This document shows, one piece after another, positions 1 through 64,000 of a DNA stretch of 64,000 nt. The notes beneath the pieces were generated by a model that made no database searches, was not told the DNA's origin, and was given only the letters and a program-made list of their open reading frames with translations. The position numbers were made by a program, and so were the translations under genes. Position 1 is the stretch's first letter. The number at the start of each line of letters is the position of its first letter. Where the stretch lies: contig CATNEN010000030.1 of assembly GCA_950097015.1 (NCBI GenBank), positions 2,480,001-2,544,000 on the forward strand, written 5' to 3'. This DNA comes from Macrostomum hystrix. Taxonomy: Eukaryota; Animalia; Platyhelminthes.

Positions 1-1590
1 ATGAGATGATTATCTAGGGTTTGATGAGGTGATGTTCTAGGGTTCGATGAGGTGATGTTCTAGGGTTTGATGAGATGATGTTCTAGGGTTCGATGAGGTG
101 ATGTTCTAGGGTTTGATGAGGTGATTATCTAGGGTTTGATGAGGTGATGTTCTAGGGTTCGATGAGGTGATGTTCTAGGGTTTGATGAGGTGATTATCTA
201 GGGTTTGATGAGGTGATGTTCTAGGGTTTGATGAGATGATGTTCTAGGGTTCGATGAGGTGATGTTCTAGGGTTCGATGAGGTGATGTTCTAGGGTTCGA
301 TGAGGTGATGTTCTAGGGTTCGATGAGGTGATGTTCTAGGGTTTGATGAGATGATTATCTAGGGTTTGATGAGATGATTATCTAAGGTTCGATGAGGTGA
401 TGTTCTAGGGTTCGATGAGGTGATGTTCTAGGGTTTGATGAGATTATTATCTAGGGTTCGATGAGGTGATGCTCTAGGGTTCGATGAGGTGATGTTCTAG
501 GGTTTGATGAGATGATTATCTAGGGTTTGATGAGATGATTATCTAAGGTTCGATGAGGTGATGTTCTAGGGTTTGATGAGATGATTATCTAGGGTTCGAT
601 GAGGTGATGTTCTAGGGTTTGATGAGATGATTATCTAGGGTTCGATGAGGTGATGTTCTAGGGTTCGATGAGGTGATGTTCTAGGGTTCGATGAGGTGAT
701 GCTCTAGGGTTCGATGAGGTGATGTTCTAGGGTTCGATGAGGTGATGTTCTAGGGTTTGATGAGATGATTATCTAGGGTTTGATGAGATGATTATCTAAG
801 GTTCGATGAGGTGATGTTCTAGGGTTCGATGAGGTGATGTTCTAGGGTTTGATGAGATTATTATCTAGGGTTCGATGAGGTGATGCTCTAGGGTTCGATG
901 AGGTGATGTTCTAGGGTTTGATGAGATGATTATCTAGGGTTTGATGAGATGATTATCTAAGGTTCGATGAGGTGATGTTCTAGGGTTTGATGAGATGATG
1001 TTCTAGGGTTTGATGAGATTATTATCTAGGGTTCGATGAGGTGATGCTCTAGGGTTCGATGAGGTGATGTTCTAGGGTTTGATGAGATGATTATCTAGGG
1101 TTTGATGAGATGATTATCTAAGGTTCGATGAGGTGATGTTCTAGGGTTTGATGAGATGATTATCTAGGGTTCGATGAGGTGATGTTCTAGGGTTTGATGA
1201 GATGATTATCTAGGGTTCGATGAGGTGATGTTCTAGGGTTCGATGAGGTGATGTTCTAGGGTTCGATGAGGTGATGCTCTAGGGTTCGATGAGGTGATGT
1301 TCTAGGGTTCGATGAGGTGATGTTCTAGGGTTCGATGAGGTGATGTTCTAGGGTTCGATGAGGTGATGTTCTAGGGTTCGATGAGGTGATGTTCTAGGGT
1401 TCGATGAGGTGATGTTCTAGGGTTCGATGAGGTGATGTTCTAGGGTTCGATGAGGTGATGCTCTAGGGTTCGATGAGGTGATGTTCTAGGGTTTGATGAG
1501 ATGATTATCTAAGGTTCGATGAGGTGATGTTCTAGGGTTTCATGAGATGATTATCTAGGGTTTGATGAGGCAATTTTCTCGGGTTTGATG
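1..1590. repeat. 23-bp minisatellite (TTCTAGGGTTCGATGAGGTGATG and variants), runs off the left edge
   Basis: Directly visible tandem units with a few recurring variants. It lies downstream of coronin exon 2, so probably inside coronin intron 2. Confidence 0.97.
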
Positions 1591-2002
1591 GTACGTTTCG
1601 AACAGATTACAGTCTTCTATCAAGAGCATCTGTTGGCCTAAAAATAAAAAAAAATTCAAAACATATACACTACTTTCTACTACACAAATCTTGCGAAAGA
1701 TCCTCAGTCAAAATGGCTACAGTGCAGAAACGGCCGATCAGCTTGGAGTGAGTCAGCAGCGGCTATTTCAGAGTTTGATAAAGATTTTTAATTGCAACCA
1801 ACGGAGTTTAACCTAGAATGTGCCAGCTACGGGACACATAGTGTTTACACAGACAGACACTGGCGTTCAGCCATTCCAGAGCGAAATTGCTTATGAAAAA
1901 AAGTGCATTACACTGTAGCGATTTCTGTTAGCTTTAAATTTAAACTATTTGTTGCCGCAATTACTAAACTACAACTACGCTCGTAGAACTAAGGAGTAGA
2001 AA

Positions 2003-2310
2003 GGAATAGAGGAAGAGACAGTGAGGGAATAGAGGAAGAGACAGTGAGGGAATAGAGGAAGAGACAGTGAGGGAATAGAGGAAGAGACAGTGAGGGAATA
2101 GAGGAAGAGACAGTGAGGGAATAGAGGAAGAGACAGTGAGGGAATAGAGGAAGAGACAGTGAGGGAATAGAGGAAGAGACAGTGAGAGAATAGAGGAAGA
2201 GACAGTGAGGGAATAGAGGAAGAGACAGTGAGGGAATACAGGAAGAGACAGTGAGGGAATAGAGGAAGAGACAGTGAGGGAATAGAGGAAGAGACAGTGA
2301 GGGAATAGAG
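2003..2310. repeat. 23-bp purine-rich minisatellite (GAATAGAGGAAGAGACAGTGAGG), ~13 units
   Basis: Tandem units are visible; it generates the spurious ORFs 1964-2320 and 1975-2442. Confidence 0.97.
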
Positions 2311-2453
2311 TAAAAGACAAAAAGTGGATACAGGAATAGACAGTGGGGAGTAACAGAGGGGGAGCCAGATAGGGGAGAGAGGAAGATTCAAGGTTGCCAT
2401 CCTGTTGATGCTAACTATACTTAACGCAGACAGTGACGGCACTCAGCACTCAC

Positions 2454-3617
2454 GAGATCCCACAGAGCATACTGTCGCTGGCTGTATTCGCTGAATCCCG
2501 TAGTGATCAGGTGGCCATCGTCGGCGAAGAGAATTTTGCTGATCTTGACGCCCCGATGGCAAGCCCATTTGGCCACTGTGCAGCCGCTTCGCGCATCCAT
2601 CACCCTGGCCAGGCGGTCCCGGCAGGTTGTAGCCAACAGGCGGCCGTCCGGGCTCCACGCGATGCTGTTGACCTGGTCCGGATGGCCCAGAGTGCTGCAC
2701 AGGCGGCAGTCGGCCCAGACGGCCACCTCGCAGTCGTAGGAGGCCGTCAGCAGGACGTCGGCAGCCGACGGATGCCAGGCGGTGTACAGCAGGCGCCGGC
2801 TGTGGCCCAGCTCGGCTGCCGGCGACATCTCGGACGGCTCGGCTACGCGCCACAATTTCACGTAGCCGTCTTCCGAGGCGGTGGCCAGGACCCGGTCATC
2901 GAACGGGTTCCAGGCCAGGTCAACTATGGCGCTGGAGTGGCCGCACACTTTGTGCACATTCAGCGGCGATAAGCGACACGGCTGGGTTGGAGTAAAATGG
3001 AAGGCTTGACTGGAGGATCCCATAGATTAGAGCTTCTGACTTTTGACCGAAAGGTCGGGAGTTCGATTCTCAGCACAAGGAAAATGATTTTTGTCATTGA
3101 GCAAGACTCTGAATTGCATGACAGCTTCGGTTTACACTGCTGTAAAATGGGAGATGGCATGGGGAATGGGGGACTTGACAGTGGGTGTAGAGAATCGTGA
3201 TTCCCTGATAATATTATCAACCATTAGCTGGGATAGAAACATTGGTGGGTCTGGTGGCCTCCCTATTCCATGGACTGAACAACTGCACACAGCCACAGCC
3301 TTCGGGAATTGCCACAGAATGGCTGTGGCTGTGCCACTGGCCATGTTAAATTAATGAGAATCATTGTGAATCAGTAAGAGACAACCTCAGGACTAATTAA
3401 ATAACTTTATTAAATAGCTCACCTTTTCAATAGGCAATACAAGAAATGAACCGCCACCTGATGACTCGCAGCAAATGGCCAGGAATTCCGAGTTAACAGC
3501 CAGGAACTGACCATCATGAGCATTGCGACTGATTGGCACATTCTCAAAGTGCTGGTCTTTGCGCACCTGCTCACCAAAAAGGTGTCGGTACTTCAGATTT
3601 GCTCTGACAAGTGGCAT
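2454..3617 (-). CDS. coro: Coronin (WD40 actin-binding protein), exons 1-2 only; the rest lies left of the window
   Basis: Exon 3617-3423 reads MPLVRANLKYRHLFG...NSEFLAICCESSGGGSFLVLPIEK. Exon 2981-2454 reads ...VCGHSSAIVDLAWNPFDDRVLATASED...RQYALWDL. Both have GT-AG junctions in phase 0 and coronin signature motifs. Confidence 0.95.
3017..3352 (+). mobile_element. Degenerate SINE-B (CORE-type) copy in coronin intron 1
   Basis: B-box-like GGGAGTTCGATTCTC, core remnant GCTGTAAAATGGG, and 3' block CCATGGACTGAACA...CAGCCTTC shared with the copies at 51105 and 63553. Confidence 0.6.
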
Positions 3618-5983
3618 TGTCTGCAATATATGATATGTGTTTTAGATAAGGCCTATTTATGAAATATAGGTTATCTAAAAATGTAAAGCAGTTACATGTC
3701 AAATGTAAATGGACAATTCCACAGGAAAACTATACCTAACTGACAGTAGAAGTTAGCTAGTTAGTTTGATTATTATCTTATTATCCTTATAAATCTATAA
3801 ACAATAAATCCATTTATTGAGACTGTTTGTTGATAAATGATTAGAAATAAATATTTTAATTTTAGCAAGGTAAATAAACTTAAAAAGGAAATAGGCCTAC
3901 TCCCAAAAGTAGAAAATTAAAAAAAGATTTATAAAAAAGTGTATTTGTTTCTTATATAACAAAATGACAATGTGCAACCTAACTAGCTGTTTTAAAAAAA
4001 TTAAAAAAATCACCAACGAAAGAAAATTTGTAAGATGAAAATTTTTTTTATTAAGGTGGTCATAAGCTCAGAGTTCCAGTTCCTTAACCAAGCCAGTAGA
4101 TTCTTATGGAGACATATATAGCATACAGCTATAGGCCTATCCCTATATACAATTATACAACAGGCTAATTCAGATATGCTTACTAAAAACTATTTTACAA
4201 AGTTTCTTCTAAAGACATGTTAATAGCAAACTAGATAGCGGCATACAAAGACTAGAAAACTGTAGCTCACTCAGTAGCTACAGAAGTACAGAATACGACT
4301 GCTCTATACTATAGACTATAGTACTATCCAGTTACAAATTTCTAAATGCCTAGCACATTCATTCCTAAATTGCAAGTATATTTGAGGAGTTAAAAGGCTA
4401 CAACATAAAAATGTTTTTATTTTGAAATACAAATTATGAATGTTGGAAGGTTAGCTGGCTACAATTATCAAACAACTAGAACTTGAAACTTTTAAACTGA
4501 AAAGGAAAAATAAACTTAAACTAGATTAGATGCAAACAGTTAAAAATTATTTTTGCATATAATTTGAAATTATTACTTTCATTGTTCAGATGCATGATTT
4601 GGTTACCTAAATTTATGATAGGCCCTATTAGATAACCATAGGCATAGCATATAGTGGCATTAGCATGCTTCCATGTCAAAACGGGCCCATGTCAAAATGG
4701 CCTTCTATGGGTTCCTTTTGTTATTATTCAGGGCAACTGTTTAAATAACGGTAAATTAGAAGACTCTCGGGTGGCCAAATATCGTCTGGCAATTTTGCCC
4801 TGTGACTGTTTGGGTTTTGGCTGTTTTGGAGTGTACCGCATTAGCATAACTATCTAGTTTACATACTTTAACGACCGATGGTACTAAATTGAAGTAAGTG
4901 CAAAACCTTCAGGCTTTTTATATATACGTCAGCTGAAATGACTGAATATCTGTTGGTCAAGCAAAGAGCAGTTTAGGTGCTCAAAACGTTCGAAGACTGG
5001 AAACTTAATTATCGGAAATCCGATGACTCCAAAATATGATAAAACCGTTGTTGTAAGGCAGAAACGAACAGAAAGATGGTATTCTATTTTTTTTAAACTA
5101 TAGCTAAACCTTTGCAATTACCTTTGTTTTTGTTTCCGTCTTTCTGTCTTACACAACAATGTGATTGTGTTTTATTACTTACAAGCTTCAGTTAAACTTT
5201 TTAACTTCCGCATCTTGTTATGTTTTTGAAAACAGTTTCTAAATGTTATCGTGTACTCATTTCTGCCTGTCCTACTGCAGACTACTAAAAAACCTTTTTG
5301 TATGCTTTGTATCTCTGTATCTGTATGTCAGTATAAACTTATTTCGTAAATGGAATGAACTGAATAGAAAAACTAAATACTAAGACATTTTTTAGGATAA
5401 AAAAGCTAATAAAACTTTCATCATTACTGTTAGGCTCAAAACACTAATACAACACGGGCTTTGTGGAATCATCTGTTTAGTAGTTTTTTGGAGAGCACTG
5501 TGAGCTATAAAAATTAGCTTTAAATAACCTTTTCAAGCCTGACTGAAAGCTCCATCGTCCAATTTCTAGAGAGCAGTTTTAAATCACTATTAATCATGTT
5601 GTAGTCAGAAGTACAAATTAAAAAAAGAGTTAAGATTTCATTTCGGGTCAGAATTTAGCATAAAATTTTATTTTACAACGTATTTTAGTAGTAAGACACA
5701 AAATCAGATTTCATAAAATCTAAAATTGAAATCTTTATAAGAATTGTTTGTATTTGTAAGTATTAAAATTATATCCACATTTGTCATTGATAAAATGTGT
5801 TTCATTTAGGTTTTAAAACTAAAACTTTGCTACTATAGAGAATTGTGTAGAAAAGACTTTTCACACTTTTTTTAGGATTTAGGACTTTCAGAATTTTCCC
5901 TTTTTTATTTTACTTTAAAATACTTCATAAGATGATAGAAGACAATTTTACCTTTAATTTCAGCTCAGTACCTAGTGCCACCA

Positions 5984-8294
5984 ATGGCCGCTACAAAGGA
6001 AGGAGTGGAGATTGGGGAGCAGGAGGCAAGCAAGGAATCGGCTGTCAGCAGGCCAAAAGACACAAATTTGTATCAGCAACGCCTTCCGTCCTGGCAGCCA
6101 CTGATGACGGCCTCATACGCATTTCCTATGTGTCTGCTAATTGGCGCCATTTTCATCCCAGTCGGCGCTGTGCTGCTCCTGTCCGCCCAGTCCGTGCAGG
6201 AAGTCAGCGTCGATTATACCAAATGTCGCGACTCAAATGGACTCTACTGTGCCGAACTGGTAGCCATGCCCGGCTACTACGGCGCCTACCGAACCTGCCA
6301 GTGCAACGTGACGCTGACCCTCTCGCAGAGCATGTCCGGCCAGGTCTACGCCTACTACGCCCTGACGAACTTCTATCAGAGCCACCGGCAGTACGCTAAA
6401 AGTCGCGACGACTTCCAACTGTTGGGACAGCGCAGCGCTGATCTGCTCAGCTATTGCAATCCCTACCGGCAGGACGGTCAAAGCGGCCTCTGGGTGGCTC
6501 CCTGCGGCGCCATCGCCAATAGCTTATTCAACGACTCCTACCGCCTATACTACAATCAGGCCGGCGGTCAGCCGCTGGAGGTGCCCTGGACTAGCCGAGG
6601 CATCGCCTGGGAGACTGACAGATTGCGCAAGTTCGGACCCGTGGCCAACTGGAACGTCAGCGCCAAGCCAACCGGATGGCCGGTCTCGGCCAAGCAGCGC
6701 AGCCCCGCCGGCTACCAGGATGACGAGGAACTCATGGTGTGGATGCGCACGGCGGCTATGCCCAACTTCCGTAAGCTGCACCGCATCATTGAGCACGGAG
6801 CCAACGGTACGCCAGAGGCCTTCGTCGGCGGACTGCCGGCTGGAAACTACACCCTGCAGGTGAGAGAGATGAGTTTGGTAGGCTTTTTCTGTATGCATGA
6901 ATCTGACGGGATCTCAATCTAAATAAATTGTCACAAAACTGATTATCCGCAGGTGACCTACGCCTTTCCGGTGACCGGATTCGCCGGCACGAAATCACTG
7001 GTGCTCACCACAGGCGGCTGGATGGGCGGCCGCAATCCGGTCCTGGCCGCCGCCTACCTGGCTGTCGGCTGCCTCTACGCTCTGATGGGCCTGGCGCTGG
7101 CAATGGTGCAGCTGCACACCAATCGCAGGTGGGCACTGCCGTTTTTCCCAAAGGCCACTATAGGAGTAGGGAGACGTGAAACTTTGTTTCTTATAGGACC
7201 GTTTAGGAGTTTAGGAGGCTTGTTTTCGCTGAAATACACTACGGAGCTCAAAGCACATGGGAGGGAATGTAGATTTAAAAAATAGTATGAAATGTTTACG
7301 CAAATAAAGCTTGACAGAAATCGATCGATAAAGCAATAAATAAGGCGTCTATTAACAAAGATAAGCCTTTCATTCGCCTTTGATCCAACAGTCACTAAAT
7401 TTGTACGTTTAGCTTTTTCTAAGAAACGCACTTTCCCACGCCTCTGAGGGCCGCAACACCTACCAAAATTTCTATATCTCAGCAAATACAAGCAACCATT
7501 TTACAGCTGAGAGAACTAAAGCAATACATGTAGAGAATAACGTGTCTTGCTTTGGGGGTGAAAACTGTATCTGTTGTTGCTACGATTCGAACTCTGCACC
7601 TCTCGGCAAAGCATTGTTGAAGACGCATGCAATAATAATAGTAATAATAATTGCAGCAGGGCTGCTGGCAATGGCACGTGTCATTCAGTGACACTAGACC
7701 CGCAGCCAGCGAGGAGGCAATTCTGCCCACTTCGCTGACTCCTGAGCACACACGCACACAGATAACTGTACGCAGGCACACGCTCACACAGGTGTGTACA
7801 TCTGCCCTGACTTTCTCATCGTCAGGCAGTGTGCACTACACTGTGCCTTGGAGGTTGGCCCTCAAGGGCTAAAATTGCACGACAAACCCCAAGCCTTCTC
7901 TCCGGGGCTGCGCCCCAAATAAATGTGGTCCCGCCGTGGAATCGAGCTCAGGGACCTTGGTGCGAGAGGCAAACCTTTGCAACTGATCCCCCTTGAAGAA
8001 GACGCATGCATCTAATTGCTGAAAAGTAAATTAAATACGGTAAGTTTTTTGGCATTGCTTTAACTTTCTCCCCCGCCTCGCAGCACGGTACTGTCCGTCA
8101 GCTACCCGACGGATGAGGTTCAGAGCCGCAGCACCTCAGTCTCCAACCTGGTGGATAGCGATCACCTGCAGACCGGTAGGCGCGAGAAAGCCGACCTGGA
8201 GATGGAAGAGATTGAGCAGGGCGAAGCCTATTCTGAGCACAAACAGCAGCAGCAGCAGCAGCAGCTGGGCGCCAAGCCTCGTAGTATGCTGTGA
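5984..8294 (+). CDS. TMEM30A: CDC50/TMEM30 P4-ATPase flippase beta subunit (~420 aa)
   Basis: Exons 5984-6859, 6953-7128 and 8084-8294 with GT-AG junctions and consistent phase. Motifs YQQRLPSWQP, YYALTNFYQSHRQY, PCGAIANSLFND, VWMRTAAMPNFRKL and WMGGRNP. An extra terminal exon (8590-8638) is possible. Confidence 0.93.
7632..7997 (-). mobile_element. SINE-A (tRNA-derived, structured) with 13-bp TSD
   Basis: TSD GAAGACGCATGCA at 7619-7631 and 7998-8010; B-box-like GAGCTCGATTCC; (ATT)n tail; homologous to copies at 15355, 19546, 24436, 61320 and 62235. Confidence 0.85.
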
Positions 8295-9879
8295 GTTTAG
8301 TCCACCTTTATAAAAATTTTTATGAAGATTTGAAACTTTTTTACTGAAACAAAACCATCCTGCTGGTGCGGTAGTATCAACACAAAGCTGCTATCTAATG
8401 GCTCGTACTACCAACCACGTTGTTTAAATCTGCTAAGCTCAACGAGAAACATTTGAAGCATGCGGCCGCGATTCTCTTGCTCCGTTAGTTTAATCCAATT
8501 TCGTTAGTCGCTACTTCAAATAATCGCTATTTCTTTTCCGTTATTTTAAATCCAAAATTAGCCCCTTGGAAAATTTCATTCTTTGTCAGTGATGCTGCTG
8601 CTGCTTTTCCTAACCGTAGTAGCCCATGGCAACGATAAATAGCAGCTTAGCCGTGTGTACAGCTGGGAAACACTTATGGTCTACAATATCGGGCTTCACC
8701 GCCTCCGCCAGCCGCTCCACCTCTGAGAGTACTTTTTTCTGCTCAATCCGGATGAAACCTGCCCGCTGCTACAATTAATTTTTTCATCCAATTCATTTTA
8801 TTTTACACAAAAGCATCTTGTCCCCATCCACCAACAAATATTTCTGTACTTTTACACACAAAATTTCACAACCTATTTCATTTTGTATCTGTCCACAAAA
8901 ATTGACAAACAAAATAACTTTCATTTAAAATTTTGCGCCCAAAACTACTTTCAGGCAAACCCTGACCCTAGCGGACTATTGATTCAGTTCTTTCGTCCAT
9001 TATTGAGTCGAGTCAATTGGTGAAGACAAACAGCAATTTGAAAGCGAACCAGATTTTAACAAATCATTAAATATGTAATACATTTTTATTGATGAACTTG
9101 TCTGATAAAATCAATAATATATAATCTCGTGCCTATGAAAATAAATCATCAACAATATTTTCTGTACTTCTATATTTATTTCCGGCGTCCTTTCTAATCT
9201 TTTATACTCCTCCTTTTTATAAAAGCTTCGCTATGATCTAGTTCAAACATTTTTATTTAAAAAGTGCCAATATTCTTATGTATAACAAAACAAAAAACTC
9301 AGTTTTCTTAGAATCGTACTTCTTAGTCTTGGTAAAAGAAAGATTTTGCTGATAAAACTAGTAATTACAGTTCTTCGGTATTACTACTTTTTATCCAGCA
9401 AAATTTCGAGTTTCTAAAAATATTTTTAGAATAATTTTCCACGGAGTAGACAAATTATCTAAATGAAATGATTAATGCTACTTAAAAAATGGGTCTTTCC
9501 ATCTCTCTCTTATAATTGTAGCGCCTTAAAATTCTGCTGTAAAAGAGTTAATCGTCTGGTAAATTTTCCTGGCCAAACTAGTCGAAACTAATTTTTAATG
9601 TCAGATTTTTTGTGTTTTTAGTTTCTCTGTGCCTTTCCTTTCAAAAAAAGTTTATTTTCCTGTTTTTTCTGTTGAGAAACGAATGCTTTGTTATATCTCT
9701 ATGCTACCGTCCATGCCTTGATGCGTCAGCTTTTTTTAACTTTCTAGGCATCTGGAATTTAAAGTTTTTATTTTTATCAATTTTTTTCTGCTGAATATAA
9801 GAGCAATTTGACCACGTACTACTTATTCACAAGTAGGAGGACGCAACACTAAGTCATTTAACATGAGTCATTTTGAATT

Positions 9880-10062
9880 TCATTGGCTTTGGTCAGCCAC
9901 GTGATTGAGGCTGGTCGGGTTCTCTCTTATCAAGCGTTTCTAAAAATAGCAACAAATTGCATTAGTGTTGCATCCTTCTATTTGTGTACGGTATGGGCCA
10001 CCTTAAGGATTCAACCGGTCGTTTTCATTGGCTAAAGCACACATCTAAGTCTTTATTGGCTC
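9880..10062. promoter_or_regulatory. Candidate promoter: three ATTGG (CCAAT) boxes plus a CACGTG E-box upstream of the Grx-DEP-DUF547 gene
   Basis: ATTGG at 9882, 10027 and 10055; CACGTG at 9898; 440-620 bp upstream of the ATG at 10503. Confidence 0.35.
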
Positions 10063-10502
10063 ACGGCTATCACGCGACTTGTACGATGTGTGTGTATAAT
10101 TGGGCTAATGAAAAAGTCTATGTGAATTCAGAGGTTGTGCATACTTGAAGTAGCATTTTTATTTGACTTTAGCAGGAATTTGTCCTGCATAAAACCTCTT
10201 TTCATCGAAAAGACGCCGCTATCTACTGTTTGTAGTCTTGGTCTTATTTCATTTTCTCGTTTAAGAGTAGTCCTAGATAATAACAATTTTTAGCTTGTTT
10301 TTATTTAGTGATTAGGCTTATATAGCCTTATATATATTAATGGCATACTACACAATCGAGAAAAGGGCTTCCTAGAGTTCCCAAAAATTGCAAAGAAAAC
10401 CAGAGCCGCTTACAATTTTCGCAATTTCCTCAGCTTGGCTCAATCATTACAGTTGAAATGTGCGTCTAAAACTCGTGCGAGGACCCCGTTGGCTAGAAAA
10501 AC

Positions 10503-12390
10503 ATGTCATCAGCTAGAGAGTCAGTGCCGCCAGGACCGCCACAGACTGAATCAGACAAAGTGGAGTCTGCTTCCGTGTCGGGTGTTGGCATTACTCTCTA
10601 CGCAACAGTCGGTTGCGCGGCCTGCTCTGAAGCTCAGGGCATCCTGCGTGATCTCGGCTTGAAGCCGGTCATTGTGAGCCTCGACCGATGCCTTCCAGCT
10701 TTCGTGGACGATGTCCTCCGTCTAGCCGAAGGTCGCGCCGTCGCCGCTCCGCTAATCTTCGTTGGCGGATTTTGCGTCGGTGGTGGCGCCGGCTGCCTGA
10801 AGGGAATGACGGTGGACAAACTGCGCGAACTAGCGGCGGCGCATTGTGACAAGCCGGCGCCTCCGCTGCCAAAAACGAGCGACCTCGACAACTCCACCCC
10901 TGCGGACGACGATGAAGAGGCGGGTGGCCCCCTGTCATGCGAGCTGGACGAAGCCGCCGCAGCTTTGGAGGCGATGCGTCTGGACTCCTTGGCCTCCTCT
11001 TCAAGCGTCGTCTTCGGCACGCACTGGCGCCGCCTCTGGCCCTACCGTAGCAGCTTCACCGGCGCCGGCTTCGCCAGCTGGGCGGCGCATCGGCGCGGCT
11101 GGGACTCTGATCGGGCGCGCCGAGTTGGCGCCCTGCTGCTCAGTCGCGGCCTCTGCCGACGCGTCTACGGCGACGGTGTCGACAAAAGTGTAGAAGATGA
11201 GCTTCGATTGGACGATTCGGTGACGCTGTACCGGCCGCTGACAGCCGATTGGTTGGGCTCTGGCGCACTGAATGGCGACGTCATTGATTGGCGCTGCCGA
11301 CCGCCTGACAGCCTGGCCGAGGTTGGCGAACGACTTCGCAGCCTCATGCTTGAGATTCAGGCTCTCTGCATAAGCGAGGACGGACGGAGTGTAAATAATG
11401 ATATGCTTCGGTTCTGTGCATATAAATGTTATTAGCAAGAGAACGACAGGGTCAGTTAGCAGCCCAGTTGCTAGAGCTTTGACCGAGGTCGCTCGAATTT
11501 TCGACATCGCTTACGGGATGCGACGGGCGCATTGAAAGTCGATTTAGTTGCTTTAATCGAAAAGTCGTCAGTAAAGTTGAGAAAATGCTTGCTGAGCAAT
11601 CAATATGCCTATCTATCAAGTCTAATTATATTTCTTGGAGCTGAATATTAAGGTAATTTCTCCATGAATAATCCAGGTGAACTACGGCAAGCTGGCCGAC
11701 TCCAAGCAGTTCGCTGCCTACTGCCGACTTGCTCGCCGACTGCAGCGTGTCAATCCGGAGGCTGGCAGTCGCGATGAGCGCCTGGCCTTCTTTATCAACA
11801 TCTACAACTCGATGGTGCTGCACGCCAAGCTGGTCGTGGGTCCGCCAACGGGACTCTGGAGCCGCTACCGTTTCTTTGCAGGCTCTCGCTACATCATTGG
11901 TGGCCGGCCCTACTCACTGCTGGACATCGAGCACGGCATCCTGCGCGCCAACCGGCGAGGTCCCGGCCTCTTTCGGGCGCCGTTTAGCCGGTCCGATCCG
12001 CGACGTCGGGTTGTGCCGATCGACCGGCCGGAGCCGCTGGTTCACTTCGCCCTGAACTGCGGCGCCAGAGGCTGTCCGCCGATTCGGACCTACCGGCCGA
12101 ACAACCTGAGCAATCAGCTGTTGCTGGCCGGCCGGGCCTACCTGTCCGGAGACGATGCTGTCCAGGTACAGCCGGACGGGCGCGGCCTGGCCCTGTCTGC
12201 TCTGTTTCGCTGGTATGCCAACGATTTCGTTGAAGGTGGCGACCCCGCTGGCGTGGCGGCCTGGGCTGTGGAGCACATGCCAGACGGGGACAAGCGGACG
12301 GAGGCCGAGGCCGTCCTGCGGCTGACCGGCGGAAGGCCGAAAATCTCCTACCTGCCGTACGACTGGGGACACAATCAAGCCGCACCTTGA
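10503..12390 (+). CDS. Glutaredoxin-like + DEP + DUF547 domain protein (~533 aa)
   Basis: Exons 10503-11390 and 11677-12390, phase 0 (EDGRS|VNYGKL). Grx-like YATVGCAAC; DEP-like SSFTGAGFASW...VGALLLSRG; DUF547 motifs RLAFFINIYNSMVLH, IEHGILRAN and EPLVHFALNCGARGCPPIR. Confidence 0.85.
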
Positions 12391-13342
12391 CTCACCGAAA
12401 GTTACCTTTACTTTACAGAGTATTTTATGTTACAATTTTATGTTATTATTTAGCTACTTATAAACATTTCATTGTCTGATCTTAGCCTTGTGAACCTTCT
12501 TATCTACCTTGATTGAAGTAACTGTTTTTCGCACAAGCAAATTGTCAGAAAAGTATTTTTTCTTCTTTCTTTCTATCGTGGACTTCTCAGGCCATACATT
12601 TCAGAAAGAAAGTATTAATAACAAATATAGTATTTAAGCTTTACTTACAGACAAAAAAAGTTCTACTTTCAATGTAGCGAAGGCTACATTAAATGACAAA
12701 GTTTTGCCAAAGCGTTTTTCTCAATTTAGTTTACTATACGAGCTAGATAAGTGATGCAATATAATACTAATGAGCACAATGACAGAGTGGAGGGAAATAT
12801 ATATTTGCAGGTGGCCCCGCTGATCTCTGAGCGCATGCATGTTTGAGTATGTTTGAGCATGTTTGAGTTTAGGATTTCTGCTTCTGAAAGCGTAGAAGTG
12901 CAGAGACTTTATACTTGTAGTACAATTATTGAGTAGAGTTAATACGCCATGAAAATCCAGAACACGGGCAAAAATTTTCCTCTCTGTCTCATAAAAAACT
13001 TCAGGAATCGCTAACTATTAGCATCGTCGAGATATTCAAGGATTATCGTCCGGTGTCTGATGGCTAAAAAACAATTAATATAGGCACAATTTTTCTGCTC
13101 AAAATTTTTTTTCCTGTAATTATATAGCCGTATAATTATTGATGATCATATTGCATTGATTATATTGTTAATTATTTTACTATTAAAACAATATGGATTC
13201 GCCAAAATCCATTTCACGAAAATCGGTCATTTGGTTTGTAGCTATCGTAAAGTAGGCAGTGGGTGTTGGAAATACTCCCCGTGGTTTTTCCCCAGGGAAA
13301 ATAGAGTGTTCTTTCAACTGTTAAAGGGAACTGGTCCGAGCA

Positions 13343-16300
13343 TCACGGTTGATTCCCGGCGCCGCTGCAGTGCCGCCTGACGGCGCCACGCACAAGCAGC
13401 CGCTTATAGGCCTCCCAATTCACCCGCTCCTGCAGCCTGGTCTGTAGCTGGCTGCGGCTGGGATAATGGGTCACGTGATTTCTTAGCCGGTCCAGCAGCT
13501 GCCTAGGCGAATGCTCCAGGAAGAAGGCCTTGTCTAGCAGGAGGCACTCGGCCCCGTTGCTAACCACGCACAGGCTTGGCTGGTCCGGTTTGAACAGGTC
13601 CTGCAGGCCGAACACGCCGCCGCGGGTCAGAGTTTGGATGTGCACGAACTCTGGCTGGCCCGTCAGCTCCTGAGCGGAGACAGTTGAAGCATTTTGAGGA
13701 TAAAACGGAAACTTTCTAGAATTTTTGGCCTAATAAAAATCTGACCGCATCTCACCACTTGTCCGGCATCCAGATCGTCATAGAAAGTCTTTCGCCCCAT
13801 CTTGATTCCCGTGTCGTTGGCAGGCCTGCTGTCTGCATTTGCTGCACCGGAATCAGTTTCTAAATTGTTCAGAAGATTTAAGTCTGGGATTAAACGAACT
13901 TCGGACGTTTGAAACTTGCGGTTTTCGGTAGCGTGTGTACATCAGTGGTGGGGTTGAGGGATTCCCTGCGTGTGTACATCAGTGGTGGGGTTGAGGGATT
14001 CCCTGCGTGTGTACATCAGTGGTGGGGTTGAGGGATTCCCTGCGTATGTACATCAGGGGTGGGGTTGAGGGATCTATGCGTGTGTACATCAGTGGTGGGG
14101 TTGAGGGATTCGCTGGCAATGAGGGTGTAATGTACATCGGTGGTGGGGTTGAGGGATTCGCTGGCAATGAGGGTGTAATGTACATCGGTGGTGGGGTTGA
14201 GTTATTTTTTAAACGACAATTTCGCATAAGGAAAAGGAATCAAGACTTACTTGAGTTGTCTGGCAATAATTTAGCCTGAAATGAAGAACAAGAAAACCAA
14301 TTCAGAAGATGTGAACCGAACAAGCTCCTCATAGAGGGGACTAAACTGGATTGTCTTTTTCTATAAATTGAGCAGCCTTAAGCCCTTTTAACTACCAGTT
14401 GCCCTTTACGCGAACCCTGGTAAAGGTCGCACCGTTGCCAGCAAACTCGTGGACAGCTCCGCTGCTTGTTTCCTTCGACCGCCAGGTGGCTGTGACGTCA
14501 TCGGACGCTGCGGCAGGATTGGTGCGTCTGCCGATGCCATCTCTGAGGCTGTCGAGAGTCGGCGCCGAGGATAAGGCGGAGCGTTGGCGCCTATGCCAGC
14601 TGGCGAGTACACACCGGAAGTGTCGTAGAACGCGTCCAGCCCATTGGAGGGCCAGCTGCTGTCCGTGCTGTCAACGGAATCATCATCGCCGGCTTTGTAT
14701 GCGGTTTTGGCGCGACCGTCCTGACTGAGGACGGATTTTTTACCAGACACCGACGAAGAGAGCAACTGCGTCTGCAGGACGCCGGACTCGCCAGTCACCA
14801 GCGGATTCACCCGGTTCAGGACTAGCAAAACCCGAGCGCTGCCCTGGCGGTATCGGAATGCATTTCGTTAGATAAGGTGGCAGAGTTGCGGCTCAGTTGC
14901 GGAGCGGTAGTGGTAGCGTGTAACACTCTCGGACTAAAAGCTCTATCACCGTCTTGACTTGACTTACTTCAATCGCCAGGTCAATGATTGGGCTACTAAC
15001 CTTCACCTAACCCGGTGGAAGAACACCGCGAACTGCCGACAATCCTGAGCGGCAGTTCCGATCCCCTCTACCCGGCTCCGGAAAGTACTCCTAAATCAAA
15101 CTCGGAAGGACATCCGGAAGGATAGCTGCAACGCCAGGCACTGCAAACTCCGGAACGAAACCTGCGTTTGCCAATGCCCTTTCTTAAATAGGGAGAGACT
15201 CAACCACCTCGCAACGAATCCATCAATGGACGATGCTTGCAGATCCGAGAACAGTCCTCACGGCTCGTCCGGTTCATCAGGGCTACCAAACGTGCCTCTT
15301 TCTTTCCCAATGAGGAACACGCCACAGGAAGGACCGGCGGCGTGTTATAAGAAATCACTGCCTGATAATTAGAAAGTCAGAGCAGATGCACACACCTGTG
15401 TGAGTGTATGCCTGCGTTCCTTTTAGACCCGTTAGCAATACCCATGCCTTTGTGCGCTCTGGGGTCAGCGGAATGAGCAGAATCGCCATCTCGCTGGCTG
15501 CGGGTCAACTGTCGCCACATTGATACAATGATACCATTACTATCAACAGTTTCAGCATTTCTTCAATGTTATTCAGTTGTTAAACCTTCTGGAATAAAGG
15601 TTGGCCTATTAATAGTTTCTCTTAGATCAGGTGGATAATTAAAAATGCTTACAGATTTGATAATGTAGATCCACTTTGATTTTCGACTATTTTTTATCAT
15701 CACTGTTGACCGTCTGAAAATTTTGTTTAAAATGCGTATTTTATAGTAACTTATATCAAAAGTACGTAATTGAGCACAAGGACAAGTCGAATTAGCCTAC
15801 TTAAAGTAGCAAAATAAGAATTTATCGTGTTGTAATCGCAAATGCTCCTTTGGCCACCCTTGTAGGAAGTCCAGGCTCCTAAATTTGTTGGCAAACACAA
15901 TGTATTATCAGTAAGTTTTCCATAAATTTTCTAAATTTGAATTTTTTCGACTCACTCGATAAACTGATGGTGATCCGGGTCTGTGAGAGTTTTCTCACCA
16001 CCTTGCATGAAGGTTGCCTCATAGGCCTGCAATCGGCAGTGATGGACGCCTTTATTAGGTTTACTTTTGCTTATTATTGCTTTCGTTTACTGGCTGGCTT
16101 CATGAGTTCAGGATGGGTAGCTTCAGGATTGGTAGCTTCAGGATCGGTAGCTTCAGGATCGGTAGCTTCAGGATTGGTAGCTTCAGGATTGGTAGCTTCA
16201 GGATTGGTAGCTTCAGGATTGGTAGCTTCAGGATCGGTAGCCTCAGGATTGGTAGCTTCAGGATTGGTAGCTTCAGGATGGGTAGCTTCAGGATGGGTAG

Positions 16301-19300
16301 CTTCAGGATGGATAGCTTCAGGATTGGTAGCTTCAGGATTGGTAGCTTCAGGATTGGTAGCTTTAGGATTGGTAGCTTCAGGATTGGTAGCTTCAGGATC
16401 GGTAGCTTCAGGATCGGTAGCTTCAGGATTGGTAGCTTCAGGATTGGTAGCTTCAGGATTGGTAGCTTCAGGATTGGTAGCTTCAGGATTGGTAGCTTCA
16501 GGATCGGTAGCCTCAGGATTGGTAGCTTCAGGATTGGTAGCTTCAGGATGGGTAGCTTCAGGATGGGTAGCTTCAGGATGGATAGCTTCAGGATTGGTAG
16601 CTTCAGGATTGGTAGCTTCAGGATTGGTAGCTTCAGGATTGGTAGCTTCAGGATTGGTAGCTTCAGGATCGGTAGCTTCAGGATCGGTAGCTTCAGGATT
16701 GGTAGCTTCAGGATTGGTAGCTTCAGGATTGGTAGCTTCAGGATTGGTAGCTTCAGGATTGGTAACTTCAGGATTGGTAGCTTCAGGATTGGTAGCTTCA
16801 GGATCGGTAGCTTCAGGATTAGTAGCTTCACGATGGGTAGCTTCAGGATTGGTAGCTTCAGGATTGGTAGCTTCAGGATCGGTAGCTTCAGGATGGGTAG
16901 CTTCAGGATTGGTAGCTTCAGGATTGGTAGCTTCAGGATGGGTAGCTTTAGGATAAGTAGCTTGAGAATGGGTAGCTTCAGGATTGGTAGCTGGATAATT
17001 CAGGATTGGTAGCTTCAGGATGGGTAGCTTTAGGATAAGTACCTTGAGAATGGGTAGCTTCAGGATTGGTAGCTGGATAATTCAGGAAGTGTGACTTCAG
17101 GAGGAGTGGCTTCAGGATGAGAGGCTTCAGGGAGTGTGACTTTAGGAGGAGTAGCTTCAGGAAGTGTGGCTTCAGGATGGGTAGCTTCAGGATGGATAGC
17201 TTCAGGATGGATAGCTTCAGGAGGAGTGGCTTCAGGATGTGAGGCTTAAGGAAGTGTGACCTCAGGAGTGACTTCATGATGAGAGGCTTCAGGAAGTGTG
17301 GCTTCAGGATGGGTAGCCACGGGATTGGTAGCTTCAGGATGAGAGGCTTCAGGAAGTGTGGCTTCAGGATGGGTAGCCTCAGGATTGGTAGCTTCAGGAA
17401 GTGTGGCTTCAGGAAGTGTGGCTTCAGGAAGTGTGGCTTCAGGAAGTGTGGCTTCAGGAAGTGTGGCTTCAGGAAGTGTGGCTTCAGGAAGTGTGGCTTC
17501 AGGACGGGTAGCCTCAGGATTGGTAGCTTCAGGATGAGGGGCTTCAGGAAGTGTGGCTTCAGGAAGTGTGGCTTCAGGACGGGTAGCCTCAGGATTGGTA
17601 GCTTCAGGATGAGGGGCTTCAGGAAGTGTGGCTTCAGGAAGTGTGGCTTCAGGAAGTGTGGCAATAGGACTGGTCCCAACAACCGAAGCAGCCCTTCCCG
17701 GCGCTCACATCGATGCCGATGGACAGCAGGTCGCAGTCGGTGCGGCTGATAACGGTGCTCTGCCGCCGGCTGCGATTCATGATGGCCAACTCACCGAAGC
17801 TGTCGCCGCGGTTCAGTTCAACAACTGTGTGAGCTGTGTCCGCTGTAGGATCTAGTACCGCTACAATCACTGCGTTCAGCACGGCAGTAGTGGGTTGTGG
17901 GGATTAATATACACATATGATTGGGAAGACTGCAAAAGGGAAACAACTTCTTGATACAGGAAGAAGAGGCCGGTAACTAATGTCGTTCTATTATCAAGGC
18001 CTGAATAATGCTCAAGCTAGCTATCTATGCTCTGCTTTAGGCGGGCACACGGCAGCCAAACATGTCAAGTTGCTCCTTCAGTTTAGAATTAGTCCGATGC
18101 GTGCTGGGAGAATCTGATTCTTACCTACACGAATTTCAAAAGCTGTCCGACAATAGATTGTCACAGAGTAATAGCACAATGGAACGAACGGGTTTTTTTC
18201 TGATATTAAACAGAAAAGGTTGCAATGCCGACATGATTACAACAAGCCACGTTGAAGACAGATTGGCGTTTCCCATCCTCAGATGTCCCATCCTAAAGTG
18301 TCTTTATCTAAACCTGGATGAATTTTCCCGATTCGGGGCACTCGGAGCTGCACAAAATCGCCTCACCTGTCCCGTACAAAATGAAGTAGAAAGCCTGCGC
18401 AGGATCCGCCTGACGGACAACAATTCGACCAGGATTAAAGCTAAAAATACAAACCATGCTACTTAGAATCTGGTATAGTAGTAAGGCGGGATTAGTTAAG
18501 GAGCACCTTTCTAGCATGCCATGACGAGCTAGATTCTTCTGCATCCTCACCGGGTAGTCAGCAATCTGTTGAATGCTGCGCAGCGCAATCACCGTCTGGT
18601 TGAATGTGAGAAAGAAATGTTAAATCTCATTGATCTTGCCAGCTCAATCTCATTGATCTTGCCAGCTAAATCCTCATTGATCTTGCCAGCTAAATCCTCA
18701 TTGATCTTGCCAGCTAAATCCTCATTGATCATGCCAGCTAAATCTCATTGATCATGCCAGCTAAATCTCATTGATCATGCCAGCTAAATCTCATTGATAA
18801 TGCCAGCTAAATCTCATTGATCTTGCCAGCTAAATCTCATTGATCTTGCCAGCTAAATCTCATTGATCATGCCAGCTAAATCTCATTGATCTTGCCAGCT
18901 AAATCTCATTGATCTTGCCAGCTAAATCTCATTGATCTTGCCAGCTAAATCCTCATTGATCTTGCCAGCTCAATCTCATTGATCTTGCCAGCTAAATCTC
19001 ATTGATCTTGCCAGCTCAATCTCATTGATCTTGCCAGCTCAATCTCATTGATCTTGCCAGCTCAATCTCATTGATCTTGCCAGCTAAATCTCATTGATCT
19101 TGCCAGCTCAATCTCATTGATCTTGCCAGCTCAATCTCATTGATCTTAATTCCTTTGTGCTTCAGTTCACCCAGCTGCAACATTGATACCAGCATCAGCT
19201 GGGCTACTCCCCAGTCCACGGACAGAACAGCTGTACACAGCCTTCGGAAGCGCCAGTGAGATAGGATGGATCATGGCAACCAGACACGAATGGCTCACAT

Positions 19301-21001
19301 AGTTGACCTCAGCCTCGGTCCTGTCGTCCCATCGCTTTCGCAGTATTCGCCTGGCCTCGGCTGGCAGCCGCATCTGCCGGTTGGCTCTAAACTCGCACCT
19401 GTCAAACAATGCGACCTGGGCGGCCATCGAGCCGCGGTGACCGGCGCCGCCTCTTGCCTCCTGGACGCCGCCGCTGTTGCCAACGTTGGCAAGCGAAACT
19501 GCCTCCTGCTGCGATTGAAAGGCCGAGCCAAGTCTCTGACTGAAAATAATGTTAAAAATAAATGGTAATAATAAAAGTTTCAGGAGGGCTGCCGGCAATG
19601 GCACATCATTTGGGTGACACTAGACCCGCAGCCAGCGAGGAGGCAATTCTGCCCATTTCGCTGACTCCTGAGCACACACGCACACAGATACTGTACGCAG
19701 GCACACATTCACACAGGTTTGTACATCTGCCCTGACTTTCTCATCGTTAGGCAGTGTACCCTCTCACTGTGCCTACGAGGTTGGCCCTCAAGGGCATAAA
19801 TTGCACGACAGGCACCAAATGAATGTGGCCTCGCCGCGGAATCAAGCTCAGGGACCTTGGCGCGAGAGGCAATCGCGTTAGCCCGCTCTGCCACCGACCC
19901 CTGTCTCTTACTGAAAGTGCCCGGGAGTTTTTTGGCTTAATTAAACAAATTAACATACGAAAATTTCTTATGTGATTGGCAATTCTCACCAGGTCAGGTA
20001 GTGCTTATCGCACAGCTTGTAGGCAGTTACCACTAGTTTGAGAAAGAAGCGAAGGCGAAATCTCAGGTGGGCCTGCGTTAATTGGAGTGACGCGCGAGTT
20101 TAATTGTTCTTGAGGCAATTAGCAAAACGTTTTGCTAGGCGCTGACAGGCCAATTAGTTTTCTGACAGTTAGCAAACGACTACAGCTCTCAGACTGCGGA
20201 ACTTGCCAGATAACAGAATGTACTTTTGTAGGTTGTAATGCGTAGTACGACTTATATTTGGAGAGTACCAGTATGGATTTGGAGAGTACCAGTATGGATT
20301 TGGAGGGTGCCAGTATGGATTTGGAGGGTGCCAGTATGGATTTGGTGGGTGCCAGTATGGATTTGGAGGGTGCCAGTATGGATTTGGTGGGTGCCAGTAT
20401 GGATTTGGAGAGTACCAATATGGATTTGGAGGGTGCCAGTATGGATTTGGAGGGTGCCAGTATGGATTTGGTGGGTGCCAGTATGGATTTGGAGGGTGCC
20501 AGTATGGATTTGGAGGGTGCCAGTATGGATTTGGAGGGTGCCAGTATGGATTTGGTGGGTGCCAGTATGGATTTGGAGGGTGCCAGTATGGATTTGGAGA
20601 GTACCAATATGGATTTGTAGCCACCTTGGATTTCCTGTAAAAATCGGTAAATCAATGGAAAGTCAGGAGCAGAGTAGTAATCTACTCAGAATAAGCAATC
20701 CACTCTCCGGCCTCACAATGCGCCTCTGTCGCCGTTCCAGTTCCTCTTCTGTCAGCTGGCCCTCGTCGATGGCGCCGAAGCCGACGGGAGCGGCGCTCTC
20801 GCGACGACGCGCCATCAGCAGCCGACGCGAGTGCACGCTGGACTGGCGCCGGCGTCTCAGCAGCTCCGACAGGTCCGGGCCAGTCGACGCCTCGTCTTCC
20901 GGCTGCGCCGTTGCGGCCACGGCGAAGGAGCTTCTGGAACGACTGGATCGGCGCTGAGTTGTTGCCGGCCTGGGATCCCGGCGAACGATTTGGCTGTACA
21001 T
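13343..21001 (-). CDS. CNBD2: Cyclic nucleotide-binding domain protein, CNBD2-like (two CNB domains, ~648 aa, 12 exons)
   Basis: Exons 21001-20717, 19535-19299, 18595-18507, 18440-18367, 17869-17709, 16026-15956, 15878-15801, 15713-15653, 14843-14433, 14275-14251, 13883-13756 and 13669-13343. All are GT-AG and total 1947 nt in frame. Motifs GRIVVRQADPAQAFYFILYG, GDSFGELAIMNRSRRQSTV, WIYIIKSGSARV and GGVFGL. The first junction is the least certain. Confidence 0.8.
13932..14201. repeat. 37/48-bp minisatellite in a CNBD2-like intron
   Basis: Units GTGTGTACATCAGTGGTGGGGTTGAGGGATTCCCTGC and a longer variant. Confidence 0.9.
15355..15545 (+). mobile_element. SINE-A 3' half
   Basis: GCCTGATAATTAGAAAGTCAGAGCAGATG...GTCAGCGGAATGAGCAGAATCGCCATCTCGCTGGCTGCGGGTC aligns to the 3' part of SINE-A. 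Confidence 0.7.
16106..17663. repeat. 15-bp minisatellite (GCTTCAGGA core + variable hexamer) in a CNBD2-like intron
   Basis: About 100 units; TTGGTA/TGGGTA/TCGGTA variants on the left and AGTGTG variants on the right. Confidence 0.97.
18622..19147. repeat. 23/24-bp minisatellite (CTAAATCTCATTGATCTTGCCAG) in a CNBD2-like intron
   Basis: Tandem units are visible. Confidence 0.97.
19158..19254 (+). mobile_element. SINE-B internal fragment
   Basis: TGCTTCAGTTCACCCAGCTG...CCAGTCCACGGACAGAACAGCTGTACACAGCCTTC matches the SINE-B copy at 51105-51395. Confidence 0.65.
19546..19902 (-). mobile_element. SINE-A full-length copy with 14-bp TSD (1 mismatch)
   Basis: TSD GTCTCTGACTGAAA (19532-19545) and GTCTCTTACTGAAA (19903-19916); A-box-like GTGGCAGAGCGG and B-box-like GAGCTTGATTCC. 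Confidence 0.85.
20256..20617. repeat. 21-bp minisatellite (GTATGGATTTGGAGGGTGCCA), ~17 units, CNBD2-like intron 1
   Basis: Tandem units are visible; it is the source of the ORFs at 20119-20957. Confidence 0.97.
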
Positions 21002-21897
21002 TTCTCGACAAAGCTCAGCTGTGATTCTGGCTGTCCTTATCGCTATGATTAGAATGTCGCAAAACTTTCTAAAACAGGCCTCTTAAATGTTGACCTACTA
21101 ATATGTGCAGCTATATTCAGTCAGAGAGGACTTGCACCGGCAAGCGGGCGTCGTATTGGCCACCATGGTAATTAAAGAGGCCATGCGGGCGAGAGGGAGC
21201 GCCGGTTGGTACAAATTGGCTATCCGTAGTCGTAAAATACTAAAAGTTAAACAAAATATTTCACTAGGCCGAAAGCCTCAGGGGCTAATCTTGGCACAGA
21301 TAACAGAATATGCGCGGCGTAAAACAGAACGACCAGGTTGACTTTTCAAACAACTTCACCCAGCCGACCCAGAGTTTTCAAGAGGCCCTGAAATCTCTCA
21401 GGTCACAACTCCCCTGCTCAAGCTCTCACCCCGCTGTCTCGCCTTCATAAGCGCAGTAGACCTATAGTGTATTTACAGATTTTCCTCCTGCAAATGAAAA
21501 CTGCGCGCCCCTGTATTTCTACCTGGCCGAGTGAAGGCTGACATTGGTTTAATTAAAAAAAGCGCTGCCAGACAAGCGGCTAGCTACGGCTAGGTAGTTG
21601 TTCCTGCAATACTTCAGTAGTGCTGATGTGTTTGTTAGTCATGAAAGCTAACGCAATGGGAGGTCACAGTTAACTTGGTCATCTGTCCACACAGCAGCAT
21701 TAAGGCTATCAATGAGCTGCAGTCTTATAATTACACAGTTCAATGTAAATATGAATAGCTAACAGAAAAACTAAGTTGATTTCAGAGAAGCCAACCACAG
21801 ACTCCAATGGCTGTGGGGACAAATTCACTTAAATTCACGTTAAATTTTGCCATATTTTCACCGAAAATAAACTTTTACTTTAACGGAACCATACAAA

Positions 21898-22435
21898 CTG
21901 AGGGTTTTGTCAGGTAAGATCGTTATCAGCTGAAGGTATTGTCAGGTAAGATCATTTTCAGTTGAGGGGTTTGCCAGGTGAGATCGTTATCAGCTGAGGG
22001 TATTGTCAGGTGAGATCATTATCAGCTGAGGGGCTTGTCAGGTGAGATCGTTATCAGCTGAGGGGCTTGTCAGGTGAGATCGTTATCAGCTGAGGGGCTT
22101 GTCAGGTGAGATCGTTATCAGCTGAGGGGCTTGTCAGGTGAGATCGTTATCAGCTGAGGGTATTGTCAGGTGAGATCATTATCAGCTGAGGGTATTGTCA
22201 GGTGAGATCATTATCAGCTGAGGGGCTTGTCAGGTGAGATCGTTATCAGCTGAGGGTATTGTCAGGTGAGATCATTATCAGCTGAGGGGCTTGTCAGGTG
22301 AGATCGTTATCAGCAGAGGCGCTTGTCAGGTAAAAGTGTTATCAGCTGAGGGGTCTGTCAGGTGAAATTCTTATCTGCCTAGCGGTTTTTTAGGTGAGAT
22401 ACTTGTTAGCTTAGTATAAGCTTGTCAGGTGAAAG
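21898..22435. repeat. 32-bp minisatellite (TCAGGTGAGATCGTTATCAGCTGAGGGGCTTG)
   Basis: About 15 units with degenerate edges. Confidence 0.95.
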
Positions 22436-22877
22436 TTTGTCGGCTTTTTTCACTTTTTCCCCACCTGATATTCAGACAAGTGTAAAGTGAAAATGCATTA
22501 TAAGCTGAGGAGTTGGTAACATGAGTCTTGACGCAATGACACTGACCTGGTTTGCTTGCTGGCTAACCAGTGTTTGTGTGCACCTCCCGCACTGCCTAAC
22601 TGAGGAAGTGCAATCACTCACAAACGCACTGAATACAACAGGATGTATATTGAACAGCTGGACAATCAAAAGACCACCTTAATTCATAGAACTGAGAGAA
22701 TCGCTACCAGCTCGCAGTCAATAATGCTTAGGCTCATAAAAAATAGAATGTCATAAAATAAAATTTACAACCTACCTTCAACATGAACAGCTGTCGTGGC
22801 ACACATCCTACTATAAGTAGCAAGCAAGAAATGTAACGCAATACGTTAAGAAAATATTTCACTCGAATACGTAAATT

Positions 22878-23055
22878 AGGACGTTGGAGCGCAGTTTAAG
22901 ACTTGGACTTCAGATCGAGAGGTCTGGAGTTCGAATCCCAGCCTAATAAAACGATCAGTAACAGCTGTGCAAGAAATGTTGAGTGGCTCCGCCCTGTCCA
23001 CAGACTGAACAGATGTACAGCGAGCCACTGGCTGTACATCAGGCCCAATCGGGCT
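22878..23055 (+). mobile_element. Degenerate SINE-B copy
   Basis: tRNA-like head with GGAGTTCGAATCCC; 3' blocks TCCACAGACTGAACAG and GGCTGTACATCAGGCCC. Confidence 0.55.
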
Positions 23056-23209
23056 AGTTTTGCTTTCGCTTTGAACCCTACGATAAAAGAAGTAAGACGA
23101 AGTCGAATCAAAGTGCTTTTTCAAGACCAGTCCGCTACAAAAACGCTTTTTAGAAGCAGAAAAACTGAGTGGACGCTTTTATGCTGAGACAAGTAAAATA
23201 TAATATTAT

Positions 23210-23628
23210 CCCTGTAAAAATTCGGTTGCTTCTTCGGCGGGTTTTTTGTGCAAAATAGGAGTGGAATCTACCAAAATTCCCCCTATCTCGCAAGAGTTAA
23301 AGAAACCACCCAGGAAGCAGCCGATGTAACCGTAAATTGTGCGGAAACGGCCGAAGAATCACCCGAACCAGTGGCCCATGGGACAACCAGAGAATTATTT
23401 ACGGGCGATTCCTCGGCGGTTTCTGAGCATGGAATCTTCCGATCTGGAGGATTCTTTGGGTGATTCCATTTCGCCACCAAGAAGCACCGAGAAAACGCCC
23501 AGTTGGGTAGATTCTAAGCATGGAATCATCCGATTGGTATGTTTCCAGCGTTCGGCTGTTTCTTTTTCTGGAAACACCGCAGATTCCAACTGGAATCACC
23601 CAAAGAAACATCCCTATTTTTTAGCGGG
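23210..23628. mobile_element. MITE-like non-autonomous DNA transposon (419 bp)
   Basis: Imperfect TIRs CCCTGTAAAAA / TTTTTAGCGGG, each end flanked by AT; perfect internal 17-bp inverted repeat TTCTTTGGGTGATTCCA / TGGAATCACCCAAAGAA; internal ~22-bp direct repeat. Confidence 0.55.
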
Positions 23629-24435
23629 ATATTTAAAAAAATTACAAATTACTCGTAGAAAATGACAATAGCAATAAAACTGCTGAAGCAAAGTTACTTA
23701 AGAATCTTGTTATAAAATTTAAATGACATTCATAACTAGGCGCAAATTTATAGCAAACAATGAGCATAGCACTAAAATACGAAAATTGTTATAAATAATC
23801 ATAGGTGGCTAGCCTAAGCATTGCACGTTTAAAGAATTGAATAAACAATGAAACTATGTTATCGAAATAAAAGTTAAAATAATAACAACGATTAAGCAAA
23901 AATGTTTTGCAAATCCATTTAAGTAAAAAACATTTAGCAGAAATTTAGCGAGTCTATGGTACTTTAAGTACATAAAAACTGTTTCAAAAAAGAATAGAAA
24001 CAGAGTTGCCACGTCACGAAACTTTTAGTAAGTCTGGCGCGTTGCAGTAGAGAACAGTAGCAGCAACGAAAAGAAACAGAAAATCGATAGGAGATAATCA
24101 CTCAGACAAAATCGATAAATCAACTTTGCAAACACGTAACATTTGATACTGACGCTGCAACTGTCTCGATGTACTTTTAAGCGAATTCGGCCTTCAAATA
24201 GTTTCCCACAGATCGCTTATGCAACGGCCTTCTAACACTATAGTGGCACCTAGCTTGACTCCGACGAGTAAACTAATGAAGAAGTTCCAATTAAACGAGA
24301 AAATACTCGTAATTGAAAAGTACAAATCAACCACGAAAAAAAACAAGAAAGGAAATTTGTTAAGAAAAAAGAAAGGTCATTAATTGCGTCTTGTCCCAGC
24401 CACTTCTAAACAGTTGCATATCTGCTCAAGTTTCG

Positions 24436-24825
24436 GGGGTCAGACGCGGAGCCCTGATTAACGCATTTGCCCCTCGCACCAAGGTCCCTGAGCTCGATTC
24501 CGCGGCGAGGCCACATTCATTTAGGGCGCAGCCGCGGATAGAAGGCTTTGGGGCTTGTCTTGAAATTTACGCCCTTTAGGGCCAATCTTCAAATCACAGT
24601 GGGTGTACACTGTCAGACTGTCTGTCATTCGTGGCAGATGTACACATACGAGTTACGAGTTACACTCGAATGTGTGTGTCCCTGTGTACGCTATCTGTGT
24701 GCGTGTGTCCTCTAGAGTCAGCGGAATGGGCAGAATTGCCTCCGCGCTGACTGCGGGTCTAGTGTCACCAAATTATGAGTGATTTACCCCAGGCCTCCTG
24801 CAAAAAGCATTTATTTTATATAATT
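24436..24825 (+). mobile_element. SINE-A copy
   Basis: TTGCCCCTCGCACCAAGGTCCCTGAGCTCGATTCC head through GTCAGCGGAATGGGCAGAATTGCCTCCGCGCTGACTGCGGGTCTAGTGTCAC 3' end. Confidence 0.8.
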
Positions 24826-25082
24826 AAGTTTCACAAAACATAGACTTTGCTTGAAGTAGTATCAAATATAAATCGAACGCAAAAATTGTTCTAGCATAAA
24901 AAACTATCAATAGTTAAAAGATTAGAAAAAATTAATCGATAAATAAAAAGGTTCGTGTTACTCGTACAATTTAAAAGAACACAATTAGTAACACGATTGA
25001 ATTTAGGCAAAAAATAACGTTAAAACAGAGCAGCTTTGAGATACGAGCTAGAAGTGAATAGTTAGAGTTAGCATATTACTAA

Positions 25083-26620
25083 TTACTCAGCCTTCTTGCC
25101 ATTGCCATTGCTAATGATTGGATGCTTGGCGTGGTCTCCATTCTGCTGCTGCTGCTTTTGCTGTTGCTGGCGTCGGCCGGCAGTGTAAGCTTTGACATAG
25201 AAATTAGCGAACAGACCCAGAAAGATGACAGCGTAAGATAGAATCCACCAGGCGAACACAATGGGATAATTGCAGGGCATAAAGAACAGCTGGCAGGAGT
25301 GCACAGTGACCAATAAGAACTGACCAATTTGCAACTTGGTCATGTACCGCTTCCACCAGACTGAGTAACCGGCAGCGGCCAGGCCGTAGTACATGTACAT
25401 CAGGAAGTGAATAAACGAGTTTAGCATGGCGTGGAATGTGCCAAAGCCGCCGGGTACAAAATAGACGCCGAACCACCAGGAGGCTGGCATGATGGCGTGG
25501 TGGAACACGTGCAGGAATGACACCTGGTTGAACTTTTTCCTGTTGGAGAATTTCGAATGGTGGCAGCTGGATAGTGCGAGGAATTGAGGATTATCTAGTT
25601 TGGGAGATTTGAAAGGGTTGGAGCTTTGGATTTTGGTCGGTAGGTCGGGAGTTCGATTCTCAATGGAGACAATTCGTGCTGAAAAAAGGGTATTAGCATC
25701 AAAGGTTAAGCAATATAACATAGAAGATCAAGCTACTCGCCGTACCTAGCTAGCCGCGAACCAGAACTAGAAACAGGCAATGACACACCTGCAACACCTT
25801 ATCGTTCGTGGAACAAATTAGATAAAAACATGAACTCTAACAGCACTGAAACTTTTGTGGTACCACTGTGACTAAATAAACTTGCCGCTAACTCGGAATG
25901 CACTTTGTGAGAGCAATAAACAAGTTAATGGCTAACGATTTATCAATAATGTTAATGACAGGTCTTGATCCAGAGATCAGGAGCTCGAGTCTCAGCCTAA
26001 GGTTCTGTGTCCTAAGCTAGATCCTTAGGTCTCCATTGCTTTAGTTCCCACAGTAGATCACACAGGATTAATGTAGGCAAAGTATTAGCTCGGGTAGAAA
26101 TTTGGGTGGGTGAAAGCCTTCGATGGACCGCGCAAGAGCTTGGGCTGTGCAACTGGCTCTACATCTGGCACAAATGTGTTAAGTGCAGCAACTCGAATGA
26201 ATGGAAATGATAGAGAAAGCACAGCGCAAACCTGAGCACAAAGAACACAGTGTCGGCCAATTCAATAAACTTTGAAAAGTAAAACAGATAGCAGGCCCTG
26301 GCCATGCGCAAAGCCTGTTGAGATTCTGAATAGTCAACTGGCTGACAGCCGAAGCTGTAACCAGCCAGCCAACCAGAGGCCAGGAATTCATACACCAGAT
26401 AGCCGCTGAGAGCAACCATCCAGAAGTTGTAGACAATCATTGGATAGCGAAGGTCCATGGCTTGACGGTGTTGCATTGCCCGCATGCCCAGTACAATGGC
26501 AATTACATAAAGCACACAGATGATTGCAGATGGCAGTGGGCTGGACATAAGGAACCAGTCGCGTGTCCGTGGATCACCAAGCTTCATCAGACTGTGGTAC
26601 TGTTCTATTAGTGCTTCCAT
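25083..26620 (-). CDS. ELOVL: Elongation of very long chain fatty acids protein (ELOVL1/7-like, ~281 aa)
   Basis: Exons 26620-26232 and 25539-25083 (VLR|KKFNQ). Motifs DPRTRDWFLMSSP, FSKFIELADTVFFVLR, FLHVFHH (HxxHH), NSFIHFLMYMYY and YMTKLQIGQF; C-terminal KKAE dilysine-like ER signal. Confidence 0.95.
25605..25670 (+). mobile_element. SINE-B-like tRNA head remnant in the ELOVL intron
   Basis: GGTCGGGAGTTCGATTCTC is identical to the head at 3055-3071. Confidence 0.45.
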
Positions 26621-29600
26621 GGCAACTGGCTCCGCTGTAATAATAAATACAAACCTGTTTCTTTGGTCTAATCTTCACCTGTACTTTCTGCATTTTTTCC
26701 CTTTGTTCCTTTGGCACCCCTACATTTTCCCCTAGCTGATTTTGTGACTTGATTGGCTTACCCTTGTTTCACCCAGTCAATTTGGCTGGATTGAATGGGT
26801 GTTGCCCATATATGGGTATTTGATGACCTGAACAATTAACAAATTATATATAGCTGCCAGTGCATGTTGAACTGTTAGTTCTAGAGTTCTGCAAAAGCTA
26901 TGAATATAGCTATAAAAAACTATGAATATAGCTTTCTGGACTTTATAGACTGGAGTTATAGATCAGGATATGGTTATGAACTGTTCCTAATGTAAGTTTT
27001 CATTAAGCCCTTGTAAAAATTTCAGTGCCAGATGTATATAGAGGGTGTGGTTTTCCCTAGTTCTAGGCCTATTAAGATGGGGGCTAAGGATAATCTTTAT
27101 CTTCTATTCTTCATAGACCAATCCACATGTTCTTGACATGATTTCAAAGAATAGATAAAAATGCTCTTAATTTAACTGCCTACAATGGAACCCATTAATA
27201 CAATAATGTCATGTTCATGACTTGAGCTCTAGAGATTACGATGCCACATGCTTGTTATAGGATAGTGTTGAACAATATATATTGTAATAGTGTACAATAA
27301 ACCTATATACTCAAACTATATATATATTATAATAGTGTTTTTTTGAGGAAAAACTTTTCTTGTGTGAATATTTGTCTATTAATTATTACAAGATCATAAA
27401 AAGTATAAGAGAATCCAAGATTATTGAGTACTATAAGAAAATGAAGTATTCTTAGTGATAGATATGGATATATAGATATTAATAAAACTAATATTAAAAT
27501 ATGCATGTCAATTAATTGCTTTTTACTCAAGTTGTGCTAATGCTAGTGCAAAAATGAGTACACAATTCCAACATACTAGACAAAAAAGCAAGATAGTGCC
27601 CTTTGTTTTAACTTTCATTTCCTCCAGTACTAGTACTGGAAAATAGGATTTTATTTGCATCCACTTTTTAAGCTTGAGATACAAGCTTGCATCCACATTT
27701 TTGGCAGAAAAAACCCTGGTACAACACATCTATATACAGTTTTTTTTATCCAAATAGGGTGTAATTTACACACTGAAATTTAGATTTGCACCCACTTTTT
27801 TGGCACTGGATACAACTTGTGCATCTGCATTTTTTAGATCAAGATGCATGCAAGTCATTTTTTAGCAAAGGTTACAAACAAAACATCATGTATATAAATA
27901 TATTGTAAATAATGAAACAATAAGATAATTAATTACTCATCCCAACAAAATTCACAAATTTAGACCTAGATGCAAGTTGCATCCTAGTTTTCATATTTAC
28001 ATCCATTTTTAAGCTTGAGATGCAAGCTTGCATTCACATTTTTGGCAGAAAAATAAACCCTGCATCTATAGATACTTTGTTTAGTAGCTACTTTTTCTTA
28101 TTTAAAGTCTCCCATGCCTTTAAAAAATATATGTATACTATAAGACTGGCTTATAGCTACTAATAGATAATTAATCTAGTTTGATAATAGCCCCATCTTA
28201 ATAATTCAAATAGTACATAAGTTAACATAACACGCATCCGAGTGTATACTCTAATAAAGACTCGACAAGCTCGATCATGGTTGACATTAAGTCTCGCGCC
28301 ACACCTCAAAAGTGCACACTAAACTTTAAAAGTAAATTACAAATATTGATTTAAAACTGCAACTAAAATTACTTTAAAAGTGTTAATGACGTTTTAAATG
28401 CTCATCTGACTATCTTAATGTATAAAACATAACTTTCGCTATACTTTCTTATAATTTAAATCCGTTAGCCATTAACGTATTTTTTCAGAAAAGCGTGTCC
28501 AATAGGGTTTCTTAGAACAGATTCCCATGCGTGCTTAACTAAGTCTAACCGTATGAGTCTAAGTTAGGCTAGGCCGAGGCCTACTCCTGCTAAAATACAT
28601 TAAAGAGCTAAACTACAGCTTAAAATTGGAGCATTTTAACTAAAGCAAGAACAGATTAATTTTTTGTTTAATTTTTATTATCGTTTAGGCCTCATAACCA
28701 TATTTTGGACTAAGTAGGCCTCAGTACATAATTTCGACATTAGGCAAAATTTCTGTTGATATTTTTTACAACACGTCAAAACTTTTTACAGCACTTGTTA
28801 GTTTCTAATCACTAGCTTAGGTCTTATCAACATGTTTAGTCGAGGCTTAAGGTCCGAAACTAGAAGCAAAGCAAAGGAAGATTTAAAGAAAATTGTGTCC
28901 ACAATAGAACATGTGAGAAAGTGGTGAGTAGATTTTAATTAAGTTGCATTGCTATTAAATGTCTAGCTTACCAAGTTTTTAATTGAAAATGTTTTCATAA
29001 GCTAGGCCTATACAGAATAGTTTTCATTTATACTTTTGTTATTGTTATTTTTTTCAGGCAGTTGGGCAATCCTCTAGTTTTGCACATTTTACTCAACTTG
29101 ATTATATAAATTTTATACAGTTTATAAAATATTCCATAGATTTTATGATAATTCAAAAAATATCTTATAATAGATGTAATAGCAATAACTTCTCTATAAT
29201 ACAGAAATACTAATATATGTGAAAAAGTATAAAAAATGATGAACAACAACAAATAGGCCTAAAAACAAACAAGCCAATCAGACTTCATTGCAGTGCATTC
29301 AGACAGTGTTGTAGTATGCTACCCAGTTTATATTTATGCCTAAGGTTACAAATCAAGGCAAGTTAACAATGCAAAATTGAAATTGTCTTTCTTTCTTAAT
29401 GTCTCTCACCCATTCTCTTATCCCTTTTGCTTTGATATTGGCCATATATGTTGCCAAATACTTCCTATGTCATTCATAAACTCATGTGAGTTCCAGAATT
29501 TACTCTCAAAAGGAATGAAAGAATATAGTCATTACCTCTCATAAAATAATTGAATGTGCAAAATGAAAGCATAGCTGGCAGTTATTAATCTTATGGTGAT

Positions 29601-31815
29601 TTTACAAATAACAGAATGATATTCATAGCTTGACTGATATGGGATGTGATATGTCAATATGAAACCTAACTGATAACATAACAGCTTTTAGTGACAATAG
29701 TGACGATGATAAAAAACAGCTAGTGACATGATAAGTTAATTCTATAATTAACAATATGTATACCACAAAAATATAATTTCGGCTATTTGTATGGTCACTA
29801 TATAAATAAACAACTGCCTATTTTTTATTCTATCTTTTCAGGTGCAAGTGCTCATTAACTTCATTTTGTCAGATTAGTTAAAAATATCTAAGATAGGTAT
29901 TTCAATTCTGACTAGTTGATGAAGTTACAAAACTAGTCAAATTCATTATGTTAAAGACTGTGTCATAAAAGTGGTTTAAGTGTTCTTAAAGTAACAGTTT
30001 GATCTTACTGCTATATCTAGTTATGTGCATTTTGGTACCTATGCTTTTCAGTACAAGGCATTTTATTGCAATCTTTCTTTTTCATGTTTTTGATACATTT
30101 TGTCTCATCTGAACAAAGGCTCTTGCATCAGACAAACAAATGTATGATGAGTACATAAATAGGTTGCATGATGCTAATCCATGGTTTCACTATGCTCAAT
30201 GTGAATGATTGGACAAGAAACATAGAAGTAGTCCCAAAATTGACCAACAATAAATTCTAATCATACTACTAATACAGTATTCAGTTGTGAACTTAAAAGT
30301 TGTGTATATATATGTTCAAATGTAGTAAGTATATCTCAGTCGATATATATATATATCTTGTAAGTTATTAATCACATGCAAGTAGGCACATTTTGTGTTT
30401 TTTGCATTTGATGATCTCAAATGTATAGAAATTACTCTAATAAAGGCATGTGGATTCATCTATTGTTTAGTTTTATCCTATATGATTAAAGTCTACTGAA
30501 ACATAATTGTGTCTTTAAACAGGATGAACAGCAAATCCAAAATATTTTTCTAATTAGGCTTAGCTCAAATGACAACATCATATTAAAAGGGAAACAAAAA
30601 CAGCTAAATAGTGTAGACATTTTACAGCTGAAAAAGTAAAAGTAGGTTAAAGAGAAATAAATCAGTAATTTAGCAACTCAATACTTTAAGTTATTAGGCG
30701 ATCTATAAACTCATTAGTTTTCTAAATTTAGCATGTAGCATTTTATTTCCTTGACATTTCTTGACAATTTTTTTCTGACATATTGTGACCTAGTGACCTA
30801 GTATTTGTCATTATATAATCTACCAGCAATCCATTTTTATTCCCAACCTTCAAGTTGTGCAATAGCAATTTTGTGGAGAAACTATAGTTTCATTTAAATT
30901 TAGTATGTTGTGTACATTGAGTACTGTAGTTTGCAAAGATTTTTCAAGTGAATTATTATAATAATTGTATTTATTGCTACATTTTACTTAATTAATAAAT
31001 TTAGTGCCAGTTAGCTTCATTTTTTAGTTTATATTAAATTACCAGCAAATTTAAGCTGTGACTTATTGTAGTTACTTATTTATGTTTAAAATGTCAGTAC
31101 ACATTGTGATTTATATTTGGGTTGGATTAATTAGTTGTAGGAGGTAAAGTAAGCCAATGTTAGACTGCATTGAATGCACAAATAAATGTTGTAGAAAACA
31201 ATAGGAAAGATGAACTGTTACATTTTTATTGGTTTTAGACAGATGAGTTTATTGTATCTAACATAACACTATAGAATTGTCACAAACCACAATAACAAAT
31301 TTTACAAAATCAAAACATATTATCATATAATATCATCAGATTTCAACAGTCAGTAAGTACAAAACAATTTTGTACATACTTTAAAAATGTTAAGGAGCAT
31401 CAAGTGCACAATATTGTTCTTTTTTACTTTAGGAGTAAATGTTGCACAATCATGTCCTTGTAAGTCACAAAAAAATTTTACTATGTAAAGACCCATGTGT
31501 CTTACTATTTGTACAATTTTTTTCTTTTTATGCATTTTTTCATAGAAATTTTTTATTGCCTTACATGTGTTCCTTTTTTCAATGCAATCAAGTTAGATGG
31601 CAATATAAAGTCATTATTAATTCATTTTCATTTTTTCTTTGTTTTGTTGTTGCATCACTTTTTATTACTACAAGCTTCTAAAGTTCTACTTACTATTGCC
31701 ATTTCATTGCTTGTTTTAGTAGTATGAAATGGACTTTTTTGTTATGAAGGGGAAATTTTTTATATATTGGGCGCAATAGTATAACTAAAATAATGCCTAG
31801 AGGTAAAAGGGAAGG

Positions 31816-32724
31816 TTACAAGTCAAAGTACATATGCGTTGTTGCATAGTTCTTATGTATAGTAGGCGCTGACGAGGAGCAGGGCATGTGAGACTGTACA
31901 GAATCCACTACCACACCGCTGTGATTGCCATAACCGTGCTGCTGCTGCACCAGATGCAACTGTTGCATCTGGTGGTGCTGATGATGTAGTTGTTGCTGCT
32001 GGTTACGCAGCTGTTGCTGGTGTGGCGAGTAGTGATATTGCTGCGACGACTGTTTCTGTTGCTGCTGCTGTTGGTAAGCGCGAATTTGCCTGACCGAACA
32101 GGTGGGCGAGGGACAAGCAGCGTTCTGATTCTCGGTCACTAAGGAGACTGCCGCGTGCACGGGGGTTGACGCGGTCACCAGGTGTGTTTCAGTCGGATGA
32201 CAGCACAGGCAGTCCTTGTAGGTAAAGCAAAGTAGAATAGCGGACACCAGTGACTGCACTAGCAACAGGCCAATCTGGCCAGTCTCTTTTAGTACAATGT
32301 AGTAGCCACACTCTCGACAATGAAGCTCAAAGCTCGGACTCGGTTTATACTGCTGCTGCAGGATGAGGCTCAGTTCAAGGATGTGTGCAATGCACAGTAA
32401 CACACCGATGAACGCCACCGCCAGTGATGCGACGCAGAATACTAGGCAGGTGTTGATGGAGCAAACTGTTCTAGTCTTTGGCACTGCCATTGTTACGGCG
32501 CCTAGAATTACAAATGGCGCGCCTGTCCATATGCCAATGCCCATTGTTGTTAGTCCGCGCTTGATAATGAATACGGACACTTCGGCTAGCATGCAGAGAA
32601 CCCCGATGCCAAAGCTGGCCCGGCCGCAGTGCTTGTATACTGATGGTCGGGCAACGCGTTGCTGATCGTATATAGACTTTTCCTGCGGCCCATCGCCGTT
32701 GCACATTTGACGCTCGCTGCCCAT
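31816..32724 (-). CDS. Intronless 4-TM membrane protein, CD20/MS4A-like, with a Q/H-rich C-tail (302 aa)
   Basis: Single ATG-initiated ORF with four hydrophobic segments and a GIGIWTGAPFVILG motif typical of the CD20-like family. Confidence 0.65.
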   Translation of the reverse strand: MGSERQMCNGDGPQEKSIYDQQRVARPSVYKHCGRASFGIGVLCMLAEVSVFIIKRGLTTMGIGIWTGAPFVILGAVTMAVPKTRTVCSINTCLVFCVASLAVAFIGVLLCIAHILELSLILQQQYKPSPSFELHCRECGYYIVLKETGQIGLLLVQSLVSAILLCFTYKDCLCCHPTETHLVTASTPVHAAVSLVTENQNAACPSPTCSVRQIRAYQQQQQQKQSSQQYHYSPHQQQLRNQQQQLHHQHHQMQQLHLVQQQHGYGNHSGVVVDSVQSHMPCSSSAPTIHKNYATTHMYFDL

Positions 32725-35700
32725 TTTGTGCTTTTAAGCTGACTCTTAGGGCTTTGAATAACAGCAATATAGCACTACAGCTAATCTTAGTATGGTGTCT
32801 TTCTCTCGCACCACCGTCTCGCTGTGTGGAAAATCCAGACGGAGGTCTTTTAAAGATTGACACAGTATTGCAAAGTTTAGCTAGAGCGCAGATCGCCTGC
32901 TCCAGGATGCCTGACTTCGTGTCACATTGCGCTCTTATTAATGCCTTCCGGATAGGTGGCTGGCTGAAAGGGGGGCTGGCGATGAACGGAGGGAGGTAGG
33001 CGTTTTGGTCTGTCGTCGGCTTACCGCCTTGTCTGTGTGTCTCCTCACCCAAGTCCCTTAGCGCTCCCCATTTCCCCTCCGCCAATTCTTCGGCGCTAAG
33101 CCAGGCCGACCACTTCGGTTGCCGCCGCTACCTCCTCCACTCCCAACCAACCCTCCGTATCTATGTGCCCTTTCCTGTTTTCCCTCCGTTTCCTACTCTG
33201 CCAGCGCTTCTCCGGCAGTTTTTTTCTTTAAGTCTACCCTCTTTTCCTAGACCAATCCCCCGCGATTACTCCTCCCTCGATATTTTTGCTTCGCAGTTCA
33301 CACTCTTTTCTGTCTGAAGCGGCAGCATTTGTTGTTACTGAGGGAGCGCACGCATGTAGAGACGCCCTCATTGTCTGACTAGCCAGATCAGTTACACAAA
33401 TATTGCATAGACGCACATTTATTAGGTTGCTTCGGGATAATTTAGTCTTTAGTATGAACTACTACAACTTACAACTTTAGGCTGCATCGATGCGGTCGAT
33501 GTTAACATTTCATGCAGCTTGATTGTCCCCTATAATAGTTCGCTTCCCCATGGGAATAGGAAAGGAATGATGTGTCTCCTTTCGATGACTCGTATCAGTG
33601 TGTGAAAACCCAGATAACAGCTGGCAACTAGTTTGTGGAAATGAATAATAGATTAGCAGTTGTAGGTGCATTGACCAGTTTGATCCGCTTTCAATTAAAT
33701 GACGTTTGCCTTACATCAGCCTGCAGCATAAGTGCTAAAAGTGTGACAGTGTAGCAAGTTGCATATTATGTTAATTTTAATGTTTTGTATCACAAGAACA
33801 TTAAAAGAATGATTTTTCTTTGAAACTTAGGGTGTGAATAACATCGTAATGATGTTTAAAATGATAACCTTATACTTGATTCAATTTGTTCAATAAAGGC
33901 TGGCGTTAAAGCTATGCTTTAGAATATTGAAAACTGTTGCCTCTTAGCAGTTAGCACCCTGTGTACTAAGTCCGCAGAAAAATCGTTTGTCGGTGCCATT
34001 ATATTCAGGTAATAAAGCCAACGAAGTACTCCTTTTATGGATGCTAGAAGGATTATGACATGCCAGGCATCAGTTAAATTTATGTTTGACTGGCAGATAA
34101 AATAAACGTATGGCTTTAAAAATCCTTCTCTACAATATGCATTTTAACTTCTTTGCCATTCTAAAATTATCAAGTAAAGACACTGATGTTCTTCGGATAC
34201 GAATTCTCAGTTATTGCTTGCCAATCATTTCAACCGTTCTTCGTGCTTGAAACAAAAGGAGATTATTGTAAAATGGCTTAGAACTTTGTGACGATACCAA
34301 ATGATGCCCTGGCCACGCAGTACAGAATGTGAGAGGTCAAGTGGAGTCTTGATAAAGGGGAATGCAGTCAGGCGTGGAAAGGCATTGATGGAAGAACGAT
34401 AAAAAATAAATAGTGTGGGTCTCTGGTAAGGTTGGGTAGTCGTGTGCGTCATTGCCGCAGCATAGTCAGGCCCCTACCATGCATGGCGCAGCTCCAGTTG
34501 CTGAGTCAGACAATCTTTGCGTCTACTAGAGGCAAAGGAGGGTGGCGAAGCAGAGAAATCGAAGGGTGGTAAGGAACGAAATAGGGGAGTGAAGCGAAAA
34601 GCTGTTTGCACAGGATTCCCTGTAATTCCTCTGGCAAATTTCCTAGTGGCTTAACTGGCTCTGTGCAGGAAGAAATGCGAAGAAACGCGAATATACTACG
34701 CATAGGCCTTTGAGCAGGACAGTGTTATATAAATTCTAAACCGCAAGCTGCAGCTTACTGGGACCTCAATGGAAACGCATGCGCTCTCTTCTTTAGAGAC
34801 TGACAGCGAAAAATAAAGCAGACAGGCTTTGTGGATTGGCTTTTCCTGCTTTAGGAGATTAGGGTTGCTATAAGTCAAGTCTATTACGACAGACTCGCAG
34901 TTAGCTAGGCGCGAATTTTCTAGCGTGGAGTGGGTCGAAGTAGTTTTTTCCACCCTTCTGCTCGTCGCATTGTGCTGCGCAACGAGTAGAAATATTTTTC
35001 TTTTCGAAACAGTGCCTTTCCGCACTTTTGCCTGCCCTGGAAGTCTTTTGCCAGTGCTAGCGCTTCAAGCACTATGTTAGCGCATTATCATGCAAAATAT
35101 AGTGCATTGGCTTGAGTGCTCCAGGTTAGAGGGGGTCATTTGGGCACTGACTGGAACAGGCTACTGCTGCTGCTACTGTCAAAGCCAGCCATCTATTGCT
35201 GTGCCATTCTCCTAAGCGTAGACGACTTGGCGACAGATTGGACTACGTCTGGAGAACGAGGCAACGTGAATAAGAGAATATAAGACTAGCGGTGGTGAAA
35301 GTAGGAGGGGTTGAAAATAATTTGCCCATATACCGCTTTCCCTCTGAGCAAGAAGGCCTGTAATCAATAAACTTTGCAGGAGTGGAAACGGGGAGTGGCC
35401 TAGGAAAAAAGTAATTTGAACTGCTGCTGCCACATTTCATATTTTGTGCCTGACCGAATCTATGTGCGCTTGTCTGCAATCATTTTATTTCTATAGGTCT
35501 ACTAGTCCGAATTCTTTGTCCTTTCAAGCGACAAGATTAATAAATTCTTTCTTCTCTCGTTTTTCGTTCAATATGCGGTGACGGTGCGATGGTCGGCTTG
35601 TGTTCCTGCAGCGTGTGAGCAGGCTCACTGGCGAAGATTAGAGAAGCATGACTGATTGCCTTCGCGTTCTCCTGCTCGGCTTCTTGAACACTGTGGGATT

Positions 35701-36410
35701 GCGCCAGCGAAAAGAGACAGCTGCACTACTGTACTACTGTACAACTCTCCACTCAGTATGCTAGTGGATAGGGGGAGGATAGGTCTTCTTTCAAGCCGCC
35801 CACCCGTTGATGCTGATCGCGAAAGAATGCGCCCCGGGGGCCTTTCGCAGGTTTACCGGACTTCGCAGTCTGGTCAAAAAATTAACGTAAAGAGTATACG
35901 GGTAACTTGCCACGCAAGATGCGCTCGCCTTGGTGATGCCTCGTGCAGGAAGGAACACTCGAGAATAAAGGAATGTCACGGCGAATGAATAAGTGAACAC
36001 TATTCGATGCCAAAAGTGCGCAGACGCTTTAGTCGACTGTGGTATGCAGTAATGTGACATGGCCCGCTGATAGGAAGTGGTGAATTGCAACGCCTGCGCC
36101 GTAGCCAAGTGGCCGCGAGCAACATGGATTGAAGGGTTTGCAGAATTGACGGCTTGGTACGGTCAATTTGCCTCCTCCCGCTTTTCTTTCCCTGTGCGAG
36201 AGGCTCATCTCTAATATTGTGGAGTATTGATTATGCCAATCCTGCAGTTTCACGCTTCTTGTGCTACATATAATTTATTTATAAGTTTAAAAGCCGTTAT
36301 TTTTTTAAAGTTCAGCTAGGCGCCATAATTGAATCTTACGGAATGCAAAAAATTAAGCACTAAAATATTATCCTTTGTTTTTAATGTGTAATTCTCCCCA
36401 AAGAATAAAT

Positions 36411-36992
36411 ATGTCGGAAGAAGATAGCCCTGCAAAGAGAGTTCGCTATATTGATTTTGCTCAGTTTCTTGATGGAGCCATCTCAGGGCTCACTGAGCAA
36501 CAGATCGACCAAGCACTGGACCAGTTGGAGGTGAACAAGCTGCTTGATGATGGTACCGCTGGTCCCGATGTGGATTTTCTCGATGCTCTGTTTTCGAAGC
36601 TACCAACGGAGGAGACCCAGCTGGAGGAATTGGAGCAGATTGTGTCGGAGATGGAGGGCAATGCTACATGCAAGAGTGTTGTTCGAGCTACGGATTATTG
36701 GATGCAACGCTTGCGACGCTTCTTGGGTGTTCACTCGTCACTGCCGCAGGATCGGTCGGTTGCATCGCCTAACGAGCTAGACCGCATCTTGCGCTTCTTT
36801 TATGGAACGCTGAGAAAGAAGGATGGTGGACTCTACGCGCCAGCTACACTGGTTTGCATTCGGGCTGCAATCCATCGCCATTTTATGACCACACGTTGCA
36901 TCAACATTCTAGTTGGAGACGAGTTCCTTCAATCAAACCGCACTTTGAAGGCGATGGCACGTACATTCGCCTTCAGGCGAAATAATTATTAA
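36411..36992 (+). pseudogene. Truncated Crypton-type tyrosine-recombinase ORF (N-terminal, DUF3504/KCTD1/ZMYM-associated region only)
   Basis: RATDYW...ELDRILRFFYGTLRKKDGGLYAPATLVCIRAAIHRH...F..SN.TL.A matches the Crypton/KCTD1/QRICH1 N-terminal pattern from memory. There is no catalytic domain, and the ORF ends in a SINE tail. Confidence 0.65.
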
Positions 36993-37290
36993 AAGATTAA
37001 TAATAATTCTTTACACCTGCCCAATTTGGGCCAGATGTGCAGCCGGCATCACAGCCGCAGCTTTTGCGAGGCGCATCTGAAGGCTGCGTACGGCTGTTTA
37101 GTCTATGGACTGAAGGAATGCCACACCCATCCTCATTTACCCCAGCTGATTACCGATTTAACAGTCAGGTGAATATAAGCAATGTAGTGTTGTGTCTTGC
37201 TAAAAGACACAAATTGTTTCAGGGAGTCGATAATCGAACCCCCGACCTTCAAGTCATTTATCCAACGCTCTAGCCACTAAGCTACAACCA
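36980..37290 (-). mobile_element. SINE-B (CORE-type) copy
   Basis: Head GTAGCTTAGTGG...GGTTCGATTATC, 3' block GCTGCACATCTGGCCC and (ATT)n-like tail. Confidence 0.8.
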
Positions 37291-37364
37291 CTTTCTACAG
37301 AAGTTAAAAGTTAGGTCTAGATCATTAAGAACTAGTTTACAGCGATGTATACAGAAATCCCTCA

Positions 37365-37510
37365 ATTTTCCCAGCTGATTCTGGTACCCATTTAACATCT
37401 GCGTAAACTGAAGCATTACAGAGTTTCATGTTTTGCTAAAGGAATAACTCTAAAGTAGGGAACCCCCCGATCTTTGTGAGTTCGACGCTCCAACCACTTG
37501 GCTACAACCT
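37365..37510 (-). mobile_element. SINE-B head and core remnant
   Basis: GTAGCCAAGTGGTTGGAGCG head and GCTTCAGTTTACGCAGATGTTAAATGGGTACCAG core on the minus strand. Confidence 0.6.
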
Positions 37511-39165
37511 CTTTCTACAGTTTAAAATTAGCATAAGGATAATAGTGTACAGCGTTGCATGCATATCCACATTTGAGAGTAGAATCTTTTTAAATCATTA
37601 TTGAGTAATTTCCAAGTGATTGTAGCATATTCAGTTCATTCTGTGGTCCGTTAGTATTTCAACTTTCGGGCGCTAGCTAATGGACAGCCTGAAGGTGCAG
37701 CTTAAATAATGGAATTCAGTGAAGCGATTTATAGTAACATGTGCACTTATTTTACCCGTCACATCCAATCCATTTTCTGTTTCCTTTGTTAGTTTTGTTG
37801 GCTGTTTTTATAAGCTGCGCAAGTTCCACCAAGTTTGACAACGAAGAGACGAATGCATTATTCACGAATTTGAGCAGGTCTCGTTGTTCGCTCTGCCTGT
37901 CCCACTCTCCCTACGCTTGCTGTCCTTCCCGCCTCCCTTTCTCCTAGCTTAATGCAGCAGATAGCTATCTAGCTTAGATAAGCTAACCTAATTGTAATGG
38001 AAAATGAGCTCCTGCAAAGTGGAAGGAATTTGGCTGTCCCTGCTCTTTGAGTTCGGACAGGGCATGACACTGTAGAAAAGACTATTTACCAATCTTCTAC
38101 CCCACCATGTTCCACCACTGGTCGATCTCCCTGATCCGGCCTTGGCAACTTTCTAGATCTCATGAATAACATCGCTATATTTTTTCCAAATGTTTTCGTC
38201 AAAGTTGAACCGTGATTTGTACTAAGCATATTTCTGCCACAAATTCTAATACTGGATGCTATATATGTGTGTGTTTAAGACTAGAAAATTGCACTAGATT
38301 ATATACTTTTGGTACTAAGCAACATACACAGCCATATGGACTAAAGTCTAGATTATCTGTAGGCGCAATGGGTCTAGACTAGATTAAGCATTATGAAACT
38401 TCTAAAATCATGACTTCTAAGTCTGGAAAAAGTACTTTTGTGTGTAATTATTATTCTAATTTACGCTAGATTTGATTGTCTTAGAAACACAGCCGCAAGT
38501 TATAACTGACAGACATTGTGCACCTTTGACTGGTCAAGAAGAGCCTCAAAAGAACTGGTCTAAAAACCATAACAGCTGGTTGCACTGGAACGAACAAAAA
38601 CTGCGGCGAACATTTTGGATGTTTTTTTAGTCAAACATCGCTTATTAACAACCCGTGTTTGCACAGCTTTGTTAAGTAATATCACTTATGAATGTATTCA
38701 CAGTTTTTATAATGTTTTTTAAGTAAGGATTAGCCATTCGCTGAAAAATAATTATTATTTTGTTCCGTGGCTCTTTATTTGAAGCTATTCCTGGTACCTT
38801 TTATGAATGCATTGCGCTTTCCTTATTTCCTACCTCAATAGGGAGAAAAAATGGGTACACATCAAGGACACCAGCTTAACTGTCTACAAATGGACACCTT
38901 GTAAGTTCATATTCACTTTCTAGTTGGACATTGTTACTGTTGGATTTGCATTCCTAGTACTAGGATATTGTGGAATAAGTCCAAGCTGAAGGCTAATAGA
39001 GGACATTAAGGTAGCGCGTAGCGGCCCCATTAATGTCTTAGATGTTTCTAATGTATGCTTTTAACCTTTATGCTCATAGAAAGGGCTTGTGAAGAGTGAA
39101 CGGCTGAATAATAAAAGTTCAACCCTCCTCTAATTAAACTATTCAAACCCACTCACCTGGCCCAG

Positions 39166-39698
39166 CCGCCGAGCAGAACTTCGCCCGTCACAAGCCGAAG
39201 CCCTACCAGGTGCCGGACAAGGCCCGATTCGCCCTGTCCGGCCCGGACGCCGCCGCCGCTGCGCCCGACGACGACGTGGCCGCCGCATCAGTCGCCGCTG
39301 CCGGCGTAGCCGAAGCCGCCGCGGCAGTTGACTGCACCGAGCTCGACGCCATCGGAGCAGTTGACGACGCCCAGATGTCTTCGTCGGCGCCTTGCATTGT
39401 CGGCTCTGCGGCACCGTCAGCATTGGACGTGGATTTAGACTCGGTAAATGGCGACTCCAACATTGGCATAGGTTTAGGCATGGGCGTCGGTATGGCCGTC
39501 GGCGATTCCAACAATTCGCCAGCTGCCAACCTGCTAGACGACGACAGCAAGTCGGATGGCACAGAGTTCACCGCCGGCAGCTGCCAGGGCCCCGGCGGTC
39601 CCAGCGATGACAATACCAACAGTGACCTGATTTCCGCCTGCCAGGACGCCAGTCAGGATGGGCCGCCTGCAGCCAAGCGTACTAAACAGGACTATTAG
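39166..39698 (+). CDS. Orphan acidic/Ala-rich terminal exon of an unknown protein ending in the NLS-like AKRTKQDY
   Basis: Open frame 39138-39698 with strong C-ending codon bias and candidate acceptor CCCAG at 39163-39165. Upstream exons were not found. Confidence 0.5.
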
Positions 39699-40384
39699 AG
39701 TCCCGCTGCGGCCAGCTGCAACCGCTGTTTTTTAAGACTTGTTCGGCCTCTGTAATAGCATTTTTAAGTTAAATATAAAATCCAGTAAGTTTTTTGCATA
39801 CAGCTAGCAAAGCCGCATTCATTATTGTGCTACAGCTGACTGCGAAACAATATGTTATAGGAAATTGTTGCGGGTATTTAGGAAAGGGTAGATGAAGGGG
39901 TAGAAAACGTCCCGCTGTTATTACTATGCGCGTTCTTCGTGTTTGATTTAAAGTTCACTTGTTTGTTTCTTTGCTACCGTATTATTTATTGACCTTGTTT
40001 ACTTGTTGATACATTTTTAAACTCTGCTTTTGTAATTTCTTTACGCTTGTTGATTATTTTTACTTCTAGGTGTTCTTTGTGACTCTGCTTCACTCGCGAA
40101 TTATTTAATAAGAAGTTGAAAACTGTTTGCACCTTGTGTCCAGTACCTGTCGCGCTGTTAAAGTGCTTGTTTGTTTTTGCTTTGTAATGCACGCCTCCCC
40201 TGTCTGGCTTCAAATATGCCGGCTGGTGTTTGTTAAATAGAACCATTTGTTTGTCTTTTGCCTTGAGCAGTTCTAGTCCACCGCATTAATTTTAATAAGA
40301 AGAAAAGCAAAGCAAGCATACAATTACTTCACTCTTTTAGTATTGTTTTCTATTTTGTGATTTGTTTGTGTTCAAATCTGAAAC

Positions 40385-41415
40385 TAGCTAGAATAGTAGC
40401 AAGAACCCATTGTAGAATCGTAACAGGAACCGTACTAGAACAGTAGCTAGAATCGTAGCAGAAATCGAAACTGGAATCGCTGCAAGAAACGTCGCTAGAA
40501 TATTTGCAGGAATCATAGTTAGAATCGCAGCAGGAACCAAAGCTAAAATCGTAGCAGGAATTGAAGCTAGAATCGCAGCAGGAACCATAGCTAGAATCGT
40601 ACCAGAAATCGAAGCTAGAATCGTTGCAAGAAACGTAGCTAGAATCATAGCAAGAACAGTAGCGTAGCTGAAATCGTAGCTAGAACAGTAACTAGAATCG
40701 TAGCAGGAATTCAAGCTAGAGTCGCAGCAGGAACCATATCAAGAATCACACCAGGAACCATAGCTAGAATCACACCAGGAACCATAGCTAGAATCACACC
40801 AGGAACCATAGCTAGAATCACACCAGGAACCATAGCTAGAATCACACCAGGAACCATAGCTAGAATCACACCAGGAACCATAGCTAGAATCACACCAGGA
40901 ACCATAGCTAGAATCACACCAGGAACCATAGCTAGAATCACACCAGGAACCATAGCTAGAATCACACCAGGAACCATAGCTAGAATCACACCAGGAACCA
41001 TAGCTAGAATCACACCAGGAACCATAGCTAGAATCACACCAGGAACCATAGCTAGAATCACACCAGGAACCATAGCTAGAATCACACCAGGAACCATAGC
41101 TAGAATCACACCAGGAACCATAGCTAGAATCATAGCAGGAACCATAGCTAGAATCATAGCAGGAACCATAGCTAGAATCATAGCAGGAACCATAGCTAGA
41201 ATCATAGCAGGAACCATTGCTAGAATCATAGCAGGAACCATAGCTAGAATCATAGCAGGAACCATAGCTAGAATCATAGCAGGAACCATTGCTAGAATCA
41301 TAGCAGGAACCATTGCTAGAATCATAGCAGGAACCATAGCTAGAATCACACCAGGAACCATAGCTAGAATCATAGCAGGAACCATAGCTAGAATCGTAGC
41401 AGGAACCATAGCTAG
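40385..41415. repeat. 24-bp minisatellite (AGCTAGAATCACACCAGGAACCAT and variants)
   Basis: Degenerate left third, then homogeneous CACACC and CATAGC variant blocks. Confidence 0.96.
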
Positions 41416-42724
41416 AATCGTAGCAGGTACAATATATAGAATAGCTAGCTATTGGGATGGTCGCTTGAGGAGCCAATTTTTTATTCAGCCTCTATAGTTT
41501 CTGTTGTTGCATCATAAACTGTCAGTTTTTCTGTGCTTCTCCTTGCCGACCTTGTTAGCTTCTCCGTTCTGATCCTCACTGAAATTTATTGTTATTAAGT
41601 TAACTTGAATAACTTGCTTTTTTATCAGTACCATTTTCAAAAGTGAACATTGAATCGTAAATTTCAGCATGATGTCTGAGGTGTTTGCGAATGGTCGCAA
41701 CACATGTTCTTTACCTGGAATCACAGCATATGTTATTAATCTTTTACAAAAAGCTAATCAATTTGCATGCCATTAATCACACTCATTGTTTGCGTAAGCA
41801 CTCAAATTAATTTATATCGAATTCTAAAATCAATTCCATTTTAGTTAGTTCACGCTTTGTGTGTTGTTAATAACTTAAACTCTATTAATTGTTGTTTATC
41901 TTCAATAAATGTGTGAACACAGCAAAATTGACTTCTTGTGGCTTCTGTAGTGCCGCCAAAAATCATGGAAAACTTGTTTATTTTAAGCAGAATTCTGTTC
42001 AATTTCCAATTCTCCTTTAATCCCAGTGTTTCGGCTTTTCTGCTAATGCTTTGGTTGCTATGGCGCAGCAATTGTTCAGTGTGATCCGCTGTGGAATGCA
42101 GACTGCAGAATTATGTTTCGCATTGCCATGGAGGGGGATATATGACCCAAATGTTTTGGTCCTTCACCTAGCAGAAGCTGTGATAGAAGCGCTTGTGTTT
42201 GCGTCTGCGGCTATACTTATGACCTTTCCTGGCATTACCGAGGCCCCGGCTATGATAAACTGCCCTCCCGACTGACGAATATGCCTTGCAGTTCCTGCGC
42301 CTGTTGCACATTCGGTAATGTTTGCCTCCATGTATGCAGTGAGACTGCGCGTCAGTATCTATTGATGGCTTACAGAAGGAGCCTTTGTACTTGAAGCTTC
42401 GTCCAGCCTGCGTGCCAACACGATGCTGTGGTGCAGACGGGGCCAGAGGGGAGATGAAAGTAGGGATTTGTTTTCTGCTTCTGCTTTTTTCTTGCACTCT
42501 TCTTAAAAAACATGTTGAGCGCCGTTGGATGGATAAATTAAACATTTAGAAGCTTCCCTTGGGACTTTTACTACTTTACTGGTGCAGAAAAAACTGCTAA
42601 AGTGCTTGCTGACCAGATTTTAAGCGATCTTCTAGACTTGCTAATACTCTAGTTAAGCCAGGATTCTTCGAATACTTCCTAAATTGAACCATTCCAGTGC
42701 AGGTAAAACTGCCGTCTACCTGCC

Positions 42725-44508
42725 ATGCGCCAAGGCAAGAGCGACCGCGACTTCGCCTGGTCCCTGGCTTACGGAGCCACCAGCGGCGCAGTCAGCTCGA
42801 TTGCGTTTCAACCGTTGGACGTGCTGAAGACGCGCGCCCAGGCGGCCGCCGGCCAGCCCTCGGCGTCGCCTCGCCCGGGCCTGTCGCGCCTGGGTGTTGA
42901 CCTGGTCCGTCGGGAGGGTCCCCAGGCGTTGTGGCGCGGCACCCTGCCAACCTTGCTGCGCACCGTACCTGGCCTGGCTCTCTACCTGGCTACTGTGCGC
43001 AGGTGGGACTGGCGTAGCTTGATCCTCAGACTGGGTATTGCTGGTCAGGAATGCCCGCTTGCCAGATCAGCAAATTCGAGATCCCAGCCTCCCAAAAAAT
43101 CAACAGTTAAAGATCCCAGCTTCCCACTTTCACAGTAAAAGATCCCAGCTTCCCACTTTCACAGTTAAAGATCCCAGCTTCCCACTTTCACAGTTAAAGA
43201 TCCCAGCTTCCCTGGTTCACAGTAAAATATCCCAGCTTCCCACTTTCACAGTAAAAGATCCCAGCTTCCCACTTTCACAGTTAAAGATCCCAGCTTCCCA
43301 CTTTCACAGTTAAAGATCCCAGCTTCCCACTTTCACAGTTAAAGATCCCAGCTTCCCTGGTTCACAGTTTAATATCCCAGCTTCCCACTTTCACAGTTAA
43401 AGATCCCAGCTTCCCACTTTCACAGTTAAAGATCCCAGCTTCCCTGGTTCACAGTTAAAGATCCCAGCTTCCCACTTTCACAGTAAAATATCCCAGCTTC
43501 CCACTTTCACAGTTAAAGATCCTAGCTTCCCACTTTCACAGTTAAAGATCCCAGCTTCCCACTTTCACAGTTAAGGATCCCAGCTTCCCTGGTTCACTGT
43601 TTAAGATCACATCTTTCCAAAAATCCCAATATACAATTTAAGTTTCCAGCTTCCTAAAAGTCCCAATCCACAGCTTCTTAAGATCCCAGCTTCCACAGTT
43701 TTGCTATTTACAATCCTAAATCCTAAAGCCTTCGCGGATTCTCAGTTTGGGGTTTCCATGTGATATCACAGATTTCGCCCGGCCTAAGGCAGTAAACTTT
43801 AGCCGATTTTTAAGCAAGCTTGCGTTTCTACTATTAGTAATCTGAAGCGCGCATTCTTCCTTAAAAATAAACTCCTTTTCAAGCCTGCACGCGACTGTGG
43901 CATCCAGCGGCAGAGACGGTGCTGTCCACGCTGCCGCCGTGGCCGCATTCGCTCGCTCCGTCACCGCCGTGGCCCTCCAGCCGCTGGTGACGGTGAAGAC
44001 CAACATGGAAGCTGGCGGCCGCTGCCCGACGCGCCTGTTGAGCGCTGCCAGATGGCTATGGCACAGCGGCGGAGCTGTCACATTCTACAGAGGCCTAGCG
44101 GCCACCCTGGCTAGAGATGTCCCCTACTCAAGTATTTACTACTCAGTCTACTCGCAGGCTAATCAGGCCCTGCTCAGCTACTCGGATGCCGAGCTGGCCA
44201 GTCATCGACTCGGGCGGCTTTGCGCAGCGTCCGCCTGCGGCTCCATTGTGGCCACCCTGGCCACCCAGCCGGCTGACGTTGTTAAAACGCATCGCCAGCT
44301 GGCCATTGGCGCCTGCCAGCAGCCGTCGGGCGCGCCCCGGCCCAGCCTGGCCCGGGTGCTGTGTCAGATTCGAGCCAGCGAAGGCTCCCTGGCCGCTGGC
44401 CTGATGCGCGGCCTGGCGCCAAGGCTGCTGAGAAGATTCGGCTTCGCCAGCGTGTCCTGGGTCACCTTCGAGGAGCTGCATCGGTTGAGAAGACTCAGAC
44501 AGTCATAG
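42725..44508 (+). CDS. SLC25A38: Mitochondrial carrier, SLC25A38 (glycine transporter)-like (~300 aa)
   Basis: Exons 42725-43002 and 43884-44508. Carrier signatures FQPLDVLKTR, LQPLVTVKT and TQPADVVKT; SLC25A38-type LLRTVPG, ARDVPYS and PRLLRR...WVTFEE. Confidence 0.85.
43075..43700. repeat. 29-bp minisatellite (AAAGATCCCAGCTTCCCACTTTCACAGTT) filling the SLC25A38 intron
   Basis: Tandem units are visible, with degenerate edges. Confidence 0.95.
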
Positions 44509-44574
44509 GACCCTATTAGCGGAACACTTGAGGCGGCCAAAGATGTTTTTTTAGGTCAAGTCTTTTTGATCTTG

Positions 44575-45590
44575 CGATTCGGTGAGAATCGTTGTAGAAA
44601 TAACATCTAGAATCGTTGCATATATCAAGGTCTAAAAATCAAAAATTGTTCCCTACTCTCTATTCGATTTGTAGCATAGTCACATTTGGAATAGCCAGAA
44701 TCGTAGCAGGAATCACAGCCAGAATCGTAGCAAGAATCACAGCCAGAATCGTAGCAGGAATCATAGCCAGAATCGCAGCAGGCATCAGCCAGAATCGCAG
44801 CAGGAATCACAGCCAGAATCGTAGCAGGAATCACAGCCAGAATCGTAGCAGGAATCACAGCCAGAATCGTAGCAGGAATCACAGCCAGAATCGTAGCAGG
44901 AATCACAGCCAGAATCGTAGCAGGAATCACAGCCAGAATCGTAGCAGGAATCACAGCCAGAATCGTAGCAGGAATCACAGCCAGAATCGTAGCAGGAATC
45001 ACAGCCAGAATCGTAGCACGAATCACAGCCAGAATCGTAGCAGGAATCACAGCCAGAATCGTAGCAGGAATCACAGCCAGAATCGTAGCAGGAATCATAG
45101 CCAGAATCGTAGCAGGAATCACAGCCAGAATCGTAGCAGGAATCACAGCCAGAATCGTAGCAGGAATCACAGCCAGAATCGTAGCAGGAATCACAGCCAG
45201 AATCGTAGCAGGAATCACAGCCAGAATCGTAGCAGGAATCACAGCCAGAATCGTAGCAGGCGACAGCCAGAATCGCAGCAGGCATCAGCCAGAATCGTAG
45301 CAGGAATCACAGCCAGAATCGTAGCAGGAATCACAGCCAGAATCGTAGCAGGAATCACAGCCAGAATCGTAGCAGGAATCACAGCCAGAATCGTAGCAGG
45401 CATCACAGCCAGAATCGTAGCAGGCGACAGCCAGAATCGCAGCAGGCATCAGCCAGAATCGTAGCAGGAATCACAGCCAGAATCGTAGCAGGAATCACAG
45501 CCAGAATCGTAGCAGGAATCACAGCCAGAATCGTAGCAGGAATCACAGCCAGAATCGTAGCAGGAATCACAGCCAGAATTGGAACAGGCA
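44575..45590. repeat. 24-bp minisatellite (AGCCAGAATCGTAGCAGGAATCAC)
   Basis: Tandem units; 21/24 identical to a unit variant of the 40385 array. Confidence 0.96.
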
Positions 45591-45961
45591 TCAGTCAATG
45601 GCTTAATTCTGATGTCCGTTTGATGTCAACTATGCAATTCTTTCTAGTGCAGCATCAGAAATCATCGTCTTACTTTGTTCGTCGTTCGTTTGATTGTTAT
45701 TTTCTTCGTACATTTTGATTTTGAAGTTATCTATAAATTGTCCTCTATGTTTTTGTTTTGAAAATTTATGTCATTATAATCAATTTCTTGGAAACTTTTT
45801 GAAGTGTCAAAGTGATTGTGCAATTCTTTAGCAGTAGAAAGACCTTTAGCAGGGGGTATTTCAAATGCCCACTGCCTACTTCAAGATAGCTCCCAAACCT
45901 AATGACCGACTTTCGTGAAAGGCCTTGAAAGTTTTCCTTGAAAGTTGATATTCAGCTATAC

Positions 45962-45962
<1 letters not shown>

Positions 45963-46032
<70 letters not shown>
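45963..46032. repeat. (TG)35 microsatellite forming the 3' tail of the adjacent LINE fragment
   Basis: Pure dinucleotide run. Confidence 0.98.
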
Positions 46033-46035
<3 letters not shown>

Positions 46036-46363
46036 CTGCTCCTGGGAAAAGCTCGGCGAAGAAGCCCCAGACGGTCTTGGGCTGGGACCAGAGATCCCGC
46101 GGGACGAGCGAGGTGGGACGAGCCGGGCAGGCGAACAGATGCGTGACCGACTCTTCCTCGACGTGGCAACGCGGGCAGGTGGCAGGCGACTCCAGGTCGA
46201 GGCGGTGCTTATAATTGGCCAGGTGAAGGCAGAAACCCGACCGTAGTTGGGCTAGCGTGGCCCGGGCGAAGCGCGGCAACTGCGTCTCGGAAGCGTCGAT
46301 CACAGGCGGTGGCGCGCCGAGGACCCGATTTGGTTGCCGGTCTAGCAGGCGTTTCTGCACGCA
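45966..46363 (-). mobile_element. 5'-truncated non-LTR retrotransposon (I-group, Ingi/Vingi-like C-terminus)
   Basis: PNRVLGAPPP...LPRFARATLAQLRSG...CPRC...VTHLFACP...DLWSQP is a post-RT Zn-knuckle region. TSD AGCTATACTTGT (45954-45965) / AGCTACACTTGT (46364-46375). The clade is assigned from memory. Confidence 0.75.
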
Positions 46364-47276
46364 AGCTACACTTGTCGGTGACAAGGACAACTAACATTGC
46401 TCTTTACGAGTTTAAACCCTGTGTGGCGAATCCATATTATTATTAGTTCGATAATCTAAGTCCATCTGTCGTAGGGACCATTTTTTCATGCCAGGCACAG
46501 GGTCCCCATCGTCGCCATCTGGAGCATCGGCGGCGACCGTAGGGACCTTCAACAAAAACAAACGTCTTTGAGATCGGGTGCTCCGGGTGCTCCGGACGGT
46601 GAGGAAGGTATTGTAAATACTCTCTTGGTCTTTCTACTGTTAACCCTATCCGATTCTGTTGAATTACATATACTCGTATACCTGCGCGCATATTTTTTTA
46701 CTTTTTTTCGTTTTCATGATTGCTTTTGACTAAATATTAAAGCTGTTGATGGAGCACAGTGAAATGCTACTTCCAGTAGTCCTTGGGCTTCCAGTTAAGC
46801 GCTACTATGAGGCTTGGAGTACAGTTTATAATCGCTTCAATTTGCTAGACTTATTCGTTGCCTAACCAACCAGATCCGGTTTAAACTAGTTGATTCCTGC
46901 TAAAAATGCGGCGCCTAATTAGTGACTGAAATCGTGCAGCCGTGTTAACTCGACGCACTGACGTCGAGGACCTATTACAGTGTTTAGATGGCAAGATTAT
47001 CCTATTTTGCTAAGCACGCGGACAAGATTTAGAGGCCTTGTCAGCTCTGCGACCTGCGCTAAAAGTACAAAGTAAATGCCTAGTCCCTTATGAAGAAAAA
47101 ACTAGGATATGTTAGACATGCTAGGTTATTATGTCAGGCGTCGTCGTGCTCCGATTACTGCGCGAGCAAGTTCCTACAGGCAAGAAATTAGAGGTTGGGC
47201 TCTTTTCTCCGTCTATACTCGTAATTATAGAAGAACTGCAGCTCGACCATCTAGAAATTCGGCTAGCAAGATTAGA

Positions 47277-48588
47277 GAGAGTGGGGTGGGACTGGGAGAG
47301 GTGGAGAGAGTGTGGGGTGGGACTAGGAGAAGCGGAGAGTGTGGGGTGGGAATGGGAGAAGCGGAGAGTGTGGGGTGGGAATGGGAGAAGCGGAGAGTGT
47401 GGGGTGGGAATGGGAGAAGCGGAGAGTGTGGGGTGGGAATGGGAGAAGCGGAGAGTGTGGGGTGGGAATGGGAAAGGAGGAGAGAGTGGGGTGGGACTGG
47501 GAGAGGAGAGAGTGGGTGGCACGTGGAGTAGCGGAATGACTATGGGTGGGACAGGGAGTAGCGGATAGACTATGGGTGGGAAAGGGAGTAGCGGATAGAC
47601 TATGGGTGGGACAGGGAGTAGCGGATAGACTATGGGTGGGAAAGGGAGTAGCGGATAGACTATGGGTGGGACAGGGAGTAGCGGATAGACTATGGGTGGG
47701 ACAGGGAGTAGCGGATAGACTATGGGTGGGACAGGGAGTAGCGGATAGACTATGGGTGGGACAGGAAGTAGCGGATAGACTATGGGTGGGAAAGGGAGTA
47801 GCGGATAGACTATGGGTGGGACAGGGAGTAGCGGATAGACTATGGGTGGGACAGGAAGTAGCGGATAGACTATGGGTGGGAAAGGGAGTAGCGGATAGAC
47901 TATGGGTGGGAAAGGGAGTAGCGGATAGACTATGGGTGGGACAGGGAGTAGCGGATAGACTATGGGTGGGACAGGAAGTAGCGGATAGACTATGGGTGGG
48001 ACAGGGAGTAGCGGATAGACTATGGGTGGGAAAGGGAGTAGCGGATAGACTATGGGTGGGAAAGGGAGTAGCAGATAGACTATGGGTGGGAAAGGGAGAA
48101 GCGGAGAGACTATGGGTGGGAAAGGGAGAAGCGGAGAGACTATGGGTGGGAAAGGGAGAAGCGGAGAGACTATGGGTGGGAAAGGGAGAAGCGGAGAGAC
48201 TATGGGTGGGAAAGGGAGAAGCGGAGAGACTATGGGTGGGAAAGGGAGTAGCGGATAGACTATGGGTGGGAAAGGGAGTAGCGGATAGACTATGGGTGGG
48301 AAAGGGAGTAGCAGATAGACTATGGGTGGGAAAGGGAGAAGCGGAGAGACTATGGGTGGGAAAGGGAGAAGCGGAGAGACTATGGGTGGGAAAGGGAGAA
48401 GCGGAGAGACTATGGGTGGGAAAGGGAGAAGCGGAGAGACTATGGGTGGGAAAGGGAGAAGCGGAGAGACTATGGGTGGGAAAGGGAGAAGCGGAGAGAC
48501 TATGGGTGGGAAAGGGAGAAGCGGAGAGACTATGGGTGGGAAAGGGAGAAGCGGAGAGACTATGGGTGGGAAAGGGAGAAGCGGAGAG
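47277..48588. repeat. 30-bp G-rich minisatellite (GACTATGGGTGGGAAAGGGAGTAGCGGATA)
   Basis: More than 40 units, each with three GGG runs. Confidence 0.97.
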
Positions 48589-51104
48589 AAAGAGTGGTGT
48601 GAGATTGAGAGAAGCAAAGACGAAAATTAGCGGGACAGGGAAATGCCGATGAGTAGTGTGAAGCGATAACAGCTGTGGCTCCTGAATTGTAATTCAGTGG
48701 GTCAGTCACGGCTCCTTGACAGAGCGTCATAGAAAGAACAGCATCTAAAAATAAAAGGGCTAACACGGATCAATTACGAGTACATAAGGCTTGCTTGTGA
48801 ATAAATTACAGCTACGATATTAACAAATACAATATATTTAGGGAGTATTCTGCAGATATTATTACATAACATCAGGTAGTAAAATTAACATAATCCTGCC
48901 TCGGATTCCCAGTACAGCGTAGCAACTGTAAGTGATTGTAATGCTGCTTGTTCAACTAATACAAATATATTGTGCGACATAAGACTAAAATTTGTTTCGT
49001 ATGACATTAAACAGTGGTCAAGAATGCAAATAGTTTTGTTTCTGGTAAAGTGTGCTATTAAAACTACAAGAACGCCTGCTGCTGCAGTTAAGTATATTTT
49101 TCCAAGAAATTGTTGCACATAAAAAATACACAGTCGACAAGCAAGTCAGTCTTTAAAGAAAAAGCAGATCCATATCAATAAAACTAGTTAAAGTAGTGCT
49201 TTACAACAGAAACGCATTTTAACCTGCATTGCATAACAAATTTTAATCGTGCGTACAGCAATGGTCTCTCTGACTATTAGAGCAGTTCACTAAAATTGTG
49301 TCAGAGAGTGGAGATCAGCCATATAGATTGTGCATGCCTACTGTGCTTAAGCATAAAAGCTGACGATAGCCGTTATTTTAACATGCTGTATGTACTTGGC
49401 GCTATAGAGAACTAACGCAAAATTGACAAGGAAAAAATACGGCTCGTATGTTGGTATACATAAAAGTATGCCACAAAGTAATTTTTACCTTTATTTATTA
49501 CTGAAGATTGTCTACCTGTTTTAATGTACCCTAATTTTAGTCATCAAATTAGACAATTTGAATTAAACAAGACAAAAAGTGTAACAGCTGTTGTATAAAA
49601 AACCATAGCAGAGACTAGACAGATGACTATCGCTATAAACAGGCGACTACGGCCGAAAAGAACAGGAGCCTTTTATTGCAAAAGGATGTTTAAGAGGCAG
49701 AAGAGAGATGGGGAAGTGAGGCAATGGGACGAAAAGCCTGACTTAAACAGCGCATGCAAGTATCCGACTTGAGTTGCCCTTCATGCGAGCACTGCTTCCT
49801 GACTCAAGCACCCATCACCCAAGCTGTGTACGACCGGCCTACCCCCACTGAGCTGCGACTAAAAGTACACACCGCCTCACACCTAGAGTAGACAGAAAGG
49901 AAAACTTAAGACAATTCGACAAAGGAACTACTGCAGGTGAGAGTAGGGACATTGGGGGAAAGAGAGAAGTTGATGCGAGGTATTAGCAATCGATCATTCG
50001 ACGATTCCATCACTATGACATGAGAGGAACTGCAGAAGCAAGATAAGCAACAAATTATATATATGCTTGGTTTTGTGGATTAAGCAAGCGAAGGACGGAT
50101 AGCACAACACTGACGATCGTAGATCTAAATTAAAGGTGAAAACAGGTGCAAGCTGTTGCAGTCAGAGATTAAGTAGATAGAGAAAAATTACATATAATGC
50201 CCGTTACATTATTGCAACAAGAGAATAAGAGAACAAAAGGAGCTAATAAGGCTTAGGCGGATACGATAAGGAACTTTTCGTCCTTAATGTACTTCTGCTG
50301 CTTCATAATTCATAATTTATCTCACCCTAGTGTACAACAGCATCAAGGGCATAAATAGCTGCTGTAGTGCAATAAAGGGAGATGCAGTAAGTGGTCTTCA
50401 AAACATTTTTCGTAAAATACTAGTGATGCTTCCTGACTCAAAATTAAATGAGTTCTCCTGCAGGGTAAGCAAGTCGATGCCTTTTCTGTGTTGAATAACC
50501 CGAACTGGGAGATAATACTAATGGGCTCTCACAACTCACGATAAAATGTCCACCAGTGTTATAATAATATAAATGCACAAGAGAATCACTGTTTGAGATT
50601 TAAAAAATCACATGTGATTTAATTCGAAATTTGCGTTCTGTGCAAGCAGTACCAGCTTTTAGGAGTTGCGATGATAGTGAGAAAAACTATTTCGGTGCAG
50701 AGACTCAAAAGACTGTGCAGGCTAGACTAGACTGTGGAACTAGAAATACAAAATTGTGGGCTTTGACAAAATTCGCGACTACGAGTAAAATAAAATCGAT
50801 AAAACTCGGTATCGGTGCAGTAAATCAGAGAGCATCAGTACTGCGCTATCGAGTCCACTGCAGAACTTTTAAGCCAGCAGGGTTGCACTTCGGGGTGGAG
50901 CATAGTTAAGAAAATATGCGACTAACTTTTTAAGACCGATTGCCAAATAAAATCTAAGATCAATTGCAGTTTAAAAATGTTATAACAAAATTAACACAGA
51001 AAGCTGAGGCTTTGATATGGGATTTTTCAGAAACGGAAGCAGCGAAAATACAAGTAGCTTAGGAAACTGTTTCACTCAGTTTATCGCTGCGACATCCGCT
51101 CCCC

Positions 51105-51395
51105 CTTACCCAGATGTGCAGCCGACAGCACAGCCGCAGCTACGAGTATTGCGCGGCGCATCTGAAAGCTGCATACGGCTGTTCAGTCCATGGACTGGGG
51201 GGACGCCACACCCACCCCCAAATTACGATGCTGGTACCCATTTATCAGCTGGGTGAACTGAAGCAATTCAGAGTTAAGTGTCTTGCTAAAGGACACAAAT
51301 TGTTCCAAGTGATGATTCAAGTGGAGTCAGGAATCGAACCCACGAACTTCAAGTCATTTGACTAACGCTCTAACCACTAGGCTACAATCCCCGCT
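51105..51395 (-). mobile_element. SINE-B, best-preserved copy; tRNA head + CORE-like domain
   Basis: A box GTAGCCTAGTGG, B box GGTTCGATTCC, central TGTGTCCTTTAGCAAGACACTTAAC...GCTTCAGTTCACCCAGCTGATAAATGGG. Confidence 0.85.
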
Positions 51396-51418
51396 CTCAG
51401 TCAAGGATGGCAGTAGTC

Positions 51419-53179
51419 TCAGGCCCAGATGCGCAGCGTGGTGTCCCAGCTGCCGGTGCAGACTGCCGTGCCGTCTGGCACCACCCGCAGGCAGCTGACT
51501 CGGTTCTCGTGTCCGTACAGCATTGCCACGCGCTTGGCTTTCAGCACGTCCCAGACGTTGAGCACATAGTCTGAGTAGCCGGCGAACAGTAGCCGGCCGC
51601 TCAGGCTGAAGTCGACGGCATTGCAGCCGAACAGCACTGACTCTTTCTTGTAGACTGCGACCTCGCGATCCGTGCGCAAATCGAATAGGCGGCAGCTGGC
51701 GTCGTCGCTTCCGGTTACAAAAGCGTCTCCCGAAGGATAGAATCTGACACTGTTGACGTCGGATTCGTGACTGTCGAAGAGCTGGACGCACTGGCCGCTG
51801 CGCATGTCCCAGACGTTGGCGGCCCGGTCGCAGCCGGCCGAGACGAACACCCGGCCGCTCTCGGACGGGCTCAGGTCCAAAGCTTGAACATCGCCGGCGT
51901 GCCCGTGGAACGATTGAATCATCTGACCGCTTTCAACGTCCCAAAGGACGCAGGTGGAATCGCCGCTGCCTGTCAGTACCTGTGAAGTTTTGTTTGAATT
52001 AAATGTATTTTTAAATACAGAATCGAATTTCATGGCGATAAAGACTCCAAATGAGCAAACACTCACTTGATGATCAGATGTATTAAACTGGCAGCAGGCC
52101 AGGTAAGATGTGTGCGTGCCGACGAGTCGTTTCTTTGTAACTGGCTCCTCCTCGAGCAGCGGGTAGATGCTGCATTTGTTGTCAAGGCCGCCGCAGGCTA
52201 CAAACTGGCCAGATGGGCTGTAGGCGCAAGCCATGACCCAGGTGGTCGCCATGGAGATAGCATGCTCCTTGTTGGTAGTGAATGCATCCCAAACCAATAG
52301 TTTTCCATCCTGGTATGGTTAGCAATATAGAATCAATGATATAAAATCTTGATGTGGGCAATTATTGGGAATATACGCTCGTACTAAACAAATAGGTTAG
52401 CTAAACAAAACAAATAAGTATATGAATAGAAAAATAAGCCAATTGATTCCATTCAACATGGAGCAACTGCCTCCAAAACCATATTATGAACTTACATGAG
52501 ATGTCGACACCAGATGACGCTTGTCCTGAGACCATGACATGCAAAGAACTTTTCCTTGGTGGCCTTTGAGTACTTTGCGAACTTTTATGTTGACTTGAGT
52601 GATTGGTTCAATCTTCTGACAGGATAGTATTACTAAAATGGAATTAGAAAAAAAATATTCAAGATAATATGCTTTCGAATTTTTTTCGTGAAAATGCAAA
52701 ACTTGCAAACGAAAGGCACAAAAACTGCTCATGAGTGTAGGCTTTTTTTATAAACAAAATATTCAAGTAAAAACATTTATATTCTTTGAACAAAAAGCTG
52801 TCAATTTCAAGACAATATGTTAATAAACAAAAAATTATTTTACTATAAAGAAAACATACTTGTTAGATAGAACCAAGTAGCCAAATTATAGATATGATCG
52901 GTTTTAGAACCTCAAACTGTTTAATATTGAAAAAAACGTGTTTATATGTAACACCTAAACAATTTTCCCATTTAAGAAATTTAAGTAAAAGCCACAATAA
53001 ATACTAATATAAGTATAAATGAAAAATAGAGTCTCAATAATATTTAACATTTGCAATTTACAGAATTACCCTCCTTGAAAATTTAATAACTTACAGTCTG
53101 CATCAGACAATTTTCCTTGCTCCTCTGCAAGCTTCTTTTTCAACGTTTCTATTTCCCCAGCAAGATCTTGTTCCTCCAT
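51419..53179 (-). CDS. GNB5: G protein beta-5 subunit (~341 aa)
   Basis: Exons 53179-53095, 52632-52496, 52309-52067 and 51979-51419, all GT-AG and in frame. GNB5-type motifs [43 protein letters not shown] and GHENRVS...[10 protein letters not shown]. Confidence 0.95.
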
Positions 53180-56100
53180 TTGAACTGGTTAAGCGTTTCC
53201 TTTCTGAGGAATTTGTGGTAGTTGTTGTTTGATTGATTTTTGTACAACAGCACGTCTTAAAATGATATAAAGCTAATTGACAGGAAAGTTTTTGGACTCA
53301 AATAGTAAAAATCTATAAAAATAATGCCACAGCGCGATAATAAAAATAGAATGCATCAGTGGAAGTTGAAAATATAATAAACTTTTCCGTGGCATCATAA
53401 AAATGTATTTTAAGTAAGCTTTAAACCCCATAGACTTTATTAGTCGGGCAGCTTATTGCTGGAAAATTTACATTTGCATACTTTGTTTTTTTACTTTTGT
53501 TTCATTCCTTGTGACAAAATCGCGGTCTTTTAACTTTCTACCGAATGGTGGAAAACTTTAGCAAAGAATGTTATAGTATCGTTTATCGTTTATCAAGCTG
53601 AACTTTTTAATTCATATTGAGCATGATTTCTTCAACTTCGATGTGTAACTTCTAAACATAATCTTCAAAAATCCAGATATGGTGTACTACATTTATATAT
53701 AAATATTTAATTCTTTTAAAACATAAAACTTTATGTCCTATCATCCTATTCCTATTTATCTGTCTTTAAGTTTTAGATATATATCTTCGTTTTAATTTAC
53801 TTTAAAGACATAGCTTTTTTTATAATGGTAGGATATTTAAGCAGCAAAAATGATCTAATCTAATGTAGTTAACTTTATAAGATCTTGAATTGAATCAATA
53901 TGCCCTTAGCCCTTAGGGCAATATTTATATTTTTGGCCTAACCAGCCATAAAAACCAGATTTCGTTAACTGTTTAGCACCTTTTCTGACTATGGCTAAGC
54001 AACCTAATTGGGCATGGCCTAGGCCCTAGGCTACTTAATGTTATAAAAAGTGTGAATAATGTTAAACAAATTCCAATTAATTTTTAGGAGAGTAGGCCTA
54101 TGTAGTGATGTTGCAGAGAATATTAATTATTCCTTTTCTCAAGTTTGGTAATGGTTAGGCCCTATGGCTTTGAAATTCTTTGAAATCTATGAATAGTATA
54201 AGTACCAAGGGGGATTTCCACCCCCTTTGCAGGACAATTTTGTGTTCCCCCACATTGGGTGGGAACAATGCAAGCGCATGAAACTTAAGAACATAGGCCA
54301 AATTTTTGTTGCACATCTTCTGAAACAAGAATCAAGTAGCTAGCTCCTTAGATCATTGAAATATTTAATGGTTCTGCCTGAAGGTCAGATTTTTTCCCAT
54401 AAGCACATGTATTTCATAGACCCCCATACACAAATTGGCACTGCACCTAAGTGCAGCCTTGCTAGGCCATCCAAATTTATTAACATACCACCTAGATGTG
54501 CCTACATTATCTCCATCTTAAGCGGTCACCCACCTTTATATCTAGGCATACTACTAGACCTTCAAGGGCTATAACCAGTGGAAATATGCCACTATTGATA
54601 CCCTGACACAAATTTCTCAAATTTTAATGGTCAATCCTAAATATTAGGCGCATCTAAATCACAAGACACCACTGCATCCTCTGTCAACCAATCAGCTACC
54701 ATCTAACACTTTTAATATTTCAGGATTGCCAAAAAAGTTTTTAGGGAAGAATTCTCCTTTGGTATTAAAATGGCTTTGTAATTCATTGAATTCTCTCTCT
54801 TCCTTAAATTCTGTTTGAAATATCTTTCTCCCAAGAGATTGATATAATTTTCTTACAAGTAAATGACTCTATATTTTCATATTTCTGTGTGTTAAAGTTT
54901 TATCCAAATCAATAGACTATTTACTATTGACTATTTATAAACAAGCATTTAATTAGGCTAGTTTGTATTTTTACTAATTAGCAATAGCTATATTTATCAA
55001 TATGCTGCCTGTGCTTCATTTCATTGTCTATTGTTAAAATTTAATTATGACTAGATTTTTGTTTAATTTAGAAAATAGACTCAAATGATATGCCACTTTA
55101 TTGCTATAACAAACAAGATCTAATATTATTAAAATCTCTTAAGACACTTTGAGCTATTAGTGAGTGCTAGTTTATAAAATATAATGATTTTTTAAGAATT
55201 AGTTGATATGCTCTTTTTAATCCATTTTAACCCTAAAATTAAAGAGCAAGAATAAATAGCTAGCTAGACTGTTTATGATTGCAACTTCTTTTGTCTTCTA
55301 GACGATAAGAAGCCTACTATGATAGTTTTATTGTATGAAAATAAATATGTATTTCCATAATCTCTCTGTTTTGCTTGTATGAGTCATTTGGTTTAATTTT
55401 TGGCATTTTAATAAACAGTATTTACAAAGGTAAAAACTCTTTTATTTTGTTGTAGGAGGCTGCCAACAATACTCAACTAACTAAAAGTAAAGACTAATAT
55501 AGGTTTTTATTACTTCTGACAGTGGGACAGCTAGACTTAAAACCCATTTGTTACACTTTGACTACTATTTTTCAGTATTAGTTTCTCTATAGACAGAAAG
55601 TGGCAAATACATGTCATTTAACTTATTTAGTTAATAAGTTAGTGCATACTATATTTTTTGTGTTAAATTTATAGAATATCTTCTTCAGTACATATGTAAG
55701 TTTCGATATTTTTGTTAGTTAGTAACAGTTTATAAACTTACTTTCCTTTGCAACTTAACTTACAACTCATGATTTAAGTTTGTTTTCAATATTTAAAGTA
55801 TAAGTGATAGTATATCTAAATGTCTTATTTAATGAAATATTTATTTTGTTGAGAACTACAACTTGAGCAAGCAGGAAAATGTTGCTTTATTTTATTTAGA
55901 AGTCTAGAGTTAGATGCGCTATTCAGGTGGCAAGATTTCACACCAAGATGGTTGGGTGGATGGATCCCCAGGCTGAATACATGCAGGGATGGTCTGGCTG
56001 GCACAGCAAAATAAAAATGCACACAGTCGAATATTGCTACACAAATCTCTCTACTACTAGTAGTGCAAGTAAAGCATTTAGTGGCAAATTTAATTAAATC

Positions 56101-56888
56101 GTTTTATTAGAGACAGGTTGGAAGACTGTTCTTCCTAATTGACCGGTTTTTACTTCTAGAACAGTGTTGAGACTTATAAATAGTTTTAACTTTAGTTTTT
56201 CACTGATAAACTAACGACTCTTCCTTTGCCCGATAGGCATTCTTATTTGTTAAAACGTTTGCTTGGATGGGGTATCTAAAATTTTAAAATCGGGCTAGAG
56301 AGCCAGAAATAGTTAAGGGCTCTAATAAGCAAGTTCCTAACATTCGTCCTGGCTCTGCTACTACCGTTAAGATCTGACTAAATTAATTCTTTGCCAGCTA
56401 TTTTAGTGGGGCTAATACAATAGCCTAAATTTCAGTGCTCCAATCCCATCTGACTTTCTGGTCGCAGATTAAAAGCCATGAAGTGTGTCTAAAACTGTAA
56501 AACCGATTCGCATACAATATACCATACTTGCAAACGAATTTGTGTAATAACTCTTATCTCTATGCGTGCCAAAGTGCTTTTCGTTGTTTTTCTAGTTTTC
56601 TTATCTCGATTCTCGCTGTCCAGAGTTTCGTGGTACAGTTAGGTTTTTTGTTCTGAACCTTTGTTCTGAAACCAACAGAGCAAAGTTGGCACTCGTTTTT
56701 CGCTTGCACGCACGCAGTTTTTTTAACGAAGGCCCTGTGAAAGGCCAGCTTGGTGCGTTTAATTTTGAGCACACAAAAACCTCATTGCCAGAGATTTGTT
56801 ATTCATGTAAGGCAGTGAGAGACAAAAAAGACGGTGAATTGAGATTAGAAGTTGACTTTTAACCTAAATTTAATACAAAAAGAGCTTG

Positions 56889-57010
56889 TAGCCTAATAGT
56901 TAGACTGAGTGGTCGGGAGTTCGAATCGTAGCCCAAGGTAGACTGCGTTCTTGAGGAAGACATTTAATTCCTCGATGCTTTAGTTTACCCAGTTGTAAAA
57001 TGGCTAACAG
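56889..57010 (+). mobile_element. SINE-B-like head and core fragment
   Basis: GGTCGGGAGTTCGAATCG head; TTGAGGAAGACATTTAA...TTTAGTTTACCCAGTTGTAAAATGG core. Confidence 0.6.
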
Positions 57011-58325
57011 AATTCGCTGTGGTTCAAATTAAGAGGAACAAAACATTGCAACGATCAACATGGCCATATTTTTCAATTTCACTAAAGGTTAGCCCAACTC
57101 GCCTATTCAATTTTAATTTCTTTAAGCAGCTTGATGAATTGAATCAAACCGTAATGGTTTTGCCTAAGATTCGGCTCATACAGTACACAGAGTGGTGCAG
57201 TCGATTTCAAAAGGACATTGCTCCATAGCCAGATAAATGAGAGGCCAACGTTATTTAAGTGCCTTAATTGTCACGGGGGGAGAGTTGCCCTCGAACTTTC
57301 GTTTCTTTTCTGCACTAGCACGTCTCTTTGGAATTTACGTTCTTTATTGTTGGCTTCTTAGTGAGACTGTTTGTTGGCTAATTCCTGCTCAGAACAGTCT
57401 AATAATGGCACTATGCGAGCCTTTCTCGGCATTCATAATTCGCCAGCCACTTTGGTAGCCTAACTGCCGCCAGTCATCATAGCCTGTTGAGCTAGCTCCT
57501 TTTGCCGAGTTTAAGATATCTGTCGCCTCTTTAATAGCCAGTCCATCTACTGTGGCTGCGCGGCTTTCGCTCTGCCATCTCAATTTGCGCTGCGGTTTAC
57601 TAGCTAAAGAAAAAATGCAACGCTACTCTGACTTGGAGTCCAAACCATCTCTATGCGAGTACTTGACTAACAAAGCATGACCCTGGGACACAACTGGTTG
57701 AAGCATTTTGTGCTCAAACTCTACTCACCTCAACCAGCCGCCTCCCTACCCCAACCCAGATGAAGGACTCCGCGCCAGCGTGCAGCTGAATGGCCAACCA
57801 ATGTCTTTTCTCCTCCGTGCATTTCGTGTCTTAGCCTAACCACAGCGTCGAAGGAGCGGAGAAATAAAAAAAAACTAGAAAAATAGAGGGCGAGAGAGAA
57901 CAAGAAATCTGGCGTGCGTTTAGGTGTGTTTTTTGGTTTAAACACTGGGCCAGAATGCCTAAGGTGGCAGCCCCGAAGCCGGCATCGTTTTTTTCGAATC
58001 GTCAGCTAAAAGAAAGAACTTTTTGAGAAAAAAACTTTTCGCTTTTATCTCTTCATTCTCGCACTCCATTCCTGTGCGCTGATTGGAAGGATAGAGAGTG
58101 AGAGAGTGTAGAATTGTATGGAAGCACCACAAATAGATATATTATATGTGAAAAAATTAGCTCAACCTTGCGAACAAAAATCTTAGCGAAAAAAGCTGAG
58201 GGTACTCCGAACGCCTAACCGAAGATTGCCAGTCCAGCACGCTGCGCATCCAACTTGGCTCACGGCGTGCTCAGAAAGCCCAAACTTACTGCTTAGAAAG
58301 TATTCTTCTTCTACACGAAATTACT

Positions 58326-61300
58326 ATGGAAGAATTCTACTTTGACAAAGAATTTAAAGAACAGTCCGATTTTAACTTCGACCAGTACCAGTACCTGTTC
58401 GGCCTGCAGCCTAAGCCGGACAGCGCTGAAGATAATCAACTGCCAGTTGGCATTGTAAAAAAGACGCGCTCAATAAGGCACAAATCTGGCGGCAGCGACG
58501 CTTCAGATTCCATCAGTCAGTTGTTGCACGTGACTTTCAAACAGGCAGATAATGGCGATCAACTGGGTGATGATTATCTAGATGATGACGGTGACGATAG
58601 TGCTTTTATTGCCGACAGCCTCTTAGGCGCGACGTCCACTTCGATGCGGCTTCCGTCTAGAAAGCATCGACATCGATTGCCGCCGGATTCGGCCCCCGCC
58701 CAGCCGACTGGCATTCCCACGCCTGCTCCAGTGCGGCATAGGCAGCAGCAGCAGAAGAATGAGCACCTACCAAGGCGTGTCAAATCGCGCGATCCTTCGC
58801 CATTGGATCACGGATCAGTTGGATTTAGAAATCGATATAGCAACGGCGATGCTGAGAACGATCGAGGAGGTAGTGCAGCCAGTCTTATAGCCTGTAAAAT
58901 TGTCACTGCATTGAATTTAAATCTTTAGGCATGGTTTCAAACAGAAGATATGCTGGATCTCCAAACAGAATACACTAAAATTCCAAGTTTTTACTGTCAT
59001 AATTGTTAACTATGTCCAGACATAAGCGTATCTATTATCTGTCTTAACTATAACACTGTCTGTTCCGCTTTTCTTCCAGAGCAGCACAGCGGACAGCTAT
59101 CACAGCGCCATATGAACCGGCCAACTAACAATGGCGGCCAGCTGAGGCGGCCGCAGCAGCAATACGCCGGCGTTGGCCGGGTTGCAATGTCCTCCGCTGC
59201 TAGTGAGTCTTGCTCTCAGTGTACTGCCAACTCTATTGGTTTGAATAGATCCTGATCCTCAGTTAAAACAGGCACCATCTTCCCAGATCCTCATCTCAAA
59301 CAAGCATTATCTTCCCAGATCCTCATTTCAAACAGGCAGCTTCCCAGATCCTCATTTCAAACAGGCACCATCTTCCCAGATCCTCATTTCAAACAGGCAC
59401 CATCTTCCCAGATCCTCATTTCAAACAGGCACCATCTTCCCAGATCCTCATTTCAAACAAGCATTATCTTCCCAGATCCTCATTTCAAACAGGCAGCTTC
59501 CCAGATCCTCATTTCAAACAGGCACCATCTTCCCAGATCCTCATTTCAAACAGGCACCATCTTCCCAGATCCTCATTTCAAACAGGCACCATCTTCCCAG
59601 ATCCTCATTTCAAACAAGCATTATCTTCCCAGATCCTCATTTCAAACAGGCAGCTTCCCAGATCCTCATTTCAAACAGGCACTATCTTCCCAGATCCTCA
59701 GTTCAAACAGGCACCATCTTCCCAGATCCTCATTTCAAACAGGCACCATCTTCCCAGATCCTCAGTTCAAACAGGCACCATCTTCCCAGATCCTCAGTTC
59801 AAACAGGCACCATCTTCCCAGATCCTCATTTCAAACAGGCACCATCTTCCCAGATCCTCATTTTAAACAGGCACCATCTTCCCAGATCCTCATTTCAAAC
59901 AGGCACCATCTTCCCAGATCCTCATTTCAAACAGGCACCATCTTCCCAGATCCTCATTTCAAACAGGCACTATCTTCCCAGATCCTCATTTCAAACAGGC
60001 ACCATCTTCCCAGATCCTCAGTTCAAACAGGCACCATCTTCCCAGATCCTCAGTTCAAACAGGCACCATCTTCCCAGATCCTCATTTCAAACAGGCACCA
60101 TCTTCCCAGATCCTCATTTTAAACAGGCACCATCTTCCCAGATCCTCATTTCAAACAGGCACCATCTTCCCAGATCCTCATTTCAAACAGGCACCATCTT
60201 CCCAGATCCTCATTTCAAACAGGCACTATCTTCCCAGATCCTCATTTCAAACAGGCACCATCTTCCCAGATCCTCATTTCAAACAGGCACCATCTTCCCA
60301 GATCCTCATTTCAAACAGGCACCATCTTCCCAGATCCTCAGTTGAAGAAGCCAATCGAAACAGTTCTTAGGCTCCTAGAGCTATAGGATCTATATTAGCC
60401 CCAAAAAAGGCATAAAAACAGGTCCTAATGTTCCTGAAGTAATGTACTTTTGTGCATTTTCTCTCCACCATGCATCAAGAATTAGCAACTGGTTGGCATT
60501 AGGCAGCGAAAACCGTACGCCTTTTTACGTATGTAAAAGCCTGTCCTATCGATTCAGGCATCTAAAGATGCCCAACATAGTTAATCCCCCAAGCTAAAGA
60601 AGTAATTCATCTCGTTTTCGTGGAAATGTAATTAGATTTCAACCCAATGCTGAATTGTATCATCAGATTAATCATTTCGTTAGTTGAACTTTTAAAATAT
60701 GCTAAGCTATGGTATGGATTTTGAATATAAGTTTATATATAACTCGTTAAACTAGTTAAGTATTGATTTTTACTGCAGGAGTGATAAAATTAAACTAACT
60801 TGTTATAAATGCACGTCTGATGTACGCTTGCAGTAAACCTAAATTCATTTCCAATTATGGAATGACTAAGACAGGCTTACGAGGAATTACTAACCACGTT
60901 TTACCTTTACTCCCTCCCCGTTCGGCTGAGTAGATTTTTCTGTTCTGTATTTAAAATCTGAAATTTTATTTGCGCCACTTCCTGTGCTTATAATTGCATG
61001 CTGAATATGCGCCACTTGTTATAATGCAATTATAGTTTTCCTATACTTTCGGGTCTACCAGTGTGGGGCTATAATATCTATTAGAGCATGCTTTCGCAAA
61101 CTCTCATTGTTCCCATCAAATGACTCAACACTTTACGGAAAAAATTGAAGTTTTTTTTTGAGCTTAGCTTAATGTGGTATAATTACGATAAAGGAGTTGA
61201 GCCCAAATGCAATAATTATTTGCGCAGTAAGGCTACGGCCACTGACTAATCATTTGCCAGCGATCTATTTGTATGGAAATAGAGACAGTTGAACTAATAA

Positions 61301-63839
61301 TAATTCTGCTCATTCTGCTCATTTCGCTGACTCCTGAGCACACGCGCACACAGATATCGAACGCAGGCACACTCACACAGGTGTGTACATCTGCATCTGC
61401 TGACTTTCTCATCGTCAGGCAGTGTACACTCTCTTGACTTAGCTGCAGGGGGCATCTTCCGGATGCAGCGGGGAGGCGTTGCCGCCCATTCCGCTAGCCC
61501 CTGGCGACCACGGGCAACTAAAGCTGCGGCGTCTATAGTTGGACTCCATAGTCGCTGGAAAGAGAGAAAAGAAAAATAAAAATAAAAGCCGCTAATGGCC
61601 GGATAAACTCCCTGGACCTTTCAGCCCCTCAGCGGTGAGACCTTAGGCATAAGAGGACACCTAGAGCAGTGCCAGGCCCGCAGACTGGCCGCATACCCTG
61701 TTGAGGTCGAAGGGTGACACCTGTCCCTCAGAGCCGTAGCCAGAGGTACCCAGTTTGGCCAGAGGCCCTGGATGGGTCATCCAGCGCTGTTGCCCATTCT
61801 GTCCGGCTGCCCTAGGGTCAGCCTTGAACACTCGCGGGACGTGTACCCATGGGTCAGCTGACGGGACAGCGTGGAGGGATTCCTGCACCCGAAGGCACAG
61901 GGCTCCTTCCTGCCGGCCTGCTCAAAAAGCGACTGCAGGTGTGAGGCATCGCAGACCTTAGCCCGTGGGCCTGGACTGACTCATACCTCACAGGCGCTGT
62001 GTCCCGCCGGTGCGAGCGTGTACACTCTCACTGTGCCTTGGATGGTTGACTCCGCAAAGGCGTAGATTGCAAGACAAGCCTGCAAGCCTTCTCTCCGCGG
62101 CTGCGCCTCAGATTAGAGCTCAGGGACATTGGCGCGAATGTCAGACGTTGAAGTCGAAAGGAAGTAAAACTCCCTGGTTTGCCCCACCCCATTGGAAGCA
62201 CATTTTTTAACAAGGATCGATCTCTAATCCATATAGGGGCTGGTGAGCGGTCTAAAGCGTTTGCCTCTCGCACCACCAAGATCCCTGAGCTCTATTCCGC
62301 GGTAAGGTCGCATTACTTTGGTGCCGCATTCGCGTAGAGATGGCTTGTCGTACAATTTACACCCTTGAGGGTGGAGTATAAGAAAGTCAGGCCAGATTGT
62401 GCGCACCTGTGAGAATCTATGCCTGCGTAAAGTATCAGTGTGCATTTGTGCTCAAGAGTCAGTGGAATGGGCAGAATTGCCAGTACCCACAGCCCTCTTA
62501 AAAAGATAATTCTTATTTACATGCTTTCTTTGTTACTGGCCTCATTTAATGTCCCTTTAAAATGCCAGCATCCCAGCAACAGTAGCTATCAACAATGATA
62601 ATCTCGCTGCTGCTATAACAGGCTATGCCAGCTGCGTTAGTAGGCGCGCCACAGTTGCCACAGTTGACGATGTTGTGAGCAGCTTCGGCCTGACGGCCAG
62701 GCCGCCCGCAGCGTTGCCTAGGCAACGCTCGGACTCTACAGGTATCTTTTTTGTAGTCACTTGTTACGAAATAAATGTTAGATTTTTTTCAGAATCTTTC
62801 TCTTTAGCGTGAAAGCAGCGTATACTATGCAATTTTAGTCTGCTAATCTTATCTGTGTTTCCTCATACGCGTATTTCCGGATTAGTTTGTGTCTTGTGTC
62901 TGCCTCTCTCTCTATATACTGTATCAGTGTTGAACTTGACTATCTTTTTGGCAGAAAAATAGTTTATATTGAGTTAAGTGCAAATAGATGTATGAAAATA
63001 TGACAGCTAATATTCCAAGGACCACTAGATCTAGAACCAAGGAATAAAAAATCCCACTCGCAAACACAACTTTTGTTGCTAACCCAGTATAACCCGTGAC
63101 AATAATTAATGATTTATACGCAAAAGATCTACTAGCCAGATATTAAGACATTTTCTGATTCTACGAGTATCTACTGTCAGAGGCTATAGTTATGTTTTAT
63201 TTGGTTGTTTAATTTTCTAAGAATGTACATAACGCACCCTTACACGCTTAGATCTAAAATACAGTAGGATTATATAGGAATTTCGCACATTGTCAGCACT
63301 ATTTTCTTTCTAGGAATTTGGTTTTGTGCTTGTTTTTGTACCATAAACAAACATTAGTTAATAATCAGTTATTAATCAGTCTTTCGTGTCTTCTGTGCAT
63401 TTTATTGTCTTTTATAGACAAATAAAGTGTAGGTGTCTTATCTTGATGTAATTTTCTTTATTGTATTAATTCTTATCATTATAACTCACCGAATCATCAC
63501 ATTTTCTATATTGTAAAGTTTGGCAATTGATGTATGCGAATTTAGTGTGGCGCCCATCGGTCCATGGACTGAACAGCCGTACGCAGCCTTCAGATGCGCC
63601 GCGCAATAGCTGCGGCTGTGCTGTCGGCTGCACATCTGGCCCGATAGTGGCAGGTGTAATCAGTTATTAATAATAATAATTATTATTACTATCCAAATCA
63701 GTGTTATATGCAAGATTTTGTTTCATATTGAATTGCACCTAAATACTCGTTATTTTTCCGTTAAAAATTCAACACAGGCGCCGGATCAGTAGACGAAGAC
63801 GCTTTCCTGATAGCATTTGAGCAGGTGCCCAAGTTAAAT
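58326..63839 (+). CDS. CLASP: CLASP (CLIP-associating protein) 5' part with a novel low-complexity N-terminus; continues beyond the window
   Basis: Exons 58326-58869, 59080-59202, 62577-62741 and 63778-63839 are phase-compatible GT-AG. The last exon, GAGSVDEDAFLIAFEQVPKLN, matches the CLASP pre-TOG2 motif GAGAVDEEDFIKAFDDVP. Linkage of the first three exons to it is inferred. Confidence 0.65.
59250..60343. repeat. 32-bp minisatellite (CTTCCCAGATCCTCATTTCAAACAGGCACCAT), ~34 units
   Basis: Tandem units; a 157-bp higher-order period recurs at 59301, 59458 and 59615. Confidence 0.97.
61320..62135 (-). mobile_element. SINE-A copy interrupted by a 584-bp insertion
   Basis: 61320-61433 and 62030-62135 join seamlessly into the SINE-A consensus once the insert and one TSD copy are removed. 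Confidence 0.8.
61434..62017 (-). mobile_element. Unclassified 584-bp GC-rich non-coding insertion with 12-bp TSD (retroposed structured RNA?)
   Basis: GTGTACACTCTC is duplicated at 61422-61433 and 62018-62029. There is no credible ORF, and the minus strand forms hairpins with UUCG, GAAA and GCAA loops. Confidence 0.75.
62235..62486 (+). mobile_element. SINE-A copy, 3'-truncated
   Basis: Head TTGCCTCTCGCACC...CCCTGAGCTCTATTCC through GAGTCAGTGGAATGGGCAGAATTGCC. Confidence 0.75.
62712..62725. promoter_or_regulatory. RFX X-box-like palindrome GTTGCCTAGGCAAC
   Basis: Matches GTNRCC-N0-3-RGYAAC and lies within a perfect 20-bp palindrome at 62710-62729; function is unproven. Confidence 0.35.
63553..63690 (+). 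mobile_element. SINE-B 3' half with (TAA/ATT)n tail
   Basis: GTCCATGGACTGAACAGCCGTACGCAGCCTTCAGATGCGCCGCGC...GCTGCACATCTGGCCC is near-identical to the copy at 51105. Confidence 0.8.
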
Positions 63840-64000
63840 GTGAGTTCTTTTTTTGCTTTGAATTTAACAATACGCTGCCTATTGCTCTAAAATCTCAAAA
63901 TTAAGTGTGTTAAAAGGCACATTCTTGACATGGAATGTGCCTTATTAAAATATGATGTCTTTCAATACACATTTCTTAAATGTGATGTGTTCCAATAGGC

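Follow-up and report, generated by a model that had tools for sequence, protein, structure and literature searches.

A 584-bp insert in the Macrostomum hystrix genome is a head-to-tail copy of a conventional LINE

The window, a 64,000-nucleotide stretch of Macrostomum hystrix DNA, contains an insert of 584 bp in which the first 485 nucleotides of an autonomous LINE of about 6 kb are fused to the last 100 nucleotides of the same LINE. Every base of the insert is accounted for in this way, and we are highly confident that a single, internally deleted "head-to-tail" copy is the best explanation of the insert as a whole. The initial annotation of the window had presented the insert as a candidate new structured mobile RNA. 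This cannot be upheld, since the ends of the insert are collinear with the autonomous LINE, its internal joint is unique, and no Rfam family matches it. The insert represents a conventional LINE copy stripped of its coding middle and does not belong to a new class of structured mobile RNAs.

Borders and host site of the insert

The features of the insert and its borders, in window coordinates, are the following:

61422–61433, unstranded: left copy of the target site duplication (TSD), GTGTACACTCTC, in host SINE-A sequence, present once in intact SINE-A copies
61434–61533, minus strand: 3′-terminal 100 nt of the LINE, comprising 13 coding nt from the end of ORF2, its TAG stop codon and the 84-nt 3′UTR with terminal GCTAAGTCAA
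61444–61503, minus strand: Y-shaped three-way junction that forms the conserved LINE 3′ module and is probably recognized by the LINE reverse transcriptase
61533, minus strand: deletion junction with one G common to both sides, at which about 5.2–5.4 kb of the parent is missing
61533–62017, minus strand: 5′-terminal 485 nt of the LINE, comprising the 468-nt 5′UTR from the exact family 5′ end (GCTCGCACCGG...), the ORF1 ATG and 14 further nt, mapped on the full-length copies L043–L045
61549–61547, minus strand: retained ORF1 start codon of the parent, now heading a meaningless out-of-frame remnant of 36 codons
61555–61588, minus strand: pyrimidine tract ending in CAG, separated by 5 nt from the ORF1 ATG that follows it; an ordinary 5′UTR feature present in both LINE subfamilies
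61680–61750, minus strand: one copy of the 71-nt core of a 97-bp 5′UTR monomer (search matches of 247–317 are spaced 97 bp apart)
62018–62029, unstranded: right copy of the TSD, GTGTACACTCTC, the second copy of the 12-mer

The locus, both TSD copies included, occupies C30:2541422–2542029 of the genome. The insert (61434–62017) is located within a SINE-A copy and is flanked on both sides by a perfect 12-bp TSD, which is the sole direct repeat of at least 12 nt between positions 61150 and 62650. The borders were verified by removing the insert and one copy of the repeat from the window and aligning the remaining sequence to 16 other SINE-A copies. In this alignment, the 12-mer is present once in intact SINE-A, which then continues directly into the right flank of the insert. 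Therefore, the duplication and the borders at 61434 and 62017 are real, as the initial annotation had claimed for the 12-bp repeat. The "SINE-A hairpin" that it named as the host corresponds to two SINE-A copies in inverted order (inverted arms I1, I2 and I4). It was also right in reading the minus strand as RNA: the sense strand of the insert is the window minus strand, as is that of the parent LINE, the ORFs of which read on the complement of the window plus strand.

The insert contains no poly-A, and no LTR, TIR or other terminal repeats were found at it. ARAGORN detected no tRNA in the whole window, and a permissive Rfam search (E ≤ 1) of both strands of positions 60000–64000 matched no family, all self-cleaving ribozymes included. 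There is no ATG-started ORF of 40 or more residues inside the insert. The tRNA, repeat and ORF scans thus agree with the absences noted previously, namely those of a tRNA head, TIR, LTR, poly-A tail and credible ORF.

Composition of the insert

The tail of the insert maps to nucleotides 6475–6574 of L044, in which the ORF2 stop codon occupies 6488–6490, and is 98–99% identical to the 3′ ends of at least 40 copies. The head is 88–96% identical to the copies that were read, and the exact parent is not among them. The divergence of the head from its relatives is about 4%, and the copy is therefore not brand new. The 5′ terminus of the insert falls on the same base as that of all 29 other copies read, which have unrelated flanks. 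The 97-bp monomer, represented by one unit in the insert, is repeated in tandem in other LINE copies, with about 2 to 8 units. The 5′UTR of mouse L1 is likewise built of tandem monomers in variable number. The arrays are alike in organization; those described here consist of 1 to about 8 copies of 97 bp, and their sequence is unrelated to that of the mouse monomers.

The parent LINE family

The full-length copies L043, L044 and L045 are 5976–6150 bp long, each has its own TSD of 12–14 bp, and the two blocks of the insert are about 5.2–5.4 kb apart in all three. The parent LINE contains ORF1 and ORF2. A Pfam scan of the ORF2 pieces of L043 and L044 identified Exo_endo_phos_2 (1.2e-17), RVT_1 (7.7e-29) and RNase_H (1.7e-12), and the corresponding entries (PF14529/PF03372, PF00078 and PF00075) denote an APE endonuclease, a reverse transcriptase (RT) and an RNase H. 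ORF2 has 604 homologues at E ≤ 1e-10, and most of the matches listed share the APE-RT-RNase H layout. ORF1 matched nothing in a Pfam scan; in a protein atlas, its only lead was DUF4780-like, weak and short of the threshold for recognition.

The 5′ truncation of the family was assessed at 20 loci carrying the LINE 3′ end, with 1.5 kb read per locus. At least nine of them, at eight distinct places, stop at differing points between element positions 4649 and 5962, and the remaining loci extend past 1.5 kb. The family thus displays the hallmarks of LINE copies: APE and RT in the parent, a common 3′ end combined with variable 5′ truncation, TSDs of variable sequence, and neither LTR nor TIR. The parent is conventional among LINEs with APE, RT and RNase H. 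The LINE clades with this set of enzymes are of the I/LOA/Ingi/Tad1/Nimb type. The parent resembles them in the domain order of ORF2, in the possession of two ORFs and in its 12–14-bp TSDs. A literature search found no description of LINE families of Macrostomum. The family, with its Y-shaped 3′ module, short-repeat tail and arrays of 97-bp 5′UTR monomers, is apparently an undescribed and recently active flatworm LINE.

RNA folds and the 3′ module

The three-way junction pointed out in the initial annotation folds exactly as described there, with an energy of −30 kcal/mol and a z-score of −2.1. The fold recurs in six of seven sequence variants and is maintained across the LINE subfamilies through compensatory changes. 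In the alignment of the module, 93.9% of cells pair, compared with 44–61% when the partners are slid, and three pairs are changed on both sides. The hairpins highlighted in the initial annotation also form when the minus strand is folded at minimum energy, as a UUCG-capped stem (61882–61901), a GAAA loop (61614–61628) and a CUGGAUG/CAUCCAG hairpin (61768–61784). The stability of the insert is near that of shuffled sequences. The whole insert is weakly more stable than its shuffles (z = −1.82 for the sense and −0.47 for the antisense strand), and the last 100 nt alone have a z-score of −1.28. Exceptional RNA stability was thus rejected, and the majority of the "hallmark loops" are of the kind expected from a GC-rich 5′UTR.

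Deletion junction and copy number

The interval deleted from the parent begins with GCTCCA/CTCCAG and ends with CTGCGC(G), and the microhomology amounts to 1 nt. A junction 80-mer and a junction 24-mer (≤3 mismatches) were found in the 220-Mb genome in the window only. All other genomic matches cover one half of the insert only, and in full-length LINEs about 6 kb separate the two halves. As the joint was found once in 220 Mb, the insert does not form an amplified family. "Non-autonomous LINE derivative", which the initial annotation had offered as a side option, describes the kind of element properly; its origin is a single event. The same annotation had stated that its reading would fall if the insert were the 5′UTR plus 3′UTR of a known LINE, or single-copy, and in substance it is both.

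A second derivative with nearly the same joints

A complete head-to-tail derivative, L007 on contig C9, belongs to the sister subfamily B and has the TSD GCACCATATGCC. Its halves are 98–100% identical to full subfamily B copies. Of five pairs of halves read in these copies, four are separated by about 5255 nt. The junction of L007 is also unique in the genome. Counted from the start codon, the joint lies at ATG+17 in the window element and at ATG+18 in L007, and it precedes the Y module by 30 nt and 25 nt, respectively. The breakpoints of the two derivatives thus differ by 1 nt with respect to the ATG and by 5 nt with respect to the Y module. The probability of such a coincidence is estimated to be about 2e-5 if the breakpoints are placed uniformly within the detectable range. 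A third element, at C38:9088775–9089090, which was located by its coordinates only, spans this junction region, with an addition of about 26 nt, and is probably a third independent head-to-tail derivative. A further lead, at C34:3903905–3903961, is likewise known by its coordinates. A terminating ribosome was considered as a marker of the 3′ breakpoint and dropped; its fit could be judged in subfamily A only and is loose there, with the breakpoint 12–13 nt ahead of the stop codon.

The arms on either side of the joint are predicted to pair with each other. The predicted duplex has −24.6 kcal/mol in the window element (top 0.5% of background windows) and −26.3 kcal/mol in L007 (top 0.75%), and the joint falls in the apical loop of the arm hairpin in both derivatives. 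The shuffle p-value is about 0.01 for each duplex, for a helix that was conceived after the two joints read had been seen. Pairing within a subfamily is better than that across subfamilies for eight of nine distinct 5′ arms. In other full-length copies of subfamily A, the same arms pair more weakly (−17 to −22 kcal/mol, top 2–7%) and have better partners elsewhere in the element. An unrelated 5′UTR window pairs with the same 3′ arm at −25 kcal/mol, which shows that GC-rich UTR windows other than the arm at the joint can do as well and is a caveat for the helix.

Origin of the head-to-tail copy

The derivative might have been produced after integration, if a full-length LINE had inserted normally and its central 5.2–5.4 kb had been lost later by genomic deletion, through end-joining or replication slippage. 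Such a deletion would give an identical end product, with both termini intact, one TSD and 0–1 nt of microhomology. It is also in agreement with the age of the copy and with the presence of other family members that have lost internal sequence elsewhere, as indicated by the coordinates of one on C1, about 1 kb shorter, and of one of 3.55 kb on C7 (3767570–3771124). The agreement of the breakpoints with those of the independent L007, and the third element spanning the same region on C38, argue against later deletion of DNA, which we consider rather unlikely.

Removal of the middle by splicing of the LINE transcript before its reverse transcription is highly improbable. SpIREs of human L1 are copies without an internal stretch, which was removed at the RNA or cDNA stage prior to integration, and they have canonical splice-site ends. 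The window element is similar in that an internal stretch is missing, and differs in that its joint has no splice-site ends. GT..AG, GC..AG and AT..AC ends are absent on either strand from the deleted interval in subfamily A (L043–L045), and canonical splice ends are absent in subfamily B, where the boundaries were read in L003–L006 and L065, and the verdict comes from the related copy L065. A splicing signal could be seen in the CAG-ended pyrimidine tract, because both subfamilies conserve the tract and the AG before the ATG, and element nucleotides 29–39 contain a donor-like GAG|GTATGAGT. However, the tract is upstream of the retained ATG and away from the joint, and copies with the donor joined to the acceptor were not found. 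An intron within the 5′UTR, from the donor-like site to the acceptor-like tract, was rejected on the same grounds, since spliced retrocopies were found in neither subfamily. The pyrimidine tract noted in the initial annotation is thus real, and belongs to the parent 5′UTR; it is not a scar of the deletion or a "retained 3′ splice site". Several stable-looking tetraloop hairpins and the lack of an ORF would speak for the suggestion of a retrozyme or viroid-like RNA, or of a cellular non-coding RNA that was retroposed. This suggestion is exceedingly improbable, as there is no Rfam family at E ≤ 1, no tRNA, and the LINE covers every base. The insert is not a solo LTR, since its halves are opposite, non-repeated ends of a LINE separated by about 5.2–5.4 kb, nor is it a SINE, because it has a LINE 5′UTR as its head and no pol III-derived one (ARAGORN and Rfam negative). 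It is very unlikely to represent an amplified, non-autonomous family of structured mobile RNA copied in trans by LINE enzymes. The promoter of a LINE is usually located in its 5′UTR. With the 5′UTR and the 3′ recognition module retained, the insert could in principle be transcribed and mobilized, and RIME of trypanosomes shows that such elements can succeed (PMC2323293). Against an amplified family stand the joint that is unique in 220 Mb, the restriction of other matches to one half, and the fold stability close to that of shuffles.

Judging from the LINE hallmarks, the element would have entered the SINE-A copy by target-primed reverse transcription, producing the 12-bp duplication. With moderate confidence, we favor the loss of the middle by a template switch of the RT during that single insertion. 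The LINE RT would copy the 3′ module and then jump to just past the start codon of ORF1, skipping ORF1 and ORF2. The switch appears to be position-specific because the joint of the independent derivative, from the sister subfamily, falls at almost identical positions on both sides. Pairing of the ORF1-start region with the 25–30 nt immediately upstream of the Y module may serve as a guide that juxtaposes the two sites. We tentatively propose that the LINE RNA or RNP holds the start of ORF1 near the sequence upstream of the Y module by a subfamily-specific long-range helix over the AUG. Alternatively, only the footprint of the initiation complex, ending at about +17/+18, and the RT-bound tail may survive and be united by an end-to-end template jump. 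In either case, the RT might hop repeatedly at the same two places and generate RIME-like mini-elements de novo.

The two, and probably three, independent head-to-tail derivatives with nearly the same joints suggest that RIME-like mini-elements are born by a position-specific template jump of the RT and not by random deletion. If confirmed, the jump would explain the birth of LINE-derived non-autonomous elements and point to a testable 5′–3′ contact in LINE RNA. A repeated hop, if true, would be a mechanism of birth of such derivatives caught in the act, and evidence for 5′–3′ communication in the RNA.

Comparison with known elements

RIME of Trypanosoma brucei is an ingi LINE from which the central coding part was deleted, with both ends kept and a TSD of about 12 bp; it is an amplified family with a copy number about that of ingi (PMC2323293). 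The window element resembles the RIME/ingi pair, and also NARTc/L1Tc, in that it consists of the 5′ and 3′ ends of its autonomous partner without the coding center and has a 12-bp TSD. Unlike RIME, the window element and L007 each go back to one event and have a junction found nowhere else; such derivatives have arisen repeatedly and not (yet) spread.

The 3′ end of the LINE is similar to those of stringent-type LINEs and their SINE partners, such as UnaL2 and UnaSINE1 of eel, in which a conserved structured 3′ module is followed by a short repeat tail, here of GTCAA/TAAGTCAA units, and not by poly-A. The UnaL2 RT recognizes its own 3′ stem-loop, which the SINE partner has in common with it. 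The UnaL2-type module is a single hairpin, whereas the module described here is a three-way junction, to which the LINE RT is predicted to bind.

Delimitation of the insert and its parent element

The insert interrupts a copy of SINE-A, an abundant host repeat with more than 1100 first-look candidates genome-wide, part of which forms the left flank of the insert. The 12-bp repeat GTGTACACTCTC on either side of the insert is the only pair of direct repeats of at least 12 nt within 61150–62650. The window sequence, less the insert and one copy of the repeat, was aligned against 16 other SINE-A copies, and the intact elements contained a single GTGTACACTCTC running directly into the right flank of the window. 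Therefore, the insert comprises 584 bp (61434–62017), and the perfect 12-bp duplication reported in the initial annotation is a true target-site duplication (TSD). The hairpin described around the insert is an inverted pair of SINE-A copies. Consensus copies of SINE-A have a tRNA-like head, which was not called as a tRNA by ARAGORN, ATT/TAA-type repeats at the end, and a 3′ end differing from that of the LINE described below; SINE-A is probably mobilised by another LINE.

Features of the insert and its surroundings (window coordinates)
61422–61433 and 62018–62029: 12-bp repeat GTGTACACTCTC flanking the insert
61312–61433 + 62018–62190, minus sense: interrupted SINE-A copy
62236–62480, plus sense: second, inverted SINE-A copy
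62017 to 61533, minus strand: exact 5′ end of the LINE, nt 1–485 of the insert, mapped on full copies
61979–61989, minus strand: donor-like GAG/GTATGAGT, element nt 29–39
61680–61750: single 97-bp-monomer unit
61555–61588, minus strand: pyrimidine tract and CAG
61549–61547, minus strand: ORF1 ATG
61533 to 61434, minus strand: terminal 100 nt of the LINE, nt 485–584 of the insert

Searches of the 220-Mb assembly (42 contigs), in which the best 40 candidates per search were scored and copy counts are lower bounds, showed that the 584-mer is repetitive as two separate blocks, not as one unit. Block 61533–62017 occurs at many loci with a constant terminal base (...GGTGCGAGC, plus strand), beyond which the flanks are unrelated in all 29 other copies read. 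Block 61434–61533 was found at no fewer than 40 scored loci with 98–99% identity. The genomic copies, for which the initial annotation had proposed a search, thus match the halves only; in full LINEs the halves lie about 6 kb apart, as do the two blocks where both were found on one contig.

The parent element is a conventional, autonomous LINE. Three full copies of its subfamily A (L043, L044 and L045) measure 5976, 6074 and 6150 bp, each with a TSD of 12–14 bp. Their long ORFs are on the strand complementary to the window plus strand, which shows that the initial annotation rightly read the RNA from the minus strand. ORF2 encodes an APE endonuclease (PF14529, 1.2e-17), a reverse transcriptase (PF00078, 7.7e-29) and an RNase H (PF00075, 1.7e-12), the layout of the I/LOA/Ingi/Tad1/Nimb group; the frame is interrupted in all three subfamily A copies read. 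ORF1 is approximately 470–490 residues long, and a Pfam scan of it returned no match. In L044 (1266–2684) it encodes 472 residues without zinc knuckles, and a protein atlas placed ORF1 nearest to arthropod DUF4780 clusters with a score of 0.92, below the recognition threshold and a lead only. A word search with the reverse transcriptase–RNase H part found 604 relatives at E ≤ 1e-10, most of those listed containing APE, reverse transcriptase and RNase H. The closest is 75% identical, and entries from M. lignano, the most frequent among the few named organisms, are 40–55% identical. Among 20 loci with the LINE 3′ end, read over 1.5 kb each, at least nine (eight distinct places; two overlapping pairs) break off at differing points, as is typical of 5′-truncated LINEs.

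Architecture and uniqueness of the joint

The first 485 nt of the insert consist of the 468-nt 5′UTR, the ORF1 ATG and 14 further nucleotides, whereas the tail holds the last 13 coding nucleotides of ORF2, its TAG stop and an 84-nt 3′UTR with a GCTAAGTCAA end. About 5.2–5.4 kb of the parent is absent at the joint of head and tail, where the G at 61533 can be assigned to either. The deleted interval starts with GCTCCA/CTCCAG, ends with CTGCGC(G) and lacks canonical splice ends on either strand. Only an out-of-frame remnant of 36 codons follows from the retained ATG. The 97-bp monomer is tandemly repeated in the 5′UTR of other copies, from one to about eight units among those listed. Monomer arrays occur in mouse L1 promoters, to which this variable array can be likened.

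The pyrimidine tract read earlier as a retained 3′ splice site is ordinary 5′UTR, present 5 nt before the ATG in every full-length copy, and not a deletion scar. The tract and its CAG, 2–5 nt upstream of the ORF1 ATG, are conserved in two subfamilies otherwise about 25% diverged in this region, and the tract could be a spliced-leader acceptor. No spliced retrocopies using the tract and the donor-like GAG/GTATGAGT were found.

An 80-mer centred on the joint matched over its full length in the window only; of the 39 other matches scored, 38 do not pass the joint, and a single one, on contig C34, extends 17 nt beyond it. Even with three mismatches allowed, the 24-mer that spans the joint has a single genomic occurrence. 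The insert is a one-off event and not a family. Since it is the head and tail of a LINE and its joint is unique, the proposal of a new structured mobile RNA fails, and one of the alternatives offered with it, a non-autonomous LINE derivative, holds in the form of an internally deleted copy. The initial annotation is confirmed in its description of the sequence and partly supported in its interpretation.

Other classes were considered. The insert has no pol III head, as a SINE would, no ribozyme motif, so that the suggested retrozyme or viroid-like RNA is set aside, and no splice ends as in a spliced L1-type retrocopy; nor does it qualify as a solo LTR. Among known elements, the insert most resembles RIME of Trypanosoma brucei, an ingi LINE without its central 4.7 kb (PMC2323293). 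The window element matches RIME in architecture but, unlike RIME, has not been amplified, and it therefore falls outside the class of non-autonomous families.

RNA structures

Every hairpin named in the initial annotation is present in the minimum-energy fold of the sense strand. The insert as a whole is barely more stable than its dinucleotide shuffles (z = −1.82, a stability matched by 4 of 100 shuffles; antisense strand, z = −0.47). The three-way junction folds cleanly as a 60-nt module (61444–61503, −30 kcal/mol, z = −2.1), and this Y module is the conserved 3′ module of the LINE. The Y shape is retained in six of the seven variants taken from other copies and subfamilies, although their arms are altered: one arm reads GCAUC/GAUGC, GUCC/GGAC or GC.UCC/GGA.GC, another AGCGG/CCGCU or AGCGA/UCGCU. 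In an alignment of eight sequences, 93.9% of cells are paired, as against 44–61% with slid partners. Three pairs are altered on both sides; the support from this covariation check, which the initial annotation had suggested, is modest, because the sequences are few and 28 of 500 shuffles did equally well. Two further variants with compensatory differences and a GCTAAGTCAA-type tail, which may end either LINEs or SINEs, lie at L017:78–153 (minus strand) and L065:1947–2048. Downstream of the module, GTCAA/TAAGTCAA units form the tail in place of poly-A. In stringent-type LINEs the reverse transcriptase recognises a structured 3′ module, and the Y module may be such a recognition site. The recommended comparison with known RNA families returned no Rfam match in 60000–64000 even at E ≤ 1, and a tRNA scan of the window found none.

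A second, independent derivative

One of 28 5′-intact copies read has a 3′ module nearby. This locus, L007, is a complete element with its own 12-bp TSD, GCACCATATGCC, and comprises a 5′UTR, a run of 97-bp monomers, the ATG with 15 further nucleotides, and the last ~94 nt of the LINE with a Y module 80% identical to that of the window copy. Its halves are 98–100% identical to full-length copies of the sister subfamily B, in which they are separated by about 5255 nt in four of the five copies located and by about 4.2 kb in the fifth. The 80-mer across its junction has no second occurrence in the genome. L007 therefore represents a second, independent, single-copy event.

Breakpoints and features of the two derivatives
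Window copy (subfamily A): 5′ breakpoint at ATG+17; 3′ breakpoint 30 nt before the Y module
L007 (subfamily B): 5′ breakpoint at ATG+18; 3′ breakpoint 25 nt before the Y module
L007:1501–2794 (C9:286502–287795): complete derivative, 1.29 kb
L007:1838–2490: monomer run (loci L003–L030 examined)
L007:2610–2672: pyrimidine tract and CAG

The chance of such agreement is estimated at about 2e-5 for uniform breakpoints within the detectable range. This recurrent, position-specific head-to-tail deletion is the sole feature that merits further attention.

Origin of the deletions

Splice-site ends are absent from both joints, microhomology is limited to 0–1 nt, and no master copy with either junction is present in the genome. 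The simplest reading of these observations, which we favour by a narrow preference, is a template switch: the reverse transcriptase would have moved to a new template at preferred positions while the copy was being inserted. A later genomic deletion after insertion is unlikely, as the two independent joints would have to agree at the ~2e-5 level if breakpoints were uniform.

The jump may have been guided by a long-range helix in the full-length RNA between the ORF1-start region and the 25–30 nt immediately upstream of the Y module. These segments are the two arms of a hairpin seen in both derivatives, with the joint in its apical loop. Against a background of 35-nt windows drawn from three full elements, the arm duplex ranks in the top 0.5% for the window copy (−24.6 kcal/mol) and in the top 0.75% for L007 (−26.3 kcal/mol), and shuffling of the 3′ arm gave p ~0.01 for each. 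Cognate arms pair more strongly than cross-subfamily ones for eight of nine distinct 5′ arms, despite their differing sequences. However, the idea is post hoc, the arms of other full-length A copies reach only −17 to −22 kcal/mol, better pairing partners exist elsewhere in the element, and the same 3′ arm has an equally good partner in an unrelated UTR window. On balance, models of specific 5′–3′ juxtaposition remain doubtful, slightly ahead of later deletion and well behind template switching in general. As an alternative to the helix, the enzyme could have jumped from the end of one protected RNA fragment to the end of another. The downstream edge of a ribosome on an AUG is expected near +17/+18, which matches the 5′ breakpoints.

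Other copies

Subfamily B copies on contigs C15, C3, C1 and C39 are 98–100% identical over 194-nt and 102-nt probes, with many loci, and this near-identity suggests very recent or ongoing retrotransposition. Three further candidate internally deleted copies were located by search coordinates. The element at C38:9088775–9089090, a third one in addition to the two derivatives, spans the region of the B junction with 83–90% identity and about 26 extra nucleotides. At C34:3903905–3903961 the match continues for 17 nt beyond the A junction with 86% identity, and the copy at C7:3767570–3771124 measures 3.55 kb.
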